Origin: an uncultured delta proteobacterium
GTDB taxonomy: Bacteria; Desulfobacterota; Binatia; Binatales; Binataceae
DNA length: 64,000 bases
NCBI GenBank assembly: GCA_963765675.1
Contig: CAVXXK010000014.1
Location: 144,818 to 208,817 of the forward strand
Direction of reading: 5' to 3'
The notes beneath the pieces were generated by a model. The model was not told where the DNA came from. It made no database searches and saw only the letters and a program-made list of their open reading frames with translations. The position numbers and the translations under genes were made by a program. Of the stretch, positions 1-64,000 are shown in pieces; position 1 is the stretch's first letter, and each line of letters opens with the position of its first letter.

Positions 1-1
1 T

Positions 2-547
2 TACCCGCAGCGACTGAGTTTTCTGGACTATTTCAAATATGTGAGTGCGCCGCCGCCCGCGCAAGCGTTCCTGGCGGAGCATCACCTGGGAATCGCGGCG
101 CGAATTTTCGGGCTGCTCGGCCGCAAGATTTCCTTCGGCGAGCATCGAAGCCCTTCGGGCGCCGGTGCGATGGAGACGTTGGTCGAGGCCGACAAGCAGC
201 GCGCGAAGATCACCGTCACGCAGCCCGGCGCCGACAGCGCCAGGCAGATTCAGGAAGCGCGCGATCGATTTATCAATCACGATGGCGCCGAAGAGGTCAC
301 AGTCGAGTTGCCGCTGGGAAATTCTGCCGCACCGCCGCTTGCCGCGGAACTCGAGCGCCAGGGGTTCTTCTTCACCGGGCTACGGATGCGCGATCCCAGC
401 GAGGGCGACCTGGTGCGTTTTCAATATCTGAAGAGTCCGTTGGATTTCGCGCTGATAAAGCTCGACGGAGCATTCGCGATCGAGCTTCTGAAATATATCG
501 ACGACTCCCGCCGCCGCGTGATCAAGGAACGGATGCCCGCGCGCTAG
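2..547 (+). CDS. C-terminal part of a protein entering from the left edge, possibly GNAT-family acetyltransferase-associated
   Basis: Frame is open from base 2 (YPQRLSFLDYFKYV...) to the stop at 547. ELERQGFFFTG resembles GNAT C-terminal motifs; the family call is by recall. Confidence 0.45.
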   Translation, partial: YPQRLSFLDYFKYVSAPPPAQAFLAEHHLGIAARIFGLLGRKISFGEHRSPSGAGAMETLVEADKQRAKITVTQPGADSARQIQEARDRFINHDGAEEVTVELPLGNSAAPPLAAELERQGFFFTGLRMRDPSEGDLVRFQYLKSPLDFALIKLDGAFAIELLKYIDDSRRRVIKERMPAR

Positions 548-915
548 CGGGGCGCGGCATTCGCGCGATGCGTGGTTCGCCAAGCGACTTTGGGCTTCGG
601 ACTTGCGCTGACGAAATGTAGCTCGACGCGTTTGTTCAGTGCCTGAGCGATGCGCCGCAGCATCGCCAGCGAGTGACCCTCGTAATTGGCATCTTCGAGC
701 CTGCAAATGACCGACGTGGTCGTCCCGATCATTTTCGCCAGCTGTCCCTGCGTGAGTCTCGCGCGCTTTCGGAGCTGGTAGATCTTGCGCGCAACCGTGT
801 CGCTGGCCTCCGCCTCGGCCAAACCCGCTATCCGCTGTGGACGCCCTTCATAGTATCGGCGATGAATGATCTCGACCGCGTCAGTTGTCGGATTAAATTT
901 GTTGGTCTTCTTCAT
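544..915 (-). CDS. XRE-family HTH antitoxin (HigA-like)
   Basis: LRKRARLTQGQLAKMIGTTTSVICRLE HTH_3 pattern, directly downstream of a RelE-like toxin. Confidence 0.85.
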   Translation of the reverse strand: MKKTNKFNPTTDAVEIIHRRYYEGRPQRIAGLAEAEASDTVARKIYQLRKRARLTQGQLAKMIGTTTSVICRLEDANYEGHSLAMLRRIAQALNKRVELHFVSASPKPKVAWRTTHRANAAPR

Positions 916-939
916 TTCTTACTCGCGTTCCCTGACTGG

Positions 940-1308
940 TTACAGTTCTTCGAACGTGTGTACCTTGGGATCTTGTTCATATCGTCGCTTGCGCGCCAGC
1001 GCCGCATCGATTGCGGCACTTGGAACTCGATCCTCTTTTGTCAAACCATGCGCGAGGATCGCTGCCACTCTGCCGTGAAAGAAGTAGAGAATTCTATAGT
1101 TAACGTGCTGAAGTCCAACCCGCAGTTCATAGATCCCATCGCGGAGCAGGTCGGCTTCCGGCCGACGGAGTTCGTGACCGAGTTCCGCGAGCCTCTGAAT
1201 TCTGATCCTGCATTTGTCCTGTGCTCTTGCCGGAAGACGGTCGAACCATTCCAAGACCGGCACCGTGCCGTCTGTCTCGCGATAGAATACGAGCTTGGTC
1301 TTGGGCAC
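940..1308 (-). CDS. RelE/ParE-family toxin (HigB / Gp49-like)
   Basis: PVLEWFDRL...LRDGIYELRV...YRILYFF...LAHGLTK; toxin-before-antitoxin order. Confidence 0.85.
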   Translation of the reverse strand: MPKTKLVFYRETDGTVPVLEWFDRLPARAQDKCRIRIQRLAELGHELRRPEADLLRDGIYELRVGLQHVNYRILYFFHGRVAAILAHGLTKEDRVPSAAIDAALARKRRYEQDPKVHTFEEL

Positions 1309-1367
1309 GCAGGTTTCTTTCTAGCAGATTTCGCAAAAATGCGAAAGGCTATTCAGTCGGTAGATCA

Positions 1368-1994
1368 TCATCGAGCCGAGGCCCGGGCGGGCTCGCGCCG
1401 GACGATTCGGGCGAGGCGAAGTGCTGCTACGCCCAGCGGCATCAGTGCGAGATGGGCCAGCTTGCCGAAAGGGAGCCAGACCATCAGCAACTCGACGCTT
1501 AGCAGATGAGCGGTCAGCAGGGCACGGTAGGGTGCGGTTAGTGCGGCTCCTCCGACGTGCGGATAGGCGAGCATCCCGGTTCCTACCGCGGCGAAAACTA
1601 CAATCCAACTGAAGTAGTCGTCGAAGGCCGAGAATGCGCTCGGCTCGTGTGCGGACATCCGGTAGGCGAGGACTGAGAGCATCGCGACGATCGTCACGAC
1701 GCCGGCGAACAGCACGACCGCGATCGGCAAACCGGGCCAACTGATTCCAGTGAGCTCGCGAACCAGCAGGATGTGCGGGGCGAAGCCGAGTGTCGCCACA
1801 ATCAACCCGGCGTGCATCGCGTAGCTGTCGAGATGCCAGCGCTCGGCGGGAATGTGAAAACCTTTTCGCACCCAATAGAGATCGCGCTCGCCGCCGCGAA
1901 TCAGAAAATTTGCGCCGCGCCAGAAAAATCCGAATACCATGATGACGAGCGCCCAGTGCAGTCCGGGACCGCGCGCGAAATCAAGCGCGCTCAT
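1368..1994 (-). CDS. NarI/Isp1/HmcE-like di-heme cytochrome b membrane subunit
   Basis: About five hydrophobic segments. His pairs YAMH...APH and AHLLSVELLMVWLPFGKLAH (18 apart, as in NarI H187/H205). Confidence 0.75.
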   Translation of the reverse strand: MSALDFARGPGLHWALVIMVFGFFWRGANFLIRGGERDLYWVRKGFHIPAERWHLDSYAMHAGLIVATLGFAPHILLVRELTGISWPGLPIAVVLFAGVVTIVAMLSVLAYRMSAHEPSAFSAFDDYFSWIVVFAAVGTGMLAYPHVGGAALTAPYRALLTAHLLSVELLMVWLPFGKLAHLALMPLGVAALRLARIVRREPARASAR

Positions 1995-2661
1995 TATTGT
2001 CTACCTGTTCGTGGTCCGTCCGTTTGCGCCGGCGAAAAATCGCGCCGGTCAGGACTCCGGCAAAGAGTCCCGCCAGCGCCGCGCCGCCCCATCCGCGCGC
2101 GTGATTCCAAGGCGTCACGTACGGCGGCCGAAGCTGCGCAGTCGGGCTCATCCTGGTCATTACGATATGGCAGTCCGAGCATGCCAGCAGCTCCGCGCCG
2201 TGCGTATGCGCGTGCCAGAAAGTGTCCTGATGGCAGTTGAGGCAAGCGCGATTAGCCTCCGCGGCCGATTGTCCGGGACCTTCGTGAAACTCGATCAGGC
2301 CGCCGACTCCGAGTCCTCCGCCGAGCATCGCGTGATTGCTTCCGGGGCCGTGGCATCCTTCGCATCCCTTGCGTTCGAGATCGTTGCGCGGATGAATCAG
2401 GAACGACTGGCCCATCTTCGTCTTTGCAAAATCATTGGCGGTATCCATGTGGCAGGCGTAGCAATAGGCGTCGCCGATATATTGCGGTTTGGCGAAGTAG
2501 CCCAGGTCGGCGTCGGAAGCGGGCGCTGGCACCTCGTCGATTCTGCCCGGAGGCCGCGGCGCGTTGCCTTGCGCGCACAAGGAGCCCGGCGCGAGACAGA
2601 CAAGCATCGCGGCGGCAAATAGCGCCGCCGCTATCGCAGAGCAGACTGAACCCTCAGACAT
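1981..2661 (-). CDS. Tetraheme c-type cytochrome resembling the N-terminal part of MtrA/DmsE, with signal peptide and C-terminal membrane anchor
   Basis: CYACH, CEGCH(GPGSNH), CLNCH, CSDCH; hydrophobic N-terminus; C-terminal TM followed by RRRKR; overlaps the next gene by 14 bp. Confidence 0.8.
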   Translation of the reverse strand: MSEGSVCSAIAAALFAAAMLVCLAPGSLCAQGNAPRPPGRIDEVPAPASDADLGYFAKPQYIGDAYCYACHMDTANDFAKTKMGQSFLIHPRNDLERKGCEGCHGPGSNHAMLGGGLGVGGLIEFHEGPGQSAAEANRACLNCHQDTFWHAHTHGAELLACSDCHIVMTRMSPTAQLRPPYVTPWNHARGWGGAALAGLFAGVLTGAIFRRRKRTDHEQVDNNERA

Positions 2662-2670
2662 CGGCCACAG

Positions 2671-3075
2671 CTAACTTAGCGCGTCGCGGCGGCGCCAGAG
2701 CATAATCGCGGCTATCCACGGAATAGCTATTGCCAGAATAAGGAACGCGATCAGGAAGGCCGGCGAATCGTGTTCGCCCGCAGGAGGATGACTACTAAAT
2801 AGTACTATGTTCAGTACAACATAGATTGCATATATGAACGCGAGCGCCACTGCATATTTCTTCATGCGCAATATACCAATCGCATATACTAACAGGAAGA
2901 TACCGAACAGCGGGCCCAGGATCGCATTTTCGATCCCGTAGGTCCGGGTGCCGAAAAAGACAAAGCCCGTCGTTGGTCCTTCAAGATGGAACGGCTTGAG
3001 CAGGTCTTCAATCGCCACCAGGATAAAGAGCAGCGAAAGGATCGTGAGCAACGGGCCGCGTTTGGATTGCTCCAT
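2671..3075 (-). CDS. Hypothetical four-TM membrane protein
   Basis: 134 aa hydrophobic ORF with an AGGAGA RBS upstream, co-oriented with the cytochrome pair. Confidence 0.7.
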   Translation of the reverse strand: MEQSKRGPLLTILSLLFILVAIEDLLKPFHLEGPTTGFVFFGTRTYGIENAILGPLFGIFLLVYAIGILRMKKYAVALAFIYAIYVVLNIVLFSSHPPAGEHDSPAFLIAFLILAIAIPWIAAIMLWRRRDALS

Positions 3076-3090
3076 TAGTTAGTCTCCTTT

Positions 3091-3129
3091 CCGACCTCTC
3101 CCTGGCCCTCTCCTTGGACAAGGAGAGGG
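3091..3129. repeat. REP-like hairpin family C (CCCTCTCC...GGAGAGGG)
   Basis: ccctctcctt-ggac-aaggagaggg at 3106-3129; related copies at 25941-25978 and 42584-42604. Confidence 0.75.
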
Positions 3130-3188
3130 GATGCGGTGCCCCGGGGAGTTGTGTGTAGCCTCGGGTGCGCGTGCCAATTCGTAAGGGC

Positions 3189-3297
3189 GAGATTCCTCGC
3201 GGCATCTGCTGTTCAGCATAACTCGCACGAAGCGATACTCGTCACCAGCTCGCGCTCGGAATGGCAAAAAATAATCCGGAGAAATTGTCATTCCGAG
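3189..3297. repeat. REP-like element arms (GAGATTCCTCG...CTCGGAATG / GTCATTCCGAG)
   Basis: Arms resemble those at about 5657-5685 and the GTCATCCTGAG family. Confidence 0.5.
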
Positions 3298-3403
3298 TGC
3301 GTGCAGGCAACGCATATGGCCGCCATATAAGCCGATCTGCGGGATCCCGCCCTCGCGCATCGTCGTACTTCTCCGAATCAGGCAAGACCCTTGTCCCTCA
3401 AGA

Positions 3404-4894
3404 TCAATTGCTCTGTTCGCGATGCATTTGCGCTGGCGATTTGCGAAGGTGATTATCCAATAGCTTTGCGGCGGCGCTTTCTACGACAGTTCCGTCGAAA
3501 AAGTGCGGATTGGTTTCGCCCCAAAAGCGGACTGGATTAGTAAATACGAAATCGCGAAAATCATTTTCAGTAATCAGTTTATCTTCGACCAGCTCGAACG
3601 CTTCTTCGAGAACTTCCGCCATGTTGACGACGTCGAAATGGCCGATGTCGCTGCCGAACAAGGTTTTCAGGCGCGCGCCGAATGGATTGGTGTGAGTATT
3701 GAAACCCCACGCGTTGATCGGGTCGTCGGCCTCGCATCCAAAGTAGAAATTGCGCGTGAACAGCTCGCGGATATCCTCGGCGCGTTTGATCTTGCACGCC
3801 GCGAAGTCGTCGAGCTCGGTGATTCCGCCGGTCGCCGCCGAGCCTACTCCCTCGAGAATCTTGCTCGTTCCCGTGACACGCCCGGCGAGTTCCGCCGAGC
3901 CGTACTTCTGGATCAGCTCACGCAGCATCGCGCGGTCGAGATTGGCCGGGTTGACCTCTTCGAGCGCCTCGCGGTTGCGCTTCTTCCAGTGGCCGATCAG
4001 ATCGCTGTACAGGTTGCAGGCCCATCCGACTCCGCCTTCAAGGAATGCGAAGTTGAGGGTGGGGAAGCGCCGCGTAACTCCGCCCAGGAATAGCGCCTTG
4101 CACACCGCCTCGCTCGCAGCGGCGAAATGGCCGATGTGATTGAAGGTGAAGTTCGACGGCGAGACGCGGAAGCCGACACCGCGCGTGCCGGTGTGAAAAG
4201 TTGGCGAGACGCCCAGCTCTACGCACTTGGCCCACACCGCGTCGTAGTCGTGCTCGCTGTCGAGGCCCAGCACGTCGAACCACGGAGCGTAGCGCGCGGC
4301 GTCGGGCGCCTTGCGCGCGACCGCGGGAATCGTGCGGCGGACCATGCTGCCCATCAGGATCACCTTGAGCCCGAGCGTCTTCACCACGTACTCGAGTTCC
4401 TCGATTGCTTCGGCTGGCGTGTGCATCGGAATTGCCGCGGCGGGCGTCATCCGATCGGAAAATTCGCGGAACTGATCGGCGACGTAGAGATTGAAGGCGC
4501 GGCAGGTGGCGCGGCGCATCTCGTCGTCGGGAATAAACGCGACCCCGAGGGCGGCGGTGGGATAGAGCACGGTGAAATCGAAGCCGAACTCGTCGAGCCG
4601 CTCGTAGAGCAGGCGCGGCAGAATCGCGGTGGCGCGGTCGCGCGTGTTTTTGGCCGGCACGCCCCAGAACGCCTCCTGCGCGCGGCGCTGGTCGCGCCGC
4701 TCCTCGGGCGTCATCGTCAGCGCATGCTGCACGCGCTCATTGCGCGAGCGGAACGAATCGACCACGCGGGCGCCGGCGACGCGCTTCAGATAGTCGGAAA
4801 TCGACGGACCGAATTCGAGCCAGTGGCCGTCGGCGTCGATCACCGGATGCCCGAGTTTGGCGTGAATTTCCCTGGAGCTGAGCTTGCCTGACAT
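3404..4894 (-). CDS. Amidohydrolase_2 family metal-dependent hydrolase
   Basis: VIDADGH metal motif, PTFH, FAFLEGGVGW, FGSDIGHFD; AAGGAG RBS. Confidence 0.85.
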   Translation of the reverse strand: MSGKLSSREIHAKLGHPVIDADGHWLEFGPSISDYLKRVAGARVVDSFRSRNERVQHALTMTPEERRDQRRAQEAFWGVPAKNTRDRATAILPRLLYERLDEFGFDFTVLYPTAALGVAFIPDDEMRRATCRAFNLYVADQFREFSDRMTPAAAIPMHTPAEAIEELEYVVKTLGLKVILMGSMVRRTIPAVARKAPDAARYAPWFDVLGLDSEHDYDAVWAKCVELGVSPTFHTGTRGVGFRVSPSNFTFNHIGHFAAASEAVCKALFLGGVTRRFPTLNFAFLEGGVGWACNLYSDLIGHWKKRNREALEEVNPANLDRAMLRELIQKYGSAELAGRVTGTSKILEGVGSAATGGITELDDFAACKIKRAEDIRELFTRNFYFGCEADDPINAWGFNTHTNPFGARLKTLFGSDIGHFDVVNMAEVLEEAFELVEDKLITENDFRDFVFTNPVRFWGETNPHFFDGTVVESAAAKLLDNHLRKSPAQMHREQSN

Positions 4895-5372
4895 TGTGAT
4901 TCTCCTTGGGCATTCTCCTTGGCGGCTATGCCCGCCGATTCTGACCGGAGCCTAGCGCAGCGGCTTGCCGATCTGGAAGCGTGCGGGACATAGCGATGCA
5001 CACGCCTGTTGCGTGCGGGATGGCGGACTAAATTTGCGGTGGGTTCGTTTGGTAAATTTTCATGGTGGCTTGAAAAAATTATCCGCGGAGACGCTGGAAA
5101 ATTTTGGGTTCGATCGTATTTTGGGCGACTTTTTGGTCATCTGATTCGCCGATTTTTCGCGGGCGATCAGGACACGTAAACAGGGCGGTTCGAGACTCGC
5201 GCCGTCGTGCCCGAATATGGTGACAAGAAGTTAATCGACGGCGTCATCATGTCATCTATTTTACACGAGAGAGTGGCGAAGTACATAATCTGACGCTTCG
5301 CGTCGGCGGGCGGGGCCGCCCGCTCCCACTGGCAGAAAGATTTGGCGACTACTCGACGCTTGAGGGTTATTC

Positions 5373-5750
5373 GCACTAATCGCGTCGCGGAGATCCTTCG
5401 CCTGCGGCTCAGACCTTCACGAGTCCGAAGGACCCGCCACGCGGGATGAAAGTTAGCGTATAACGACAGGCTGCGCGAAAGACGGGCGGCTCGCGAGCCG
5501 CCCCTACGAAGACAGGTCCCGTTGTCATTCCCGCGCCCTTCGGCAGGCTCAGGGCAGGCTCCGGCTGCCGCGCGAGAGCCTGTCCTGAGCAAGGCCGAAG
5601 GAAATCCCGAACCAGAGGGCGCTGCATGAGGCGTGGACTCCGAGCATGGACGCCTCGGGATTCCTCGCCCAGGGCTCGGAATGACGATCAACGGTTCGGC
5701 TGAGACTACGCTAGTCATCGCCCCACACACTTTACGGCAGGATGACGACA
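5373..5750. repeat. Composite REP/BIME-like mosaic
   Basis: Right arm of family A (5373-5412), a GTAG-type hairpin on the minus strand (5484-5507), a family B block (about 5479-5601, inverted copy at about 27496-27620), and a terminal caggatgac near 5738-5746. Confidence 0.8.
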
Positions 5751-5816
5751 GCGGCATCGGAGAGGACGCGGAGAATCTTCAGGCCGCCTTTGACGGCGGA
5801 TATTCCTGCGCGCGGC

Positions 5817-6698
5817 CTACGATTTCAGGAAATCCAGAATCAGCTTGTTCACCTCGGCGGGTTTTTCCTGGTGGACGAAATGGCCGGCTCCGGCGATTAC
5901 GTGCTTGCGTAGGCCCTTGGGAAAGAATGCTTCCATTCCTTCGAGCAGCTCGGCGCCGATACATCCGTCGTCGCGGCCGTGCAGCATCATCGCGGGTACG
6001 CCTATCGGCGGCGGAGGCGCGGAGGCGGCGGCGATCGCGTCGGCGGGAATCTTCATCATCGCGCCGAGCGTCGCGCGGTAGTATCCGAGCGCGGCCGACA
6101 GGGCGGCGGGATTGCGAAAGCATTTCTTCAGCGGCTCGATGTCGTCTTTGGTGAACTTCCAGCTCGGCGACCAATCGGTCCACATCTTTTCCAGGAATTT
6201 GAAATCGTCGTGGCTGACCGCGGCTTCGGCGAATGCGCCCTGAAAGAAGTACATGTACCAACTGCGCTTTTCCTGCGCGTAATTCGTCACCAGCGCCTTG
6301 ATAAAGGATGTTCCGTAGGGAACCGCAGCGGTGATTAGCTTGGTCACGCGCGCGGGCTCGGCCGCAGCGGCGGGATAGGCGGCGACGGCGCCCCAATCGT
6401 GCCCGAAGAGAATCGCGTCCTTGTATCCGAGCGCCGCGATCAGGCTGAGCGCGTCTTCGCCGAGAGCGCCCGAATCATAGCGGCCGTCCGGCGCGAGGCT
6501 GGTCGGCGCATAGCCGCGCATGAACGGCGCGACGATGCGATATCCCGCGTCCGCCAATGGTTTCATCTGATGCCGGAACGAATAGGCGGTATCTGGAAAT
6601 CCATGCAGGCACAGGATCAGCGGACCGTCACCCTGCTCGAGGACATGAAAGTCGATATTGGATGCGCGAACGACGCGCTCGGTTATCTGCGACGCCAT
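5817..6698 (-). CDS. Alpha/beta hydrolase, epoxide hydrolase-like
   Basis: HGFP oxyanion motif, GHDWG nucleophile Asp, GHFVHQE catalytic His. Confidence 0.9.
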   Translation of the reverse strand: MASQITERVVRASNIDFHVLEQGDGPLILCLHGFPDTAYSFRHQMKPLADAGYRIVAPFMRGYAPTSLAPDGRYDSGALGEDALSLIAALGYKDAILFGHDWGAVAAYPAAAAEPARVTKLITAAVPYGTSFIKALVTNYAQEKRSWYMYFFQGAFAEAAVSHDDFKFLEKMWTDWSPSWKFTKDDIEPLKKCFRNPAALSAALGYYRATLGAMMKIPADAIAAASAPPPPIGVPAMMLHGRDDGCIGAELLEGMEAFFPKGLRKHVIAGAGHFVHQEKPAEVNKLILDFLKS

Positions 6699-6947
6699 GG
6701 TTCACCTCGCTATTGGCGCAAGCTACTACACTGGCGCATCAGGTTGCATCCGCCGGGCGGCGGCTAGCATCCTAAATCGAGGTTAACGTTAGCTAAGTGC
6801 CCGGCGGAGAACCCATCGAAAGACCGCTGTCGCAATCAGTGCCTAGTCATTTTTAAGCGTAGCAAATCAATGGTGGTCGCGTTCTGCAATTCCAGTCGCG
6901 TTTACGAACTGCCGCGCCGCAGGGCTGCGAGAAGCCGGACGGATAAC

Positions 6948-8591
6948 TTAATCTGCAGCCGCCGCCTTTGCGATGCGCGCCTCCTTGTACCCGGTATTGC
7001 AATAAGGATGCGTGAATTGAAGATTTTCCGGGGTACCCAATCCACCGTTTTCTTGGCGCGTCTTATGGTCCTTCGAGCGAGCGAAAGGCGGAAGTCTCGC
7101 TCCGCATTCCGTACAGCGCGCCCGTGTTGCGAGCGTATCGCGTACAATCGCTATTCTCTCGGCAGCTTTTGAGAATTTTTTATGCGCGTGAGCGCTGTCG
7201 TCGTCTGATTCTACGGGCTGCTTAAGACCGCGCAGTTTCGGTTCAGCGAGGAGCTGCGCGATAATCTCAGCGTCCCCTTTAGCTCCATCCCACATGCTCT
7301 GCAATACAAGTCTGTGAAGCGTCAATAACGAATCTAGAGAGCGCGTCCGGCTGCCTTTGCTATGTGTCAGGTCGTTTATGAACGACTTGTGCTGAACGAG
7401 AAAATCCTCAAAATCCTTCCGCACATCAGTAAATTTGAGGAGCTTCTTTTGCTGCTCTAGCTCTTGGGCCAATTTCAACGACGCTATAAATGCCGCCGGA
7501 TGAAACTGCCCAGTAGCACCGTATGAATACACGGCTTGGTCAAAGCCCAACGACCCAGCATACGAATTATCAGCTACCAGCCGCGCTATCTCGCGAATCC
7601 GATTCAAAAACTCAAGGGTCTTAGAACCATCCGAATCGTCTGCGAGTTTGCTAACTGGTTTTTTGGAAGCCTTGTGATTTCCCTCTCGCTCTTGCCACAT
7701 GGCGGGTGCGATTTCGTTGAAAATGTTTACCATATCCAGAATCATCGAAAATGCCTCTGCCGAGTAGGGCTGCCCCGCTCGTGGAACATCTGGACTTTGC
7801 GATCCGATTTCAACGATTAGTCCAAACAGCAACTTGTAAATATCTGCCGCTAATTCCTCGATTTGTTTAGCGTTAGCAGGGAATTTGCCCCAATACTTAT
7901 GGCCTTTGCCAGCTTGAATCAGCGCCCGCGTCGCGATGGCGTTGGGCTTCCTCCTTGCGCGCACAAGATCCAGCTCCGTCGGGCTAATTGTTGCGGGATT
8001 TTGATTTATCTTGAAAAACGAGCGTTCGGCGACAGCCGCGTCGCCCTCAACTTTCTGAATTGGGACTTGGCGTGTCGCAATGGCGCGCCCGCGTCGCACC
8101 AAGTCGGCGTCCGCAACCTCGCTCTCGTGAAGCGCGGCCCAATGGAGTCGCTCAAAGGTTCCTACACTCTCGGCCATTAGTGCTTGAGTTTTTTTGTGAA
8201 ATTTCTTTTGCGCTGGAGGCACGTCGTAGCCAAAAAATTTGCGGGTAATTTCCCCATCGCCATAATCGTCGTTCACCCATGCGATCAGCGCGCTCAATCG
8301 GTGCGACCCGTCAATAACGAAAATCTTGCCCGAGTTTTTGGAGTGCCAAAGGATCAGAGGTGGAATTAATTCATTGTCTAGAAAGCACTTGACAAAATCG
8401 ACGACTAGTTCCGGCGACCAGTCCCAGGTGTGGCGCTGGAAATCGGGTTTTCTTAGCACGGTGAAATAGAGATTCGTCCGGGAAAGTTCTCCGAGCTTGA
8501 AGATCGGTTCAGAAGGTCCGCTAATGGCATCGCCAGATTCAAAATCTTCGCGTGCGATTAATGCATCCAGGTTGACCAAATGTGACGCCAT
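6948..8591 (-). CDS. DUF262 (ParB-like, GmrS-type) plus C-terminal HNH endonuclease; probable defence nuclease
   Basis: PDFQR...W...IPPLILW...VIDGSHRL at the N-terminus; CTECG...DH...GG...NL...HPYCN at the C-terminus; visibly AT-richer than the flanks. Confidence 0.75.
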   Translation of the reverse strand: MASHLVNLDALIAREDFESGDAISGPSEPIFKLGELSRTNLYFTVLRKPDFQRHTWDWSPELVVDFVKCFLDNELIPPLILWHSKNSGKIFVIDGSHRLSALIAWVNDDYGDGEITRKFFGYDVPPAQKKFHKKTQALMAESVGTFERLHWAALHESEVADADLVRRGRAIATRQVPIQKVEGDAAVAERSFFKINQNPATISPTELDLVRARRKPNAIATRALIQAGKGHKYWGKFPANAKQIEELAADIYKLLFGLIVEIGSQSPDVPRAGQPYSAEAFSMILDMVNIFNEIAPAMWQEREGNHKASKKPVSKLADDSDGSKTLEFLNRIREIARLVADNSYAGSLGFDQAVYSYGATGQFHPAAFIASLKLAQELEQQKKLLKFTDVRKDFEDFLVQHKSFINDLTHSKGSRTRSLDSLLTLHRLVLQSMWDGAKGDAEIIAQLLAEPKLRGLKQPVESDDDSAHAHKKFSKAAERIAIVRDTLATRARCTECGARLPPFARSKDHKTRQENGGLGTPENLQFTHPYCNTGYKEARIAKAAAAD

Positions 8592-8942
8592 AATCCGCCC
8601 CGGGTGAGATATTCAGGAGTCATGCTATTTTACACCCTGTCGGTTTGCGAGTGTCCGGTTTTTTAGGGTGGAGGGCGCTCTCTGGCTTGAGTGCTCAGAT
8701 CGCATCCCGCGGGGCCCGTGTAGCACGCGCGGGGTTTATCAGCTAATGTCGATGCCTTGGCGGTCGGCACATCCCTCCTTCCTGCGGCCACGACGGTTGC
8801 CTATGAGAAATGTGCGGATGCTGGCGCGTCGCGCGCGAATTGGGCGCGATGCGATGGTGAGGCGCAACCTTTCGCGTCCCGAGCGGGTCCTGCTCCGTTC
8901 GCGAACATTTAATGCGGGCGGAGACCGCGGAGAAAATAAAGA

Positions 8943-9890
8943 ATGACGAATACGAATGCAGCTCGCGCGGCTGTCGCGCAGAGTCAGGCGCCCTGGGAGC
9001 AGCCATGGTGGCATGCTAAGGGACGCGACCTTTCGATCTTCCTCTGGATTGTTCTTATCCACATAACTGCGATCGTCGGATTGGTGATGTATCCGCTGCC
9101 CGGATGGCGAGTGCTGGCGGGCGCGATCGCACTGGTGTTTATCGGCGGTTTGGGCACGACAGTCGGATATCATCGCGCGATCGCGCATCGCTCGGTCACG
9201 CTTCATCCGTGGGTGCGCAGCATCCTGATTTTTTTCGCGATGTTCAACGGCTCCGGCGCGCCGACGACGTGGGCCGCGGGGCATCGGCTGCATCACGCGA
9301 AAGCCGATACGCCCGACGATATTTCGAGCCCGGTGTGGGGCGGATTCTGGTGGGCGCATCTGCGATGGCTGTGGCAGGCGGGCGAGCCTCCGGTCGAGCG
9401 CTACTGCCCAGACCTGGGCGGGGTCGAATATCGCGCGTTCCGATGGTTCCAGCCGGCGATCCTGGCGGTGTCGTATTTTGGCGGCCTGGCGTTCGGATGG
9501 CCCGCATTTTTCTGGCTCGGCGCGATTCGGCTCTGCTTCGGGCTGCATGCGCAATGCTTCGTCAACAGCGTGTGCCACACCGAGCCTGGAATTCAGATCG
9601 GCGAAGATTCCAGCCGCAACGTCGGATGGCTCGCGTTTGTGCATCTGCTTCAGGGCGAGAACTGGCATCGCAATCATCATTCGCGGCCAGGTTCGGCGCG
9701 CCTGGGATGGAGCTGGCGCGAGCCTGACGCGGGATGGATCGTGATTCGCGGGCTCGAGATGCTGGGTCTCGCGACCGACGTCCGCGCGCCCTCGCACGAG
9801 GAGCTGCGCGCGGCGCGCGCGATGCGTCGCGGCGCCCGGAGAGGGATCGCGTCCGCGCGGATTGCGGGCGAGCTCGACTCCGCGGCCTGA
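8943..9890 (+). CDS. Membrane fatty acid (delta-9 type) desaturase
   Basis: His boxes HRAIAH, HRLHH, GENWHRNHH; FVNSVCH. Confidence 0.9.
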   Translation: MTNTNAARAAVAQSQAPWEQPWWHAKGRDLSIFLWIVLIHITAIVGLVMYPLPGWRVLAGAIALVFIGGLGTTVGYHRAIAHRSVTLHPWVRSILIFFAMFNGSGAPTTWAAGHRLHHAKADTPDDISSPVWGGFWWAHLRWLWQAGEPPVERYCPDLGGVEYRAFRWFQPAILAVSYFGGLAFGWPAFFWLGAIRLCFGLHAQCFVNSVCHTEPGIQIGEDSSRNVGWLAFVHLLQGENWHRNHHSRPGSARLGWSWREPDAGWIVIRGLEMLGLATDVRAPSHEELRAARAMRRGARRGIASARIAGELDSAA

Positions 9891-10046
9891 TCGAAAAACG
9901 TACTTCGCGACATCACGATGCGACGCGCGCGCGGCGGCAACGCCCGCGCGCGTCTGCGCGTTTGCCTCTCGCGCTACGCGAGTGCGGATTGCTATGTCAT
10001 GGAGAATCGAAAACCCGGACCGGTGAAAGCAGGAGGCTCGAAAACC

Positions 10047-10496
10047 ATGTCTATGATGTCGGATTTCAAAGCGTTCGCGATGAAGGGAAACGTGGTCGAT
10101 CTCGCGGTCGGATTTATTTTGGGCGGCGCGTTCGGGAAAATCGTCACCTCGCTGGTCGGCGACGTGATCATGCCGCCGATCGGACTCGCGCTGGGCAAGG
10201 TGGATTTTTCGAGCTTGTTCATCAATCTCTCGGGGACGCATTACGCTTCGCTGGCGGCAGCCAAGGCGGCGGGCGCGCCGACGATCGCATACGGCGCGTT
10301 CATCAACACGATAATTGATTTCGTGATCGTAGCATTCGCAATGTTTATCCTGGTGCAGCAGCTCGAGCGGCTGACGCGCAAGCCGGCGCCCGCCACGGTG
10401 CCGACGATCAAGCAGTGCCCGTTCTGCCTGAGCGATATTCCAGTCGCGGCGACCAAGTGCGCGCACTGCACGGCAGAGCTCAAAGCGGCGGCGTGA
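10047..10496 (+). CDS. mscL: Large-conductance mechanosensitive channel with C-terminal zinc ribbon
   Basis: [31 protein letters not shown]; C-terminal CPFC...CAHC; AGGAGG RBS at 10031. Confidence 0.95.
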
Positions 10497-10595
10497 AAAC
10501 TCGCGCGGCCGACGCGAAGCGTCATCAGTATGTGTGCGGATAGATCGCGTCGCCGGCGGGTCTGACCTCTTGCTCTGAAAGGGACGTGCAAAGAT

Positions 10596-10630
10596 CGCGA
10601 GAGCCTGTCCTGAGCGGGTCGAAGGAAATC
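10596..10630. repeat. Partial REP family B copy
   Basis: cgcgagagcctgtcctgagc...gaaggaaatc matches about 5571-5606. Confidence 0.7.
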
Positions 10631-10692
10631 TCGCCCTCGGCGTTAGCACATGCTCGGACCTCCATCTGTTGATCGAGAGTCCGGAGCGAGAT

Positions 10693-11445
10693 TCAAGCCG
10701 GGCGGAAAACGAAGAAGTCCACCGGCTCGACTACGGACTCGTGCGACGGACGTGCGGCCGCATGTTTGCGCACGGCCGCGAGGCCGGCTTCGAATTCGCG
10801 ATCTGAAAGTTGAATCAAAATCGAATCCGCTCGATGCGCGAGCTTCGCTGCGTACGCGTCCCAGCTCTCGGCGGCCTGGCTGGGCACCAGCTCGTGCGCG
10901 ATCAAACGAAATCCCGCCGCGGCGAAAATCGATTCGATGCGCGCTTGCGATGTCAGAGACTTGTTCAAGATCGGTCGAGTGCCGGGGAAGAACGGGACGT
11001 ATGCGTACGACTCGCATCGCTCCACAGTTCCGGCGCGCAGACAGACAGCGCCGTTCGAGCGCAGCACGCGGCGGCATTCCTGCGCGACGCGATCAGGATG
11101 CGCAAAGTGATGAAAGACCATCGACATGAACGCCAAATCCATCGACGCATCGGCGAGCGGCAGCGTTTCTCCCGACGCCTGCTCGTACCGCACCTTCTCG
11201 GATACTTTCCTGCGAGCCTCCGCGAGCATCTTTTCCGACGGATCGAGCGCGACCACGCGCGCATCGAAATGATTAGCGAGCGCCGCGGAGTAACGGCCGG
11301 TGCCGCAGCCGATATCAACGATGTCCGAAACGGTTCCCTGGGGAACCCATCGCGAAATCACGCCGAGCCAAAAAGCCAGCACCGCGGGCGGGTAGCTGCG
11401 CCCCGCGTCGTACGATGGCGGCATCCGGGTCTTGTCGTAATCCAT
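10693..11445 (-). CDS. Class I SAM-dependent methyltransferase
   Basis: IVDIGCGTG motif I, LDPSEKML, LPLADASMD. Confidence 0.9.
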   Translation of the reverse strand: MDYDKTRMPPSYDAGRSYPPAVLAFWLGVISRWVPQGTVSDIVDIGCGTGRYSAALANHFDARVVALDPSEKMLAEARRKVSEKVRYEQASGETLPLADASMDLAFMSMVFHHFAHPDRVAQECRRVLRSNGAVCLRAGTVERCESYAYVPFFPGTRPILNKSLTSQARIESIFAAAGFRLIAHELVPSQAAESWDAYAAKLAHRADSILIQLSDREFEAGLAAVRKHAAARPSHESVVEPVDFFVFRPA

Positions 11446-11453
11446 CTAGCCGC

Positions 11454-12600
11454 TCACGCCTTCGCGCAGATGAAGATCGACGCCCGTGCGCCGAGGATCG
11501 CGATCTGCATCGCCTTCTCGATTCGGATGCGCCGGCGGGCCGCGAGCTCGCGCATCAGGGTCCATTCGGCCGAGAGCAGGACCATCCGGCCACCCGGAGC
11601 CAGGACGCGGTTGAACTCCGCGATCCACGCCGGATAAAGCTTGCGGTTCTCGCCGTGCGTGCCGTAGCGGATTCCCCACGGCAGATTGGTGACGATTTTG
11701 GTGACGCTCGAATCGCCGAGCGGCAGCGCCGCGGCGTCCCATCCTTCCAGCCGGATCGGCTTGTAGCGCGGTCCGACGTTCCGCCGCGCGGCGGCCAGCG
11801 CGTCGGCGTCGCGATCGCTGCCGATAAGTTCCGCGTAGCGGCCAAGGCTGGCGCGCTCGATCAGGATTGTTCCCGCGCCGCAAAATGGATCGAGCACGAC
11901 ATCGCGCCCGTCCACGCCCGAGAGCCATCCTAGAGCCGCCGCCGCTGCCGGGCGCAGCGACGCGGGGCGATGCGCCACCTTGTAATCGCGATGCCGCATC
12001 GCCTCGCTCGAGAGCCGGACCGCGAGCAGCAGCTCGGACTCGAACATCGTGGCCCAGAACTCGACGTCGGCCTCGTTGTCGTCGTGGCGCCAGGTATGGT
12101 CGGTGCGCTCGGAGATTCCGCGTTCGACTGCGTGCTGCAGATCGACCCGGCGAAACTCATGCTCGCCTGCTTGCCGCGCGACCACACGGTAGCGGAGCCG
12201 CCGTCCTCCGCGCGCCTTGGGATCGAATCGCACGCGCGCTAGAACTCCTGATTCGACGAGAGGAGCATCGCGCGCCGCCGCGCGAATCCTATCCGGCGTG
12301 ACGGCTTCAGGATCGGGGCCGGCGCGGTAGCCGACCAGCGCGAAAATATCCTCGGCGCATCGCAGACGCACCAGAGGCGGACGGATCCGGCGCGGAGAAA
12401 ATCGCCATCCCGCAGCGCTCCGGAACTATCCGCTGTCCGACTTCGCGCGCGCGCGGCACCCGCGCCAGGATTTCGCTGGTCGCGATCGCCTCGAACCCGG
12501 GCTGGGTCTGCGCGATGTACTGGTTCGGCCCGAAGTGCAGCGCCTGTGGCGCCGGACGCGGCGTGCGTTTTGCCCGGACCTGATGTTGAAACCGGTTCAC
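11454..12600 (-). CDS. THUMP-domain RNA (m2G-type, UPF0020) methyltransferase, +1 frameshift near 12375
   Basis: RPASLRP, LDPFCGAGTI, TNLPWG. The N-terminus (TQPGFEAIA) lies in a different frame and is joined by removing one base. Confidence 0.75.
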
Positions 12601-12633
12601 GGCTTTCCTTGAGCCGCGTTCGGCGGTGGCTCT

Positions 12634-13197
12634 CTACTTGGTGCGCGACAGATATTCGTGAGTCTCGGTGTTGATCGTGATGGTGTCGCCGGTGTTGACG
12701 AAGTGCGGCACCTGAATCACCAGCCCGGTCTCGAGCGTCGCGTTCTTGAGCGTGTTGGTAACGGCGGCGTTGCGATTTCCAGGCTCGGTCTCGATCACCT
12801 TGAGCGTGACCGTCTTGGGCAGCGTGACGTTGAGCGGCGTTGTCTCGTGGAACTCGACTTCGACTTCGAGATTGGGCGTAAGGAAGCCCGCCACGTCCTC
12901 GATCAGCTCCTTGGGAATCGTGATCTGATCGTAGGTCTCGGTGTTCATGAAGTGGTAGTCGTCGCCGTCCTGGTAGAGGAACTGCATCTTGAGCTGGGAC
13001 AGGATGATACGCTCGACGCGGTCTTCAGAGCGGAAGCGGTTTTCGGTCTGCGATCCGGTCTTGATATTGCGCAGCTTGGTCTGGACCATCCCGCGCCAGT
13101 TACCGGGCGTGATATGTGTGATCGTCATCACGCGCCACAGGTCCTTGTTGTACTCGACCACCATCCCGGCGCGCAGCTGCGTCGCTTGAATCAACAT
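12634..13197 (-). CDS. efp: Elongation factor P
   Basis: LRAGMVV...TPGNWRGMVQTKLRNI...FMNTETYDQ...ATLETG...VPHFV...EYLSR. Confidence 0.95.
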   Translation of the reverse strand: MLIQATQLRAGMVVEYNKDLWRVMTITHITPGNWRGMVQTKLRNIKTGSQTENRFRSEDRVERIILSQLKMQFLYQDGDDYHFMNTETYDQITIPKELIEDVAGFLTPNLEVEVEFHETTPLNVTLPKTVTLKVIETEPGNRNAAVTNTLKNATLETGLVIQVPHFVNTGDTITINTETHEYLSRTK

Positions 13198-13274
13198 TGT
13201 AGATGCACTCTCGACTCGAAGATTAAGAACGAAAACTTATCCAACGCGGACTATCGGAGCAAGGACGCGCGGCG

Positions 13275-14741
13275 TTACGGAATCAGGCGGCGATACCACG
13301 GGGTTGACGGCGGCATGTAGCCCGGAGGATAGCCGTAGCCCGGCGCGGGATAGCCGTAGCCAGGTGCGCCGTAACCCGGAGGATAGCCGCCCGGATACAC
13401 AGGTGCGCCGTAGGGACTTCGATACGCGTACGGCGATCCGTAGCCGTAAGGGCTCGCGCCGGGAACGACCATGACGGGCGGCCCGCTCGCGGTGCTCATC
13501 CCTTCGCTGTTCGCGTCGACCGATGCTTCGACAAAATTGCTGCCCAGGCCGTATGCGCGAATCGAGGCTTGCTGCCCCGGTGCCATCTGGAAGACGACGT
13601 CAAACGAATTGTAGGCGCCGGCGCCGATCGGAATCGACTTCATCAGGTGGCCGTTCTCGTAGACGCCTGCGCGATGCACTCCCGCGCCGGAGATCTGTCC
13701 GATTACTTCGTAGCTGCCCGGCTGCGCCGGCGACGGCATCACGCCGAGCACGTTTATCTGCACGTTGGTCAGGGGTCCCTCGACGCCTCCGGGCAGCCTG
13801 CGTCCGGGCGCGCCGGTTGCGTCTTCGGAGCCGTCGGCACGCGGAATCTCTTCGGTATTGTTGCGAGGACCAGGAATTGCGGCCGGATCGGCCGAGGCAA
13901 CCGCCTCGGAATCGAGTTCTCCACCGCCGAGCTCGATCATCTTTTCACGGCCGTCATGCGAATGCGTCAGCGCGGCCGCATCCGGCGCGAGCTGCGCTCG
14001 AGCAACGCGTCCGAGCGCGTCGGTCACCTCGAGCGTCTGCGAAGGCGACGGATCCTGCAATCCGAAATCGAAATTCACGCGCTGCTCGCCGCTCACGTCG
14101 CTGACCGCAATCGTCTTGATAGCGGTCGAGCCGTCGAAGATTCCCGCCGAGCGGAGATCGGTGCCTTCAAAGAATCCACGCACCCGCACGCCGCCGCCCG
14201 TAAACGATCTCGAGCTGATCACGACTTGCGGAGCTTTCGGAGCTTCCGGGGGCAGGCTCGCCGATGGAGTCAAAGGACTGGACGCCGGCGGAGCGCTGGT
14301 TGCGACCGGTCCCGCGACCGGCGTCACCTGCGCTTCGAGCGCCGCGATTTGTCCCTTGATTGAATTCCATTGCGGCAGATCCGGCGCTCCCTTGACCGCG
14401 CGCGCCGCGTCGATTTGATTACGGTCTTTCACGATCGCCGCCATCGCATGGCCCGCCGCCGCGCGGTCGCCCTTGTCGAGCGCGCCGCTCAGCGATTGCG
14501 CGTCGCTGGCGAGGCTCGCGACTGGCGGCAGCATAGCGCCCGCCTTCGCGTCGGCGTCGATCGAGTTGAGCATCGCAAAAGCGGCGTCGCTAAGTCCGGA
14601 CGCTACCGCCTGCGGGGAATCAGCGCGCGTAGCGACGGGAGCAAACACCGCGAGCGCGAATGCCAGAATCGCCGCGGACGCTCGGACGGCCCGAGTCCGA
14701 ATCGTATCGCGCAGACAAAGAAAGTTCCGTACGGTTCGCAT
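13275..14741 (-). CDS. Hypothetical exported protein with Pro/Gly/Tyr-rich C-terminal tail
   Basis: Signal-peptide-like N-terminus (...PVATRA); tail of PGYG/PYG repeats. Confidence 0.65.
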   Translation of the reverse strand: MRTVRNFLCLRDTIRTRAVRASAAILAFALAVFAPVATRADSPQAVASGLSDAAFAMLNSIDADAKAGAMLPPVASLASDAQSLSGALDKGDRAAAGHAMAAIVKDRNQIDAARAVKGAPDLPQWNSIKGQIAALEAQVTPVAGPVATSAPPASSPLTPSASLPPEAPKAPQVVISSRSFTGGGVRVRGFFEGTDLRSAGIFDGSTAIKTIAVSDVSGEQRVNFDFGLQDPSPSQTLEVTDALGRVARAQLAPDAAALTHSHDGREKMIELGGGELDSEAVASADPAAIPGPRNNTEEIPRADGSEDATGAPGRRLPGGVEGPLTNVQINVLGVMPSPAQPGSYEVIGQISGAGVHRAGVYENGHLMKSIPIGAGAYNSFDVVFQMAPGQQASIRAYGLGSNFVEASVDANSEGMSTASGPPVMVVPGASPYGYGSPYAYRSPYGAPVYPGGYPPGYGAPGYGYPAPGYGYPPGYMPPSTPWYRRLIP

Positions 14742-14758
14742 CGCCCCCGCGATTCACC

Positions 14759-14896
14759 TCAGGAGGATTGTTTGTACCGATCCGCAGTCAGCTTGATCTG
14801 CCGGCCAAGCTTCAGGAACAACTCGCCTTCGTTGTAAATGAAGAGCGCGAGCGCGCCTGCCACCCCAATAATCAGTCCTAGAAGAAACGCACCCAT
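14759..14896 (-). CDS. Small single-TM protein (45 aa)
   Basis: MGAFLLGLIIGVAGALALFIY... with GAGGAG RBS upstream. Confidence 0.6.
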   Translation of the reverse strand: MGAFLLGLIIGVAGALALFIYNEGELFLKLGRQIKLTADRYKQSS

Positions 14897-15058
14897 CTTC
14901 AGGCTCCTCAAGACACAACTATAGTCCAACTTGCATCCATAAAAGAAACCAGATTTCACGATGCTCGGGGGTCCAAATCCGGGCAGGTTGTGGCGCCGCG
15001 CGGTGATCTGTTAGTAAAATCCTTCCTGATATACTCGTGATCTGACGCCGTCTGTAAA

Positions 15059-16066
15059 GTGGGACATCCTGACATCAATGCTGCGGGTTCGTCGCAGGCG
15101 CTCTCCGCCTCGGGCGACTACCGTGCGCTGCGCGACGGTGCGGGTGCGATCGCGCTTGGCGAGCGCATCGTCGTCCGCGTGACCGGCGACGACCGCGTTT
15201 CGTTTCTCCACGGGATGAGCAGCAACGATATCAAGCAGGCGAGCGCGGGCACGGTGATGCCGGCGCTGTTCCTGACCGAGCATGCACATCTGATCGCGGA
15301 CTTTTTCGCGTGGATCGAACCCGACGCGATTCTTATCGAGATCGATTCCGCGCTATGGACCCGCGCGCGGGCGCATCTGGAAAAGCTGCTGGTCGCCGAC
15401 GACGTCGAGTTCGAGGAGCTGACCGAGCTTGCTGTGATCGATATCGAAGGTCCGCGCGCCGCCGAGGCGGTTCGCGCCGTTGCGGGCGAGAAAGCCGCGG
15501 CGCTCGGCGAATGGAGTTTCGTCCGCGCCGACGACGTGACGGTCGGCAATTTGCCGCGACTCGGATCGAGTGCGTTTACGATTCTGGCGCCGGCTGAAAA
15601 GACCGTGTCGATCCTGGCACAGATAACCGCGCTCGGCCCCGATTTTCGCGCAGTCGGCGCCGATGCGCTCGAAATCGTCCGAGTCGAGAACGGACTGGCG
15701 CTGACCGGCGTCGATACTGTCGAGAAGACTATCGCGCTCGAAGCGCGGCTTGACCGTGCAATCTCGCTGCGCAAGGGATGCTACGTCGGCCAGGAGACGA
15801 TCGAGCGCGCCACCGCCCGCGGCGGACTCCGCAAGCGCCTGTTCGGACTGCGAATCGAGGGCGCGCGCGCGCCGCAGCCAGGATCACCCGTGATGCTCGC
15901 CGGAAAGGAAGTAGGGCGCGTGACCAGCGTGGTGCATTCGCCGAAGCTCGGCGTGATCGCTCTCGCGATCCTGAATCAGAGCGCGTGGGCGCAAGCCTCG
16001 GCGCTTTCGATCGCCGATCCGGCCGGCGAAATCATAGCGCGGACGAGCGAGATTCCGTTCCGTTGA
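15059..16066 (+). CDS. ygfZ: Folate-binding Fe-S repair protein, YgfZ/GcvT family
   Basis: KGCYVGQE signature; VTGDDRVSFLHG. Confidence 0.9.
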   Translation: MGHPDINAAGSSQALSASGDYRALRDGAGAIALGERIVVRVTGDDRVSFLHGMSSNDIKQASAGTVMPALFLTEHAHLIADFFAWIEPDAILIEIDSALWTRARAHLEKLLVADDVEFEELTELAVIDIEGPRAAEAVRAVAGEKAAALGEWSFVRADDVTVGNLPRLGSSAFTILAPAEKTVSILAQITALGPDFRAVGADALEIVRVENGLALTGVDTVEKTIALEARLDRAISLRKGCYVGQETIERATARGGLRKRLFGLRIEGARAPQPGSPVMLAGKEVGRVTSVVHSPKLGVIALAILNQSAWAQASALSIADPAGEIIARTSEIPFR

Positions 16067-16070
16067 TGGT

Positions 16071-16107
16071 TACAATCATTAAAGCAGTACTTTAAGTTTT
16101 AAAGGAG
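16071..16107 (+). promoter_or_regulatory. Putative -10 box, palindromic operator and RBS for the desulforedoxin-like operon
   Basis: TACAAT at 16071-16076; TTAAAG-N5-CTTTAA at 16079-16095; AAGGAG at 16102-16107. Confidence 0.45.
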
Positions 16108-16115
16108 CAAGCGCA

Positions 16116-16259
16116 ATGGCAAACACCCTGGGTAAACGTTACCAGTGCGAAAAGTGCGGCACCGAGGTCCTGTGCAACAAGGCCGGCACCGGCGAGCTCG
16201 AATGCTGCGACCTGCAGATGAAGATCAAAGAGGCCAAGCCGCTTCCTTCGTCTGACTAG
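16116..16259 (+). CDS. Desulforedoxin-like small protein (47 aa) with C-terminal KPLPSSD tail; not in ORF track
   Basis: MANTLGKRYQCEKCGTEVLCNKAGTGELECCDLQMKIKEAKPLPSSD; C-x2-C-x15-CC; AAGGAG RBS 8 nt upstream. Confidence 0.88.
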   Translation: MANTLGKRYQCEKCGTEVLCNKAGTGELECCDLQMKIKEAKPLPSSD

Positions 16260-16287
16260 CCAGCGCCGCGCGCCGCATCGGATCGCA

Positions 16288-17847
16288 GTGGCTGCCACCT
16301 CCGCCAAGGCCGATCTCGTCCTCCATCAGGGCGTGATTTTCGGGCATCGCGATAGCGACTCGGTCGCGGTCAGCGGAGGCCGGATCGTAAGCCACGGCCC
16401 TTATTCGGAACTCAAGGCGCTGGTCGGGCCGAGGACGCATCTGATCAAGCTCGCGGGGCGCACACTCGCGCCCGGTTTTGTGGATGCGCATCTCCATTTT
16501 CTTGAAGCTGCTTCCGCCGTCAGCGGGCTCGCGGTATGGCGATGCCGCAACCTTGCGGATCTGCTGGCAGACCTGCGCGTCGGCGCGGGACGGACTCCGC
16601 CGGGCAACTGGCTGCGCGCGTTCGGATGCGACGAGGCGCTGCTCGCGGGCAAACGCGGCCCGACGCGCGACGAGCTTGATCAGGCGGTCGCGAAGAATCC
16701 GCTGAGGCTGCGGCATCAGACGCTCCATGCTTCATGGCTCAACACTCGTGCGATAAATCAGCTAGGACTCGAAGCCAAAGATTTTCGTCCGCCCCCCGGC
16801 GCCACGATGTTCCGTGACGGAACCGGCAGGCTGACAGGCCTTGTGGTCGGGATGGAAGAGTGGCTGACGCATCATCTGCCGCTCGTGACCAAGGCTGAGC
16901 TCGAGGCGCGCGCGCGCACGATGAGCCGCGAGCTATGCGCTGCCGGAGTAACTGCGTTCACCGACGCAACCGTGCGCAACGGCCCCGAAGAGGTCGAGCT
17001 GTTCGCGAGGCTCGCCGCCTCGGGCGCGATCTGCCAGCGCGTCGCGATGATGGTCGGCGCGCGGCATCTGGAAGCCGCCACCAAAAGCGCGGAGGTTGCG
17101 CACGCCGCCGGAATCCGGCTGGCGGGACTCAAGTTCATGCCCGGCAGCGCCTATGACGGCTCGACCGCGGCGCGCCGCGTGCGCATCGCTCTCAGCAGCG
17201 GACTTGACTGCGCGTTTCATGCGACCGAAGTCGAGGAGCTGGACGAAGCGCTCGAGGCGATCGAGCTCGCGCAGCGCCAGATCGGCGCAGCCAAGACGCC
17301 TGCGGTATGCCGAATCGAGCACGGCGGCGTCATCTCGCCGGATCACATCGCGCGAATCGTGGCTGCGCGCGCGTGGATCGTCACCAATCCCGGTTTCATT
17401 TATTTTCGCGGACCCAAGTACTCAGCCGAGGCGGGACTTGCGCCGCATCTGTATCGTGCCGCCTCGCTGCGCGCGGCCGGAATCGAGCTGGCCGGCGCTT
17501 CCGACGCTCCGGTGACGCCCGCGCGTCCACTCGTCGGTGTGGCCGCCGCAATCTCCCGCGCGACGATCGACGGCAATGTCCTCGGCGCCGAAGAGCGGCT
17601 TGCTCCCGCCGAGGCGTTCGCGCTCTTCACGCGCGACGGCGCCCGCCTCCAGCGCCTGGAGGCCGGCGAGATTGCGCCGGGGATGCTCGCCGATATGGTG
17701 GTGCTCCAGCGCGACCCGATGACGCTCGGTCCCGCCGAGTTGCTCGCGCTCAACGTCGATATGACCCTTATCGCGGGCCGCGTCGTGTACGAACGCGGCC
17801 GTCCCGCGGTCGCCCACAGCGACAGCGCGGATCTTCATTCAGCCTGA
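16288..17847 (+). CDS. Amidohydrolase_3 (YtcJ-like) metal-dependent amidohydrolase
   Basis: PGFVDAHLH, FHA, RIEH, SDAPV, G..ADMVVL motifs. Confidence 0.88.
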   Translation: MAATSAKADLVLHQGVIFGHRDSDSVAVSGGRIVSHGPYSELKALVGPRTHLIKLAGRTLAPGFVDAHLHFLEAASAVSGLAVWRCRNLADLLADLRVGAGRTPPGNWLRAFGCDEALLAGKRGPTRDELDQAVAKNPLRLRHQTLHASWLNTRAINQLGLEAKDFRPPPGATMFRDGTGRLTGLVVGMEEWLTHHLPLVTKAELEARARTMSRELCAAGVTAFTDATVRNGPEEVELFARLAASGAICQRVAMMVGARHLEAATKSAEVAHAAGIRLAGLKFMPGSAYDGSTAARRVRIALSSGLDCAFHATEVEELDEALEAIELAQRQIGAAKTPAVCRIEHGGVISPDHIARIVAARAWIVTNPGFIYFRGPKYSAEAGLAPHLYRAASLRAAGIELAGASDAPVTPARPLVGVAAAISRATIDGNVLGAEERLAPAEAFALFTRDGARLQRLEAGEIAPGMLADMVVLQRDPMTLGPAELLALNVDMTLIAGRVVYERGRPAVAHSDSADLHSA

Positions 17848-17849
17848 TC

Positions 17850-18641
17850 ATGGCGCTTTCGGAAAAAGATAACAGCGCGGTCCTTTATGAGAAGCGCGGC
17901 ACCGTCGCGTGGGTGACGCTCAATCGCCCGGCGCAGTTGAACGCGTACAACGTGGCGATGCGCGATGCCCTGTTCCAGACTCTGAGCGCGATTCACGACG
18001 ACCCCGAGGTCCGCGCGATGGTGCTCTGCGGCGCGGGCAATGCGTTTTCGACCGGCGGCGATCTGCACGAGTTCGGCACCGCGCCGTCGCCCGTCGCCGC
18101 GCGATGGATCCGTTTCCGGCGCGACGTGTGGGGACGCCTGAAATCGCTGCCGGTTCCGACGCTCGCGGCCGTGCACGGCTTCACCGTCGGCGGCGGACTT
18201 GAGATGGCGATGCTGTGCGACCTCGCAATCGCGGCCGACGACACCCGCATCTGTCTGCCTGAAACCGGGGTCGGGATGATTCCCGGCGTGGCGGGCACCC
18301 AGACTGCCTCGCGGCGCCTGCGCCTCGGCCGCGCGCTCGATTTGAACCTCACCGGCCGCTGGATTGACGCGCAAGACGCATTGCTTATAGGTTTGGTCGC
18401 CGAAGTCGTTGCGCCGCCGCGGCTCGAGCGGCGCGCACTCGAAATCGCGCGCGGACTTGCTCGCATGCCCCGGGAACACTCTGCTATCGCCAAGCTCGCG
18501 ATCTGGGGCGGACTCGACCTGCCGCTTAGCGAGGGGCTCGATCTCGAGCGCAGGCTCGCGCGGCGGATGGCAATAATGACGCAGCGCGGCAATACAAAGC
18601 GGCACAATTCAGGAGGTAACGCGGTCCGTGAACACCGTTAA
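17850..18641 (+). CDS. Enoyl-CoA hydratase/isomerase (crotonase) with both catalytic Glu
   Basis: VTLNRPAQLNA, FSTGGD, GGGLEM, LPETGVGMIPG; ATG 2 nt after the amidohydrolase stop. Confidence 0.9.
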   Translation: MALSEKDNSAVLYEKRGTVAWVTLNRPAQLNAYNVAMRDALFQTLSAIHDDPEVRAMVLCGAGNAFSTGGDLHEFGTAPSPVAARWIRFRRDVWGRLKSLPVPTLAAVHGFTVGGGLEMAMLCDLAIAADDTRICLPETGVGMIPGVAGTQTASRRLRLGRALDLNLTGRWIDAQDALLIGLVAEVVAPPRLERRALEIARGLARMPREHSAIAKLAIWGGLDLPLSEGLDLERRLARRMAIMTQRGNTKRHNSGGNAVREHR

Positions 18642-20172
18642 TTTCGTGACGATTCCGTCGTCGATCGTTCCCGATCAGGAGATTGTTGATTTCGGGGATC
18701 GGCGGCTGAATTACGCGCAGTTTGCCGATACCGTTGCGCGCCTATCCACGATCTTCAAGCAGCAGGGACTCGCTCCGCGCGATGTCGTTGCCGCGCTCGA
18801 CACCAATTCCGATCTTTATATCGCCGCCTACTACGCCGCCGCCAAAGCCGGGCTCACCTTCCTGCCGCTCAACTACCGCGCCAAGGAAGCCGAGCTCGAA
18901 TACATGATCAACACCGCGGCGACCAAGGTTCTGCTCGCCGGCGATCGCTATCTTGACCTGATCAAGCGCCTGCGCCCGCGCCTCAAGCTCGCGAACGTCC
19001 TTGCGATCGGCGACGGAGAGCCGGGAATCCCGCGCCTTTCCGATCTGATCGCCAAGGCCGAGCCCGACGAAGCCGAGGCCGAAGTCGAGGACGAGGACAC
19101 TTCGATCCTGATGTACACCAGCGGCACCACGTCGCTGCCGAAGGGCGTGATGCTCTCGTTTCGCGATTTCACCGCGTACGTGACGGCAAACATCGAAATG
19201 GCGGACGGCACCGACCGCGGCGTCGCACTGGTGTGCGTGCCGTTTTACCATATCGCCGGAACCACCGCGTACATGACCAACATCTGGACCGGCAGAAGGC
19301 TGGTCGTGATGCCGCAATTTGACGCCAAAGCGTGGCTGGCTCTGGTCGCGAAGGAGCGGGTCACGCACGCGTTCGTAGTGCCCACGATGATGAAGCAGGT
19401 CCTCGACGAGCCGTCATTCAAATCGACCGATCTTTCGAGCCTGACCAATCTCGCCTATGGCGGCGCGCCGATGCCGATCCAGGTGATCCGCCGCGCGATC
19501 GAGGCGTTCCCCGCCACGGTCGGCTTCGTCAACGCGTACGGACAGACCGAAACCACATCGTCGCTCATCATCCTCGGCCCCGACGACCATCGGATTACCG
19601 GCACACCGCAGGAGAAGGAACAGAAGCTCCGGCGTCTCAACTCGATCGGCAAGCCGCTCCCCGACGTCGAGATCCGCGTGCGCGACGAAGACGGCGCGCT
19701 GCTTCCGCATGGCAAGGTGGGCGAGATCGTCATCCGCACCCCGCGCATCATGAAGGGCTATGCTGGACGCACCGACGACGCCGCGCTGGCCGAAGGATGG
19801 CGCGCGACCGGTGACCTCGGCTGGATCGACGAAGACGGTTACGTGTTTTTCGCCGGCCGCAAGGACGACATGATTATCCGCGGCGGCGAGAATATCGCGC
19901 CGGCCGAAATCGAAACCGTGCTGATGAGCCATCCTGCGGTCGATGAATGCGCGGTGATCGGAGTTCCCTCGGTCGAGTGGGGCCAGACCGTCAAGGCGTT
20001 CGTGGTTTGTCGCGCGGGAGAAAAGATCACGCGCGACGATTTGAGCGAGTTCTGCCGCTCGCGCCTGGCGAGTTTCAAACGCCCCGAGCAGATCGAATTT
20101 ATCGACGCGCTGCCCAAAAATCCCCTGGGCAAGATCCTGCGCAAAGATCTGCGCGCGCCGTCGGGAGACTGA
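18628..20172 (+). CDS. Class I adenylate-forming enzyme (acyl-CoA ligase family)
   Basis: YTSGTTSLPKG, AYGQTE, TGDLG, GRKDDMIIRGGENI, PKNPLGK; AGGAGG RBS. Confidence 0.93.
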   Translation: MNTVNFVTIPSSIVPDQEIVDFGDRRLNYAQFADTVARLSTIFKQQGLAPRDVVAALDTNSDLYIAAYYAAAKAGLTFLPLNYRAKEAELEYMINTAATKVLLAGDRYLDLIKRLRPRLKLANVLAIGDGEPGIPRLSDLIAKAEPDEAEAEVEDEDTSILMYTSGTTSLPKGVMLSFRDFTAYVTANIEMADGTDRGVALVCVPFYHIAGTTAYMTNIWTGRRLVVMPQFDAKAWLALVAKERVTHAFVVPTMMKQVLDEPSFKSTDLSSLTNLAYGGAPMPIQVIRRAIEAFPATVGFVNAYGQTETTSSLIILGPDDHRITGTPQEKEQKLRRLNSIGKPLPDVEIRVRDEDGALLPHGKVGEIVIRTPRIMKGYAGRTDDAALAEGWRATGDLGWIDEDGYVFFAGRKDDMIIRGGENIAPAEIETVLMSHPAVDECAVIGVPSVEWGQTVKAFVVCRAGEKITRDDLSEFCRSRLASFKRPEQIEFIDALPKNPLGKILRKDLRAPSGD

Positions 20173-20175
20173 CCA

Positions 20176-20940
20176 ACGGCGTCCCGCGCGAAAACCCACA
20201 GGCCGGCTCCCGCGCGCGAGCCGATCGAGATCGCGCTCACCGGCGGATGCGTCACCGCGCGGATTATTGACGCGCGCCGTCCGCTCGGCTCGGCGGGCGC
20301 CAACCGGATGCTCGAGCTGTTCGAGCAGGTCGAAGACGACGAATCGATCCTGATGCTCGCGATCACGGGGACCGGCGCGTCGTTCTGCGAAGGATTTGGC
20401 GACGACGTAGATCCGCGAATCGTCGAGTCGTTCGCCGCGATTTCCAAACCGACCGTCGCGATTATCAACGGCAACGCGATCGACGAGGGGCTCGAGCTCG
20501 CGCTCGCGGCCGATATCCGAGTGATTGTCCGCCGCGCCCGGATCGCGCTGACTCAACTAGCGCGCGGCGAGCTTCCGCATTTCGGAGGAACCCAGCGCCT
20601 GGCGCGAATCGCCGGACCCGCGCAGGCGCTCAGGATGCTCCTGACCGGCGCCGCGCTCGACGGCGCCGCGGCCGAGCGCGTCGGTATCGCGACTTATCTG
20701 GCTAAAGACGAACGCGATCTCGCGCGGGCTGCAGGAGCCCTTGCCGAGGCGATTCTCTCTCGCGCCCCGCTCGCGGCGCGGCTGGTCAAAGACGCTGTCC
20801 TCAAGGGATACGATATGACTTTGGAGCAGGGTGTCAGGCTTGAGGAAGATCTGTACGCCCTGCTACAAACGACTGCCGACCGTGGCGAAGGCGTGCGCGC
20901 GTTCCTGGACAAGCGCAAGCCGATTTTCCGCGGCGCTTGA
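20176..20940 (+). CDS. Degenerate enoyl-CoA hydratase-like protein; start uncertain
   Basis: KPTVAIING, GLELALAADIR, GGTQRL, EGVRAFLDKRKPIF. Crotonase-like sequence extends upstream of Met20308 with no canonical start codon. Confidence 0.8.
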   Translation, partial: TASRAKTHRPAPAREPIEIALTGGCVTARIIDARRPLGSAGANRMLELFEQVEDDESILMLAITGTGASFCEGFGDDVDPRIVESFAAISKPTVAIINGNAIDEGLELALAADIRVIVRRARIALTQLARGELPHFGGTQRLARIAGPAQALRMLLTGAALDGAAAERVGIATYLAKDERDLARAAGALAEAILSRAPLAARLVKDAVLKGYDMTLEQGVRLEEDLYALLQTTADRGEGVRAFLDKRKPIFRGA

Positions 20941-20967
20941 AGAATCGATTGCGAAAGGAATGGTGAG

Positions 20968-21087
20968 ATGGCCAATCAACTGGGCAAAGTTTATATCTGC
21001 GCCAAATGCGGCTCGCAGGTGATCGTGACCAAGGGCGGCACCGGCCTGCTCAAATGCTGCGGCGTTCCGATGGAACAGAAAAAGTAA
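20968..21087 (+). CDS. Second desulforedoxin-like small protein (39 aa), no tail; not in ORF track
   Basis: MANQLGKVYICAKCGSQVIVTKGGTGLLKCCGVPMEQKK; C-x2-C-x15-CC; AAAGGA RBS; 21/38 identical to the 16116 protein by manual ungapped alignment. Confidence 0.88.
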   Translation: MANQLGKVYICAKCGSQVIVTKGGTGLLKCCGVPMEQKK

Positions 21088-21140
21088 TCCGCCGCCGCTG
21101 GCGGCGTCCAAGATGATCGATCGATAAGGAGGACCTCCCG

Positions 21141-21383
21141 ATGATCGGAGCCATAATTGTCGGAATCATCGCCGGATGGCTGGCGGGCAAGCTGATACGC
21201 GGCAAGGGCTATGGAATTATCGGCGACCTGATTCTCGGGTTGGTCGGCGGCCTTATCGGCGGATGGATTATCGGCGCATTCAACATCCCCGGCCCTAACG
21301 GAGTGATCGGCGCGATTGTCGTCGCGACGATCGGCGCGGTCATCCTCGTGTGGATCGCGCATCTGATTCGCGGCGAAGTCTGA
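21141..21383 (+). CDS. GlsB/YeaQ/YmgE family membrane protein
   Basis: GIIAGWLAG...GYGIIGDLILGLVGGLIGG...ATIGAVIL; AAGGAGG RBS. Confidence 0.9.
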   Translation: MIGAIIVGIIAGWLAGKLIRGKGYGIIGDLILGLVGGLIGGWIIGAFNIPGPNGVIGAIVVATIGAVILVWIAHLIRGEV

Positions 21384-21407
21384 GTCTCGCGATTTTTTTC
21401 TGATCGT

Positions 21408-21818
21408 TCAGGCGAGCGCGCGCAGGCGCAGCTCTTTGGCCTGGCTGCGAATCGGCTCGGGCAGCGCGACCGTCGTCGCGTCAACCCAGGTCCGCTCCAG
21501 CCGATAGAACTCTCGCGCCGGCTCGTAAAAGATGTGCACCACCAGGTCGTCGTAGTCGAGCACGATCCAGTGCGCATGCTTGACGCCTTCGACCGAGAGC
21601 GGACGAATCTTGCTCTTCTGCATCCGCTCCTCGATCCCGCGCGCGATCGCCTGGACCTGTACGTCCGAGCGCCCGGTCGCAATCAGAAAGTAATCCGCGA
21701 TCGACGACAGATGTTCAGACTCGAGTACGACCAGGTCGTAGGCCTTCTTTTCCAGGGCCGCTTCGGCGGCGGCTATCGCCTTGGTGAGTGAATCCACGCT
21801 TGCGGGGTTGTCCCTCAA
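21408..21818 (-). CDS. rsfS: Ribosome silencing factor
   Basis: KKAYDLV...ADYFLIATG...WIVLDYDDLVVHIF...FYRLE; downstream of nadD. Confidence 0.92.
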   Translation of the reverse strand: MRDNPASVDSLTKAIAAAEAALEKKAYDLVVLESEHLSSIADYFLIATGRSDVQVQAIARGIEERMQKSKIRPLSVEGVKHAHWIVLDYDDLVVHIFYEPAREFYRLERTWVDATTVALPEPIRSQAKELRLRALA

Positions 21819-22453
21819 AAGAGCTGATGGCGATTGATATAGTCCAGCACATCGCCGGGTACGAGGTAGTTGATCGAACGGCCGCGCTGTATTTTGCGGC
21901 GAATCGCCGTGGCGGAAATGGAAAGGACAGTCGTGGCTACGAATGAAAGCGTTTGTCCGCTCGGGTTCACGTAGTGATCGTCTGCCTTAATGTAGCCAAA
22001 CCTTTTCAGCGCGGCAAGCGAGAAACGCGGCTGACCCTCCGCGCCCTCGGGCATCCGCGTGTGGACGACGATGTTGCACAGCGACGCCATCTCGTCGCAG
22101 CTTTTCCATGTGTCGAGCTCTGCAAACTGGTCCGCGCCCATCAGCAAATAGAGCGTCGCCGGCTGGCGCAGGGTCGCCAGAAAAAACTTGACCGTATCGA
22201 TCGTGTAGGAGCTGCCACCGCGCCGCATCTCGACGTCGGAGACCATGAAGTGCCGATTGCCCTTGGTCGCCAGCCGCACCATCTGCAGGCGATGCTCGGC
22301 AGGAGCAAGCTCGCCCTCGGACTTGTGCGGCGGTGATGCGGCCGGGATGAAGTACACGAGGTCGAGTTCCAGCGCCTCGCGGACTTCTTCCGCCGAGCGC
22401 AGATGCCCGAAATGAATCGGGTTGAAGCTGCCGCCGAACAGCCCTACTCGCAT
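21815..22453 (-). CDS. nadD: Nicotinate-nucleotide adenylyltransferase
   Basis: GGSFNPIHFGH, SYTIDT, ISATAIR. Confidence 0.95.
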   Translation of the reverse strand: MRVGLFGGSFNPIHFGHLRSAEEVREALELDLVYFIPAASPPHKSEGELAPAEHRLQMVRLATKGNRHFMVSDVEMRRGGSSYTIDTVKFFLATLRQPATLYLLMGADQFAELDTWKSCDEMASLCNIVVHTRMPEGAEGQPRFSLAALKRFGYIKADDHYVNPSGQTLSFVATTVLSISATAIRRKIQRGRSINYLVPGDVLDYINRHQLF

Positions 22454-22474
22454 CGCGTTTTCTCGCGCACCCGG

Positions 22475-23728
22475 CTAACCGCGCACCTGTCCGGAACCGT
22501 GGATCACGTATTTGTAGGTTGTCAGTTCCGCCAGGCCCATCGGCCCGCGCGCGTGCAGGCGGTTGGTCGAGATTCCGGTTTCTGCCCCGAAGCCGAACTC
22601 GAAGCCGTCGGTGAAGCGGGTCGATGCATTCACGTAAACCGTAGCCGAATCGACCTCATGCTGAAAGCGCGCGGCCGCGGCAGCGTCGCGCGTTACGATC
22701 GCGTCTGCCAGATGCGACCCGTGGCGCTCGATAAACGCGATTGCCTCGTCGAGCGAATCGACAATCTTAATCGACAGGATCAGATCCAGATACTCGGTGT
22801 CCCAGTCCTCGGGCTTGGCCGCCCGCGCTTCACGCACGATCGCGCGCACATGCTCGTCGCCGCGAATCTCGACCCCGGCTTTTTTCATCCGCGCCGCGAG
22901 CGCTGGCAGAAAACTCGCCGCGGCACCGCGATGCACCAGCAACGTCTCCATCGCGTTGCACACCGACGGACGGCTGCATTTCGCGTTGAAGCAAATCTCC
23001 TCGGCCATCTTCAGATCCGCAGACGCATCGACGTACGTGTGGCAGATCCCGTCGAAATGCGTGACCAGCGGAACCGCCGAGCCTTCGAGTGCGGCTTTGA
23101 GTTGCGCGCCACCGCGCGGAATTATCAGGTCGAGCGCCTCGCTGCTGCGTTTGAGAATCTGCACGATCTCGCGATCCGGATTGTCGATGAACATCGCCGC
23201 CGAGGGGTCGAGCCCGGTCTCGCCGAGCGCGCGCGCGATCAGGCTCGCAAGGCTCGCGTTGCTGCTGAGCGCCTCCTTTCCGCCGCGCAGCACGACCGCG
23301 TTGCCGGCCTTGAAGCATAGCGCGGCCGCGTCGACGGTGACGTTGGGCCGCGACTCGTAGATGACCGCGACGAGGCCGATCGGCACGCGCCGCTTTTCGA
23401 TCTTGAGACCGTTCGGCCGCTGCCACGAGTCGATCGTTACGCCGACGGGATCGGGCAGCGCCGCAACTTCGTCAACCCCGCGGGCGATCGCCTCGATCCG
23501 ATCATCGTTCAGCGTCAGCCGCTCGACGAACGCGCCGCCGCGCCCCTCGCGATGCGCGCGTTCCAGATCGATTCGATTCGCGGCCAGGATCGCCGGTTTG
23601 GATTTCCGGATCATCGCCGCCAGCGTCGCGAGCGCCGCATTCTTCTGCTCGGTCGAAGCGAGCGCGATCTTGCGTGCGGCCGCGCGTGCGGCAGCCAGAA
23701 TCGCGGCGACATCAGTTTCCAGGCTCAT
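22475..23728 (-). CDS. proA: Glutamate-5-semialdehyde dehydrogenase
   Basis: IYESRPNVT, CNAMETLL, NASTRFTDG, HARGPMG. Confidence 0.95.
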   Translation of the reverse strand: MSLETDVAAILAAARAAARKIALASTEQKNAALATLAAMIRKSKPAILAANRIDLERAHREGRGGAFVERLTLNDDRIEAIARGVDEVAALPDPVGVTIDSWQRPNGLKIEKRRVPIGLVAVIYESRPNVTVDAAALCFKAGNAVVLRGGKEALSSNASLASLIARALGETGLDPSAAMFIDNPDREIVQILKRSSEALDLIIPRGGAQLKAALEGSAVPLVTHFDGICHTYVDASADLKMAEEICFNAKCSRPSVCNAMETLLVHRGAAASFLPALAARMKKAGVEIRGDEHVRAIVREARAAKPEDWDTEYLDLILSIKIVDSLDEAIAFIERHGSHLADAIVTRDAAAAARFQHEVDSATVYVNASTRFTDGFEFGFGAETGISTNRLHARGPMGLAELTTYKYVIHGSGQVRG

Positions 23729-24874
23729 CCGATTTCCTTCAGCAGCACAAAATTATCGCGATGAATAATCTCGTCGGCCAGCTTGTAGCCGAGCAAACTC
23801 GCGATCTCGGCCGACCGCCGCCCCATCAGCTTGAGTACATCGGCGGCCGGATAGTTGACCAGCCCGCGTCCGAACTCGACGCCTTCCGGATCGAGCAGGC
23901 TCACGCATTCGCCCGGCGCGAACTCGCCCCGCACCTCGCGGATTCCCGAGGGCAGCAGGCTGCGCCCTCGAGTGCGCAGCGCGTCGGCCGCGCCGCGATC
24001 GACGGCGAGCGCGCCGGCAGGGCGCAGCGCGAAGGCAATCCAATGCTTGCGGCTCTTGAGCTTCGCGCCCGCCGGAACGATCAGCGTGCCGCACTCGCGC
24101 TCAGCATCGAGCACCGCGGCGAGCACGCCCGCCTCGCGCCCGGGCGCGATCACCGACGCGATTCCGGCGCGCGCCGCCTCGCGCGCCGCGCGCAGCTTCG
24201 TCACCATCCCGCCGCCGCTGCCCAGCGGCCCCGAGCCCTCGGCGACGAGCCCGCTCATCGCGGCTTCCGGATCGGTGATGAGCGCGATCAGCCGCGCGTC
24301 GGCGCGCTTGTGCGGATCTCCAGTCAGAACGCCAGGCCACGTCGCTCAGCATCACGAGCATCCCGGCTTGCACCAGAGTCGCGACCAGCGAGGACAGGAA
24401 ATCATTGTCGCCCAGGCGGATCTCTTCGACGGCGACGGTGTCATTTTCGTTCACGATCGGGATCACGCCCGCCGCGAGCAGCGCCGTGATCGTCGCACTC
24501 GCGTTCTGGCGGCGGCGGCGCTCGGCCAAATCCTGATGCGTCAGCAGAAGCTGCGCGACGGTTCGTCCATGAGCGCCGAACGCGCGCGCCCACTGACCCA
24601 TCAGCTCGATCTGTCCGGCGGCGGCCGCGGCCTGGCGCACCGCGATCGTTGCGCCGTGAAGTTTTTTAAGCCGCGCGCGTCCGGCCGCGACCGCGCCCGA
24701 GGTCACGACGATCACCTCGCGTCCGGCGGCGATCGCGGCGTCGATATCGGCGGCCAGGCGATCGATCACGTCGGCGCGAAGCCCGTCGGCGTCCGAGAGC
24801 ACGGCGCTCCCGACCTTGACCACGATCCGCTTCACGCGTGGCAGAATTTGCGCCTTGTAATTTAGCTGGGACAT
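23725..24874 (-). CDS. proB: Glutamate 5-kinase with PUA domain, +1 frameshift near 24334
   Basis: VKVGS, SGAV, NENDTV, GDNDFLS in one frame; GGMVTKL and the PUA domain in the next frame. Confidence 0.9.
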
Positions 24875-25878
24875 ACGGCCGAAACGGGTTCGAGGGTCGA
24901 GAGCGCGCGGGCGATCTCCGCGATGAGCGGCTTGAGGCCGAGGCTTTTTTCCGCCGAAATCGCGAAGGTCGGCAGACCGAGTTTGCGCCCGAGCTCGCGC
25001 GCGGATTTGCGCGCTTCCTTGTCGCTTAAAAGATCGATCTTGTTGAGCGCGATCACGGCCGGCCGTTCGAGCAGCGCCGGATCGAATGCGCCAATCTCCG
25101 CGCGCACGGTCTCATACGCCTGCGCGGGATTTTCCGAAGCATCGAGCACGTACACCAGCATCCGCGTGCGCGCCAGATGCCGCAAAAAACGGATTCCGAG
25201 ACCGTGTCCGAGATGCGCTCCCTCGATCAGGCCGGGAATATCGGCGAGCGTGAAGCTCTCTTCGTCGGAAATAAATACGCGCCCGATATTCGGCGCGAGC
25301 GTGGTGAAAGGATAGGCGGCGATCTTCGGCCGCGCCGCGCTGAGCGCCGTGAGCAACGTCGATTTTCCGGCGTTCGGCAGCCCGACCAATCCCGCCTCGG
25401 CGACGAGCCGCAGTTCGAGCCGCACCCATCGCTGAATGCCCGGAGTTCCCGGAGTCGCGATTCGCGGCGAGCGGCGCGTCGAGCTGACGAAGTGCATGTT
25501 GCCGCGTCCGCCTTCTCCGGCCTGCGCGATCGTCGCGCGCGACCCCGGCATCACGAGGTCCGCGAGCGTTTCGCCGGTCTCGTCGTCGAACGCGACCGTT
25601 CCCGGCGGCACTTTGACGATCAGGTCCGCGCCGGCTTTGCCGTACTGTTGCTTGCCGCGGCCCGATTCGCCGTCGCGCGCGACCAGGCGCGGCTGATATT
25701 TGAAATCGAGCAACGTCGAGAGGCCTTCATCGACTTCGAGGATCACGCTGCCGCCGCGGCCGCCGTCGCCGCCCGAGGGACCGCCAAAGGGGCGATACTT
25801 TTCGCGCAGAAATGCGATCGCGCCATTGCCGCCTTTGCCCGCGTGTACGAACACTCGCGCTTCGTCGATAAACCGCAT
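24862..25878 (-). CDS. obgE: GTPase ObgE
   Basis: FIDE...GGNG...GGDGGRGG, GLPNAGKST, YPFTT, DIPG, NKID. Confidence 0.96.
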   Translation of the reverse strand: MRFIDEARVFVHAGKGGNGAIAFLREKYRPFGGPSGGDGGRGGSVILEVDEGLSTLLDFKYQPRLVARDGESGRGKQQYGKAGADLIVKVPPGTVAFDDETGETLADLVMPGSRATIAQAGEGGRGNMHFVSSTRRSPRIATPGTPGIQRWVRLELRLVAEAGLVGLPNAGKSTLLTALSAARPKIAAYPFTTLAPNIGRVFISDEESFTLADIPGLIEGAHLGHGLGIRFLRHLARTRMLVYVLDASENPAQAYETVRAEIGAFDPALLERPAVIALNKIDLLSDKEARKSARELGRKLGLPTFAISAEKSLGLKPLIAEIARALSTLEPVSAVCPS

Positions 25879-25940
25879 CGCAGTGACCGGATTATAGCAG
25901 GCCACTGCGGCATGAAGCGCGCGGCCGCATCAGCAAAAAA

Positions 25941-26059
25941 CCGACCTAACCCCTGACCCCTTCCCGCACGGGAAGGGGAACGATCTTCTCGCAGACGCTG
26001 TTTGGGTGTCATCCTGGCCGCCAGGTGAAGGATCTCCGCGAAGCGATTAGTGCAACCAA
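25941..26059. repeat. REP family C hairpin followed by the left half of REP family A
   Basis: ccccttcccg-ca-cgggaagggg at 25957-25978; gtcatcctg...gaaggatctccgcgaagcgattagtgcaacc at 26008-26057. Confidence 0.8.
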
Positions 26060-26151
26060 CATGGCTTTTCGCATCCAGTCTCGACGGGAGACGGGCGGCT
26101 CGTGAGGGGGAGTGTGTACTTAACGTAATTGGCGTTCAGGATCGCGTTCTT

Positions 26152-26644
26152 ATGCCGAATAGAACGTCGATCATTCTTGGTGCACTGGCCGTCGCAGTCG
26201 GCCTCATTGGTGCAGCCGTGAATCTCGGTAACTTCACCAATGTCACCACTGCTGGGGGTCTGATCGCGTTTGCTATTTCGCTGGCTCTGCTAGCGATTGG
26301 CCTTGGGATTCAACCTTATCTGAAGCGAATCGTGCTTCGTTCACGAATCCGGCTTCTTCCAGCGCATTTGGTAGCACCGCCATCTCCACGGTGGACAAAT
26401 TGGAAGGTGAATTTATTCGATTCGCGATGCGTTCGCGGAAGCCGATGCGGCTTTCAATGTGTTGCGCAGCGTCTACGAGTACAACGAACTAGTCACTGTG
26501 CGGAAGGGCATGCGCAATGTTCTTGATATGGGGCCACATCCCTTCATAGTCACGAGAACAGTAGAGGAGCAGTATGCGGTCGCAAAACGCAGTGTGTGGA
26601 AGGCGATGAACGAATTTATCGAAATACATCGGCAGCTAGGTTGA
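26152..26644 (+). pseudogene. AT-richer hypothetical membrane protein, probably frameshifted; IS passenger or neighbour
   Basis: Two TM-like segments, then continuation in a second frame (26459-26644). Confidence 0.35.
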
Positions 26645-26795
26645 AGTCATTTGGCCAACCGCCTTGGGGACGTTTTTTCGCCACAGCCTTCTTTATCGCG
26701 TCCTTCCAGTTGCCTTCGATCTTGAGGACTTCGGGTTTTGGCCCCGGATGCTTACGCGCTTTCGGCTTCGACGCTTTCCCTGATTTGATCGGCAT
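26616..26795 (-). CDS. Small basic ORF overlapping the 3' end of the IS1595 transposase
   Basis: MPIKSGKASKPKARKHPGPKPEVLKIEGNWKDAIKKAVAKKRPQGGWP...; read manually, below the track cutoff. Confidence 0.45.
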   Translation of the reverse strand: MPIKSGKASKPKARKHPGPKPEVLKIEGNWKDAIKKAVAKKRPQGGWPNDFNLAADVFR

Positions 26796-27497
26796 AAGTT
26801 AAACGCTTCCCATTAGCGTTGCGGATGGCAAGCGCGGTGCGCTCGCCATCGTCAATCCTACGCGCATTGTAGCGGAAATCGAATTCTCCCAAGTACCGAT
26901 GCAGATGCTTCTTGCTGACGCTGTGGAACGTACCGTACAGGCCACGCTTGAGCAGCGAGAAAACGCTTTCAATCGTATTGGTCGTAACGTCGCCGCGCAC
27001 GTATTCTTCGGCGTTGTGGTTAACGAAATCGTGCCGCGCAAATGGCTTACCGAGGAAACCGTACAGGTTGAATGAGTCCGTCATGATCCGAGAACGAGAT
27101 CAACGTTCTCCAAAAGAACCTTGCGGAGATTTCCTTCGTAACTCTGTCCATAACAAAGGAACGAACATCGCCGTTGCGCTGCACCATCGCGAACACCGGC
27201 ACCTTTCCCTTCCAGCCTAGATTCTTCGGATTGCGCTGGCTCAGCGGTTTGTTTTTTTCCTTTCCGCGAACATAGGTTTCGTCAGCTTCCACGATTCCGC
27301 TCAGCTTCGGCTTTGGCGTAAATTCGTCGCTCATCGCGAAGCGAATGCGATGCATCATGAACAACGCCGATTTGTATGAGAGTCCAGTCATACGCTGAAT
27401 CTGTTTGCTGCTGACCCCCTTCTTGCTCGCAGCCGCAGCCCAAAAGCCGTAACACCAGTGGCGAAGCGGGATGCAGCGAATCTTCAAGTTCGGTGCC
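26752..27497 (-). mobile_element. Decayed IS1595-family (ISXO2-like) DDE transposase, frameshifted and 5'-truncated
   Basis: IPLRHW...KKGVSS...VEADETY...VNH...EYVRGDVTTNTIES...LKRGLYGTFHSVSKKHLHRYLGEFDFRYN; the N-terminal zinc ribbon is replaced by a REP. Confidence 0.88.
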
Positions 27498-27690
27498 TTC
27501 GGCCTCGCTCAGGACAGGCTCTCGCGCGGCAGCCGGAGCCTGCCCTGAGCCTGCCGAAGGGCGCGGGAGATGACAATGGGACCTTTCTTAGGAGTGGCGC
27601 GTCGCGACGCGCCCGTCTTCTCTTAGGAGTGGCGCGTCGCGACGCGCCCGTCTTCGCACGCCGATGACCCATCGCAGGATGACGACAACC
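27496..27690. repeat. REP family B copy with a perfect 35-bp tandem duplication
   Basis: Inverted near-identical copy of about 5479-5601; tcttaggagtggcgcgtcgcgacgcgcccgtcttc at 27586-27620 and 27621-27655; ends with caggatgacgaca. Confidence 0.85.
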
Positions 27691-28431
27691 TAGGATTTGT
27701 TTCTGCGGTTGTCATTTCCCCGCGTGGCTGCCGCCGCGCGAGGAGGAAGAAGTCAGTTGAGCGACGCGCAGACAGCCGAACCGATCACGTAATGGTATAA
27801 GTCCTCCTCCCTAACTGAAAAGCGATCTGACTGCTTCAAACAACGGCGACGGCGTAGAGGCTAGGGCATCTCTATTTACGAAAACATCGCCATTATAAGT
27901 TGACACCAAGCCATGAACCTTGACGAACACCTCATGCCCCTGAGTCATCGCACGGCTAACTGAAAGAGCATCTCCGAGTTGGGACCGCAGATCACGTTGT
28001 ACTTATAGCAAATCATTCTTTGAATTGGTCGCCACTAGGTCGGTATCTCAACACCTTCAGGAATTCCGAGAGTTCTTCGAGCACGGAATTGACGGAGCTC
28101 CCCTCTCGCACCTTGAGAAAAGGATAGACTTGAGAGTGTTCCGACGCGCTGCTCAGCCAGATGTCACCGTCTGTCGGTGCGCGGCGATCGAAATCTCGAA
28201 CCCGGATTGTAACCACTTTCTCGGTATCGGAGGAGATGAAACCCAGAATCCTCCCCCAAAGTTCGACCGACGAGGAAACAAAGGGTCGATATTTGGGTGC
28301 GCCGGCAAATTATCCGAGCCTGCACCTCAGCGAACTTTTTCTTCACATCCCATCGCCACAACGCCCTCCTGTAGACTAATCTGATGGCGACGGGTCTGTC
28401 AAGCCGGTCGATTCGAGAATTCCAAAGCCAA

Positions 28432-29460
<1,029 letters not shown>

Positions 29461-29520
29461 CGGGGTTCCTCCTCGCAAGGCGAATGGTCGCGAGCCAGCA
29501 CAGTCAACCTCAGTCCGCCA

Positions 29521-29556
29521 GAAAATGAAAAGCCCCGCGCATGATGCGCGAGGCTT
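29521..29556 (-). terminator. Intrinsic terminator after rpmA
   Basis: Minus-strand aagcctcgcgc-atcat-gcgcggggctt followed by a T-rich tract. Confidence 0.7.
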
Positions 29557-29581
29557 CTCGAATCTTCGATTCTTGCGGCAG

Positions 29582-29861
29582 CTAAACGCGAAGGCTGCTC
29601 AGACTGCGCGGGATGCGGCTCGACGCTGACCTGGCGCTTTTCGCCCTTGGGCTCGTACTTCGTGACGCCGTCGATCTTGGCGTAGATCGTGTAGTCGCGG
29701 CCCATCCCGACGTTGCGCCCCGGATGAATCCGCGTGCCGCACTGGCGCACGAGAATATTGCCGGCCTTCACGGTCTGTCCGGCGTAAATTTTGATTCCGC
29801 GACGCTGGCCCGGGCTGTCGCGGCCGTTGCGCGTGGAACCTTGTCCTTTTTTGTGCGCCAC
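29582..29861 (-). CDS. rpmA: 50S ribosomal protein L27; probable +1 error near the 3' end
   Basis: [16 protein letters not shown]...GNILVRQ. The called ORF reads through a terminator; removing one base gives a TAG at 29582-29584. Confidence 0.93.
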
Positions 29862-29924
29862 GGCGTTCTCCTTTCAAGAAAGCGGCGCCCGAGGCGCCGC
29901 GAGTTTGATTACAAATCAGACGGG

Positions 29925-30239
29925 CTATGCGCCCGCGGAAATTTCCTCGATCTTGAGGACGGTCAGTTCCTGGCGATGTCCGCGCTTGCGCCGGTAGTTC
30001 TTGCGCCGCTTCTTCTTGAACACGATCACCTTGGTGCCCCGCGGTTGCTGCACGATCTTCGCGCGAACCGCCGCTCCCGCGATCGTCGGAGTGCCGACCT
30101 GAGGAGCGTCGCCGCCGAGCGCGAGCACGTCGGTCAAAGAAATCTGCGCGCCGACATCGCCCTCGAGCCGTTCGACGACGATCTGGTCGCCGACCCCGAC
30201 GCGGTACTGTTTTCCGCCAGTCTTTAAGATTGCAAACAT
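29925..30239 (-). CDS. rplU: 50S ribosomal protein L21
   Basis: [14 protein letters not shown]...[16 protein letters not shown]. Confidence 0.97.
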
Positions 30240-30260
30240 GCTTGTGCCAGAACCGTCTTA

Positions 30261-30287
30261 ATTATCGGACCGCCCCCAGCCTGTCAA
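30261..30287 (-). promoter_or_regulatory. Possible sigma70 promoter of rplU
   Basis: TTGACA-N15-GATAAT; the spacer is short. Confidence 0.4.
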
Positions 30288-30326
30288 CGTATCGACGGGT
30301 CCGAGCGCGAGAGAGATTACGCCAAC

Positions 30327-30866
30327 TCAGTCGAGCCCCAAGCGTTCGCGGCCTTCGGGCGAGATCATTTGCGGGGTCCACGGCGGATCCCACACCAGAT
30401 CGACGTCGGCTTCGGAGACTCCCGGCAGAGTCATCAGCTTGTTCTTCGCGTCGTAGGCGATCGATGCGCCCATGCCGCAGCCTTGCGCGGTCAGCGTCAT
30501 CTTCACTTCGACTTTGCGCGTGCCGTCGGGCTGGTCTTTGACTTCCATCCCATAGACCAACCCAAGGTCAACAATATTGACCGGGATCTCCGGATCGAAG
30601 CAGGTCTTGAGCTGATCCCAGACCATCGATTCGAGATCGCTGCCCCCGCCCGCCTGCGCACCACCCGCATCAGTGGGAGTCTTGCCGATAGCGTCGGCGT
30701 CTTTGCCCGCGATACGAAAAAGTCCGCCATGAGCAGGCACCTGGACGGTGAACGTCCCGCCGAGCGACTGGGTGATATAGGCCTCGATACCTTTTTCGAG
30801 CGTGGTCTTGATGCCGGCCGGAATCTGCACTGCCTCGACATCACGCGCAATCAGAACTGGTTCCAT
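30327..30866 (-). CDS. sufT: Fe-S cluster assembly protein SufT (DUF59)
   Basis: ITQSLGGTFTV, CFDPEIPVNIVDLGLVY, MTLTAQGCGMG, VWDPPW. Confidence 0.9.
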   Translation of the reverse strand: MEPVLIARDVEAVQIPAGIKTTLEKGIEAYITQSLGGTFTVQVPAHGGLFRIAGKDADAIGKTPTDAGGAQAGGGSDLESMVWDQLKTCFDPEIPVNIVDLGLVYGMEVKDQPDGTRKVEVKMTLTAQGCGMGASIAYDAKNKLMTLPGVSEADVDLVWDPPWTPQMISPEGRERLGLD

Positions 30867-31020
30867 CGATAATTTCCTCTTGGTTTGAAATTCAATTGTA
30901 GACCGCTCGTCCCGTCGGCGCCACTCGCGATGGCTGATTGACGCTTCGCGTCGCCGGCGAGCCGCCGGCCACCACTGGCAGATGAGGGATATCGATTTTC
31001 TTGCAAGCACACCGATTGCA

Positions 31021-31152
31021 GTCATCCTGAGCCGCAGGCGAAGGATATCCGCGAAGCGATTAGTGCAACCAATCTGGGCTATCTGCACGAATCGCCACGC
31101 GGAGATCCTTCACGGAGCCTGCCCTGAGCTGCGCCGAATGGTTCAGGATCAC
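31021..31152. repeat. REP family A, full copy with a nested family B fragment
   Basis: gtcatcctga...gaaggatatccgcgaagcgattagtgca...tgcacgaatcgccacgcggagatccttc...tcaggatcac. Confidence 0.85.
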
Positions 31153-31620
31153 GGAAGGAGTCAGGATGCGGTGGTCGGACTTGCCGAAGCCTCTTGTCTG
31201 CCAGTGGCGGCCGGCGGCTCGCCGGCTACGCGAAGCGTCAATTCTCGAATGTCCGACAGGCAGGGCCGAATAGCAGGTTTTCTGAATTTTACAAGGCTGA
31301 GCAGTTCAGCCTTGTTTTCACCATCCGTCCTTGCAGAATAGAAGGCACGGAGATGCCGCAAGAGCGGCAAGGCGTCCTGTAGCCATTAATCACGGCAAAC
31401 GAAGAAAAGGCGGAAGAAGATTACGAAGCCACTTCATCAACCGGATTAACCAGCATTTATGCCAACAATCCGAAACTCAACGATCGGAAACTCCCTGAAC
31501 GAACCCATGCGCCTAACGGTGTTCTATCAGCCTTACGCGGCCATGAACCTTCGATGCATTGCCGTTCCGGCTCTCGCGATGCTAAAGCGAAGATGCGACG
31601 AAGGTGATGAGGCAGGGTGG

Positions 31621-33523
31621 ATGCAGGAATCTCGCACACCAGAAATAATATCGGAGGCGCCGGAACCGCCTCCGGCCGGAGATCCGCACGCGACCGTCCG
31701 GGAAAAGCTCTACGCGTTCCTTGAGTCGCATCCCGGCGGCGCCGACGCGAACGAGCTCGCGGGGCTGCTGCTCAAGGGACTCTCTGCCGACACTGAACTG
31801 GGAGCGCAGCTTGTCTATCGACTGCTTGGCGGCGATCCGAATTTTTCTTTCGACGCCGCCACTGCGATGTGGTCGCTCAAGTCGAGCGACGGTTACCGCG
31901 TCGCGCTCGACGACGCGCAATTCACTGTCGTTGATCTCGAGACTACGGGGGGCCGCGCGGGACCCGGCACGATTATCGAGATCGGCGCTTACCGGATGAT
32001 CGGGCGGCGGCTGGTCGATTCTTTTTCGAGCCTGGTCCGTCCGCAGGGCTTCATCCCGCGCTTCGTGACCGGTCTTACGTCGATCACGAATGAGATGGTC
32101 GCGTCCGCGCCGCCGATCGAGCGTGTGCTGCCGGAGTTCCGCGGGTTTATGGGCGACTCGGTGATGGTCGCGCACAACGCCGCGTTCGATCGCGGATTTC
32201 TGGACTTCGAGTACCGCCGAATTTTCGGAATCGGGCTGCGCAATCCTGTCCTGTGCACGCTCCGGATGTCGCGGCGCTACGTGCCATCGCTGCGCCGTCG
32301 CCGGCTCGATTCGCTCGCGGAGCATTTCGGCCTTTCGACCGACGGGCGTCATCGCGGACTCGGCGACGCGCGGATGGCGGCGGAGATTCTTTCGATCTTC
32401 CTCGAGATTGCGGCGAAGATGGGCATCACGCGGCTGGATCGCCTGCTCGACGATCACGGGCGCGGGCTCTCCGGCCGCCGCTTCGAGCGCCACGTGCCTG
32501 CGGAAGAGATCGCGAAGCTGCCGCATACTCCCGGGGTGTACCTGATGCGCAATGCGCGCGGCGATATTCTCTATATCGGCAAGGCGCGCCGCCTGCGCGA
32601 CCGCGTGAGCTCCTATTTCAACTCGGCGGTGAACGCGAAGACCGCGGAGCTCGTCAGCCACGTTTACAAGATCGACACCCAACTCACCGCGTCGGCTCTG
32701 GAAGCCGCTCTGCTCGAAGCGCGGCTGATTCGCGAGCTCAAGCCGACCTACAACAGGATGCTCAAATCCGCCGCGCCGGCGTATTTCATCAAGCTCGATA
32801 TGATGGACGATTTTCCGCGTATCGTCCTGACCACGAAGATGACCGCGCGCCCGGGCGTGATGCATCTCGGCCCGTTCATCGGGCGAAAAAGCCTGGACGG
32901 TTCGGTGCGCGCGCTCGCGCGGATTCTCGGTCTGCGCACCTGCTCCGGCAAGCTGCGCCCCGACGAGGATTTCTCGCCCTGCGTGTACGGCCAGATGGGC
33001 CACTGCGCCGCGCCGTGCAACGCGAGTATCGATGAAGACGGCTATGCCGGACGGGTGCACAAGGCGATAGGCTTTCTGCGCGGACGAAGCGGCGCGCTTG
33101 CTCGGCGACCTCGCGCGCGCCCGCGACGACGCCGCCAAAGCGCTGCGCTACGAGGAAGCGGCGCGGATGCGGCGCGAGCTGGAAGCGCTCGCCACGCTGG
33201 CGAATCGCGCGTCGCGGCTTAGCCAGGTCGTGACCGAGAACAACCTGGTGATTATCACCGGAGAAGATGGCGCGCGCACCGCGCACGTGGTGCTGGCCGG
33301 GCGCCTCGCGATGACGCTGCCGCTCGATTCGCCGGACGCGGCGCGCGAAATCTGCGCGTTCATAGCGGATAATTACGATCGTTATCGCGCTCGGCCGATC
33401 ATTCGCGGCGAGCTCGAAGCGATGACGATCATCGCACGATGGCTCCACGAGCGGACGCCCGACGAAGGCCGCCTGGTCTATCTAACCGGCGCGCAGCTCG
33501 ATCCGGCCGCGCTCAGCGGATGA
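31621..33523 (+). CDS. DEDDh 3'-5' exonuclease fused to a UvrC/Cho-type GIY-YIG nuclease, +1 frameshift near 33098
   Basis: VDLETTG, AHNAAFD, HRGLGDA; PGVYLM...YIGKA...RVSSYF; UVR motif ALRYEEAARMR in the next frame. Confidence 0.85.
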
Positions 33524-33568
33524 GCATGTTTGCGCGCGCTATCTCTGAAAGTATAAAATCAGATAATT

Positions 33569-33679
33569 ATGAAACGGCGTCTTATCGGGAAGTCACGAAT
33601 CAGCGCGACGAACGCCTCTCGCAACTTTTCAGATTTGCTCAACCGCGTGCGGTCGATTTCTCGCAAATGCTCCCAGTAG
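33569..33679 (+). pseudogene. Truncated Phd/YefM antitoxin remnant
   Basis: MKRRLIGKSRISATNASRNFSDLLNRVR... stops immediately before a REP A copy; no toxin follows. Confidence 0.6.
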
Positions 33680-33797
33680 GTCATCCTGAGCCGCCGGCGA
33701 AGGATCTCCGCGAAGCGATTAGTGCGAAGGGCCCATGTCGGTTGCACTAATCGCTTCGCGGAGATCCTTCACTTCGGCAACCTCCGTTCAGGATGAC
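33680..33797. repeat. REP family A, best-preserved copy
   Basis: Terminal gtcatcctga/tcaggatgac plus a perfect 27-bp inverted repeat at 33699-33725 / 33744-33770. Confidence 0.92.
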
Positions 33798-33880
33798 GGA
33801 CAAGGATTCGGCATTTATCGGCAGCCTCTTGTCCAAGGACACGGCCCACCAGTTATGGAACGCTCTCCATCCGGGAGAGC

Positions 33881-34594
33881 TCAGCCCTTCAGATTCTCCG
33901 CGAACAGCGCGAGCGTGTGTGCCCACGCGTCCTTTGCTGCTGCCGCGTTGTACACGTCGGGGCGCGTGTCGTTGAAAAATCCGTGAGAGCAATCCGGATA
34001 GATCTTCACCTCGCCTTTCTTACCGTACTTCTTGAGATCGGCGGCGAGACGATCAACGTCCTTGCGCTGGATCCATCCGTCGTTCGCGTCGTAGGCATAG
34101 AAGATTGGGCATCCAAGCTTCGCGATCTTGTCGTCCGGCGGAATCTCGCCGTAGAAGGGCGCGGTCGCGGCGAGCTCGCTCGATTCGCACGGCAGCAGCA
34201 TCGCGTAGCTTCCGCCCATGCAGTAGCCGGTGATCCCGATGCGGCTGGTATGCGTTCGCTTCTGCGCGCGGATCCATCCGAGCGACGCCTTCAGGTCCGC
34301 GATGCCGTCGTCCATCTTGAGTCCGCCCATCAACTGCGCCGCGGTATTCGCGTCGCTCGCGACCTTGTGTCCCTGGCGCGAGTAAAGGTCGGGCGCGACC
34401 GCGACGTAGCCCTCGCGTGCGAAGCGCCGCGCGATCTCTTTGATGTTGCCGTTGAGCCCCCACCATTCCTGCACCACGATTACCGCCGGGCAGGGCGCGC
34501 CATCAGACGGCTCCGCGCTGAATGCGTTGATCGTGCACGCAGGCCCCGCAAAACTGACTTCGTGTTCGATAATTTGCGCATCCGCCATCGTCAT
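33881..34594 (-). CDS. Dienelactone hydrolase family protein
   Basis: QEWWGLN, GYCMGG nucleophile Cys, HGFFND. Confidence 0.92.
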   Translation of the reverse strand: MTMADAQIIEHEVSFAGPACTINAFSAEPSDGAPCPAVIVVQEWWGLNGNIKEIARRFAREGYVAVAPDLYSRQGHKVASDANTAAQLMGGLKMDDGIADLKASLGWIRAQKRTHTSRIGITGYCMGGSYAMLLPCESSELAATAPFYGEIPPDDKIAKLGCPIFYAYDANDGWIQRKDVDRLAADLKKYGKKGEVKIYPDCSHGFFNDTRPDVYNAAAAKDAWAHTLALFAENLKG

Positions 34595-34642
34595 GAACCT
34601 CGAATGCGGCGGGCCTCATCCCCGCCGGTTCAACTGTGCGAT

Positions 34643-35542
34643 CTATTCGGCCACGTTGACCGGGATAAACCCGATCGATTTGTTGCGCAACCTGATCTGC
34701 AGAAAATTTCCGGTGATGCCGATAACGTGCACGTACTTTCTGCGCTTCACCTGCGCGATGACGGCGCTGGTTTCGTCGGGATTCTGATACACCGCCGAGT
34801 TCTTGGTCAGCAGGAAGAGCTTGTTGAGCGGCTTGATCACCGGCGCAGCGGATGCGCCCGCCGCCGGAGACGGCTGAGCCGCGGCAGTAGGCTCGTCGGC
34901 GGAAACCGCGACGCCGGAACTCTCGGCGACGACCTTGGGATCGATCGCGCGCGCCGCGGCCATCTCGGCCTCGCCTTCGCTCTGGCGGCCCGGCTCACTC
35001 TCGAGCAGGTTGGCGAGCGCGAGATGCGCTTCCGCGTCGCGCGGGTTGAGACCGAGCGCGGTGCGAATCGCGGATTCGGCATCGACCGGACGTCCTTCCT
35101 TGCGCAGCGTGTTTGCCAACTGGAGGTAGTAATTTCCGCGCGAGGGATCGAGCGCGATCGCGGCGCGATATTGTCCTTCGGCGAGTCGGTCCTGTTCCTG
35201 ATCGAGGTAGAGATTGCCGAGCGCGACATGCGCGGCGGGATTCTTGGGATCGAGTTCGATCACTTTCATGAACTCGACCTGCGCGGGACCGGGCTTATGC
35301 TCGAAAACGTACAGATTGCCCATCGCGACGTGCACGCGCGGGTCGTTGGGCGCGAGCTTCTCGGCGTCGGCGTAGTCTTTCTCCGCGTCGGGAATCTTGT
35401 TGTTCTGCATCGCGGTGTCGCCCGCCTGCAGATAGTCATCCACGCCTTTGTGGCTGCATCCCGCAGCGAGGACTATCGCCAGTGCGGCGGCGCCGAACGC
35501 AGCGCCGCATCGCAGGATCAGATCGTGATGATGTTTCCGCAT
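34643..35542 (-). CDS. TPR-repeat lipoprotein with C-terminal SH3b-like domain
   Basis: Lipobox LAAGC; repeated ..IELDP..A.AH.ALG.LY pattern; C-terminal ...VIGITGNFLQI...GFIP. Confidence 0.8.
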   Translation of the reverse strand: MRKHHHDLILRCGAAFGAAALAIVLAAGCSHKGVDDYLQAGDTAMQNNKIPDAEKDYADAEKLAPNDPRVHVAMGNLYVFEHKPGPAQVEFMKVIELDPKNPAAHVALGNLYLDQEQDRLAEGQYRAAIALDPSRGNYYLQLANTLRKEGRPVDAESAIRTALGLNPRDAEAHLALANLLESEPGRQSEGEAEMAAARAIDPKVVAESSGVAVSADEPTAAAQPSPAAGASAAPVIKPLNKLFLLTKNSAVYQNPDETSAVIAQVKRRKYVHVIGITGNFLQIRLRNKSIGFIPVNVAE

Positions 35543-35819
35543 CGCCAGGTTCCCCCTCCTCCATCAAAGTGCGGCACGCCGCATCGCGCACCTCGCCGCA
35601 CGGCTCCTCGAATAAGTTGAGACTCGTTCGTAAATGCTGTCAAGTGAGAAGCTTTTTGCTCTGCGGCGTGCAAATCGTCTCGCGCTGCGCGCATCGCGAG
35701 GAATCTCGCCAGCCGCATGAGCAGCCATGGAATCGGTTACGCGAACGTCTCCGGAAGAGGGCGGCCCATGGGTGAGGGTGCTGCAAGTGCGACGTACTCG
35801 GGCGATGTCGCCGCGGATG

Positions 35820-37793
35820 TTACTTGCGCCAACGCTTCTGGAACACCACGTTGCCCTCCATCTCGATCTGTCCGGTCAGTGACATTCCATCCTGACCAAT
35901 CCAGCTCGTGGTTTTCACGACCACCTTGCCAATTGACGGCAACGTAAGCGCTATCGTTGTATTTGCGTCAACTGCGGCTCCCTCGGGATGCGCATCGGCT
36001 ACGCAGGCACGCGCGATGTGATCCATCTCGAACGAGCCGCCATTGATCATGTTGCTCACCTGATGTGAACCGGTGATCACGCTGGTGCGGCCGGTCGCAA
36101 GATCGCGCTCGATCGTCCATCGCGGCGTCATCGCGACGGCGAGCGGCGAGCGATTGATCGTCGTATCGGGCCGGTTCATTTGAACGTGGTTGTTGTTTTC
36201 TTTGGACGGCGGCGCGATCGGGATCCTCACATGGGAGCCACGCCGGCCCCCCGCATAGACGCGAATCACCGGATTGGTTCGGGTCGGAAAGATGCGCGGA
36301 AAATCCGAGCAGGAAATGCTCACGCGCAGCCGATGCCGTCGCGCGACCATGTACGACGTCGCCACCAGCGCAACCCGCATATCGATGATCTGGCCCGTGG
36401 GCACCGGCTCGGGAATCTCGAGCGAATTACGATACGCCGCCTTGAGCCATCCGGTGCTGATCAACGACGAACTGCCATCCGGCGCGACGTCACATAGCTT
36501 CACGACCAGGTTTACGTCGTCTCCGCTCTCGACCGCGATCTTGACCAACGCCTCGGCCGATCCACTTATCTCGAGGTCGGACTGCAGCGGCCCGCTGGTA
36601 AAGGCCACGGACGCGAGATCGTCGTGATTCTGATCGAGCGGCAGACCAATGCCGAGCGCGGTCGGATCCCACAAACCGGCATGCGTGCCGACCGACGGCT
36701 GCGCTTCGTAACGCTCGCTGGTCTCGTCGCCGGCAGGGTCGGTGCTCAGGTTTTGCTTCGCGCCCAGGTAATAGTTGCTGAAAGTGGTTCGCGGGACCGG
36801 CCATTTCCGCTCGCTGCGCCATCGATTGGCGCTGCCCTGTATGAAGTAGGTGACTGCGGGCTCGCGATCGATTCCGTTGTCCTGATTCTTCAGCCAGCGG
36901 TCGAAGAACCGCAACATCTCGGGCAGATAGTCAACCGGCTCATGAGGTGAAAGGTCGGGCAACGAGTGCATCCACGGTCCCATCAGAAGTTTCTTGTTTG
37001 CGCTCCCAAGCTGCTCATACACGCGGGTCATCGCTTCCGGAAAGATGTCGCGCCATCCGCCGATCACAAACGCGGGAATTTTGATTTGAGAACAATCAAC
37101 CGCGCGCGACTGCCAGTACTCATCGTGCGAAGCATGATCCTGCCACGGAAAGATGTACGGTAACGCGTGCTCGATACGCTGTTGCCAAACTCTGTACCAT
37201 CGGCCCGCCGGATCGACCAGCGTCGGCGGCATCAGGTTCATCGCGAGCATGAACGATCCCCAGGCACCAAAGGACGGCAGACAACTCAGGCATCCTCCCG
37301 AGTAGAGAAAGTCAACGTAGATGTCGTTGGTGCCCATGATCGGCACGATCGCCTTGAGATGCGGCGGCTGCTCAAATGCGACCTTCAATGACGAGATGCC
37401 TCCGTATGACATGCCGAACATCCCGACATTGCCGTCGCACCATGACTGTGCCGCGATCCATTCGACCGCCTCGGCGCCGTCGCGCCCCTCGCCGCGATCC
37501 ATCGCCTCATGAACAATTCCGTCAGAGCTGCCCAGTCCGCGAAAATCGATCAGCAGGACGGCGTAACCGCGCGCCGCGAAATAGCGGCGCGGAAATTCAT
37601 TCGCCGCTCCGATCAGGTCGTCCTTGTGATAGGGGTAAAAGCTGAGCAGCGCTGGAAATGCGCCGGTTGCGTCGGGGCGATACAGATCCGCAGCCAATGT
37701 CGAGCCGTCGTGCAGCGGAATCAAAACGTTGCGATCGACTTTGACCTGATACTTCTCATCTTTCATTCGTCTGTCCTCGATCTCCAGCACCAT
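35820..37793 (-). CDS. CocE/NonD family serine hydrolase
   Basis: LAADLYRP, RGLGSSDG, GMSYGG, GPWMH, PepX_C-like C-terminal region. Confidence 0.92.
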   Translation of the reverse strand: MVLEIEDRRMKDEKYQVKVDRNVLIPLHDGSTLAADLYRPDATGAFPALLSFYPYHKDDLIGAANEFPRRYFAARGYAVLLIDFRGLGSSDGIVHEAMDRGEGRDGAEAVEWIAAQSWCDGNVGMFGMSYGGISSLKVAFEQPPHLKAIVPIMGTNDIYVDFLYSGGCLSCLPSFGAWGSFMLAMNLMPPTLVDPAGRWYRVWQQRIEHALPYIFPWQDHASHDEYWQSRAVDCSQIKIPAFVIGGWRDIFPEAMTRVYEQLGSANKKLLMGPWMHSLPDLSPHEPVDYLPEMLRFFDRWLKNQDNGIDREPAVTYFIQGSANRWRSERKWPVPRTTFSNYYLGAKQNLSTDPAGDETSERYEAQPSVGTHAGLWDPTALGIGLPLDQNHDDLASVAFTSGPLQSDLEISGSAEALVKIAVESGDDVNLVVKLCDVAPDGSSSLISTGWLKAAYRNSLEIPEPVPTGQIIDMRVALVATSYMVARRHRLRVSISCSDFPRIFPTRTNPVIRVYAGGRRGSHVRIPIAPPSKENNNHVQMNRPDTTINRSPLAVAMTPRWTIERDLATGRTSVITGSHQVSNMINGGSFEMDHIARACVADAHPEGAAVDANTTIALTLPSIGKVVVKTTSWIGQDGMSLTGQIEMEGNVVFQKRWRK

Positions 37794-37957
37794 GTCCAGG
37801 GCCGAGCTTCTATCTTGCGGTTCATATCGTCAAGGAAAATCGACAATTGTTGCTCCTCGAACTTGAAGGACGAATAGCTGAATCTCGCTCTGCCAGCAGA
37901 TGTGCGTGATGTCACCGCGGTTTCCGTTATTCGGCGGGTCCGTTATAGAGTGTCGCC

Positions 37958-38608
37958 GTGCGTGTGATTCTGATTGCAGCCAAAGAGCTTGGCCTGGCCA
38001 AGACCCGGCTCGGTTCGGCGATGCCCGAAGACGAGCGCGAAGCCTTGGCCGAAGCAATGTATCGCGACGTGCTGGCGGCGGCGCTCGGCTCGCATCAGGC
38101 GGAGATGGTCGCAGTCGTGAGCTCGGACCGCCGCTTGCTCGAGATTGCGCGCGGAGCAGGGGCGATGCCGATCGATGAGGGCTACGCGCGCGGACTCAAC
38201 GTCGCGGTGGCGATGGCGACAGGCGTCCTTGCCGAGCATGGCGCCACCACGCTTTGCACGCTCCTGTCCGATATTCCGATGATCACGGCCGCCGATATCG
38301 ACGCGGTATTCGGCGCGATGGAAATAGAGCCGGGACCGGGCGTGGTGCTGGTGCCCTCGCGCGATTTCAGCGGCACCAATGTGATCGCGCGCTCTCCGGC
38401 CGGAATCATTGCTACCCGGTTCGGACGCCAGAGTCTGGCGAAGCATCTGGATGATTGCCGCGCGCGCGCGGTGCCGTGCCAGGTCCTAAGGCTTGCGCGG
38501 CCTGCGCTTGATCTGGATCTTGTAAACGACCTCTATGAATTTGTACGCTCGGCTTCGACGACCCACACCCTGAACCAGCTCTCCCGCCTGGGAATTGCGC
38601 ATCATTGA
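37958..38608 (+). CDS. cofC: 2-phospho-L-lactate / PEP guanylyltransferase (F420 biosynthesis)
   Basis: AKTRL...AMYRDVL...GLNVAV...SDIP...GTN...FG..SL..H...DLD...DL. Confidence 0.85.
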   Translation: MRVILIAAKELGLAKTRLGSAMPEDEREALAEAMYRDVLAAALGSHQAEMVAVVSSDRRLLEIARGAGAMPIDEGYARGLNVAVAMATGVLAEHGATTLCTLLSDIPMITAADIDAVFGAMEIEPGPGVVLVPSRDFSGTNVIARSPAGIIATRFGRQSLAKHLDDCRARAVPCQVLRLARPALDLDLVNDLYEFVRSASTTHTLNQLSRLGIAHH

Positions 38609-38647
38609 ATCCGAACTCCTTCGCCAACGGATATAGCGGCAGTGGAA

Positions 38648-39409
38648 ATGATTGAGCAGCTAGGCGCATCCATACTCGACGGTATTGTTGCGCTCGGAAA
38701 TTTCGTCCTGTTCCTGTTCTATTCAATCGTCTATGTGGTCGTGCCGCCCTACAAGGCGCGCCTCGCGATCCGCCAGATTCGGATTATCGGCGCCGATTCG
38801 CTGCTCCTGATTCTATTGATCGGCGCATTCACCGGGATGGTGCTGGGACTGCAGGGATACACCACCTTGCGCCGCTTCGGCTCCGAGGGCGCGCTCGGCA
38901 CCGTGGTCGCGCTGACGATAGTGCGCGAGCTCGGCCCGGTCCTGGCCGCGCTGATGATCGCGGCGCGCGCGGGCTCCGCGATGGCCGCCGAGCTGGGCTC
39001 GATGCAATCGACCGAGCAGGTCGATGCGCTCACGGTCATGGCGATCAACCCAGTGCAGTACCTCGTATCGCCGCGGATGATCGCGGGCATAGTCAGCTTT
39101 CCGCTGCTGACTACGATCTTCGACGTGATCGGAATCTGGGGCGGATGGCTGGTGGGATGCGGCCTGATGGGTGCGCCGTCGGGCGACTACTTCAACGGAA
39201 TCGCGTCGCAGATGGGCTCGCACGATATCGCGCTTGGTCTGTACAAGGCGCTCACCTTCGGGGTCATCGTGATGTGGGTGTCGTGCTACAAAGGCTACCA
39301 CGCGCAGCGGATGGCGACCGGGGTCAGCCGCGCAACCACAGAGGCGGTGGTGCTGTCGAGCGTTTTAATCCTCGCGGCCGACTATATCCTTGGAGCGCTT
39401 CTTCTGTAA
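38648..39409 (+). CDS. mlaE: MlaE ABC permease
   Basis: RELGPVLAALMIAARAGSAMAAELGSMQSTEQVDAL. Confidence 0.93.
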   Translation: MIEQLGASILDGIVALGNFVLFLFYSIVYVVVPPYKARLAIRQIRIIGADSLLLILLIGAFTGMVLGLQGYTTLRRFGSEGALGTVVALTIVRELGPVLAALMIAARAGSAMAAELGSMQSTEQVDALTVMAINPVQYLVSPRMIAGIVSFPLLTTIFDVIGIWGGWLVGCGLMGAPSGDYFNGIASQMGSHDIALGLYKALTFGVIVMWVSCYKGYHAQRMATGVSRATTEAVVLSSVLILAADYILGALLL

Positions 39410-39446
39410 CATGGCGGACTTGGCAGCATCTTCCAGCGGGCGGCGC

Positions 39447-40257
39447 ATGAACTCCGAAACCAACGGCAATACCGATCGCGGACAATTCGAGCAACGCGAT
39501 CGCGGTGCGCGGGCTCAGGCGCAGCTTCGGCCGCCAGGTGGTGCTCGACGCCGTCGATCTCGACGTGCCCGACGGGAAGATCGTCACCATCGTGGGACCG
39601 TCAGGGTGTGGCAAAACCGTGTTGCTGAAGCATCTTAATTTGCTCCTGCGTCCCGACGCAGGCTCGATCGTGATCGAAGGGACGGAGGTTGTCGGGCTTA
39701 GGGGCAGCGCGCTCAACGCGGTGCGCGAGAAGTTCGGGATGCTGTTCCAGGCGGGAGCGCTGTTCGACTCGATGACGGTGTTCGACAACGTCGCCTTTCC
39801 GCTGGTCGAGAAGACCACGCTCAGCCGCGAGGAGATTCGCGCCAAGGTGCTGGAAACACTGGCCGCAGTGGGGCTTCAGGGGATGGGCGAAAAATATCCC
39901 TCCGAGATGAGCGGCGGGATGCAGAAACGCGCGGCGCTTGCGCGCGCGCTGGTGCATCGCCCGAAAATCCTGATGCTCGACGAGCCGACCACCGGACTCG
40001 ATCCGACCCGGACCGGCGCGATCCACGAACTTATCCGCGCGACCCAGAAGAAGTTCGGACTGTCGGTCGTGATGGTCAGTCACGACGTGCCGGCCGTGTT
40101 CCAGGTCTCGGACCGAGTCGCGTTCATGCATCACGGCAAGATGCAGCTCGTCGGAACGGTCGAAGAAGTGACCGGTTCGAGCGACGACGAGTTCAAACGC
40201 TTTCTGGCGGGCCGCGCCTCGGGCGACGACCTGGAAAACAACCAAGTGAGTTCGTAG
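39447..40257 (+). CDS. mlaF: MlaF ABC ATPase; start uncertain (ATG 39411/39447 with a +1 error, or GTG 39505)
   Basis: GPSGCGKT, MSGGMQKR, LDEPTTGLDP. Confidence 0.9.
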
Positions 40258-40274
40258 AGACCCAAAGCAAGTAA

Positions 40275-40880
40275 ATGTACGCAAGCCGCACAACGCAATT
40301 TATCGTCGGGATTTTCGGGCTGCTCGGAATTCTTGCGCTCGTGATCCTCTCGTTCCGCCTCGGGCAGATTTCGATCATTCCGCCGCCCGGCTATACCCTC
40401 TACGCGAGCTTCGACAATATCGCCGGATTGAAGCCGGGCGACGAAGTCGAAATCGCCGGCGTTCACGTCGGCCGCGTGCAGACGATCGAGCTCAAGGACG
40501 AGCGCGCGCGCCTTGCGCTGCGGATCGACGACGGCGTCGCGGTCGACAACGACGCGATCGCGTCGATCCTGACCAGCGGACTTATCGGCAGCAAGTACGT
40601 CTCGATCGCTCCAGGACCGGGCGAGAAGACGCTGGTCAACGGCGACACGATCCGGCAGACTCAGTCGGCCTTCGTGATCGAAAACGCGATCGGACAATTG
40701 ATCAACAACGCAGGCTCATCGTCGTCGAGCAAAGATTCCGGCGGATCCGCAGCCTCGAGCGGCGGCAGCAGTGGCGACATCGGCGCTCCTCCGGGATTGG
40801 ACACTCCGGCGGCAAAGTCCTCTCCCGCCGCGGCCGGCGCAAAAGACAAAACGCATTCCGCTCCTGCGAAGAAACCGTAG
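40275..40880 (+). CDS. mlaD: MlaD MCE-domain protein
   Basis: N-terminal TM, FDNIAGLK...VEIAGVHVGRV, TSGLIGSKYV, TQSA. Confidence 0.92.
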   Translation: MYASRTTQFIVGIFGLLGILALVILSFRLGQISIIPPPGYTLYASFDNIAGLKPGDEVEIAGVHVGRVQTIELKDERARLALRIDDGVAVDNDAIASILTSGLIGSKYVSIAPGPGEKTLVNGDTIRQTQSAFVIENAIGQLINNAGSSSSSKDSGGSAASSGGSSGDIGAPPGLDTPAAKSSPAAAGAKDKTHSAPAKKP

Positions 40881-40886
40881 AACAAT

Positions 40887-41561
40887 TTGATGGAGAATAC
40901 CCAAGTGATAATGGCAACGCGTCCCCGCCCGATTGCGGGCTTCCTCAAGACTGCGGCGATGCTCCTGGTCGTGGCGGCATTCATTTCCGCAGCCGCTATC
41001 CGTCCGGCGCGCGCCGCGGATGATCCGATGACCGTGGTGCAGCGGACCGTTAACGACGCCCTCGCCGTGTTGCGCAACAAGCAGGTTCCGGCCGCGCAGC
41101 GGCGCGATCAGCTACGGCAGATAATCTCGCGCAGCTTCGATTTCACCGAGATGTCGCGCTCGGCGCTGGGCTATCACTGGAAACAGATCACGCCTGACCA
41201 GCAGCAGGAATTCACGACCGTCTTCACCACGTTTATCGAAGACTCCTACCTGGCCAAGATCAACGATTACTCGGGCCAGCAGGTTCAATTCGTCCGCCAG
41301 AGCAAGGACGGCGCTCAATACGGGCAGGTCGCAACCAATATCGTGCAGGCGGGCAAGGACCCGATTGCGGTCAACTACCGCCTGCTCAGCCAGAACGGCC
41401 AGTGGAAGGTCTACGATGTGACCGTCGACGCGATCAGCATCATCGCCAATTACCGCAACCAGTTTAACCGGGTGATGAACAACCAGGGTTATCCGAAATT
41501 GATCGCCGATTTGAAGAGCAAGCAGGCTTCTCTGGCGGCTTCGCTTGGCGATCGCCACTGA
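40887..41561 (+). CDS. mlaC: MlaC/Ttg2D periplasmic lipid-binding protein
   Basis: FDF..MSRSALG.HW, WKVYDV.VD.ISI.ANYRNQF. Confidence 0.9.
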   Translation: MMENTQVIMATRPRPIAGFLKTAAMLLVVAAFISAAAIRPARAADDPMTVVQRTVNDALAVLRNKQVPAAQRRDQLRQIISRSFDFTEMSRSALGYHWKQITPDQQQEFTTVFTTFIEDSYLAKINDYSGQQVQFVRQSKDGAQYGQVATNIVQAGKDPIAVNYRLLSQNGQWKVYDVTVDAISIIANYRNQFNRVMNNQGYPKLIADLKSKQASLAASLGDRH

Positions 41562-41673
41562 GGCAGACTCCCTTGCTACAATAGCGCGGCATGGTACGCT
41601 ATGCCTCGGCCAGCGCCGCCGAAAGTGCATGTCGCTTGACGACTCGCGCCGCGCAGACACGGAGAAGGAAACT

Positions 41674-42486
41674 ATGAGATCGGTTTGTAAATCGGCCGCG
41701 ATGTCGCGGGTAGTGGCGGCGGTTGTCGCCACGACGATCGCTGCCTGTCTGATGCCGGCGGTGTCGGCGATGGCCCAGGACGTCGCGCCGCTCAGTAACA
41801 GTCCCGAGCGCCAGGGCGTTGTGCAACAGGCGCAGCAAACTCCGCCGGGTGAAGATCAGGGCGTCTACAGTGATCCGCTGGCGCCGTTCAACGAATCGAT
41901 GCTCACGTTTAATCTCAAGCTCGACGACTGGATTCTGCGCCCGGTCGCCTCGGGCTACGCGTTTATCGCTCCCGAGGCCGTGCGCCAGAGCGTCGGGCGT
42001 TTCTTCGACAACGTCAATGTGATTCCGCGCTTCGCGAACAACTTGTTCCAGCTTCGCTTCGCCGAGGCGGGCGGTGAAGTCGCGCGCTTTGGAATCAACA
42101 GTACGCTCGGAGTCGCGGGATTCTTCGATCCGGCCGACGCGTGGTTCGGTCTGAAGGAGCACAACGACGACTTCGGCCTGACGCTGCGCTACTACGGCGC
42201 GCCGACGGGGCCATACGTGATGCTGCCGTTTCTCGGTCCTTCGACGATCGGCGACACTGTCGGAATGGTCGTCGACGGCGCGATGAATCCGATGAGCTAT
42301 TTGCTGCCGTGGTACGTATATATTCCGGCTGACGTCGGACAGCGTGTGGGTGAAGCTGTGAACTACCGCTCGTTGCATCTGAACCAGTTCGAAGAAGCAG
42401 ATCGCTACGCGGTCGACCTCTACGGCGCGGTGCAGGACGCCTACTTGCAGACCCGAGTTCACGAGACCAAAGAGCTCAAACAGTAG
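41674..42486 (+). CDS. mlaA: MlaA/VacJ family protein
   Basis: DPLAPFN, RFGINSTLGVAGFFDPA, DFGLTL, PYVMLPFLGPST. Confidence 0.92.
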   Translation: MRSVCKSAAMSRVVAAVVATTIAACLMPAVSAMAQDVAPLSNSPERQGVVQQAQQTPPGEDQGVYSDPLAPFNESMLTFNLKLDDWILRPVASGYAFIAPEAVRQSVGRFFDNVNVIPRFANNLFQLRFAEAGGEVARFGINSTLGVAGFFDPADAWFGLKEHNDDFGLTLRYYGAPTGPYVMLPFLGPSTIGDTVGMVVDGAMNPMSYLLPWYVYIPADVGQRVGEAVNYRSLHLNQFEEADRYAVDLYGAVQDAYLQTRVHETKELKQ

Positions 42487-42515
42487 CGCGCCCGCGCTCT
42501 GTGGGCAGAAGAATC

Positions 42516-42555
42516 AAACGCGCCGCGCGACAATCGCGCGGCGCGTTTCTATTTG
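42516..42555 (+). terminator. Intrinsic terminator after the mla operon
   Basis: aaacgcgccgcgcga-caa-tcgcgcggcgcgttt followed by ctattt. Confidence 0.75.
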
Positions 42556-42583
42556 CTCGGTGCTTTGCAGAAACCCTTTCAAT

Positions 42584-42735
42584 CCCTCTCCCTCCGGGAG
42601 AGGGCAAGCGGCGCGGCGATTGCTTCTTTTAGCAATCGCCGTGACGCGCGGGTGAGGGCGGCCTTGCGGAGAGCTTTACCGTTTTAATCGTGCGTACGCG
42701 CCACGGTGAAGAAGGTTCCTCACCTAGCCTTCGGC
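42584..42735. repeat. Extended REP family C element
   Basis: ccctctccc-tcc-gggagaggg, internal hairpin ggcgattgct...agcaatcgcc, and a ggtgagg / cctcacc pair. Confidence 0.7.
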
Positions 42736-42782
42736 TTTCAGGGCGAAGGATCAGACGGGAACGAGGAGCCGCGCACCATCGT

Positions 42783-43649
42783 TCAGCTCACGTGCTCCCA
42801 AGCGTGATACGAGCTCCGCACCAGCGGCCCGGACTCGACGTGCCGGAAACCCAACGCGCGCGCGTCTTTGCCAATCTCTGCAAATTCCGCCGGCGGAACG
42901 TAACGGACCACCGCCAGATGCTCGCCCGACGGGCGCAGATACTGCCCGATCGTGACGATGTCGCACTCGACGCCGCGCAGATCGCGCATCACCTTCATCA
43001 GCTCGCCACGCTCTTCGCCGAGCCCGAGCATCACTCCCGCCTTGGTCAACACTTCGCGGCCAAGCGCGCGCGAGGTCTCCTTCGCATGCCTCAGCACCGC
43101 GAGCGAGCGCGGGTAATTTCCCCCTGGCCGCACGCTGCGGTAGAGACTCGGCACGGTTTCTATATTGTGGTTGTAGATATCGATCGGTGAGCGCACCACC
43201 GTCTCGACGCTCGAAAAGTCGCCCTGAAAGTCCGGCACCAGCACCTCGACGCGCGAGGCGGGAAGCTCCCGCTTGATCGCTCGCGCGGTCGCGGCAAAGT
43301 GTGCGGCGCCACCGTCGGGCAGATCGTCGCGATCCACCGACGTCACCACGACGTGCCGCAATCCGAGCCGCGCGACCGCTTGCGCGATCCTGCCCGGCTC
43401 TTCGGGATCGAGCGGCCTCACTTTGCCGTGCGCGACCGCGCAGTAGGGACAGTTGCGCGTGCACACGTCGCCCATCAGCATGAAAGTCGCGGTGCGATGC
43501 GAAAAGCATTCGCCGATATTCGGGCAGCATGCCTCCTGGCAGACGCTGTGCAGCTTGAGTTCCGACAGAATCGATTTGGTGCGCAGGTACTCGGCCGAAA
43601 CCGGCGCACGCACTTTGATCCAGTCGGGATGTTTGCGCTCGGGCATCAT
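42783..43649 (-). CDS. lipA: Lipoyl synthase
   Basis: CQEACCPNIGEC, CTRNCPYC, RSSY. Confidence 0.96.
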   Translation of the reverse strand: MMPERKHPDWIKVRAPVSAEYLRTKSILSELKLHSVCQEACCPNIGECFSHRTATFMLMGDVCTRNCPYCAVAHGKVRPLDPEEPGRIAQAVARLGLRHVVVTSVDRDDLPDGGAAHFAATARAIKRELPASRVEVLVPDFQGDFSSVETVVRSPIDIYNHNIETVPSLYRSVRPGGNYPRSLAVLRHAKETSRALGREVLTKAGVMLGLGEERGELMKVMRDLRGVECDIVTIGQYLRPSGEHLAVVRYVPPAEFAEIGKDARALGFRHVESGPLVRSSYHAWEHVS

Positions 43650-44359
43650 TCGATTCGATCCTCAGCCATCACCGGTGGCGGGTCAACCAGCCTCCACAAT
43701 TCCGAAGCGTCGATCGATTCCGCCGAATCGTATTCGAAGGTCGCGCAAAAACATTCGGCAAGAATCTTCGAGAACTGGGCGACGCCGATATCGGGCCGGC
43801 CGAGCCGCGCAATCGAAGTCATCTCGCATCCTTCGATTCCGCACGGCACGATCGACTCAAAATAGGAAAGATCGGGGCACACATTTAGCGCGAGACCGTG
43901 ATATGTCACCCAGCGCCGGATGCCGACGCCTATCGACGCGATCTTCCTTGTGCCGTTCCAGACGCCGGTAAGGCCGGCGCGGGCGCGCGCCTCGATATCG
44001 CATCGCGCGAGCGCCGCGATCATCGCGGCCTCGAGCGCGCGCAGATATTTCGCCACGTCGCGCGACTTTCCTTCCAGCTTCAGGATCGGATAGGCGACGA
44101 TTTGGCCCGGTCCGTGATAGGTCACTTGGCCGCCGCGCGAGACCCGCACGACCGGAACCTCGGGACGCGGCGCTACGATAAACTTCTCGTCGGCGGCGCG
44201 CCCGAGCGTGTAGACGTGCGGATGCTCCAGCAGCATCAGGGTGTCGCCGATCGCGCCCGCGAGCCGCGCCTGCACTATCGCGGTTTGCAGCGCGAGCGCG
44301 CGGCGATAGTCAACGACGCCGAGCTCCGCGACCGCGAGATTTCGTTGCGCCTGGTTCAT
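43646..44359 (-). CDS. lipB: Octanoyltransferase
   Basis: EHPHVYTLG, RGGQVTYHGPGQ, KIASIG, HGLALN, PCG. Confidence 0.95.
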   Translation of the reverse strand: MNQAQRNLAVAELGVVDYRRALALQTAIVQARLAGAIGDTLMLLEHPHVYTLGRAADEKFIVAPRPEVPVVRVSRGGQVTYHGPGQIVAYPILKLEGKSRDVAKYLRALEAAMIAALARCDIEARARAGLTGVWNGTRKIASIGVGIRRWVTYHGLALNVCPDLSYFESIVPCGIEGCEMTSIARLGRPDIGVAQFSKILAECFCATFEYDSAESIDASELWRLVDPPPVMAEDRIE

Positions 44360-44364
44360 CGCTA

Positions 44365-45777
44365 TTAAAAGTTGATCGACTCACCGTCGGCGGCGAGCGC
44401 CGCTTCCATGATCGCTTCGGACATCGACGGATGAGGATGCGCCATCTTGCCGAATTCCTCAGTTGTCGCTTCCAGGGTTTTTCCGAGTACGACCTCCGCG
44501 ATCATGTCGGTCGCGCCGTGGCCGATTATCTGGCAGCCGATCACCTCGCCATACTTCTTCTCTGCTACGATCTTGGCGAAGCCTTCGGTGTGGCCGATCG
44601 CCACCGCTTTGCCGAGCGCGCGAAACGGAAACTTTCCGACCTTGACCTCGATCCCGCGCGCACGCGCGTCGGCCTCGTTAAGTCCGACCGTCGCGACCTC
44701 GGGTTCGCAGTAGATGCATCCCGCGATCGACAGCAGGTCGAAACCCGGCTCGCGCACGCCCGCCATGATCTCGACCGCCGCGATTCCTTCGGCCGAGGCC
44801 TTATGCGCGAGCAGGGGAGGGCGAATCACATCGCCGATCGCAAAGATGGTCGGCGCGGTGGTTCTGAACGAGTCATCCACCTTGATGAAACCGCCGCGTT
44901 CGAGTTCGACGCCAGCCTTGTCGAGTCCGATACTGGCGCTCAGCGGAGTCCGTCCGACCGCGACCAGCACCGCTTCCGCCTCGACGGATTTCGCGGCGCC
45001 CGCGGCATCGAGTGTCACGCTCCATGCGCCGCCGTTTTTCGCCATCGACTTGAAGCCGTGCCCGAGCATCACCTGGACCTTGCGCTTGATGAACGATTTG
45101 CGCAGCTCTTCGGCGATCTCGGCGTCGAACCCCGGGAGCATCTGCTTTTCCAGCTCGACGATCGTCACCGCGGTTCCGAAGGCCTGGTAGAAATATCCGA
45201 ACTCGAGGCCGATCGCGCCCGCGCCGATAATCACGATGCTCTTGGGCAGCGTGTCATGCACCAGCGCTTCCTTGCTGGTCATCACGCCGTCCCCGATTTT
45301 CATTCCGGGAAACAGCCGCTCGTTTGAGCCGGCGGCGAGCAGGATCTTGTCCGCTTCGAGCGACGCGGCCGGCGGCGCGGGCTTGTCTTCGGCCTGCGTC
45401 AGCGCGACGGTGTTCGGCCCCGCGACGGCGGCGTTTGCCTCGAAAAAATCGATGTTGTTTTTCTTGAGCAGAAAGCGCACGCCGCGCGAGAGCTTCTCGG
45501 CGGCGGCGCGCGAGCGTGCGATCACCTTTTTGAAATCGACCGTCACTGTGCCGGTTTCGATTCCGTGTTCTTTTGCCGCGCCGCGAATCGTCTCCATCGC
45601 TTCGGCAGAATTGAGCAGCGCCTTCGACGGGATACATCCCCAGTTCAGGCACACCCCGCCGGGGCGATCGCGTTCGATAACCGCGACCTTCATTTTGAGC
45701 TGGCTGGCGCGAATCGCGGCGACATAGCCGCCCGGTCCGGAACCGATAACGATCAGATCATAACGTGTATTGGCCAA
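44365..45777 (-). CDS. lpdA: Dihydrolipoamide dehydrogenase (E3)
   Basis: GSGPGG, GGVCLNWGCIPSK, GAGAIG, HPSMSE. Confidence 0.95.
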   Translation of the reverse strand: MANTRYDLIVIGSGPGGYVAAIRASQLKMKVAVIERDRPGGVCLNWGCIPSKALLNSAEAMETIRGAAKEHGIETGTVTVDFKKVIARSRAAAEKLSRGVRFLLKKNNIDFFEANAAVAGPNTVALTQAEDKPAPPAASLEADKILLAAGSNERLFPGMKIGDGVMTSKEALVHDTLPKSIVIIGAGAIGLEFGYFYQAFGTAVTIVELEKQMLPGFDAEIAEELRKSFIKRKVQVMLGHGFKSMAKNGGAWSVTLDAAGAAKSVEAEAVLVAVGRTPLSASIGLDKAGVELERGGFIKVDDSFRTTAPTIFAIGDVIRPPLLAHKASAEGIAAVEIMAGVREPGFDLLSIAGCIYCEPEVATVGLNEADARARGIEVKVGKFPFRALGKAVAIGHTEGFAKIVAEKKYGEVIGCQIIGHGATDMIAEVVLGKTLEATTEEFGKMAHPHPSMSEAIMEAALAADGESINF

Positions 45778-45802
45778 GATGAAGTCCTTTCGCAGCACGC
45801 GC

Positions 45803-46657
45803 TCACACGAGCCGCGCCGCTACCTCAACGATATCACTTGCGCGCGCGCGAGAGACGATCTCGATCGGCGCTCGCAACGACCCGAGCGCGCATCGATAGA
45901 TGCCGGCGGCGAGTTCCGCCTCGGCGAGTCCTTCGCCCGCGATGATCACGCGTCCGGTCTTCGCGATCGATGTGGCAACGGTCGCGGCATCGAGCGGGGC
46001 GAGCGCGCGCAGATCGATTACCTCGACGCTGATTCGGCGCTCTTCGAGGATCGCGGCCGCCACCTTCGATTCTTCCACCGCGTGCGAATACGCGACGATC
46101 GTCAGCGCCGCGCCGTCGCGAATAATCCGCGCGCCTTCGAGCCGCGCCGCGTAATCACGACCGTCAGGCACTTCGCCATTGGTGTCGTAAAGCACGCGAT
46201 GCTCTAAAACGATAACGGGTGCGCCAAGCCGAATCGCCGACTTGAGCATCCCCCTGGCGTCGGCCGGTGACGCGGGTGCGATCACGCGAACTCCTGGATT
46301 GATTGCGGCCGACGCGAGCATCCCGTCGTCGCCAAGCGGCGCGCGAATCACAATTGGCAGCGTGCGATGGTTCAGCAGTTGCGCCGCAGCCGCGAGCGCG
46401 AGTGCTCCGTTTCGCATTTCGACTACCGGAACGAGCCCGCCGGTCGCGGCGCCCAGCGCGAAGGCTACTAGCGACGCGTCAGAGCGCGGAACGTCGCGGA
46501 TTCTGCGCTCACCGAATTCGGCGAGCATCCCGGCGGTGACCCCAAACGCGCCGCCTTCGTAGCCGATTCTTTCGCCGAGCAGAAACACGCGCTCGTCGCG
46601 GACGAGTTCCTCGCGCAGCGCCACGGCGATCGCCTGCCGGTAGGTGATTATCGGCAT
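45803..46657 (-). CDS. Degenerate pyruvate dehydrogenase E1 beta-like protein
   Basis: TYRQAI...GGAFGVT, DARGMLKSAIR, EVIDLR present. DTPISE reads DVPRSD, and the HSQ loop is absent. Confidence 0.75.
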   Translation of the reverse strand: MPIITYRQAIAVALREELVRDERVFLLGERIGYEGGAFGVTAGMLAEFGERRIRDVPRSDASLVAFALGAATGGLVPVVEMRNGALALAAAAQLLNHRTLPIVIRAPLGDDGMLASAAINPGVRVIAPASPADARGMLKSAIRLGAPVIVLEHRVLYDTNGEVPDGRDYAARLEGARIIRDGAALTIVAYSHAVEESKVAAAILEERRISVEVIDLRALAPLDAATVATSIAKTGRVIIAGEGLAEAELAAGIYRCALGSLRAPIEIVSRARASDIVEVAARLV

Positions 46658-47551
46658 GGCGGAAGATTGGCGGCGAAGGCGGCCGCTTCGTCGAGGAGGC
46701 GCTCGATATCGCCGTCTATCTGGTCGAGGCGTGCAGCTGCGTTGCCGTCCTGATCGATCATTCGCCGCCGTATCGTGGCGATCGGATCGCGCTCGGGCGC
46801 AATTCGATCTCCGCGCGCGCCGCCGGGCCGGTAAGTCACCGCCTCGACCAGCGACGGTCCTTCACCGGCACGCGCGCGCCCGAGCGCCTCGGTCACTGCG
46901 GCATGAACCTCGAGTCACTTCCATCCCGTCCACTCGCGTCCCGGGCATTTTGTACGGCGCGGCGAGCTGATGGAGTCGTTCCTGAAAGACGGCGTTGTCG
47001 GTGATCGTGCCCATCGCGAAAAAATTGTTCTCGCACACGAAGACCACCGGGAGATTCCACAGCGAGGCGAGATTGAGCGCCTCGTGGAACGCGCCCTGCG
47101 AGAGAAGGTCGTCGCCGAAGATGCAGCAAACGGCGTGCTGCGTCTCCCGGTACGCGATCGACAGGCCGAGCCCGATCGCGATCCCGAGTGCGTCAGGCGC
47201 ATCAGAAAAATGCAGGTCCGCATCGGCGTCCGCAATCGCGTCGCGAGAGATCTTGCCTGATCGATAAGCCGTCGCGATCTTCGCGTCCGCGCCCGCGGCG
47301 AGGCGATGACCATGCCCGCGGTACGCGCTGGCAAGGTAGTCGCCCTTGACTAGCGCGAGGATCGCCCCGGCGGAGGTTGCCTCCTCACCTCGGTAGAGAC
47401 TTGCATGCGCGGGATCGCGCTGGCCGAGCGCGGCGGCGCGTTCGTCAAAACGCCGCATCAATTGCATGGCACGGTACAGTTCGCAGGCTCGCTCGGCGGA
47501 AACGGAGGACGCGTTCGGTTCGGAATGTTCTGCTGCCTGTTCGGTTTTCAT
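46648..47551 (-). CDS. Degenerate pyruvate dehydrogenase E1 alpha-like protein, +1 frameshift near 46916
   Basis: MRRFDE, YRGHGH, FHEALNLASLWNLPVVFVCENN, GPSLVEAVTYR present. GDG reads GDD, and RGHS is absent. Confidence 0.75.
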
Positions 47552-47625
47552 CGCCGGCCTGCGATCGGTTCGCTATCAGAGCTCCACGCTAGACCAACCG
47601 CCGCGATCGTGAAACGGGCCGTCGG

Positions 47626-48357
47626 CTAGTGGAGCGGCGCGATGGTGGAAGAGCGGGGCGCGCCCGGCTTCGCGGCGGGAACTGGCACGGGGCGAAGCTG
47701 ATCGGCGTAGAGGATCGCGTGCTGAAAGTCCGCGCGGTTCGCAAGATTGTCCACCGCGCGACTGAGTGCCTGGTCGAGCCCCGCGGCGCGATTATCGCCG
47801 ATCGGATCCTGGTCGTTGCGTCCGCCTTCGCCCGAGACGGCCTGATAAAACGTCACCGCGCCGTCGCGCGCGACCACCTGCGCGTTCATCACGAGCGTCG
47901 CATGCGCGTCGCCCGCGCGCCAGTTGGGCTGAAAGGTCGAATAGAGCTGCGAGAGCTCCAGGTTTATTGTGACCGGCGCATTCGCGGCCACGGTGAACCC
48001 GCGCATCGCAAGCGCCTGCTCCATCGACTTTTGCAGCACGTAGTCAACGTCATTCTTGATCGTTATCTGCGCCGACTCCTGCTGGACGCTGTCGAGCGTT
48101 TGGCCGACATCGATCTTGTCTGTGCGCACGTCGAGTACGTTGACCCGTACCGCAACGCGACGGGCGCCCGCGACCTGGCTATAAACCGGCGACGGCAGGT
48201 ATTCGATTTCAACTCGCGACGGATAGACGCTCGAGCATCCTGCCGCGAGCGCCACGAGCGCGGCAGTCCCAATCGTGCCAATCAGCACAGCGCTGACCGA
48301 CGCGCGCGAAGATTTTTTTTCCGGATGCGGCACGGATGGGTTGCTAACACGCTCCAC
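47626..48357 (-). CDS. YajG-like lipoprotein
   Basis: Lipobox LAAGC; V.V.DVR, AL.MRGF pattern. Confidence 0.6.
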   Translation of the reverse strand: MERVSNPSVPHPEKKSSRASVSAVLIGTIGTAALVALAAGCSSVYPSRVEIEYLPSPVYSQVAGARRVAVRVNVLDVRTDKIDVGQTLDSVQQESAQITIKNDVDYVLQKSMEQALAMRGFTVAANAPVTINLELSQLYSTFQPNWRAGDAHATLVMNAQVVARDGAVTFYQAVSGEGGRNDQDPIGDNRAAGLDQALSRAVDNLANRADFQHAILYADQLRPVPVPAAKPGAPRSSTIAPLH

Positions 48358-48390
48358 GCGAGCAAGGCAATCGACTGTCGCGCAAATCGG

Positions 48391-49026
48391 TCAATCCGCC
48401 AGCAGCAGTTTCATCTGCGCCGCCATCGCCACCGGCGAGAACGAGCGGCGATGAATCGGCGAGGGGCCCAGGCGCTGCACTGCTTCGATATGCTCGGCCG
48501 TGCAATATCCCTTGTGTTGCGCCAGCCCGTAGCCAGGAAAGCGCGCATCGAATTCGACCATCATGCGGTCGCGCGTCACCTTGGCGATTATCGACGCCGC
48601 CGCGATACAGAAGCTCTTGCGATCGCCGCCCACGATATGGGTCTGCGGAAGTCCGAGTCCCGGGATATCGCGGCCATCCACCAGTACGTGTTCGGGAGTG
48701 CGTCCCAGAGCGGCGATCGCGCGGCGGCTCGCGCTCATCGTTGCCCAGAAGATATTGAGCCGATCGACTTCTTCGACTTCAGCGATTCCAATGCCGACCG
48801 CGAGCGCGCCTAATCGGATCGGCTCGAACAGCGCCTCGCGTTTTTCCGGCAGGAGCTGCTTGGAGTCGTGCACGCCCTTGATAAATTTCTCCGGCGCGAA
48901 AATCACCGCGGCCGCCACGACCGGTCCCGCCATCGGACCGACTCCGGCTTCGTCGACGCCAGCGACTTCGGTGACGCCGCTGACCCACAGACGGCGTTCG
49001 TATCGGAGGTCGGGACGCTTGGACAT
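48391..49026 (-). CDS. rnhB: Ribonuclease HII
   Basis: GVDEAG.GP.AGPV, DSK, IAAASIIAKVTRD, HKGY, HRRSF. Confidence 0.95.
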   Translation of the reverse strand: MSKRPDLRYERRLWVSGVTEVAGVDEAGVGPMAGPVVAAAVIFAPEKFIKGVHDSKQLLPEKREALFEPIRLGALAVGIGIAEVEEVDRLNIFWATMSASRRAIAALGRTPEHVLVDGRDIPGLGLPQTHIVGGDRKSFCIAAASIIAKVTRDRMMVEFDARFPGYGLAQHKGYCTAEHIEAVQRLGPSPIHRRSFSPVAMAAQMKLLLAD

Positions 49027-49029
49027 GGC

Positions 49030-49581
49030 CTACGCAAGCCTCTTGAGGCGCGCCTTGCGGACGGTCTCGGCGACACCGTCGGGATCGGTGATGTCGCGCA
49101 GATGGATCGCGAAGTCGGCGCTTGCCGCCGACGCGATCGTCACGTCGCCCAGGCCGAGCATCCGCTGCATCACGCGCTTGGAGACCTCGACCGAGCGAAT
49201 ATCGGCAAGCTCCATTTCGCGCCGCGAGGTCGCCAGAATTCCCTGCTGTTCGAAGATTCGATCGGAAGTGACGGTCCAGCTCTGGCGCCGCCGCTGGATC
49301 ATCGCGTTGACGATTGCAATTACTCCGAGCCCCATCGGCACAAATCCAGCCGGCCACATCTTCGGGTTCTTCTGGAAGGTTTCGCCGAGCACGATCGCGC
49401 CGAAGACGATCAGCACTCCTCCGACGACCATCGCATTTGCATAGCGCCACATCGAGGGATGGATCTTCGCGAGTATATACTCGCGCACCGCGGCCGGCTT
49501 GGGCGCGAACATTCGCGTGCCGCATCGCGAGCAGAACTGCGCTCCTTGCGGGCATTCATTTCCGCACTGGGGACATCGCAT
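49030..49581 (-). CDS. Zinc-ribbon plus two-TM bacterial PH domain protein
   Basis: CPQCG...FCSRCG; two TMs; VTSDRI...GIL...QRMLGLGDV. Confidence 0.8.
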   Translation of the reverse strand: MRCPQCGNECPQGAQFCSRCGTRMFAPKPAAVREYILAKIHPSMWRYANAMVVGGVLIVFGAIVLGETFQKNPKMWPAGFVPMGLGVIAIVNAMIQRRRQSWTVTSDRIFEQQGILATSRREMELADIRSVEVSKRVMQRMLGLGDVTIASAASADFAIHLRDITDPDGVAETVRKARLKRLA

Positions 49582-49641
49582 CGCGCCGCGCTTCCACCTC
49601 CCGCCCTGGTTCGGGATTATAGGCAAACACAATCAACAGAC

Positions 49642-49746
49642 AAACACCAAGGCACCAGGCAGCCACAAGGACACCAAGACACCAAGAAGAGATTCTTTCT
49701 TCTTAGTGCCTTCGTGTCTTAGTGGCCGGTTGGTGCCTTGGTGTTT
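49642..49746. repeat. Long palindrome built from ACCAAG(A/G)C-like units
   Basis: Perfect 16-bp outer IR aaacaccaaggcacca / tggtgccttggtgttt plus an imperfect inner IR. Confidence 0.8.
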
Positions 49747-49794
49747 TCTTCCAGCGCTTTCCGCGCGGGCGCGAGCCGTGGTAAATCTCGGCCC

Positions 49795-50637
49795 ATGAAA
49801 TTCGGATTATTCGGAATCAATAACGGCCTCTGTGCTTCCCCAAAAACTGCGGCCGCCGTGGCGCGCGCGGCCGAACAGGCCGGATTTGAAAGCCTGTGGA
49901 CGGGCGAGCACGTGATCGTTCCCGATCCTCAAGTGCCGCCGTCGCCGGTGGCGCCCGACTACCCGATGCTCGATCCCGCGATCGCGCTTGCGTTCGTCGC
50001 CGCGCACACCGAGAAGATTCGTCTCGGCACCGGGATAATCATTTTGCCGCAGCGCAATCCCGTCGTGCTGGCAAAGGAACTGGCGACCACTGATGTGCTC
50101 TCGAATGGACGGCTGATTTTCGGAATTGGAGTCGGCTACCTGAAACCGGAGTTCGACGCGATTGGTGCTCCGTTCGATCACAAGGGCGCGCGCAGCGAGG
50201 AATATCTAGCCGCGATGATCGCGTTATGGTCACAACCCAAGCCCGAGTTCAACGGACGATGGGTGAAATTCAAGGGCGTCAACACGATGCCGCGGCCGGT
50301 GCAGAAGCCGCACCCGGAGATCGTGTTCGGTGGACACACCCCGGAGGCGTTCAGCCGCGCCGCGCGGCTGGCAAAAGGATGGTACGGGTTCGCGCTCGAC
50401 CTCGAGGGCGCCAAGAAGTGCATTGCCGGCGTCAAGGAAGCGTGCGCCAAAACGAAGCGCAGTTTCTCAGAGATCGAGATCAGCGTCACTCCGCGTGGAA
50501 AAGTCGATCTGGACACGGCTCGCCGCTTCGCCGAAGCGGGAGTGCATCGGCTGATTCTGCTCCAAAGTGGAAACGACCAGGCGTCCATCCTGACTCAGGT
50601 GAGCGAGGTCGGGCGAAGTCTGATCGGCAAAGTCTAA
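49795..50637 (+). CDS. LLM-class F420-dependent oxidoreductase (Rv2161c-like)
   Basis: GFESLWTGEH, LGTGI.ILPQRNP, GRLIFGIGVG, PVQKPHP. Confidence 0.9.
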   Translation: MKFGLFGINNGLCASPKTAAAVARAAEQAGFESLWTGEHVIVPDPQVPPSPVAPDYPMLDPAIALAFVAAHTEKIRLGTGIIILPQRNPVVLAKELATTDVLSNGRLIFGIGVGYLKPEFDAIGAPFDHKGARSEEYLAAMIALWSQPKPEFNGRWVKFKGVNTMPRPVQKPHPEIVFGGHTPEAFSRAARLAKGWYGFALDLEGAKKCIAGVKEACAKTKRSFSEIEISVTPRGKVDLDTARRFAEAGVHRLILLQSGNDQASILTQVSEVGRSLIGKV

Positions 50638-50676
50638 GGAATCGGGCGGCGGCGAATCTCGCCGCCGCCCGATTCC
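50638..50676. terminator. Perfect 18-bp hairpin right after the LLM stop (terminator or stabiliser; no U tract)
   Basis: ggaatcgggcggcggcga-atc-tcgccgccgcccgattcc. Confidence 0.5.
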
Positions 50677-50971
50677 TCGCTCCCTCCAATGACTGCCGCT
50701 GACGCCCTGGGTTCGCATTGGTTCCCCAAGGAACCAATGCCAGATGCCGTCAAGACGGTGGAAAGACGGCCTTAGGCACTTCGCAGCGCGCTTCTGGCCG
50801 CCAATTTCTCGTCATCGCGGCAAAATCCTAGCGTGCGCAAGATCAAGAATTCGTGCAGGACAATTCCATTTCGAGGCGATCGGGAAGCAAATCCTCCGGC
50901 ACGGCGCTTGCGTTGACAGAAAGTCAACTCGGCAACGACGAGCAAGCCCACTAAAGGAGGGCGAGCCAGCA

Positions 50972-51172
50972 ATGATGAAGAACGACAGTAGCCACGTGTT
51001 AACAGTGAAAGAACTTTCGGACTACCTGAAGGTCCATCCGTCCACGATCTACCGCCAGCTCAAGCGCGGGAAACTGCCCGCGTTCAAGGTCGGTAGCGAT
51101 TGGCGGTTTAATATCGAATCGATCGACCGGTGGCGTTTGGAGCAGGACGCGTTTCGCGGCGTGTCGATCTAG
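50972..51172 (+). CDS. Excisionase-like HTH_17 DNA-binding protein (66 aa)
   Basis: LTVKELSDYLKVHPSTIYR...GKLPAFKVGSDWRF; AAGGAGG RBS. Confidence 0.9.
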   Translation: MMKNDSSHVLTVKELSDYLKVHPSTIYRQLKRGKLPAFKVGSDWRFNIESIDRWRLEQDAFRGVSI

Positions 51173-51264
51173 ATTTTGGGGAAAGAGGGGCAACGGCGAG
51201 GCGCCTCCTGGCAGCGCGTTGAAGATCAATCAACCCTGCCAGGGGGCATCGGCTTGCGGATTCG

Positions 51265-53265
51265 TTACGGAGTCTCGGCGGCATCGGCGACACGCAGAAA
51301 ATCGAATGCCAGCCATCCGCGGAGCGGATCGACGCGGCTTACCTGCACCATGATTGGCGTGTCGTCGGCGAGCTCGGGAGCGCCGCGCAGAGTTCCGCGC
51401 ACGACATAGTCAAGAAGCTCTGCGCCGGCGCCGTCGCGAGTCGCGCTCGCGCGTAAGGGTTTAGCGGCGGCGTAACGCTCGAGGTAGCGTAGCGTCCAGT
51501 AGCGTTTGGCGCGGCGTTCGAGTTCGCGGCCGGAAGTCTCAGCGTTTTCGGCGCCGGCCAGCACGTTCAGCAATTCGTCGACGCTATAAGCCTGCGCGCC
51601 CGGCTTCAAAAGAGCGGCGAGCAGTTGGCGCTGCAGCACCAGGTCCGCATAGCGCCGAATCGGCGAACTCAACTGTGCGTAGTAGTCGAGTCCGATTCCT
51701 GCATGGAACTCTGGATACATCGAAAGCCGTGGCCGTTGCATCGCGGCGTCGCCGCGCATGTCGGGCTGCACCCGGTAGATAATCGGAATCCGGTGTTCGG
51801 CCGCGAAACGCGCCGCGACGAAATTGCTCAGCACCATGAATTCCGCCACCAGCATCCGGCTCGGCGAATTCGAATCGAGCAGGAAGATCTCGATCTCGTC
51901 TTCACGCACCCGAACTTTCGTCTCGCGCCGATGCATCAGCATCGCACCTGCCGTGCGCCGGCGCTCGCGCAGACGCTCCGCCGCGTCAGCGAGCATCGCG
52001 AGCGTGCCAGCCGCGGGATCGCCCGCGGGCTCGTTTGCAAGAATACGGTCCGCCTCCCCGTAATCGAGCCGGCGCGACACGGCGATTTTGGACGGATAGA
52101 TCGACGCGGCCAGCACCTCGCCCGCCGCGGAGATCGTCACGTCTGTGGTCAGGACCGGACGCTCGCTTCCCGCGATCAGGCTCGCGGCCCCGCACGAGAC
52201 CGGGTCGGGCAGCATCCGGATGGTCGCCTCGGGAAGATAGACGGTGGTTGCGCGCGCCGCCGCTTCGATATCCATCGCGCCGCCCTTGATGACGAAATCC
52301 GCGACCAGTGCGATATGCACCCGCACGCGCAGCGAGCCGTCGGGCAGCGGTTCGCACGCGAGCGCGTCGTCAACCTCGACGGTATCTTCGTCGTCGATCG
52401 TTATCGTGTAGCCGCTGTCGGCAAGCGGACGCGCCGGCGGCGCGACGGAAGAGGCCTCGGCGCGCGCGGCGGCGCTGAACTCCTCGCGCAGCCCGGCCAC
52501 CATCGCAAAGCGCGGCGCGCTGGGCTTCGCGCCGAGCTTTTCCAGAATCTCGAAGGCGGCTTCGGCGGAATCGATGTCGGGGGCGATCGCGGCCAGCATC
52601 AGGCTGAGCTCGCGCGAGCGGGCGAAAGGATTCCTCAAGTATTTGTTTAACTCTTCGCTGAGCGCCGCCGCTTCCTCCGCGCTGGGCCGCGCGTCCGAGG
52701 TCAGCACTTCGCGCAGCGTCGATTGGATACGCCGGTAGTCGTCGCTGCGCGTGCGGACGCGCTCCTGCTGGATCCGCAGGCGCTCGACCTGGTCGGGAGC
52801 TCGCGGCACGAAATCCATGTGCCTGCGCGTGAAGTAGAGCCGGTCGCCGATCAGCGCCTCGAGCATCACTGAGTCGGCCACGGCCGAGCGCCGTCCGAAA
52901 AACAGATCCGCCAGTTCGGGCGCGGTGAAGCTGCGCCCCTGCTCCTGCACGATTTCCCACAACAAATTAAGGTCAAGCTCGCCCGCAAGGGCGGCGCGTT
53001 CGTCCTCGAGCGCCGCAATCGCGTCGGTGGCGGCCTCGCGCGCGGGACGGCGCTCCGGATGCTCTATCATTACGAGGTCGCGCGCGATCAGGCGTTCGCG
53101 GCCGTCGGCGCCGAGCACGGCGACGTGGCGTTCCTGGTCGCGAAGCGCAAGCGCGGCGCGAAAGCGCCCCTCGTCGAGGTACTCGACAATCGTGCCCGCG
53201 TAGCGGCCCGGATATTTTGCCTCTGGCGCCATCGCAGATTTCATTTTGACGATGCCCGTGGACAA
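51265..53265 (-). CDS. RNase II/R family exoribonuclease (RNB domain)
   Basis: TIDDEDTVEVDDAL, TTVYLP, VAEFM, SSPIRRYADL. Confidence 0.9.
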   Translation of the reverse strand: MSTGIVKMKSAMAPEAKYPGRYAGTIVEYLDEGRFRAALALRDQERHVAVLGADGRERLIARDLVMIEHPERRPAREAATDAIAALEDERAALAGELDLNLLWEIVQEQGRSFTAPELADLFFGRRSAVADSVMLEALIGDRLYFTRRHMDFVPRAPDQVERLRIQQERVRTRSDDYRRIQSTLREVLTSDARPSAEEAAALSEELNKYLRNPFARSRELSLMLAAIAPDIDSAEAAFEILEKLGAKPSAPRFAMVAGLREEFSAAARAEASSVAPPARPLADSGYTITIDDEDTVEVDDALACEPLPDGSLRVRVHIALVADFVIKGGAMDIEAAARATTVYLPEATIRMLPDPVSCGAASLIAGSERPVLTTDVTISAAGEVLAASIYPSKIAVSRRLDYGEADRILANEPAGDPAAGTLAMLADAAERLRERRRTAGAMLMHRRETKVRVREDEIEIFLLDSNSPSRMLVAEFMVLSNFVAARFAAEHRIPIIYRVQPDMRGDAAMQRPRLSMYPEFHAGIGLDYYAQLSSPIRRYADLVLQRQLLAALLKPGAQAYSVDELLNVLAGAENAETSGRELERRAKRYWTLRYLERYAAAKPLRASATRDGAGAELLDYVVRGTLRGAPELADDTPIMVQVSRVDPLRGWLAFDFLRVADAAETP

Positions 53266-53288
53266 AGACTATATGAAAGGTCGAACCG

Positions 53289-53510
53289 ATGGCCCGAAAA
53301 CAGATTGAAATCGATTTGCCCGACGAGCTGGCCAATTCGCTGGCGCGGGTAGCCGAAGCGCTGGGAATCACGACGCTGGACGAGGCCGCGATTATTGCGA
53401 TCGCGGACTGGACCTCGCGCCGTGCCGCCGAGCTCGACAATCTCGATCCAGATCGCAGATATTTCGTGAACGAGGCGTTAGATGAACTCATCCACAAGAA
53501 AGACCGGTAA
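53289..53510 (+). CDS. Small CopG/RHH-like hypothetical protein
   Basis: MARKQIEIDLPDEL...; AAAGG RBS. Confidence 0.55.
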   Translation: MARKQIEIDLPDELANSLARVAEALGITTLDEAAIIAIADWTSRRAAELDNLDPDRRYFVNEALDELIHKKDR

Positions 53511-54534
53511 CCCCTTCTCCATCTTCTTCATCACGGGCGCCGTGGCGGCCTTCGCGTTCGTCGCCGCAATCTCGATCACAGCGGGCGTAGCGCTCGCCAA
53601 GAAAGGCGTCGACGTCGAGATTCCGTTCGACGGCTCTCAGCTCAAGACTCCCGAGATCAAGCAGCCGGTTTATCTTCAGCCCGTGGGCGGCAGCCTGATC
53701 GTGTCCGACGCGGCGGGAGGCGTTTACTCGGTTACGATGTCAGGCGCGACGAAGACGATCGCCGACAAGACCAAGGTGCCGCATCCGGGCGGGCTGGCCG
53801 AGGCGCCTGCTGGATTTGGATCGTACGCGGGGCAGGTGTTCGTGCTCAACGCGCCCGAGGGCGCCAAGGGCTCGTGCGAGGTCGATCGGATCGACAAGTC
53901 GGGAACAGTCAGCGTCTTTGCGAAGCTGCCCGACGTCGGTGCAAACAAACCCACGGTCTGCCGTGACCTGGAATTCGCGCCAGCGAGCGGAGCCTACGCG
54001 GGCAAGCTCTACGCGGCGGTTTCCGGCAACTCGACGATCTACGCGATCGATTCGTCGGGCAAAGCGAGCGCGTTCGGCACCTTCGACAAGCCGCTCGCGT
54101 TCGATCTCAGCGCGATCGCGTTTGCGCCATCGAGCGATAGCAAGGCTCCCGGCAAGATGTTGGTCGGGATGCGTCCGCGGATGACCGGTGCGTCGAAGAT
54201 CGGACGCATCTCGGTGGTGGGTCCCGACGGCAAGATGAACAGCGATCCCTACCTGGTCGGATTCATCAATCCGACGGGATTCGGTACTTCGCCGTCCGGC
54301 TTCGGCACCTACGGCGCCACTTTCATGATCGCTGACATGGGCAAGCCGGCGGAGAGCGGCGGCACCGACGATGGCTCGGTCTATCGCGTGTATAAAGACG
54401 TTGCGCGCCCGTTCGTCGGCAACGTCGCCGATCCCAACTGCATGAAGTTCGTCGGCAACAAGATGGTGCTGGCGGACCCGTCGGCAAAAGGCGTCGGCTC
54501 CGGCGCGATCGTGGTGATCTCCTCGATGCTGTAG
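53482..54534 (+). CDS. Exported hypothetical protein, probable beta-propeller
   Basis: Signal peptide (...GVALA); repeated P.GL/P.GF...FG.YAG blades. Confidence 0.65.
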   Translation: MNSSTRKTGNPFSIFFITGAVAAFAFVAAISITAGVALAKKGVDVEIPFDGSQLKTPEIKQPVYLQPVGGSLIVSDAAGGVYSVTMSGATKTIADKTKVPHPGGLAEAPAGFGSYAGQVFVLNAPEGAKGSCEVDRIDKSGTVSVFAKLPDVGANKPTVCRDLEFAPASGAYAGKLYAAVSGNSTIYAIDSSGKASAFGTFDKPLAFDLSAIAFAPSSDSKAPGKMLVGMRPRMTGASKIGRISVVGPDGKMNSDPYLVGFINPTGFGTSPSGFGTYGATFMIADMGKPAESGGTDDGSVYRVYKDVARPFVGNVADPNCMKFVGNKMVLADPSAKGVGSGAIVVISSML

Positions 54535-54560
54535 CGGCGGCGAATCGGAAGCGAGGCTCA

Positions 54561-55028
54561 GTGCCCGAAGTGGAAAAGAAATCCGCAGCTCGGGGCGTGG
54601 ACGTCCACCCACAGCCTCTGATTGCGGTGCGCGACGTAAGGGCCAGCAGCCGCTGGTATCAACGGCTGCTCGGAGCTGACGCACTTCCGGAGCACGAGCA
54701 TCGCGATGCCTATGAGCGGCTGTTTTGTGACGGCCGGATGATCATGCAGCTCCATGCCTGGGACGAGGAGAATCACCCAAATCTCGTCAACGCTGACGCG
54801 GCCCCGCCCGGGCATGGCGTGTTGCTGTGGTTCGAGATGGCCGACTTCGATGCGGCGGTCGAGCGAGCGCGCGCCCTGCATGCCGAAATCGTCGAGGAGC
54901 CGCACGTCAATCCGGCGCCCGAGCATCGAGAGATGTGGCTGCGCGATCCGGACCGGTACGTAGTGGTAATCGCAAGTCCGGACGGCGAATCCGCTGCTCC
55001 GGCGCGATCGTCGGTTCGACCGCGATAA
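54561..55028 (+). CDS. VOC/glyoxalase family protein
   Basis: VRDVRASSRWYQRLLG...LWFEMADFDAA...LRDPD. Confidence 0.88.
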   Translation: MPEVEKKSAARGVDVHPQPLIAVRDVRASSRWYQRLLGADALPEHEHRDAYERLFCDGRMIMQLHAWDEENHPNLVNADAAPPGHGVLLWFEMADFDAAVERARALHAEIVEEPHVNPAPEHREMWLRDPDRYVVVIASPDGESAAPARSSVRPR

Positions 55029-55035
55029 CCGGCGC

Positions 55036-55801
55036 GTGAAGAAATCTATCGCGAATACGACCGAGACCGACGATCTGCCGCTCCTGCACGTCGATGTCGC
55101 GACTATGTTTGTGATGTCCGCGTCGGAGCGGATCGAGCGGTTGAATGATCCCGATTGCTCGCCCGGGCCACGCGTCTATTTCTCCGGATGTACGTCTCGG
55201 CAATATCGTGCGCGTTCGCGGCGACCTCGATGATCGGACCGCGAAGAGGTTACTTGCTGTTGGCGCCCAAGAGCCTCCGTGGCGCGATTTTAACGTGCTG
55301 CCACGATGCTTGGGAAAATTCATCGACGTGCTGTCAACCGAGCAGCCGGTCGCGACCGTCGCGCCGCATGTCATCTACCGGCTTCCGAACCAGCTGAGAT
55401 ATGAGCACCCGGCGACGATCGTGCGAGGCGATACTGCCGCGGGCGCCGCGATGCTGTCGCGGTTCGCCGAACGCGGCTTGCCTCAGCCGATGCTCGCGGC
55501 GGGATTCAAGGGGGTCGGCGACTTTTGGGAGCCTTGGTGCGTCGCCGTCGAGCGCGAGGAGATCGCGGCGATCGCGTTTGCGGCGCGGCTCGGCGATAGC
55601 GGCGCGGAGATCGGCGTCTACACGTTTCCGAACTTTCGCGCGCGTGGATTCGCGGCCGCGGTAACGGCGAGTTGGTCCTCGATGCCGTCGCTTGACGGAC
55701 GCGCGCTGTTCTACAGCACGGCGCGGTCGAATCGATCATCGCAGCGCGTCGCCGGGAGGCTCGGCCTTCGCATGATCGGCGCGAGCGTCAGCATCGGCTG
55801 A
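55036..55801 (+). CDS. GNAT-family acetyltransferase, +1 frameshift near 55197
   Basis: EIGVYTFPNFRARGFA, NRSSQRVAGRLG; the N-terminus is in the adjacent frame. Confidence 0.75.
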
Positions 55802-55817
55802 AGGCGGATCGCCTCGA

Positions 55818-56156
55818 TCAGGATCGATTGGAGATCTGAAAAGGATTGCCGTCGGGATCGGTTCCCTCGCAAAGATCCAGACCGTCTTTCGACTTGATCT
55901 TGCCGAGCTTCGCGCCGCGTTTCACGAGCGCGTCGCGCGTTCCGGCAACGTCGGCGGAAAAGAAGACCAGTTTCGGCGGTCTGCGTCCAACCTCCGAAGT
56001 GCCATTGTGCAGCGCAATGTCGCATGCGCCGGCGTCGAAGACTTTCCAGCCGGGCTCATCGGCGCTCTGCTTCAACCCGAGCGTGTCGCGATAAAACCGC
56101 GCCATCGCGGGCATCGCGTTGGTGAATATGATGACGCGTTTTATCGACAGATCCAT
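55818..56156 (-). CDS. VOC/glyoxalase family protein
   Basis: RFYRDTLGL...DPDGNPFQI; GGAGG RBS before ATG 56156. Confidence 0.85.
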   Translation of the reverse strand: MDLSIKRVIIFTNAMPAMARFYRDTLGLKQSADEPGWKVFDAGACDIALHNGTSEVGRRPPKLVFFSADVAGTRDALVKRGAKLGKIKSKDGLDLCEGTDPDGNPFQISNRS

Positions 56157-56373
56157 CGTGATTCGCCTCCGGTTCGGCGGACCATACGAGAAGATATTTT
56201 TTTTGTCGAGAGAAACAGCCGCTATTTGATTGATGAAGTGATGATCGTTTTGGTGCCGATCGGCAGCGTCAGCGTCGTCTCGAATGTCGTCAGATAGTGC
56301 GCAGCCTAATGCGGCGCGATGCGTACCGCCGTCGAGCTTCGTCAAACCGGATTGATTCTCGCTTTTGGCTATC

Positions 56374-56409
56374 TTGACATCTGATGTTTGATGCATGATG
56401 ATCATCAAA
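56374..56409 (+). promoter_or_regulatory. vapBC promoter with overlapping palindromic operators
   Basis: TTGACA-N17-GATGAT; ACATC-T-GATGT and TTTGATG-N9-CATCAAA palindromes. Confidence 0.6.
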
Positions 56410-56636
56410 TGCGAACCACGTTGGATATCGATGAAGATGTTCTCGAGACGGCGAAGGAGCTTGCGGCCCAGCGTTCGACTACCGCGGGACGCGTTATCTC
56501 GGATTTGGTTCGTAGCGCGTTGGCGCCCCGCGATCAGGCTGCCCGCAAGCGTAATGGCGTTCCCCTCCTGCCGAGCCGGAAAAACGGTTCGCTGGTGACG
56601 CCGGCGCTGGTTAATCGGCTGCGCGACGAAACATAG
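56409..56636 (+). CDS. vapB: VapB-type RHH antitoxin
   Basis: MRTTLDIDEDVL..AKELA...GRVISDLVR. Confidence 0.88.
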   Translation: MRTTLDIDEDVLETAKELAAQRSTTAGRVISDLVRSALAPRDQAARKRNGVPLLPSRKNGSLVTPALVNRLRDET

Positions 56637-56644
56637 GGTGCGCA

Positions 56645-57082
56645 ATGATCGCGCTATTGGACGTGAACGTGCTGATCGCGTTGTTCGACCCGTCGCATGT
56701 TCATCACGAGGCGGCTCACGAATGGTTCGGCAAGAATCGCGGATCCGGGTGGGCGACTTGCGCCTTGACGGAAAACGCATTCGTGCGGGTGTTGTCGAAC
56801 CCCGCGTACCCCGGTTCCCGCACGACGGTCCAGGATGCCGCCTCCCGCCTCAGAACTTTTTGTACCGATCGTCATCACGTCTTTTGGAGTGACTCAGTGA
56901 GTATTCGAGAAGAGGGCAGGTTCGTGTGGGTTCATGTCCAAGGACATCGCCAAATCACCGATGTTTACTTGCTCGCACTCGCGATTGCGAAGCAGGCTCG
57001 GCTCGCGACGTTTGATTCCACAATCTCTGTTCGCGCGGTCGATCGTGCGCAATCGAAGAATCTCGAACTGATTGTTGTATGA
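56645..57082 (+). CDS. vapC: VapC PIN-domain toxin
   Basis: LLDVNVLIAL, TENAF.R, QITDVYLLALA, LATFD. Confidence 0.92.
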   Translation: MIALLDVNVLIALFDPSHVHHEAAHEWFGKNRGSGWATCALTENAFVRVLSNPAYPGSRTTVQDAASRLRTFCTDRHHVFWSDSVSIREEGRFVWVHVQGHRQITDVYLLALAIAKQARLATFDSTISVRAVDRAQSKNLELIVV

Positions 57083-57122
57083 AATTCTTCGCCGGATGAC
57101 CTGCGCGATTTTCCGGTGCTGA

Positions 57123-57917
57123 TCAGATCCGGACGCGGCCCCATTCGATTCGCGTTTGGACCGCGAACTCAAGCATTCCTCCGACTGCGTAGCGACTGAG
57201 TGGCTTCGTCATCCCGGCGTCAAACTCTTGCGAGGCTTCCGCGCCGAGATGATCTTCCGACCACGTCGCCCGTGAATGCTGGCATCGCAAATAATCCGCG
57301 ATGCTCTGCGAGACCTGGATTGGCGCCGTGATCTTATTTCCAATTGGTTCAAAAGCAGAATGCACTAATAAGGGTTTTTCGATTTGATCGCTAATCGGTT
57401 TCCATGGTCGCTGACGGAGGCCATCGATCTTCTCGAGGAAATTGACCGCAAAGAGGATCTCTTCCCGCTCCCACGGCGAATTTCTCGGACCGTCGTAATC
57501 CAACAGCGCGAGGAATGCTCCATCGGCCAGCGTGCTCGCGAAGCGAGGCAAGACGCGATCGAGTTTCATCCAGTGGATGCTCAATCCCGCCACTATCAGT
57601 CCGTAGGGCGGTTCGAGCTGAGCTTCTTCCATCGTCGCGCGAATCCATCGGATCTTCGGGTTGTCGGCTTTTGGACGAGAGCGCGCCACGCGGAGCATCT
57701 CCTCCGAAGGATCGACGCCGTCGATTCGATCGACATGATCGACCAACCCTAGTGTGATCTTTCCGGGACCGCATCCGGCGTCGAGCACGGCTCTACACTG
57801 TGGCGCGATCAAGCCGAGCAGAGTGCTGTAAAGCTCGGGCGAGTAAGGCGGTCGAAACTGATAGTTCTCCGCCATGCGCCGAGAGGCAAAGCGATGACCA
57901 TATGAAAGATCAGTCAC
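57123..57917 (-). CDS. Class I SAM-dependent methyltransferase
   Basis: RPPY, VLDAGCGPG, VDPSEEML, SIHW. Confidence 0.88.
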   Translation of the reverse strand: MTDLSYGHRFASRRMAENYQFRPPYSPELYSTLLGLIAPQCRAVLDAGCGPGKITLGLVDHVDRIDGVDPSEEMLRVARSRPKADNPKIRWIRATMEEAQLEPPYGLIVAGLSIHWMKLDRVLPRFASTLADGAFLALLDYDGPRNSPWEREEILFAVNFLEKIDGLRQRPWKPISDQIEKPLLVHSAFEPIGNKITAPIQVSQSIADYLRCQHSRATWSEDHLGAEASQEFDAGMTKPLSRYAVGGMLEFAVQTRIEWGRVRI

Positions 57918-57941
57918 AACAGATGGCGTGGCGCGCTATGA

Positions 57942-58661
57942 TCAATGCCAAGGTTCGGTGATCGTCTGCGTGTCGCCGGTTTCTTTGTCCACCAGCAGCA
58001 TCTCGACCTGCTGGTAGGTGCCCTTGGGAAAAAACACGTAGCCGCTGGCGGTGAAGTTGTGATTAACGTCCTGCGGCCGCAGCGCGACGGCGTCGATCTG
58101 TTGATTGGCCTGTTGATCGGCTTTGCTTTGGCCGCGTTCCGCGCCGCGGTACATCCCGGTGCCCGCTCCGATCGCGGTGCCGACGAGAGCTCCTGGTCCC
58201 ACCGCGCCGAAACCTGATCCCGCGAGCGCTCCGAGGCCCGCGCCGACCGCGCCTCCTGCCGCGCCGCTGATTGCAGCGCTGCCGAGCGCTCCGCCGAGTT
58301 CCTTCGCGCCTCCGGCCTGCCGCGCGGCCTCGCCCGGAGGCAGAGGCGCGACGCGTTCGCCCGCGGAATTAAGTGCGAAGACCTGGCTTGGAACCACAGA
58401 TCGAGGATCGTCGGTGCCGTTGGCGACCGACACGAACACCGGTTGCACCTCGCCGACAGAAGGTGCCGATTGCACGCTGATGGTCAACTGACCTGCCAGC
58501 GGCGTCGCGACCACCTGCGGCGTATGCGCGATCGGCGCCGACGCGACGGCGCATCCGCCAAGCGCAAGAGCCATCGCCGCGGCGAATGCCGCGCCAATCA
58601 TCACGCGTATCGATATGTAGAATCCGTCCCCTCGCGAGCTTTTCATCTTCCCGGTCCCCAC
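57942..58661 (-). CDS. Glycine-zipper lipoprotein
   Basis: Lipobox LGGC; GAAGGAVGAGLGALAG...GALVGTAIGAG. Confidence 0.75.
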   Translation of the reverse strand: MGTGKMKSSRGDGFYISIRVMIGAAFAAAMALALGGCAVASAPIAHTPQVVATPLAGQLTISVQSAPSVGEVQPVFVSVANGTDDPRSVVPSQVFALNSAGERVAPLPPGEAARQAGGAKELGGALGSAAISGAAGGAVGAGLGALAGSGFGAVGPGALVGTAIGAGTGMYRGAERGQSKADQQANQQIDAVALRPQDVNHNFTASGYVFFPKGTYQQVEMLLVDKETGDTQTITEPWH

Positions 58662-58739
58662 CGGCGTCGCAATTATTCTGGCGACGGCTGACGATCTGAG
58701 TCCATAGCGCGCCCGGCTGGCAGCTTTGCTAGATTACTC

Positions 58740-60260
58740 GTGATGCTCCCGAAAACGGCGCCGCGCCCGAGCAACGCGATAGTCATATTACTCGACAGCC
58801 TGAACCGCCACATGCTGGGCGCTTACGGAGGACGCGAGTTCGCGACCCCCAACCTCGACGCCTTCGCGCGCCGTGCGATTCGCTTCGATCGGCACTATTC
58901 GGGCTCGCTGCCGTGCATGCCCGCGCGCCACGACATTCTCTGCGGCGCGCTCGATTTTCTGTGGAAGCCGTGGGGCTCGATCGAAATCTGGGAGCGCCCC
59001 GTCACCGCATGGCTGCGCGCCGCCGGCGTCGTCACCAAGCTGGTTTCGGACCATCCGCATCTGTTCGAAACCGGTGGCGAGAATTATCACACCGATTTCA
59101 CCGCGTGGGATTACCAGCGCGGACACGAGAGCGACCCGTGGCGGACGCGGCCCGACCCGTCGTGGATGGGCGCGCCGTCGTTCGGCCGGGGGCATATGCC
59201 CTACGACGACTCGCGCGGCTACTTTCGCGGCGAGGAGGATTTTCCAGGCCCGCGCACGATGCGTGCCGCGTGCGAATGGCTCGAGCGCGAGGCGCCCGCC
59301 GACGCGCGCTTCATGCTCTTTGTCGACGAGTTCGATCCGCACGAGCCGTTCGACACGCCCGAGCCTTACGCCTCGATGTACGATTCGTCGTGGAGCGGGC
59401 CGCATCTCATCTGGCCGCCGTACATGAGCGGCGCGATCGAGAAAGGCGTCCTCACGCCCGCGCAGGCGCGCCAGGTGCGCGCTTCCTACGGCGCGAAGCT
59501 CACGATGATCGACGCGTGGGTCGGAAAGCTGTTCGCGGCGATCGAGCGCGGCGGCTTTTACGACAACACCGCCGTGATCTTATGCACCGATCACGGCCAC
59601 TACCTCGGCGAAAAAGATATCTGGGGCAAGCCCGCCGTTCCGATCTACGAGCCTCTCGGCCATACGCCGCTGTTCGTTGCCTGGCCGGGCGCGCAATCGG
59701 GATCGATCGACACGCTTACGACCAATGTTGATCTCTCGGCGACGATCGCCGACATTTTCGGCGTCGCGATGAAGCATCGCACACACGGCCGCTCGATCCT
59801 CCCGCTGTTCACCGGCGAGCAGAGCTCGATTCGTGATTGGGCGCTCGCAGGGGTATGGGGCCGCGAGGTTCATCTGATCGACGCTGAGCGCAAATACGCG
59901 CGCGCTCCGTCGGGCGACAACGCTCCGCTTAGCCTGTGGTCGAACCGGTGGTCCACGATGCCGGTGCATCGGATTCCCGAGCTGACGCTGCCGGCGCCCG
60001 ACGACCGCGCCGTGCTCGACCGGATGCCGGGGTCGCACATCCCGGTTATCCGCCAGCCATTTCGCGCGGGCGATCTGCTGCCGTTCTGGGCGATGGGAAA
60101 GTTCGGCGGAAATTTTCTCTATCGCGTGCGCGATGATCCCGCCGAGGAAAACAATCTCGCCGGCTCGCGCGCGGAGAAAGACGCGGCCGACGCGTTACGC
60201 GCCGCACTGCTCTCGATCGACGCGCCTAAGGATCAGCTCAAGCGCCTCGGCCTCGCATGA
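58740..60260 (+). CDS. Sulfatase family protein (Cys-type)
   Basis: LDSL, TPNLD, CMPAR (CxPxR), DPHEP, TDHG. Confidence 0.92.
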   Translation: MMLPKTAPRPSNAIVILLDSLNRHMLGAYGGREFATPNLDAFARRAIRFDRHYSGSLPCMPARHDILCGALDFLWKPWGSIEIWERPVTAWLRAAGVVTKLVSDHPHLFETGGENYHTDFTAWDYQRGHESDPWRTRPDPSWMGAPSFGRGHMPYDDSRGYFRGEEDFPGPRTMRAACEWLEREAPADARFMLFVDEFDPHEPFDTPEPYASMYDSSWSGPHLIWPPYMSGAIEKGVLTPAQARQVRASYGAKLTMIDAWVGKLFAAIERGGFYDNTAVILCTDHGHYLGEKDIWGKPAVPIYEPLGHTPLFVAWPGAQSGSIDTLTTNVDLSATIADIFGVAMKHRTHGRSILPLFTGEQSSIRDWALAGVWGREVHLIDAERKYARAPSGDNAPLSLWSNRWSTMPVHRIPELTLPAPDDRAVLDRMPGSHIPVIRQPFRAGDLLPFWAMGKFGGNFLYRVRDDPAEENNLAGSRAEKDAADALRAALLSIDAPKDQLKRLGLA

Positions 60261-60267
60261 TCGATGC

Positions 60268-60891
60268 CTAGTGCCCGTGCCCTCCGCTACCGTGCCCTCC
60301 GAAGCCGTGGCCGCCGAAGCCATGATGGCCGCCGCCCAAGCCACCTCCACCGCCGCCATGATGTATGCCGATACCCTCCGCGACAGGTCCGAGTCCGAGC
60401 AAATAGATCGATGGCGGGAACATTGATTCGTTAAGCGCGTTCAGCGCTACCACGTCGTCATCCTCCGAGTCCGCCACGTACGCCGCGGTATCGTTCTCCT
60501 GCGTGAGTTGCCACTGGTACTTTTGAAATGCCTGCGCGTTGCCCTCGAATACGCATCCGCAATTTCCAGGATCGTAGTACCAATAGACATTTCCATTCGG
60601 CGTCGGATAACTATGCATCGAATAGGTGGGCAACCCCTGCACCATCTGAAGCTGATCGGGATAGTGCGCCTCCATCCGCTCGAAACCTGCCTCGGCCAGC
60701 GCTGATTCCGTCAGCTCCACCGCCGCAGGCCGCGACGCCTCGTAATGCTGGTAGAGCGAGCACCCGGCCGCCGCGAACACTATCGAGCATGCGATCGAAA
60801 ACATGGCGCCATGGCACTGCATTCTGATTGCTCTCATGCTGGACGAATCGCCGGACACCGCTTTCGATCTCATATTATCTCTCCGGCGCAT
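60268..60891 (-). CDS. Hypothetical lipoprotein with Gly/His-rich tail; start uncertain
   Basis: Lipobox AAGC; NCGC motif; tail HHGGGGGGLGGGHHGFGGHGFGGHGSGGHGH. Confidence 0.65.
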   Translation of the reverse strand: MRRRDNMRSKAVSGDSSSMRAIRMQCHGAMFSIACSIVFAAAGCSLYQHYEASRPAAVELTESALAEAGFERMEAHYPDQLQMVQGLPTYSMHSYPTPNGNVYWYYDPGNCGCVFEGNAQAFQKYQWQLTQENDTAAYVADSEDDDVVALNALNESMFPPSIYLLGLGPVAEGIGIHHGGGGGGLGGGHHGFGGHGFGGHGSGGHGH

Positions 60892-60993
60892 ATTGCAAAG
60901 TGATCAATAGAGCTTAGCGCTACTCGCGCGTTGACATCATGGCTCGTGCCGCGATAGTTCACGAGCTTGGGAGAGTCCGTCCGGGAGATTACG

Positions 60994-61425
60994 ATGAAAG
61001 ATCGCGCGTACGAAGCCGGCCTTGCCGTGCGCAGGCGCGTGCTCGGCGCGGCGCACGTCGAGCGCTCGTTCGCCGCGGCCACCGAGTTCGATCGCGAATG
61101 GCAACGCTTCGTAACCTCGAACGCGTGGGGCGCCGTCTGGACTCGTCCCGGACTCGAGCGCAAAACCCGCAGCCTGCTCACGATTACGATCTTGGCCATG
61201 CTCGGACGCGAGGAAGAATTGCGCCTTCATCTGCGCGCCACGCGCAACACCGGCGCGAGCCGCGACGAGGTCAAGGAAGCCCTGATGCAGTTGGCAGTCT
61301 ACGCCGGGGTGCCGGCAGCCAACGCCGCGTTTCGGATCGCCAAAGCGGTATTCGCGGAGATGGACGGTGATCAGAAAAGGCTCCCGGCGCCGAAACGCCG
61401 CGCGGCAAAGCGAGGCGCCGGATGA
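60994..61425 (+). CDS. pcaC: 4-carboxymuconolactone decarboxylase
   Basis: GLAVRRRVLGAAHV, AWGAVWTRPGL, YAGVPAANAAF; adjacent to pcaHG. Confidence 0.9.
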   Translation: MKDRAYEAGLAVRRRVLGAAHVERSFAAATEFDREWQRFVTSNAWGAVWTRPGLERKTRSLLTITILAMLGREEELRLHLRATRNTGASRDEVKEALMQLAVYAGVPAANAAFRIAKAVFAEMDGDQKRLPAPKRRAAKRGAG

Positions 61426-62114
61426 GCGCAGGATATCGCCGCCCCGCGCCGGGAGTTCATCCGGAAAACGACACGCCCGCATACGCGAGCACCGCCAAAC
61501 GCGCTCCGCGAAAGCCCGCAATCAAGATTCCGCATACGTTGTCCGAGATCACAGGCCCGCGTTTCGAGTGTTCGATTGGGCACACTGCCGACCTGACTAA
61601 TTTTGCAGGCGGCGCCGCCCTCGGTGAAAGGATTATTGTGGCCGGCCGCGTCTTCGACGACGACGGGCGTCCGATCCCGCACGCTCTTATCGAGCTATGG
61701 CAGGCGAATGCCGCAGGCCGCTACGCGCATCCGGCCGATCAACACGACGCTCCGCTCGATCCGCATTTCTCCGGCGCCGCGCGAATACTCACTGGCGACA
61801 ACGGTGAGTACCGCTTTATCACGATAAAGCCGGGCGCATATCCATGGCGAAATCATCCTAACGCGTGGCGTCCGCAGCATATCCATTTCAGTGTGTTCGG
61901 TCCCGGGTTTGCCGCGCGGCTGGTTACTCAGATGTATTTTCCTGGCGATCCGCTGCTCGCGTTCGATCCGATCTTCAACAGCGTCGCGAACCCAGCCGCA
62001 CGCGCGCGCCTGGTCTCCAGCTTTGAGCTTGATATTACCGTCGCTGAATACGCACTCGGATACCAATTCGATATAGTACTTCGCGGACGCGACGCCACTC
62101 CCGCACAAGACTGA
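61422..62114 (+). CDS. pcaH: Protocatechuate 3,4-dioxygenase beta subunit
   Basis: SEITGP, WQANAAGRY, KPGAYPWRNHPNAWRPQHIHFS. Confidence 0.95.
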   Translation: MSAGYRRPAPGVHPENDTPAYASTAKRAPRKPAIKIPHTLSEITGPRFECSIGHTADLTNFAGGAALGERIIVAGRVFDDDGRPIPHALIELWQANAAGRYAHPADQHDAPLDPHFSGAARILTGDNGEYRFITIKPGAYPWRNHPNAWRPQHIHFSVFGPGFAARLVTQMYFPGDPLLAFDPIFNSVANPAARARLVSSFELDITVAEYALGYQFDIVLRGRDATPAQD

Positions 62115-62115
62115 G

Positions 62116-62691
62116 ATGACTACCCGGCTCACTCCCTCGCAAACCGTCGGACCATTCTTCGGCCCCGCTCTGGTCCGTGCCGGTGCCGAGCGCATAGTGA
62201 ACGAAGCCGCGCGAGGCGAGAGGATAGTGATCAAGGGCAGGGTGCTCGACGGCGACGGCGTTCCCGTCCCCGACGCGATGATCGAAATCTGGCAAGCCAA
62301 CGCCGAAGGCCGCTATGACCATCCTGAAGATAAGCAGGAGAAGCTGCTGGATCCGAACTTCCACGGCTTCGGTCGCAGCGGCACCGGTTCATCCGGTGAA
62401 TATGAGTTTCACACGATCAAGCCGGGTCCGGTCGCGGGTGAGGGCGGTACGCTGCAGCCGCCGCATATTAACGTATGCGTTTTCGCGCGCGGATTGTTGC
62501 ATCATCTGATGACGCGAATCTATTTCCCCGACGAATCGGAGGCCAACGCTGCCGATTTTATCCTGAACCTGGTCGACCCGAAACGCCGCGCAAGCCTGAT
62601 CGCTCGCGACACCGCCGAATCGCACCCGCGCGTTCTTCGCTTCGATATTGTATTGCAGGGCGACAACGAAACGGTGTTTTTCGACGTGTGA
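62116..62691 (+). CDS. pcaG: Protocatechuate 3,4-dioxygenase alpha subunit
   Basis: TPSQTVGPF, PHINVCVFARGLL, LQGDNETVFFDV. Confidence 0.95.
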   Translation: MTTRLTPSQTVGPFFGPALVRAGAERIVNEAARGERIVIKGRVLDGDGVPVPDAMIEIWQANAEGRYDHPEDKQEKLLDPNFHGFGRSGTGSSGEYEFHTIKPGPVAGEGGTLQPPHINVCVFARGLLHHLMTRIYFPDESEANAADFILNLVDPKRRASLIARDTAESHPRVLRFDIVLQGDNETVFFDV

Positions 62692-62742
62692 TAGAGGCCG
62701 CTGATAGAGCCTGCCCGAGCAAGCTCAGAAGGAGACCCTTCG

Positions 62743-63876
62743 ATGCCTACCGCAGCGCCGCATAATCCTCCTTTTCGTGCCGACCATGTCGGAAGCCTGC
62801 TGCGGCCTCCCGCACTGCTGGCCGCGCGAGCGTCGCGGGCGGCGGGAAAGATCTCCGCCGCTGAACTTCGCGCCGTCGAGGACGCCGCGATTCGCGAAGT
62901 GATCGCATTCGAAGAGGAGGTCGGTCTTCAGTCGATAACCGACGGCGAGTATCGCCGCGAGGTCTTCTATTCCGATTTCTATTTTCGCGGACTCGGCGGC
63001 GGCACCGTCGCCTATGATCCAACCTCGATCGACGAAGCGTTCTTCATCGATCGCAACGGTCACAAGCTCCCGCTGCTGATTCCGAGCATCCAGAGCCGGA
63101 TGCGATGGACCGGGCCGATTCATACCGATGACTTCAACTTCATTCGCGCCTCGACCTCGCGCACGCCCAAGATTACTATTCCGTCGCCGACGATTATCCA
63201 CTTCCGTGCGGGCCGCGATAATATCAGCCGCGAGGTATATCCAGAGCTCGAAGGTTTCTGGGAAGATATAGTTGACGCGTTCCAACGCGAGTTGCATTCG
63301 CTCTACGATGCCGGATGCCGTTACGTGCAGATTGACGAAACCACTCTTATGTCACTGAACGACCGACGCAGCTGGGACCAGATGCGCAAGCGCGGCGACG
63401 ACGGCAAGAAGCTGTTGCTGGAGACCTACCCGGCGATAATCAATCGAGCGTTGGCCGGCCGTCCGCCGGAACTGCATATCGCGATGCATATGTGCCGGGG
63501 CAACAATCAAAGCCATTGGAGCGCCGAGGGCGCCTACGATCAGGTAGCTGATATAGTATTCAATCAAATCAATGTAGATTCCTACTTTCTGGAATATGAC
63601 ACCGACCGCGCTGGTGGGTTCGAACCGCTCCGAATGCTGCCCAAGCATAAAACGGCGGTGCTGGGATTAGTGTCAAGCAAATTCCCGGAACTCGAGAGCA
63701 AGGAAATGCTAAAGCGCCGGATCGACGAAGCCGCGAAATTCACCACCCTCGAGCAACTATCGCTAAGCCCCCAATGCGGCTTCGCCAGCACCGCCCCCGG
63801 CAACCGCATCACGGTAGACGATCAAAGAGCCAAACTCCGCCGAGTGGTAGAGGTCGCCCAGGAAGTTTGGGGTTGA
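62743..63876 (+). CDS. Cobalamin-independent methionine synthase II family (single-barrel MetE-like Zn enzyme)
   Basis: RADHVGSLLRP, TDGEYRR, HMCRGN, LEYD, SPQCGFAS. Confidence 0.88.
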   Translation: MPTAAPHNPPFRADHVGSLLRPPALLAARASRAAGKISAAELRAVEDAAIREVIAFEEEVGLQSITDGEYRREVFYSDFYFRGLGGGTVAYDPTSIDEAFFIDRNGHKLPLLIPSIQSRMRWTGPIHTDDFNFIRASTSRTPKITIPSPTIIHFRAGRDNISREVYPELEGFWEDIVDAFQRELHSLYDAGCRYVQIDETTLMSLNDRRSWDQMRKRGDDGKKLLLETYPAIINRALAGRPPELHIAMHMCRGNNQSHWSAEGAYDQVADIVFNQINVDSYFLEYDTDRAGGFEPLRMLPKHKTAVLGLVSSKFPELESKEMLKRRIDEAAKFTTLEQLSLSPQCGFASTAPGNRITVDDQRAKLRRVVEVAQEVWG

Positions 63877-63968
63877 TGATGTCCGCTCGGCGCCAATAAC
63901 GCCGGCGTCCGGACCTGCCGCGGATACTTTGGTGGAGGACTGAATTAAGTTAATTTGAGCGGGTCGAT

Positions 63969-64000
63969 GCCGGGGTGGTGAAATCGGTAGACACAGAGGA
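63969..64000 (+). tRNA. tRNA-Leu, 5' part only; anticodon outside the window
   Basis: GCCGGGGTGGTGAAATCGGTAGACACAGAGGA: 7-nt acceptor arm, TGG, and a Leu-type D-arm (GGTAGAC). Confidence 0.8.

Follow-up and report, generated by a model that had tools for sequence, protein, structure and literature searches.

A Candidatus Binataceae genome encodes two small desulforedoxin-like peptides, Dx1 and Dx2, that bracket an amidohydrolase, a crotonase, an ANL ligase and a second crotonase. The explanation that we favor, and to which we give about an even chance of being right, is that the two peptides form a two-part accessory protein that partners one clade of ligases and engages the ligase with its C-terminal tail. 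Dx1 and Dx2 represent the halves of one small two-repeat protein of desulforedoxin fold, placed at both ends of the operon. The halves may pair in the manner of desulforedoxin monomers, with the Cys4 metal site of each (Fe or Zn) probably acting as a structural clamp, and the pair would be a dedicated accessory partner for one clade of ANL acyl-CoA ligases. Its likely working part would be the tail, ...K-E-A-K-P-L-P-S-S-D-COOH, which combines a rigid Pro-Leu-Pro spacer, small residues and a terminal Asp. This tail may enter the ligase at or close to its active-site cleft, where it would assist or gate acyl-CoA formation for the flanking crotonases. The relevant genes of the window (the whole stretch of 64,000 nucleotides that was analyzed) are as follows:

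15059..16066, + strand: YgfZ/CAF17-like folate-binding protein (Pfam GCV_T, 87.3 bits, and GCV_T_C)
16116..16259, + strand: Dx1, the tail-bearing half, 47 aa (PF06397, 25.2 bits)
16288..17847, + strand: Amh, an Amidohydro_3 metal-dependent hydrolase, 519 aa (PF07969, 234 bits)
17850..18641, + strand: ECH1, a crotonase (PF00378, 160.7 bits)
18628..20172, + strand: Lig, an ANL-superfamily acyl-CoA ligase, 514 aa (PF00501, 271.6 bits; PF13193, 83.2 bits)
20173..20940, + strand: ECH2, a degenerate crotonase, start uncertain (PF00378, 117.4 bits, read from ATG 20308)
20968..21087, + strand: Dx2, the tail-less half, 39 aa (PF06397, 33.1 bits)

The six genes from Dx1 to Dx2, which the initial annotation had read as a co-oriented set, were all recovered as ORFs on the + strand at these positions. 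They are tightly spaced, with 28 nt between Dx1 and Amh, 2 nt between Amh and ECH1, an overlap of 14 nt between ECH1 and Lig, and 27 nt between ECH2 and Dx2; the true start of ECH1 is the ATG at 17850, within an ORF spanning 17307-18641. The ribosome-binding sites that had been claimed for the two peptides correspond to AGGAG and AAGGA/GGTGAG motifs 5' of their ATGs. The C-x2-C-x15-CC pattern is likewise present in both, at positions 11, 14, 30 and 31: Dx1 has C11, C14, C30 and C31 plus a fifth Cys, C20, and Dx2 has the same four together with a conserved IVTKGG motif and a C-terminal QKK. The two peptides are related, as had been noticed, and the earlier count of 21 identical residues stands, over a length of 39 rather than 38. 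Both exceed the PF06397 gathering score of 23 (25.2 and 33.1 bits), fall below the NCBIfam desulf_FeS4 domain cut-off of 36.05 (19.3 and 27.7 bits), and have no other match in Pfam at E<=0.01. They are the only PF06397 matches in the genome, and PF06397 matches occur in 36/36 other genomes of the same family (34/34 without the unpublished G010 and G027). An alignment of 20 Dx2 orthologues has 16 invariant columns, and mean pN/pS is 0.23 for Dx1 (14 orthologue sequences) and 0.24 for Dx2 (15 sequences), with pS ~0.67. Dx1 and Dx2 are conserved genes under purifying selection.

By sequence comparison, Dx1 and Dx2 belong to a family whose members usually consist of a single chain of ~100 aa, and they represent its split form, in which Cys4 is kept. 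In the fused chain, a linker joins a Dx2-like repeat to a following Dx1-like repeat, which ends in an invariant, free C-terminal tail; Dx2 matches the N-terminal repeat of these fused forms. A Dx1-type profile retrieves 1251 clusters (50% identity) at E<=1e-3 and 506 at E<=1e-10, and single-chain tandem forms predominate in this wider family, in line with the proposal that the two peptides work as a pair. The same proposal gains support from three Binatia genomes that lack Dx1 and Dx2 in the cluster. Two of these (G044 and G058) keep YgfZ-Amh-ECH1-Lig-ECH2 and the third (G049) keeps the ligase, and each has a single unlinked ORF that encodes both halves, Dx2-like and Dx1-like, followed by the tail; no neighbor of this unlinked gene is common to the three genomes. 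In G042, a congener of G058, the cluster does hold the split pair, so that within one genus a Cys-less fused form stands in for the Cys4 pair beside the same cluster. In an AlphaFold2 model of one fused relative, P0149 (pLDDT 93.5, pTM 0.83), the second repeat superimposes on desulforedoxin (1cfw_A) over all 36 residues with an rmsd of 1.4 Å; this was the best match among 48,161 chains, and its Z of 3.3 is low because the repeat domain is small.

The PF06397 matches and the exact desulforedoxin Cys spacing would fit a reading in which the pair, with Fe in its Cys4 sites, is a desulforedoxin-type electron or iron carrier in this genome, which we find hardly credible. All 20 Dx2 orthologues and all split Dx1 orthologues keep the four Cys, and ETF, ACAD and Fe-S oxidoreductases are common neighbors. 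A possible link to Fe-S cluster repair could also be drawn, because a YgfZ-like gene (77.6 bits to NCBIfam TIGR03317 CAF17_like_YgfZ, cut-off 49) lies directly 5' of Dx1 in 19/19 fetched loci that hold Dx1, as well as in L056, and the fused gene of G048 and of 5 related loci is directly preceded by genes for IscS and a NifU_N (IscU) protein. However, the YgfZ-like gene heads the cluster even where Dx1 is missing, lying directly 5' of Amh in both Dx-less clusters. It is also present in 5/5 tested genomes without an orthologue of the window-type ligase, 3 of which have no Dx module and two of which (G048 and G055) have the fused form, so its link to Dx is not exclusive. Moreover, 86 of the 150 best matches to the family are tandem forms in which Cys4 is absent from both repeats, and these Cys-less relatives retain the tail and the same neighbors; within one genus, the G058 fused form takes the place of the G042 pair. 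Because most relatives lack the cysteines, redox chemistry is unlikely as the function of the family, and its Cys4 metal site appears to be dispensable. The operon itself contains no redox enzyme, and the absence of a superoxide reductase (SOR), claimed earlier, holds for the whole genome (95.6% complete), in which PF01880 was not found. The doubt that the initial annotation had cast on an electron-carrier role is thus shared by us, given the fused relatives without Cys4 sites and the genome without an SOR domain. For the Cys-less forms, neither a model in Pfam or NCBIfam nor a paper turned up; this widespread family of small proteins with an invariant tail has so far gone unstudied.

The favored reading, that of an accessory partner, draws on the association of the peptides with the ligase. 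Orthologues of Lig (>=58% identity; next-best matches <=42%) occur in 51/61 Binatia genomes, and a Dx module is present in 51/51 of these, although such co-occurrence counts overstate the number of independent events because kin genomes are not independent. In 7/61 Binatia genomes no Dx module was found, and the ligase matches there are all <=42% identical. The earlier assignment of the peptides to the ligase set is supported by this distribution. The order YgfZ-like, Dx1, [Amh], ECH1, Lig, ECH2, Dx2 is found repeatedly across the class Binatia. Two observations run counter to a ligase partner: in G020 the cluster is broken up and Dx1 remains with YgfZ-Amh, away from the ligase, and the fused genes of G044, G049 and G058 lie apart from the cluster. 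In NCBIfam, Lig comes closest to PRK06187, which it matches with 471.7 bits (cut-off 476).

Beyond the window-type cluster, the tail pattern LKEAKPLPS was confirmed at 257 places in species genomes of Binatia, Myxococcota, Alpha- and Gammaproteobacteria and Actinomycetota. From these, 80 loci were kept, and 70 with at least 1600 nt downstream were informative. In 44/70 loci a same-strand ligase begins no more than 400 nt downstream of the fused gene, often 7 nt past its stop, and a crotonase comes next after the ligase in 29/37 loci with enough flank; within Binatia, G048 and G055 show the same arrangement of a fused gene and then a ligase. In a quick IQ-TREE tree, a branch with an SH-aLRT of 99 divides 14 Dx-less Binatia paralogues from the ligases of the window type (23) and those adjacent to fused genes (15). 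Membership in the ligase set is supported in these other lineages too, the fused gene being followed directly by a member of the same ligase clade. No ligase lies downstream in the other 26/70 loci, and in 16 of those 26 there is a family III CoA-transferase. Because of these neighbors, the pair seems to go more broadly with acyl-CoA-forming enzymes, and since the CoA-transferases are of unrelated fold, a role linked to the substrate or to formation of the CoA thioester fits better than that of a fold-specific ligase chaperone. ECH, ACAD, thiolase and ETF are also recurrent neighbors. The neighborhood is conserved, and the homologues do not adjoin SOR or rubrerythrin genes, the arrangement that would have spoken against the initial annotation. 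Its association with acyl-CoA-forming enzymes makes the family a probable partner of enzymes rather than an electron carrier.

Structure prediction, which had been suggested as a check, gives weak support to binding of the ligase by Dx1 and Dx2. The complex of the ligase with both peptides scored 0.40, a weak pass, with the three runs at 0.42, 0.07 and 0.40. The best of 3 controls scored 0.06, and with an unrelated protein in place of Dx1 the score fell to 0.02; across runs at least 36% of the contacts agree, and partner pLDDT is at least 87. In calibration, the pass mark was reached by 116/157 solved complexes and 2/215 mismatched pairs, but passes at <=0.60 comprise 18/157 solved complexes and both passing mismatches, so that by the tool's own counts a pass in this range misleads more often than not in the absence of a good prior. 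This job used custom alignments and three chains, and the calibration differed from it in both respects.

The tail is the most conserved part of the protein. It reads KEAKPLPSSD in 18/19 Dx1 orthologues and KEAKPVPSSD in the remaining one, and K38, E39, A40, K41, P44, S45, S46 and D47 are invariant in an alignment (A1) that spans split Cys4 forms to Cys-less fused forms <50% identical. Its 10 codons have a pN of 0.024 vs a pS of 0.68, and a P-x-x-D terminus is found in 126/150 best representatives of the wider family. No credible case of a C-terminal fusion beyond the tail was found among the relatives examined. A tail that is conserved far more than the fold and always lies at a free C-terminus would also suit a LysW-like carrier, a reading that we consider rather unlikely. 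Here the tail would be a covalent handle whose terminal Asp carboxylate is activated, either through adenylation and thioesterification by the ANL enzyme or as a CoA thioester by the family III CoA-transferase; in a variant, an amide or ester bond would join it to an intermediate of the pathway. The substrate on which the crotonases and further acyl-CoA enzymes act would then be tethered to or protected by the protein, and an amidohydrolase would release it. The run of small residues ahead of a terminal acidic one is reminiscent of ubiquitin-like proteins and LysW, whose tails are threaded into activating enzymes. A carrier would account for the ANL ligase and CoA_transf_3, unrelated activators of carboxylates, as alternative neighbors, and for the repeated presence of amidohydrolases: Amidohydro_3 in the window-type clusters and in 8 fused-form loci of other lineages, and Amidohydro_2 directly upstream of the fused gene in 6 loci.

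Other observations weigh against a carrier. The neighbors are ordinary CoA-thioester enzymes, neither an ATP-grasp enzyme nor a PPTase is among the recurrent neighbors of the fused gene, and no ANL enzyme or family III CoA-transferase is known to us to act on the C-terminus of a protein. The output of the complex prediction holds no contacts and thus shows no placement of the tail in an active site. Amh, which has no NCBIfam equivalog at or above its cut-off, is frequent but not obligatory, being missing from 3/22 Binatia genomes whose cluster was read (G041, G057 and G060), so release by the amidohydrolase does not appear to be a fixed part of the system. This step of the initial proposal is not supported, nor is its analogy to LysW as regards the loading enzyme, which here is an ANL enzyme and not an ATP-grasp ligase. 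On this evidence the new carrier-protein pathway stays a minority hypothesis, and the alternative that had been offered alongside it, an MbtH-like activator or a scaffold, fits the evidence better.

As a scaffold, the two-repeat module would bridge the CoA-activating enzyme and the next enzymes (the ECH1/ECH2 pair, or ACAD beside a CoA-transferase) into a channeling complex, which we regard as distinctly improbable. The halves lie at both ends of the enzyme set in the window, and the crotonases are themselves unusual. ECH1 retains the two Glu positions of catalytic type, but its C-terminus is short and lacks the usual helices; its motifs GGGLEMA and LPETG are retained in 4/4 aligned rows, and its orthologues in fetched loci are 51-94% identical. 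In ECH2 other residues take the place of GGG in the oxyanion-hole loop, and the second Glu is a Gln in 8/10 orthologues (Cys in 1, Glu in 1), which bears out its label as a degenerate crotonase. Its start is obscure: past the ligase TGA (20170-20172), the first ATG, GTG or TTG is the ATG at 20308, from which only PF00378 profile positions 86-249 are covered, but homology reaches upstream to the ligase stop, in the ligase frame. The loss of the ECH1 helices and of the ECH2 Glu suggests an obligate hetero-assembly. In the relative P0171, an N-terminal 2Fe-2S ferredoxin domain (Fer2, E 1.8e-10) is joined to the Cys-less module, as if the module brings cargo to a partner. DUF35 zinc-ribbon/OB proteins scaffold thiolase-type enzymes in this way, and the neighborhoods of the fused gene include SCP-x-type thiolases as well as proteins of DUF35 type (zf-ChsH2/OB_ChsH2_C). 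In a published study, the Shy DUF35 domain is reported to copurify with Sal (PMC11321319). Nevertheless, only the CoA-activating enzyme recurs at high frequency, leaving no constant second partner, and in three Binatia genomes no enzyme gene is linked to the fused gene.

Four known systems can be compared with the accessory partner proposed here. Desulforedoxin is a homodimer, and that of Desulfovibrio gigas (1dxg/1cfw) and the N-terminal domain of desulfoferrodoxin belong to the same family by HMM (PF06397). They share with Dx1 and Dx2 the C-x2-C-x15-CC spacing, the fold seen in P0149 (rmsd 1.4 Å over 36 residues of 1cfw_A) and probably a two-copy unit, which here would be a heterodimer or a tandem chain. 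However, the two copies have become distinct in Dx1 and Dx2, which form a fixed pair (21/39 identical), one of them bears an invariant 10-residue tail that desulforedoxin lacks, most of their relatives have lost the metal site, and their neighbors are acyl-CoA enzymes, not SOR or rubrerythrin. LysW is likewise a tiny zinc-ribbon-type protein with a conserved acidic C-terminal tail, encoded in a pathway operon with a ligase and a metal hydrolase. Its ligase, LysX, is of the ATP-grasp type, whereas that of the Dx operon is an ANL enzyme; the Dx1 terminus is an Asp after Ser-Ser and not the LysW motif, the remaining enzymes of the Dx operon are CoA-thioester enzymes, and the hydrolase is not constant.

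DUF35 proteins resemble the Dx pair as Cys4-ribbon accessory modules that have no catalytic residues and that partner an acyl-CoA-processing enzyme, if the Dx pair indeed binds one. They are of another fold and family, with an OB domain and no conserved tail, and their partners are thiolase-fold enzymes (thiolase-HMGCS; ChsH2/Shy with Ltp2/Sal aldolases) and not CoA-activating ones. A likeness that would be one of function only is that to MbtH-like proteins, small obligate partners of adenylating enzymes in the same (ANL) superfamily. Like them, Dx1 and Dx2 are small proteins encoded beside an ANL-superfamily enzyme, co-occur with a particular enzyme clade and could plausibly be needed for its folding or activity. 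MbtH-like proteins are unrelated to them in sequence and fold and partner NRPS A domains, whereas the partners of Dx1 and Dx2 would be acyl-CoA ligases; the most conserved element of the Dx family is its invariant C-terminal tail, and some of its members adjoin CoA-transferases.

Two very short genes, which we call Dx1 and Dx2, bracket an operon for an Amidohydro_3 hydrolase (Amh), a crotonase (ECH1), a ligase of the ANL superfamily (Lig) and a second crotonase (ECH2). The six co-oriented reading frames that the initial annotation had proposed from the sequence alone were all confirmed at its positions. The two bracketing genes are:

16116-16259, + strand: Dx1, 47 aa, PF06397
20968-21087, + strand: Dx2, 39 aa, PF06397

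Both peptides exceeded the Pfam gathering cut-off of 23 for PF06397 (Dx1 25.2 bits, Dx2 33.1 bits), and neither reached the NCBIfam TIGR00319 cut-off of 36.05 (19.3 and 27.7 bits, respectively). A Pfam scan of the pair at E<=0.01 returned PF06397 alone, with no match to the MbtH family. The peptides are identical at 21 of 39 positions, and each carries C11, C14, C30 and C31, which form a C-x2-C-x15-CC pattern. This Cys4 set is invariant across 20 Dx2 orthologues and across the split Dx1 orthologues, and is gone in the fused relatives described below. Shine-Dalgarno-like motifs lie upstream of both ATGs. Comparisons among orthologues pointed to purifying selection on both genes, with pN/pS of 0.23 over 14 Dx1 sequences and 0.24 over 15 Dx2 sequences, at synonymous sites that are near saturation (pS 0.67); over the last ten codons of Dx1, pN was 0.024 against a pS of 0.68. 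Judged on their sequences, Dx1 and Dx2 are real genes, and entries for such peptides from Candidatus Binataceae are labelled 'hypothetical protein'. They are the only PF06397 matches in the whole genome, which is 95.6% complete and gave no match to PF01880, the catalytic domain of superoxide reductase (SOR). A promoter and terminator scan near either gene gave nothing above shuffled expectation, and a scan of the window for Rfam families and tRNAs found none. A search of sequencing runs returned no RNA runs; its matches were DNA runs from soil, sediment and peat, whose word share did not exceed 0.21.

The genes between Dx1 and Dx2 are tightly packed, with intergenic gaps of 28, 2, -14 and 27 nt, the start of ECH2 being the exception. 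The hydrolase scored 234 bits against Amidohydro_3. The ligase has both domains of the ANL superfamily (PF00501, 271.6 bits; PF13193, 83.2 bits), and among 38 aligned ligases the motifs TSGTTSLPKG, YGQTE and GRKDD..RGGENI and a C-terminal GK, which we take to be the ANL motifs, are invariant. ECH1, whose real start is the ATG at 17850, scored 160.7 bits with the ECH_1 HMM and keeps both catalytic Glu positions. ECH2 scored 117.4 bits with the same model; its catalytic membership is doubtful because 8 of 10 orthologues have Gln where the second Glu should be, and because the GGG loop is missing. The gene upstream of the operon is of the YgfZ/CAF17 type (TIGR03317, 77.6 bits, cut-off 49).

The defects of the two crotonases are complementary. 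ECH1 (17850-18641) ends early and lacks the usual C-terminal ...F..KR.P.F.G segment, which ECH2 (20173-20940), for all its altered active-site positions, retains. This suggests, from the sequences, that ECH1 and ECH2 may form an obligate hetero-oligomer. The same pattern, a short ECH1 C-terminus with both Glu and a full ECH2 C-terminus with Gln, favours a reading in which the Dx module, that is, the Dx1-Dx2 pair or its fused counterpart, serves as a scaffold, which we regard as rather improbable.

The ECH2 frame runs on from the TGA of the ligase gene (window 20170-20310), with no ATG, GTG or TTG ahead of its conserved N-terminal strand (EPIEIALTGGCVTARI); begun at the ATG at 20308, ECH2 would lose about 45 residues. 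The same in-frame layout of Lig and ECH2 occurs in five further genomes of the genus. Of these five, G003, G005 and G006 are likewise without a canonical ECH2 start; in G004 there is a GTG, and in G007 an ATG, further in. In G009 the two genes share an ATGA overlap in different frames, together with a 1-nt indel. The possibilities are read-through of the TGA to give a Lig-ECH2 fusion, non-canonical re-initiation and a truncated ECH2. Read-through as a conserved feature was rejected, since across families only 6 of 18 loci have the two genes in one frame, the share expected by chance.

Two other features of the window were seen. A low-GC patch (26001-28000, GC 0.545) holds a broken IS1595-family transposase (26752-27487, - strand), of which two overlapping ORFs match positions 1-64 and 81-153 of the DDE_Tnp_IS1595 profile. 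A 488-aa ORF (13275-14741, - strand) has a signal-like N-terminus and a C-terminal repeat rich in Pro, Gly and Tyr (GYPPGYGAPGYGYPAPGYGYPPGY), and had no Pfam match at E<=1e-6.

The cluster is widely conserved in Binatia. PF06397 matches were present in 49 of 61 Binatia genomes, including all 36 other genomes of the window's family (34 of 34 without the unpublished G010 and G027, which are part of the 61-genome tallies), although kin genomes among these counts are not independent. The matches nearly always came two per genome, on the same strand and about 5 kb apart. We read the cluster order in 20 loci from 19 genomes, and in 18 of the 19 genomes it was YgfZ-like, Dx1, (Amh), ECH1, Lig, ECH2, Dx2. 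Gene calls in all loci fetched for this analysis are crude, since GC3 decided the choice of ORFs and some crotonases were wrongly placed on the opposite strand. Amh is absent from the cluster in G041, G057 and G060, the cluster of G045 has a 2.3-kb insertion, and that of G020 is in two pieces, YgfZ-Dx1-Amh and ECH1-Lig-ECH2-Dx2. Orthologues of the window ligase, separated at 58% identity or more by a clear gap from paralogues at 42% or less, were found in 51 of the 61 genomes. The Dx module was not found in seven of the 61 (G038, G039, G040, G046, G047, G054 and G056), all of which are without a ligase orthologue. A YgfZ-like gene was present in all five tested genomes that are without such an orthologue, three of them lacking the Dx module and two (G048 and G055) having its fused form. 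YgfZ is thus not tied to the module.

The exceptions to the split arrangement proved informative. Three of the 51 genomes with a ligase orthologue (G044, G049 and G058) had no PF06397 match. The clusters of G044 and G058 read YgfZ-Amh-ECH1-Lig-ECH2 and leave no space for Dx1 or Dx2, and the ligase of G049 adjoins a CoA-transferase. All three genomes encode, elsewhere, a single ORF in which a linker of ~20 residues joins a Dx2-like half to a following Dx1-like half that ends in ...LKEAKPLPSSD, with the Cys4 sites lost in both halves. G042, from the genus of G058, has an ordinary split Cys4 pair within the cluster. G048 and G055 encode a fused, Cys-poor form 7-20 nt upstream of a ligase, with a crotonase nearby; this ligase is 35-37% identical to that of the window, and the window-type ligase is absent from both genomes. 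Dx1 and Dx2 are thus gained and lost together, and a single metal-free chain can replace them. The idea that Dx1 and Dx2 form a heterodimer, put forward in the initial annotation, gains support from this joint gain and loss and from the single fused chain of G044, G049 and G058, and a redox role is disfavoured. A function of the pair in redox or iron chemistry is indeed highly improbable, as it is contradicted by the Cys-less relatives, whose occurrence in the same gene context argues that redox chemistry is not the function of the family. In terms of fold evolution, the split form would have retained a redox metal site as a structural clamp, and this site would have been dropped after fusion.

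Constraint in this family is greatest on the tail. In an alignment of split Dx1 with the C-terminal halves of fused forms, L5, G6, K7, R8, Y9, E17, L19, K22 and G24 are invariant, as are K38, E39, A40, K41, P44, S45, S46 and D47 of the tail; the cysteines are not among the invariant positions. The closing ...PSSD is invariant and stands at the free C-terminus. A search with the profile of this alignment returned 1251 representative clusters under the threshold E<=1e-3 and 506 under E<=1e-10. Among the best 150 matches, 126 end in P-x-x-D and 86 are tandem proteins without Cys4 in either repeat, and a few have Cys4 in both. The Cys-less fused forms reached no Pfam or NCBIfam model above cut-off, and in the Protein Atlas relatives turned up only in clusters with no name beyond 'hypothetical protein', from Actinomycetota and Pseudomonadota.

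The fold was assigned from a fused relative in the profile search, P0149, and not from the window peptides: its AF2 model had a pLDDT of 93.5 and a pTM of 0.83, and its second repeat aligned with desulforedoxin (1cfw_A) over all 36 residues at an rmsd of 1.4 A (Z 3.3), first of 48,161 chains. Foldseek, run against the PDB, found no match at E<=0.001, and a comparison of the sequence profile with solved structures returned desulfoferrodoxin and desulforedoxin only, weakly (best E 8.2e-4). We infer that the two repeats pack like the desulforedoxin homodimer. Altogether, this analysis shows that the Dx module is a metal-optional two-repeat unit of desulforedoxin fold, the most constrained part of which is its free C-terminal tail.

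Among five longer proteins of the family, fusions to CoA_transf_3 and to P450 were set aside, being single-member clusters with Arg/Ala-rich middles and likely frame errors. Another family member, P0171 (234 aa), joins an N-terminal plant-type 2Fe-2S Fer2 domain (E 1.8e-10) to a Cys-less tandem module with a PLPSSD tail. This Fer2 fusion looks genuine; a metagenome scan found no relative.

To place the module in its wider context, we scanned one genome per species for LKEAKPLPS, which gave 257 confirmed places, and examined the best 80 as loci; because these are the best 80 of 257 for one exact tail pattern, relatives with variant tails are under-sampled. The hosts of the 80 are Binatia-like 'Deltaproteobacteria' MAGs, Myxococcota, Gamma- and Alphaproteobacteria (Halioglobus, Sinimarinibacterium flocculans, Phenylobacterium, Novosphingobium bradum) and Actinomycetota (Frankia, Acidimicrobiia, Microthrixaceae). 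Of these loci, 70 have at least 1600 nt of downstream sequence, and 44 of the 70 have an ANL ligase that begins no more than 400 nt downstream on the same strand. Where the flank was long enough to tell, the gene after the ligase was a crotonase in 29 of 37 loci. The remaining 26 of the 70 lack such a ligase; 16 of them have a family III CoA-transferase, frequently arranged as Amidohydro_2, fused gene, (AraC), CoA-transferase, ACAD. In Frankia the ligase lies immediately upstream of the fused gene, and in two loci of Microthrixaceae the downstream region encodes a molybdenum hydroxylase. Recurrent neighbours among the 80 loci were ACAD (18), SCP-x-type thiolase (14), FAD_binding_2 (11), CCG/Fer4 oxidoreductase (9), Amidohydro_3 (8), SDR (8) and IscS (6, all Binatia-like); no ATP-grasp family was among them. 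These neighbourhoods show that the Dx module travels with enzymes that convert a carboxylic acid to a CoA thioester. In a quick maximum-likelihood tree of the ligases, with 14 Dx-less Binatia paralogues as the only outgroup, 23 window-type ligases and 15 that adjoin a fused Dx gene fell on one side of a branch with an SH-aLRT of 99.

Some neighbours were confined to particular lineages. At locus L066 (G048:C237, 5436-7479), in one lineage of Binatia, a cysteine desulfurase (Aminotran_5) and NifU_N immediately precede the fused Dx-tail gene with its ligase, and the related loci L087, L088, L091, L099 and L100 have the same upstream pair. An IscS-IscU link as a general feature was rejected, as it is restricted to these six related loci. 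The window lineage has the YgfZ-like Fe-S assembly factor where the L066 lineage has Aminotran_5 and NifU_N; that two differing Fe-S biogenesis genes occupy the same upstream place may be coincidence. Luciferase-like monooxygenase genes are frequent in the window (28432-29478, 49738-50637) and recur at L064, L065 and L139; in other genomes they adjoin the fused Dx-tail gene in two clusters (5 and 4 loci).

What might the module do for these enzymes? A predicted complex of the ligase with Dx1 and Dx2 scored 0.40 (runs 0.42, 0.07 and 0.40), against 0.06 for the best of three controls and 0.02 when Dx1 was swapped out, which was graded as weak support; these scores come from custom alignments and three chains, unlike the calibration set, and were taken without a contact list. 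The runs agreed in at least 36% of contacts, with a partner pLDDT of at least 87. In the calibration, 116 of 157 solved complexes passed, as did 2 of 215 mismatches, and passes at 0.60 or below comprised only 18 of the 157 solved complexes and both of the passing mismatches. The reading we prefer, which we hold to be about evenly poised between right and wrong, is that the module acts as an accessory partner of the ligase and would dock onto it through its tail. Alternatively, the tail could carry the substrate or be the substrate. Such a role is possible, if unlikely: it accounts better for the two alternative activating enzymes and for the threading-type tail, but it has no known precedent. 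In a more specific and slightly less likely form of it, the free C-terminal Asp would be a covalent handle, activated by the ANL ligase or, elsewhere, by the family III CoA-transferase. The protein would then carry or protect an intermediate while the crotonases and other beta-oxidation-type enzymes process it, and the amidohydrolase would release it, a LysW-like scheme with a different fold and activator in several phyla.

Few enzymes in the breakdown of lipids, aromatics and steroids are studied as much as acyl-CoA ligases. Yet a clade of these ligases that occurs in at least 257 species genomes from several phyla has a dedicated protein of ~100 aa or, as in the window, two mini-proteins, mostly annotated 'hypothetical' or left uncalled. 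If, as in the accessory-partner reading, the Dx protein is an obligate partner, results from heterologous expression and from assays of these ligases in its absence may be misleading; if instead its tail is a covalent handle, it would represent a new kind of protein-tethered metabolism. The question is directly testable, since the fused form occurs in harmless bacteria available in culture, namely Novosphingobium bradum, Phenylobacterium, Sinimarinibacterium and Frankia. Our literature search found no paper that ties desulforedoxin to acyl-CoA synthetase or enoyl-CoA hydratase, or Binatia to acyl-CoA synthetase. For desulforedoxin-like proteins it returned only work on oxygen tolerance in Clostridioides difficile, and none of its results dealt with a protein of the Dx type.

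Among known systems, the closest family is desulforedoxin, which the Dx module resembles in its PF06397 match, in Cys spacing and, by way of the relative P0149, in fold. Its nearest functional analogues are LysW, the DUF35 scaffolds and the MbtH-like proteins, which bind and activate adenylate-forming enzymes; it is a member of none of these families. LysW in particular carries its substrate covalently on a C-terminal acidic residue and is loaded by an ATP-grasp ligase of the LysX/RimK type encoded next to it, whereas the sole ligase of the operon described here is an ANL enzyme (PF00501/PF13193).

Follow-up and report, generated by a model that had tools for sequence, protein, structure and literature searches.

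Dx1, a 47-residue protein encoded in a stretch of DNA of 64,000 nucleotides (hereafter the window) from an uncultured delta proteobacterium of the Binataceae, belongs to a split mini-protein associated with ligases and constitutes its tailed half. Dx2, the tail-less half, is encoded by the same operon, 4.7 kb further downstream. Judged by sequence comparison, the short C-terminal tail that is confined to Dx1 is the best-conserved part of the family, above the metal-binding core. A tailed, paired mini-protein family of acyl-CoA ligase clusters appears in no paper or curated family that we found, and we regard it as undescribed.

Dx1 and Dx2 are desulforedoxin-fold paralogues

The operon and the parts of Dx1 discussed below are as follows, in the coordinates of the window:

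16102–16107, plus strand, AAGGAG, Shine-Dalgarno-like, 8 nt ahead of the Dx1 ATG, read from the sequence
16116–16259, plus strand, Dx1, open reading frame of 47 aa, desulforedoxin-fold mini-protein, tail-bearing half
16131–16142, plus strand, GKRY motif, Dx1 residues 6–9
16146–16208, plus strand, metal-binding core of Dx1 (C11, C14, C30 and C31, with the extra C20)
16233–16256, plus strand, C-terminal tail AKPLPSSD, Dx1 residues 40–47, missing in Dx2
16288–17847, plus strand, Amidohydro_3 hydrolase (PF07969 at 6.6e-69), directly 3' of Dx1
17850–18641, plus strand, crotonase/enoyl-CoA hydratase ECH_A (PF00378 at 1.1e-47), part of the conserved module
18628–20172, plus strand, acyl-CoA ligase of the ANL superfamily (PF00501 and PF13193)
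20308–20940, plus strand, short crotonase-family protein ECH_B, 210 aa (PF00378, profile positions 86–249 only)
20968–21087, plus strand, Dx2, open reading frame of 39 aa, tail-less half
21089–21106, plus strand, GC-rich hairpin after Dx2, seven G–C pairs

The operon probably ends at this hairpin, as read from the sequence; the scan places the element on the minus strand, and the plus strand has no T-run. The genes flanking the operon in the window are housekeeping genes of an aerobic type, and neither the operon nor its flanks contain ATP-grasp, E1-like, ThiF/MoeB-type or LysX/Z/Y/J/K-type genes.

Dx1 (25.2 bits) and Dx2 (33.1 bits) both score above the Pfam gathering cut-off of 23 for PF06397 (Desulfoferrod_N) and below the cut-off of 36 for the NCBIfam model TIGR00319 (19.3 and 27.7 bits, respectively). 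These desulforedoxin-fold (PF06397) paralogues are identical at 21 of 39 residues in an ungapped alignment and share the same four Cys ligands in a CxxC...CC arrangement (C11, C14, C30 and C31 in Dx1); genome-wide, they are the only copies, plus one weak match (E = 0.019). An earlier note, made from the letters of the window, had described an extra tail on Dx1 and a fifth cysteine, and both are borne out: Dx1 extends eight residues (A40–D47, AKPLPSSD) beyond the end of Dx2 (...MEQKK), and Cys20 of Dx1 (EVLCNK) is replaced by Val in Dx2 (QVIVTK). Among 122 tailed representatives this position is frequently, not invariably, a cysteine (Cys in 71, Val in 30).

In the structure model of Dx1 (overall pLDDT 78), residues 41–47 have a mean pLDDT of 62 and no secondary structure is present past residue 37; the tail is predicted to be flexible and unstructured. 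The AlphaFold2 model of P0128, a relative in which the two halves are fused (pLDDT 84.7, pTM 0.74), comprises two Dx domains and a disordered linker. The desulforedoxin-fold match rests on this model of a fused relative, whose best match is desulforedoxin itself (1dxg_A; target-normalised TM score 0.94, r.m.s.d. 0.4 Å over 35 columns); the very small size of the domain accounts for the accompanying Foldseek E-value of 0.95.

The tailed proteins score above the cut-off of no Pfam or NCBIfam model other than PF06397, TIGR00319 and TIGR00320, Cys-poor fused forms give no significant Pfam or NCBIfam match, and ESM Atlas clusters of the family are annotated as ‘hypothetical protein’. Literature searches, conducted outside subscription journals, returned no paper on the tail motif, on desulforedoxin together with CoA ligase or Binatia, or on a rubredoxin-like small accessory protein of an acyl-CoA synthetase. 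The papers found on ‘desulforedoxin-like’ proteins concern oxygen tolerance in Clostridioides difficile, and those found on PF06397 are a review and the SORGOdb database.

The tail and GKRY are more constrained than the metal site

The earlier note had proposed a pattern search and a comparison of tail with core, and the tail proves to be conserved more strongly than the metal-binding core. Among near homologues, K[PA]LP[STA]SD forms the C-terminus in 113 of 117, the other four being read-through or broken calls. Dx1 ends in K[PA]LPSSD at all 80 Binataceae loci; Dx2, found at 61 of these, always ends in [ML][EG]QKK and in no case has the tail. Across the 80 distinct Dx1 DNA sequences, tail codons 43–47 occur as 6, 4, 6, 4 and 2 different codons with zero amino-acid changes, and the stop is fixed at codon 48. 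Among 150 distant representatives, 122 end in [KR]x[LI]P[SA][SA]D, all 122 with the terminal Asp, and the information content of the tail is 3.0–4.3 bits at positions −7, −5, −4, −3, −2 and −1. The two positions before the terminal Asp are held by small residues (position −2, Ser 95, Ala 21, Gly 5 and Thr 1; position −3, Ser 103, Ala 10, Gly 5 and Thr 4). One family member ends in LPAGD, and a rare subfamily ends in Ser-Glu, retaining an acidic terminus.

The second constrained element is GKRY, which is invariant in alignment A1 and present in 95 of the 122 tailed representatives. In 35 aligned fused forms, its G and R are invariant and its K nearly so; the columns that never vary in that alignment comprise G, R, G and the terminal D. 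We define the family by GKRY together with a C-terminal [KR]x[LI]P[SA][SA]D, and Dx1 has both (G6-K-R-Y9 and K41-P-L-P-S-S-D47).

The metal site varies far more. CxxC is present in 100 of the 122 tailed representatives, C31 is replaced by His in 33 of them, and many members have His, Asp or Asn as the fourth ligand. Many fusions have lost Cys ligands, which are not conserved in fused Actinomycetota-type forms; in fused forms from Actinomycetota and Sphingomonadaceae, most or all ligands are gone from one or both domains, and these ligand-poor proteins retain GKRY, the tail and a ligase neighbour. Over the sequences compared, constraint in the family falls on the tail and on GKRY rather than on the metal site, and the Cys ligands are dispensable.

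Split and fused forms of one mini-protein

Elsewhere the mini-protein occurs as a single chain of about 100 residues. At least 47 of the best 150 representatives contain two Dx-like stretches with a single C-terminal tail, and in the 35 aligned fusions it is the N-domain that lacks the tail and the C-domain that carries it. Because such fused, tail-less plus tailed homologues are numerous, Dx1 and Dx2 of the window represent a split form, as the earlier note had surmised; its suggestion of one tail per heterodimer also fits the fused forms, each of which has one tail. Where the halves are separate genes they are commonly neighbours: at 69 of 80 metagenome loci the tail-less gene lies immediately upstream of the tailed gene, with a gap of 0–74 nt or an overlap of at most 19 nt. 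Where the operon of a Binataceae genome is split, Dx1 remains beside the amidohydrolase whereas Dx2 and ECH_B stay with the ligase, and all five such genomes retain both halves, with Dx2 elsewhere in the genome. These observations establish the split/fused relationship of Dx1 and Dx2.

Fusion of the mini-protein to an enzyme was also considered. Among ten longer matches to Dx1, eight have mis-called starts and the other two are apparent read-through into the amidohydrolase gene, with the tail frameshifted in each. Six longer matches to the 35 fused forms all contain wrong-frame-looking stretches, including P0278, in which the reading frame runs on past the tail into a gene of AMP-binding type. 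No genuine fusion to an enzyme was accepted among these ten and six matches, a search that is weak as a demonstration of absence.

Linkage with one clade of acyl-CoA ligases

The earlier note had mentioned related proteins beside acyl-CoA ligases in other phyla, and such relatives are found. On plasmids of Rhodococcus, Streptomyces, Mycobacterium, Sphingomonas and Sphingobium, the fused protein adjoins an ANL ligase on the same strand at 13 of 14 annotated places; one plasmid carries two copies, each beside its own ligase, and a single place (L089) has no ligase beside the gene. Among 80 metagenome loci, found with the narrower alignment A6 (the first alignment, A5, was too diverse), 36 have a ligase near the pair (18 within 150 nt, 14 one gene off and 4 farther), and 9 loci with at least 1.5 kb on each side have none. 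The counted loci are not mutually independent. The order ECH-ECH-ligase-Dx2like-Dx1like recurs at five of eight loci from other families of the phylum. One lineage places the pair between UPF0047 and rpsT/relA/hisS.

The ligases themselves are related. The window ligase is 37–41% identical to the plasmid ligases beside fused relatives, and 31% identical to its nearest paralogue in its own genome. Cluster ligases and the window ligase fall on one side of a single split in the ligase tree, with support of 98 in FastTree (29 rows versus 8) and 99/98 in IQ-TREE (16 versus 7); these trees have few outgroups (7–9) and a midpoint root. Together, these data establish gene linkage of the mini-protein pair with one acyl-CoA ligase clade.

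Two apparent sequence links between mini-protein and ligase were discarded. The window ligase ends in APSGD, resembling the tail, but this is a coincidence, since the ending is not conserved among 62 Binataceae ligase ends, 21 of which are AGGV, with much variety in the rest. The idea that GKRY replaces the A10 catalytic lysine of the ligase was likewise rejected, GK[ILV][LV]R being kept in all eight plasmid ligases and in the window ligase.

Comparison with known small proteins

Desulforedoxin from Desulfovibrio gigas (PDB 1dxg and 1cfw; PF06397) shares its fold and its CxxC...CC pattern with Dx1 and Dx2. It is a homodimer of 36-residue chains, an arrangement that matches both the fused two-domain forms and the heterodimer that we infer for Dx2 and Dx1. 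However, desulforedoxin is a redox protein of anaerobes without GKRY or a C-terminal tail, whereas the Dx pair has two differentiated halves, one tail, dispensable ligands and a place in acyl-CoA ligase clusters. Among solved structures, the top sequence match to Dx1 is the N-terminal domain of desulfoferrodoxin, a 2Fe superoxide reductase (1dfx and 1vzg; E = 6e-5, residues 9–38), but the neelaredoxin-type catalytic iron domain of that protein is missing from the 47 residues of Dx1, which scores 25.2 bits against TIGR00320 (cut-off 146.9).

LysW is a small Cys4 metal ribbon with a conserved, flexible acidic C-terminal tail, encoded with the enzymes that it serves, and Dx1 is LysW-like in combining a Cys4 globule, a conserved, flexible acidic tail and a gene in a cluster. 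Neither PF21344 nor TIGR01206 (LysW) matched Dx1 or Dx2 at E-values up to 0.01; the fused relative P0133 gave a sub-threshold LysW-type match (E = 0.009). The tail of LysW is of EDWGE type, ending in Glu, whereas that of Dx1 ends in PSSD. LysW-type carriers are loaded by the ATP-grasp enzymes LysX and ArgX, encoded in the carrier's cluster; at the 14 plasmid places neither such a loader nor carrier-dependent enzymes were found, and, unlike those of a LysW cluster, the neighbours of Dx proteins are CoA-dependent.

MbtH-like proteins, which serve NRPS adenylation domains, resemble the Dx pair in function only: both are small, non-catalytic and found one-to-one beside ANL enzymes. Their fold is unrelated (Pfam scans of Dx1, Dx2 and 12 relatives gave no match to PF03621), and the partners that the Dx proteins would bind are acyl-CoA ligases rather than NRPS adenylation domains. 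ThiS and MoaD have a beta-grasp fold and a C-terminal Gly-Gly whose carboxylate is adenylated by an E1-like activating enzyme. Dx1 is similarly small, but has the desulforedoxin fold in place of the beta-grasp fold, ends in Ser-Asp instead of Gly-Gly and has no E1-like gene in its operon or the flanks; adenylation of its carboxylate enters only as the analogy drawn in the earlier note.

A proposed docking subunit and its alternatives

We propose that the pair serves a CoA-activating catabolic module as an accessory subunit that has no catalytic function, the module being built on the dedicated acyl-CoA ligase clade, usually with crotonases. On the pattern of the desulforedoxin dimer, Dx2 and Dx1 would make up a small pseudo-dimeric scaffold, whose tailed half would present a basic GKRY patch and the flexible tail [KR]x[LI]P-small-small-Asp-COOH. 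The tail would serve as an arm for docking, with its narrow run of Ser/Ala/Gly and the carboxylate of its terminal Asp entering a pocket of a partner enzyme, most probably the ligase, which docking may tune, stabilise or gate much as MbtH-like proteins serve adenylation domains. The heterodimer, its physical contact with the ligase and a tail that docks without a covalent bond are inferred parts of this picture, and for the explanation as a whole we put the chances at about even. Several observations weigh against docking: Binataceae split operons keep Dx1 with the amidohydrolase and only Dx2 with the ligase, a ligase is not always near, its slot holds a CoA-transferase at L183, and one lineage has the pair in a housekeeping context. 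The invariant acidic terminus, moreover, is equally compatible with covalent chemistry.

Such chemistry would make Dx1 a covalent carrier: the ANL ligase would adenylate the terminal Asp, an intermediate would ride the tail as an amide or ester and a hydrolase would release it. Several features suit this scheme, namely the invariance of the terminal Asp behind small residues, the retention of an acidic end in the Ser-Glu subfamily, the predicted flexibility of the tail, and the fact that no neighbour is more constant than an adenylating enzyme. A hydrolase also lies directly 3' of the tailed gene in several lineages, its fold differing by lineage (Amidohydro_3 in Binataceae, an alpha/beta hydrolase at L180, L181 and L182, and a metallo-beta-lactamase fold at L183). 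We nevertheless consider a carrier role unlikely. The neighbouring enzymes of the module handle CoA thioesters (they are two crotonases, CoA-transferases, acyl-CoA dehydrogenases and thiolases), which indicates that CoA is the carrier; at most plasmid places a hydrolase is missing next to the gene, and no release hydrolase is conserved across lineages; a two-subunit CoA-transferase, incapable of adenylation, takes the ligase slot beside ECH-ECH at L183, where the tail is kept; and no ATP-grasp or E1-like enzyme is nearby. To our knowledge, no ANL enzyme adenylates the C-terminus of a protein, and neither Ser of the tail is invariant. Covalent attachment to the terminal Asp or a Ser of Dx1, which the earlier note had favoured, is thus disfavoured, although carboxylate-based chemistry retains some plausibility because the terminal Asp is invariant. 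A fuller version, which seems to us rather improbable, has the ligase adenylate the Asp of Dx1 and join an intermediate or CoA to it, the pair then ferrying substrate from the crotonases to a release hydrolase, which may be Amidohydro_3 here and the alpha/beta or metallo-beta-lactamase-fold enzyme elsewhere. By analogy with LysW, from which LysK frees lysine, this may amount to LysW-like logic assembled from a desulforedoxin fold and a loader of acyl-CoA-ligase type.

Further readings move the centre of attention away from the ligase. The pair might instead scaffold or regulate Amidohydro_3 (in Binataceae) or the crotonase pair, the ligase being merely co-transcribed. Amidohydro_3 is the next gene after Dx1 at 78 of 80 Binataceae loci (the other two are truncated by contig ends) and remains with it even when the operon is split, the pair again accompanies Amidohydro_3 at L174, and at L183 it remains by ECH-ECH despite the replacement of the ligase. 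But none of the 14 plasmid places has Amidohydro_3, nor do the loci in other families of the phylum, and at many loci (among them L102, L104 and L107) the pair directly precedes a ligase with no crotonase match in the locus, so that we assign a partner other than the ligase a low probability. A redox or metal role, in which an Fe(Cys)4 or Zn(Cys)4 centre carries electrons or senses metal for an oxidoreductase of the cluster and the tail docks, would account for the retention of all four desulforedoxin ligands in Dx1 and Dx2 and of CxxC in most tailed representatives; NMO-type flavoenzymes, acyl-CoA dehydrogenases, ferredoxins and a P450 do occur in some clusters. We think this very unlikely: the ligand-poor fused forms of Actinomycetota and Sphingomonadaceae keep GKRY, tail and ligase neighbour, the fourth ligand varies as described above, and no oxidoreductase is constant among the neighbours. 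The tail, a conserved and exposed C-terminal peptide, could in principle signal stability or degradation, as a C-terminal degron or a site recognised by a protease, an explanation to which we attach almost no weight. It is present on one half of the pair only, it is better conserved from phylum to phylum than are the ligands of the fold itself, which is atypical of degrons, and no protease gene is linked to it in the loci read.

Implications

Acyl-CoA ligases are treated as stand-alone enzymes. If the widespread clade described here needs a two-part mini-protein whose tail is invariant, heterologous expression or assay of its ligases without this partner may mislead, and the clade ranges from soil Binatia and other families of the phylum to catabolic plasmids of Rhodococcus, Mycobacterium, Streptomyces and sphingomonads. 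The tail offers a small and sharply defined experimental target, with seven residues and one invariant Asp. Were the ligases to need the mini-protein, thousands of genes for proteins of 40–100 residues, now ‘hypothetical’ or overlooked in gene calling, would acquire a function, and a fold so far known solely from anaerobic redox modules would turn out to serve a second time, as a scaffold that binds proteins and for which metal is optional.

Dx1, Dx2 and their operon

The operon holding Dx1, a tailed mini-protein of the desulforedoxin fold, and Dx2, its tail-less paralogue, comprises the following features:

15059–16066, +, YgfZ/GcvT-type folate-binding protein (PF01571, PF08669), operon start
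16102–16107, Dx1 ribosome-binding site AAGGAG, rated good, 8 nt before the ATG
16116–16259, +, Dx1, 47 aa
16288–17847, +, Amidohydro_3 protein, after Dx1
17850–18641, +, crotonase, after the Amidohydro_3 gene
18628–20172, +, ANL acyl-CoA ligase, after the crotonase
20308–20940, +, short crotonase ECH_B, 210 aa, with the ligase upstream and Dx2 downstream
20968–21087, +, Dx2, 39 aa

Both fold and Pfam score place Dx1 in the desulforedoxin domain family: PF06397 (desulforedoxin/desulfoferrodoxin N-terminal domain; Pfam threshold 23) matches Dx1 with 25.2 bits and Dx2 with 33.1 bits. Dx1 lacks the catalytic domain of desulfoferrodoxin and is therefore not a desulfoferrodoxin. Aligned without gaps, the two proteins share 21 of 39 residues, and besides one weak match (E 0.019) they are the sole copies in the 4.5-Mb genome. 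ORF translation and this alignment bear out the earlier description of a tail absent from Dx2 and a fifth cysteine in Dx1: Dx2 stops at ...MEQKK where Dx1 continues with eight extra residues, AKPLPSSD, and position 20 is Cys in Dx1 and Val in Dx2.

The operon is flanked by housekeeping genes, efp on one side and rsfS, nadD, proA, proB and obg on the other, and the whole neighbourhood is syntenic across the Binataceae, so that gene order within this family is little informative. The amidohydrolase gene directly follows Dx1 in 78 of 80 Binataceae loci. A YgfZ/GcvT-type gene precedes Dx1 in the 80 loci and in two further genomes from this class (L188 and L189, one with an open frame of ~1200 aa); the link of YgfZ to Dx1 is lineage-specific. 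Members of the YgfZ-type family are linked to iron-sulfur cluster maintenance. ECH_B matches only positions 86–249 of the 251-position ECH_1 profile and thus misses the first third of the crotonase fold, and the 136-nt gap separating it from the ligase is too short to encode the missing part; this short form is kept across the Binataceae (~630-nt matches). A Pfam scan gives no match for a 488-aa protein (13275–14741, −) whose C-terminal part is enriched in Pro, Gly and Tyr, with GYGYP-like repeats; it is conserved yet fast-evolving (29–95% identity among Binataceae).

Conservation of the tail

Judged from its homologues, the tail is the most conserved part of Dx1, and the conservation suggested in the earlier note holds in near homologues, syntenic loci and distant representatives. 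The ending K[PA]LP[STA]SD occurs in 113 of 117 near homologues, the remaining four being read-through or broken gene calls, and K[PA]LPSSD in all 80 syntenic Binataceae loci from species-level genomes. Dx2, found in 61 of these loci (contig ends or a split operon account for the others), always ends in [ML][EG]QKK and never carries the tail. Every one of the 80 Dx1 genes has a distinct DNA sequence; codons 43–47 occur in 6, 4, 6, 4 and 2 variants, those for Ser45 including both AGT and TCN, with no amino-acid change and with the stop constant at codon 48. This is purifying selection, which acts both on the peptide sequence and on its C-terminal position.

A profile search over 1.84 billion representatives returned 1291 proteins at E <= 0.001 and 284 at E <= 1e-10. 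Asp is the last residue in 122 of the best 150, and all but one of these end in [SAG]D (121); most of the remaining 28 are gene calls that run on or are frameshifted, alongside small subfamilies ending ...SE, ...AAF and ...VG. The last tail residue is always Asp, or Glu in one rare subfamily; it is preceded by two small residues (Ser, Ala, Gly), then Pro, an aliphatic residue and, at −7, Lys/Arg. Information content across the 122 Asp-ending representatives is 3.0 bits for K/R at −7, 3.0 for L/I at −5, 3.5 for P at −4, 3.5 for S at −3, 3.4 for S at −2 and 4.3 for D at −1 (D in 122/122). Each tail Ser is replaced in some members, but one or more Ser or Thr residues are retained between −4 and −2 in 121 of 122. 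The GKRY motif at the domain start is found in 95 of the 122. The tail is predicted to be unstructured: pLDDT in the Dx1 model is 78 overall and 62 for residues 41–47, and secondary structure ends by residue 37.

Split and fused pairs

Fused two-domain homologues, also mentioned in the earlier note, do exist: at least 47 of the best 150 representatives contain two matched Dx-like stretches. These proteins of 80–120 residues consist of a tail-less Dx-like domain, a linker of 10–45 residues and a tailed Dx-like domain. Aligning 35 fusions leaves just the G and R of GKRY, a single Gly and the terminal Asp as fully conserved positions; conservation does not extend to the Cys ligands, so that GKRY and the tail outlast the metal site. 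Fusions from Rhodococcus, Streptomyces, Mycobacterium and sphingomonads have at most one or two Cys and keep both GKRY and KPLP[SA]SD. The AlphaFold2 model of one fusion, P0128 (pLDDT 84.7, pTM 0.74), has two domains rich in beta structure, separated by a disordered linker (residues 36–41); its top fold match is desulforedoxin 1dxg_A (TM 0.94, target-normalised; rmsd 0.4 Å over 35 columns), with a poor Foldseek E-value (0.95) because the domain is tiny. Desulforedoxin is a homodimer; by analogy, the fusions look like covalently linked dimers, and Dx2 with Dx1 like a heterodimer.

A His-variant subfamily served as the query that retrieved 80 metagenome loci. In 69 of them the tailed gene is preceded by a tail-less one, either at a distance of 0–74 nt or with an overlap of up to 19 nt, in agreement with the split-form reading. 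The other 11 comprise five Binataceae-type loci with Dx2 kilobases downstream, four whose sequence extends less than 80 nt upstream and two perhaps missed by the search pattern. Five Binataceae genomes carry the operon in two pieces, YgfZ-Dx1-Amidohydro_3 at one site and ligase-ECH_B-Dx2 at another (ligase seen in four, the fifth being cut by a contig start); all five keep both Dx1 and Dx2.

Other architectures were also observed. Thirteen proteins (P0187, P0190, P0197, P0203, P0206, P0216, P0221, P0227, P0232, P0248, P0258, P0260, P0262) have a ~60-residue N-terminal region followed by a single tailed Dx domain, without the tail-less half; this region gave no Pfam match in the three scanned (P0187, P0190, P0203). 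Two-domain subfamilies have other endings: ...AAF (P0152, P0219), ...[AM]SE (P0195, P0224, P0228, P0236) and ...P[AP]VG (P0188, P0234). P0131 places the tailed-type domain first and ends in ...MELKK. In P0198 (80 aa), a Dx1-like N-terminus leads into a stretch resembling the start of the superoxide-reductase iron domain where the tail would be; the protein, perhaps a truncated desulfoferrodoxin, hints at an evolutionary link between desulfoferrodoxins and the tailed family.

Association with acyl-CoA ligases

Plasmids, metagenome loci and same-phylum genomes outside the Binataceae agree on a link to acyl-CoA ligases, a neighbourhood that the earlier note had put forward. The fused protein, annotated as 'hypothetical protein' in every case, adjoins a co-oriented ligase gene ('class I adenylate-forming', 'fatty acid--CoA ligase' or 'AMP-binding') in 13 of 14 annotated plasmid places viewed, the exception being Rhodococcus gordoniae. 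Among the 80 metagenome loci, 18 have a ligase no more than 150 nt away, 14 have one beyond a single intervening gene (a crotonase) and 4 have one farther away; a ligase is absent from 16 loci with 1.5 kb or more of sequence on just one side and from 9 with 1.5 kb or more on each side, and 19 are too short to judge. Matches at E <= 1e-6 occur in 66 of 301 sampled same-phylum genomes, but no more than 17 places, in 16 genomes, extend to the end of the profile; the others are partial or desulfoferrodoxin-like. Five of eight loci from other families (L178, L179, L180, L182, L184) have the order ECH-ECH-ligase (518–520 aa)-Dx2-like-Dx1-like, ECH being a crotonase; L185 has a ligase followed by an extra Dx2-like copy, with the Dx2/Dx1-like pair 2 kb downstream, and L181 is cut by a contig end. 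In L183 the ligase slot (~5356–6806, locus coordinates) is taken by a class I CoA-transferase with two subunits (ECH-ECH-CoA_trans A/B-Dx2-like-Dx1-like), the tail is kept, and a metallo-beta-lactamase-fold gene lies downstream of the tailed gene.

Ligases beside the plasmid proteins share 48–57% identity across phyla (78% in one closer pair) and 37–41% with the window ligase, which is 31% identical to the nearest of seven other ANL genes in its own genome. Cluster ligases all fall on one side of a single split in FastTree (29 rows vs 8, support 98) and IQ-TREE LG+G4 (16 vs 7, support 99/98) analyses; the other side holds paralogues from the genomes and further ligases encoded on these contigs. 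With so small an outgroup sample and a midpoint root, this shows clustering of the sequences, not a rooted clade. The catalytic A10 lysine motif is kept in all cluster ligases examined, and their nearest relatives of known structure, 8weu, 8wev, FadD13 (3r44) and FadD5, are ordinary acyl-CoA synthetases. The window ligase itself ends in ...RAPSGD (20155–20172, +), a lookalike of the Dx1 tail that is not conserved in 62 Binataceae ligase ends and is therefore taken as chance.

A simple ligase partnership does not cover all loci. One lineage has the pair in a housekeeping setting, in the order carB/pyrK, UPF0047, adjacent Dx2-like/Dx1-like pair, rpsT, relA/spoT, hisS, and no ligase lies within up to 6 kb in its loci L158, L159, L161, L170–L172 and L175. 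Elsewhere the neighbours are instead a CoA-transferase, an APH-type kinase, or Rieske/P450 or amine-oxidase genes (L117, L125, L144). In the split Binataceae operons the ligase accompanies Dx2, not Dx1; in L174 the pair is again together with Amidohydro_3. APH-type 'phosphotransferase family' genes recur in L084, L085, L089, L092, L093 and L125, adjoining acyl-CoA dehydrogenases and the mini-protein in plasmid clusters and one metagenome cluster.

Possible roles of the tail

Any account has to explain one tail per Dx pair, always at an obligate C-terminus, its terminal Asp, its predicted flexibility and a dispensable metal site. The earlier note took the tail for a covalent attachment site as in LysW or ThiS/MoaD, and an invariant carboxylate, an adenylating enzyme as constant neighbour and three hydrolase folds, differing by lineage, downstream of the tailed gene would suit such a carrier. 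However, the module enzymes act on CoA thioesters, no hydrolase adjoins the gene in most plasmid places, the ligase can give way to a CoA-transferase, and the serines vary individually even where one Ser/Thr is retained. A covalent carrier is unlikely. Dx1 shows none of the LysW or ThiS/MoaD features that could be compared. A redox role, hard to square with the lost Cys ligands, seems less probable still.

Our preferred reading, about an even call, is that the Dx2/Dx1 pair is a non-catalytic adaptor, whose flexible arm would form a slim neck allowing the terminal carboxylate to dock in a partner-enzyme pocket; the ligase is the most probable partner. We can only infer the binding site of the tail and any activation, gating or stabilisation of the partner. 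The nearest functional analogy to such an adaptor is offered by MbtH-like proteins, partners of adenylation domains with an unrelated fold.

Literature searches (subscription journals outside coverage) found nothing relevant to the tailed, paired subfamily, Pfam and NCBIfam hold no model specific to it, matches among solved structures are limited to desulforedoxin and desulfoferrodoxin, and its ESM Atlas clusters are labelled 'hypothetical protein'. In the tailed Dx pair, a known fold takes a widespread but undescribed form, and the tail is a sharply defined functional peptide, open to experiment.
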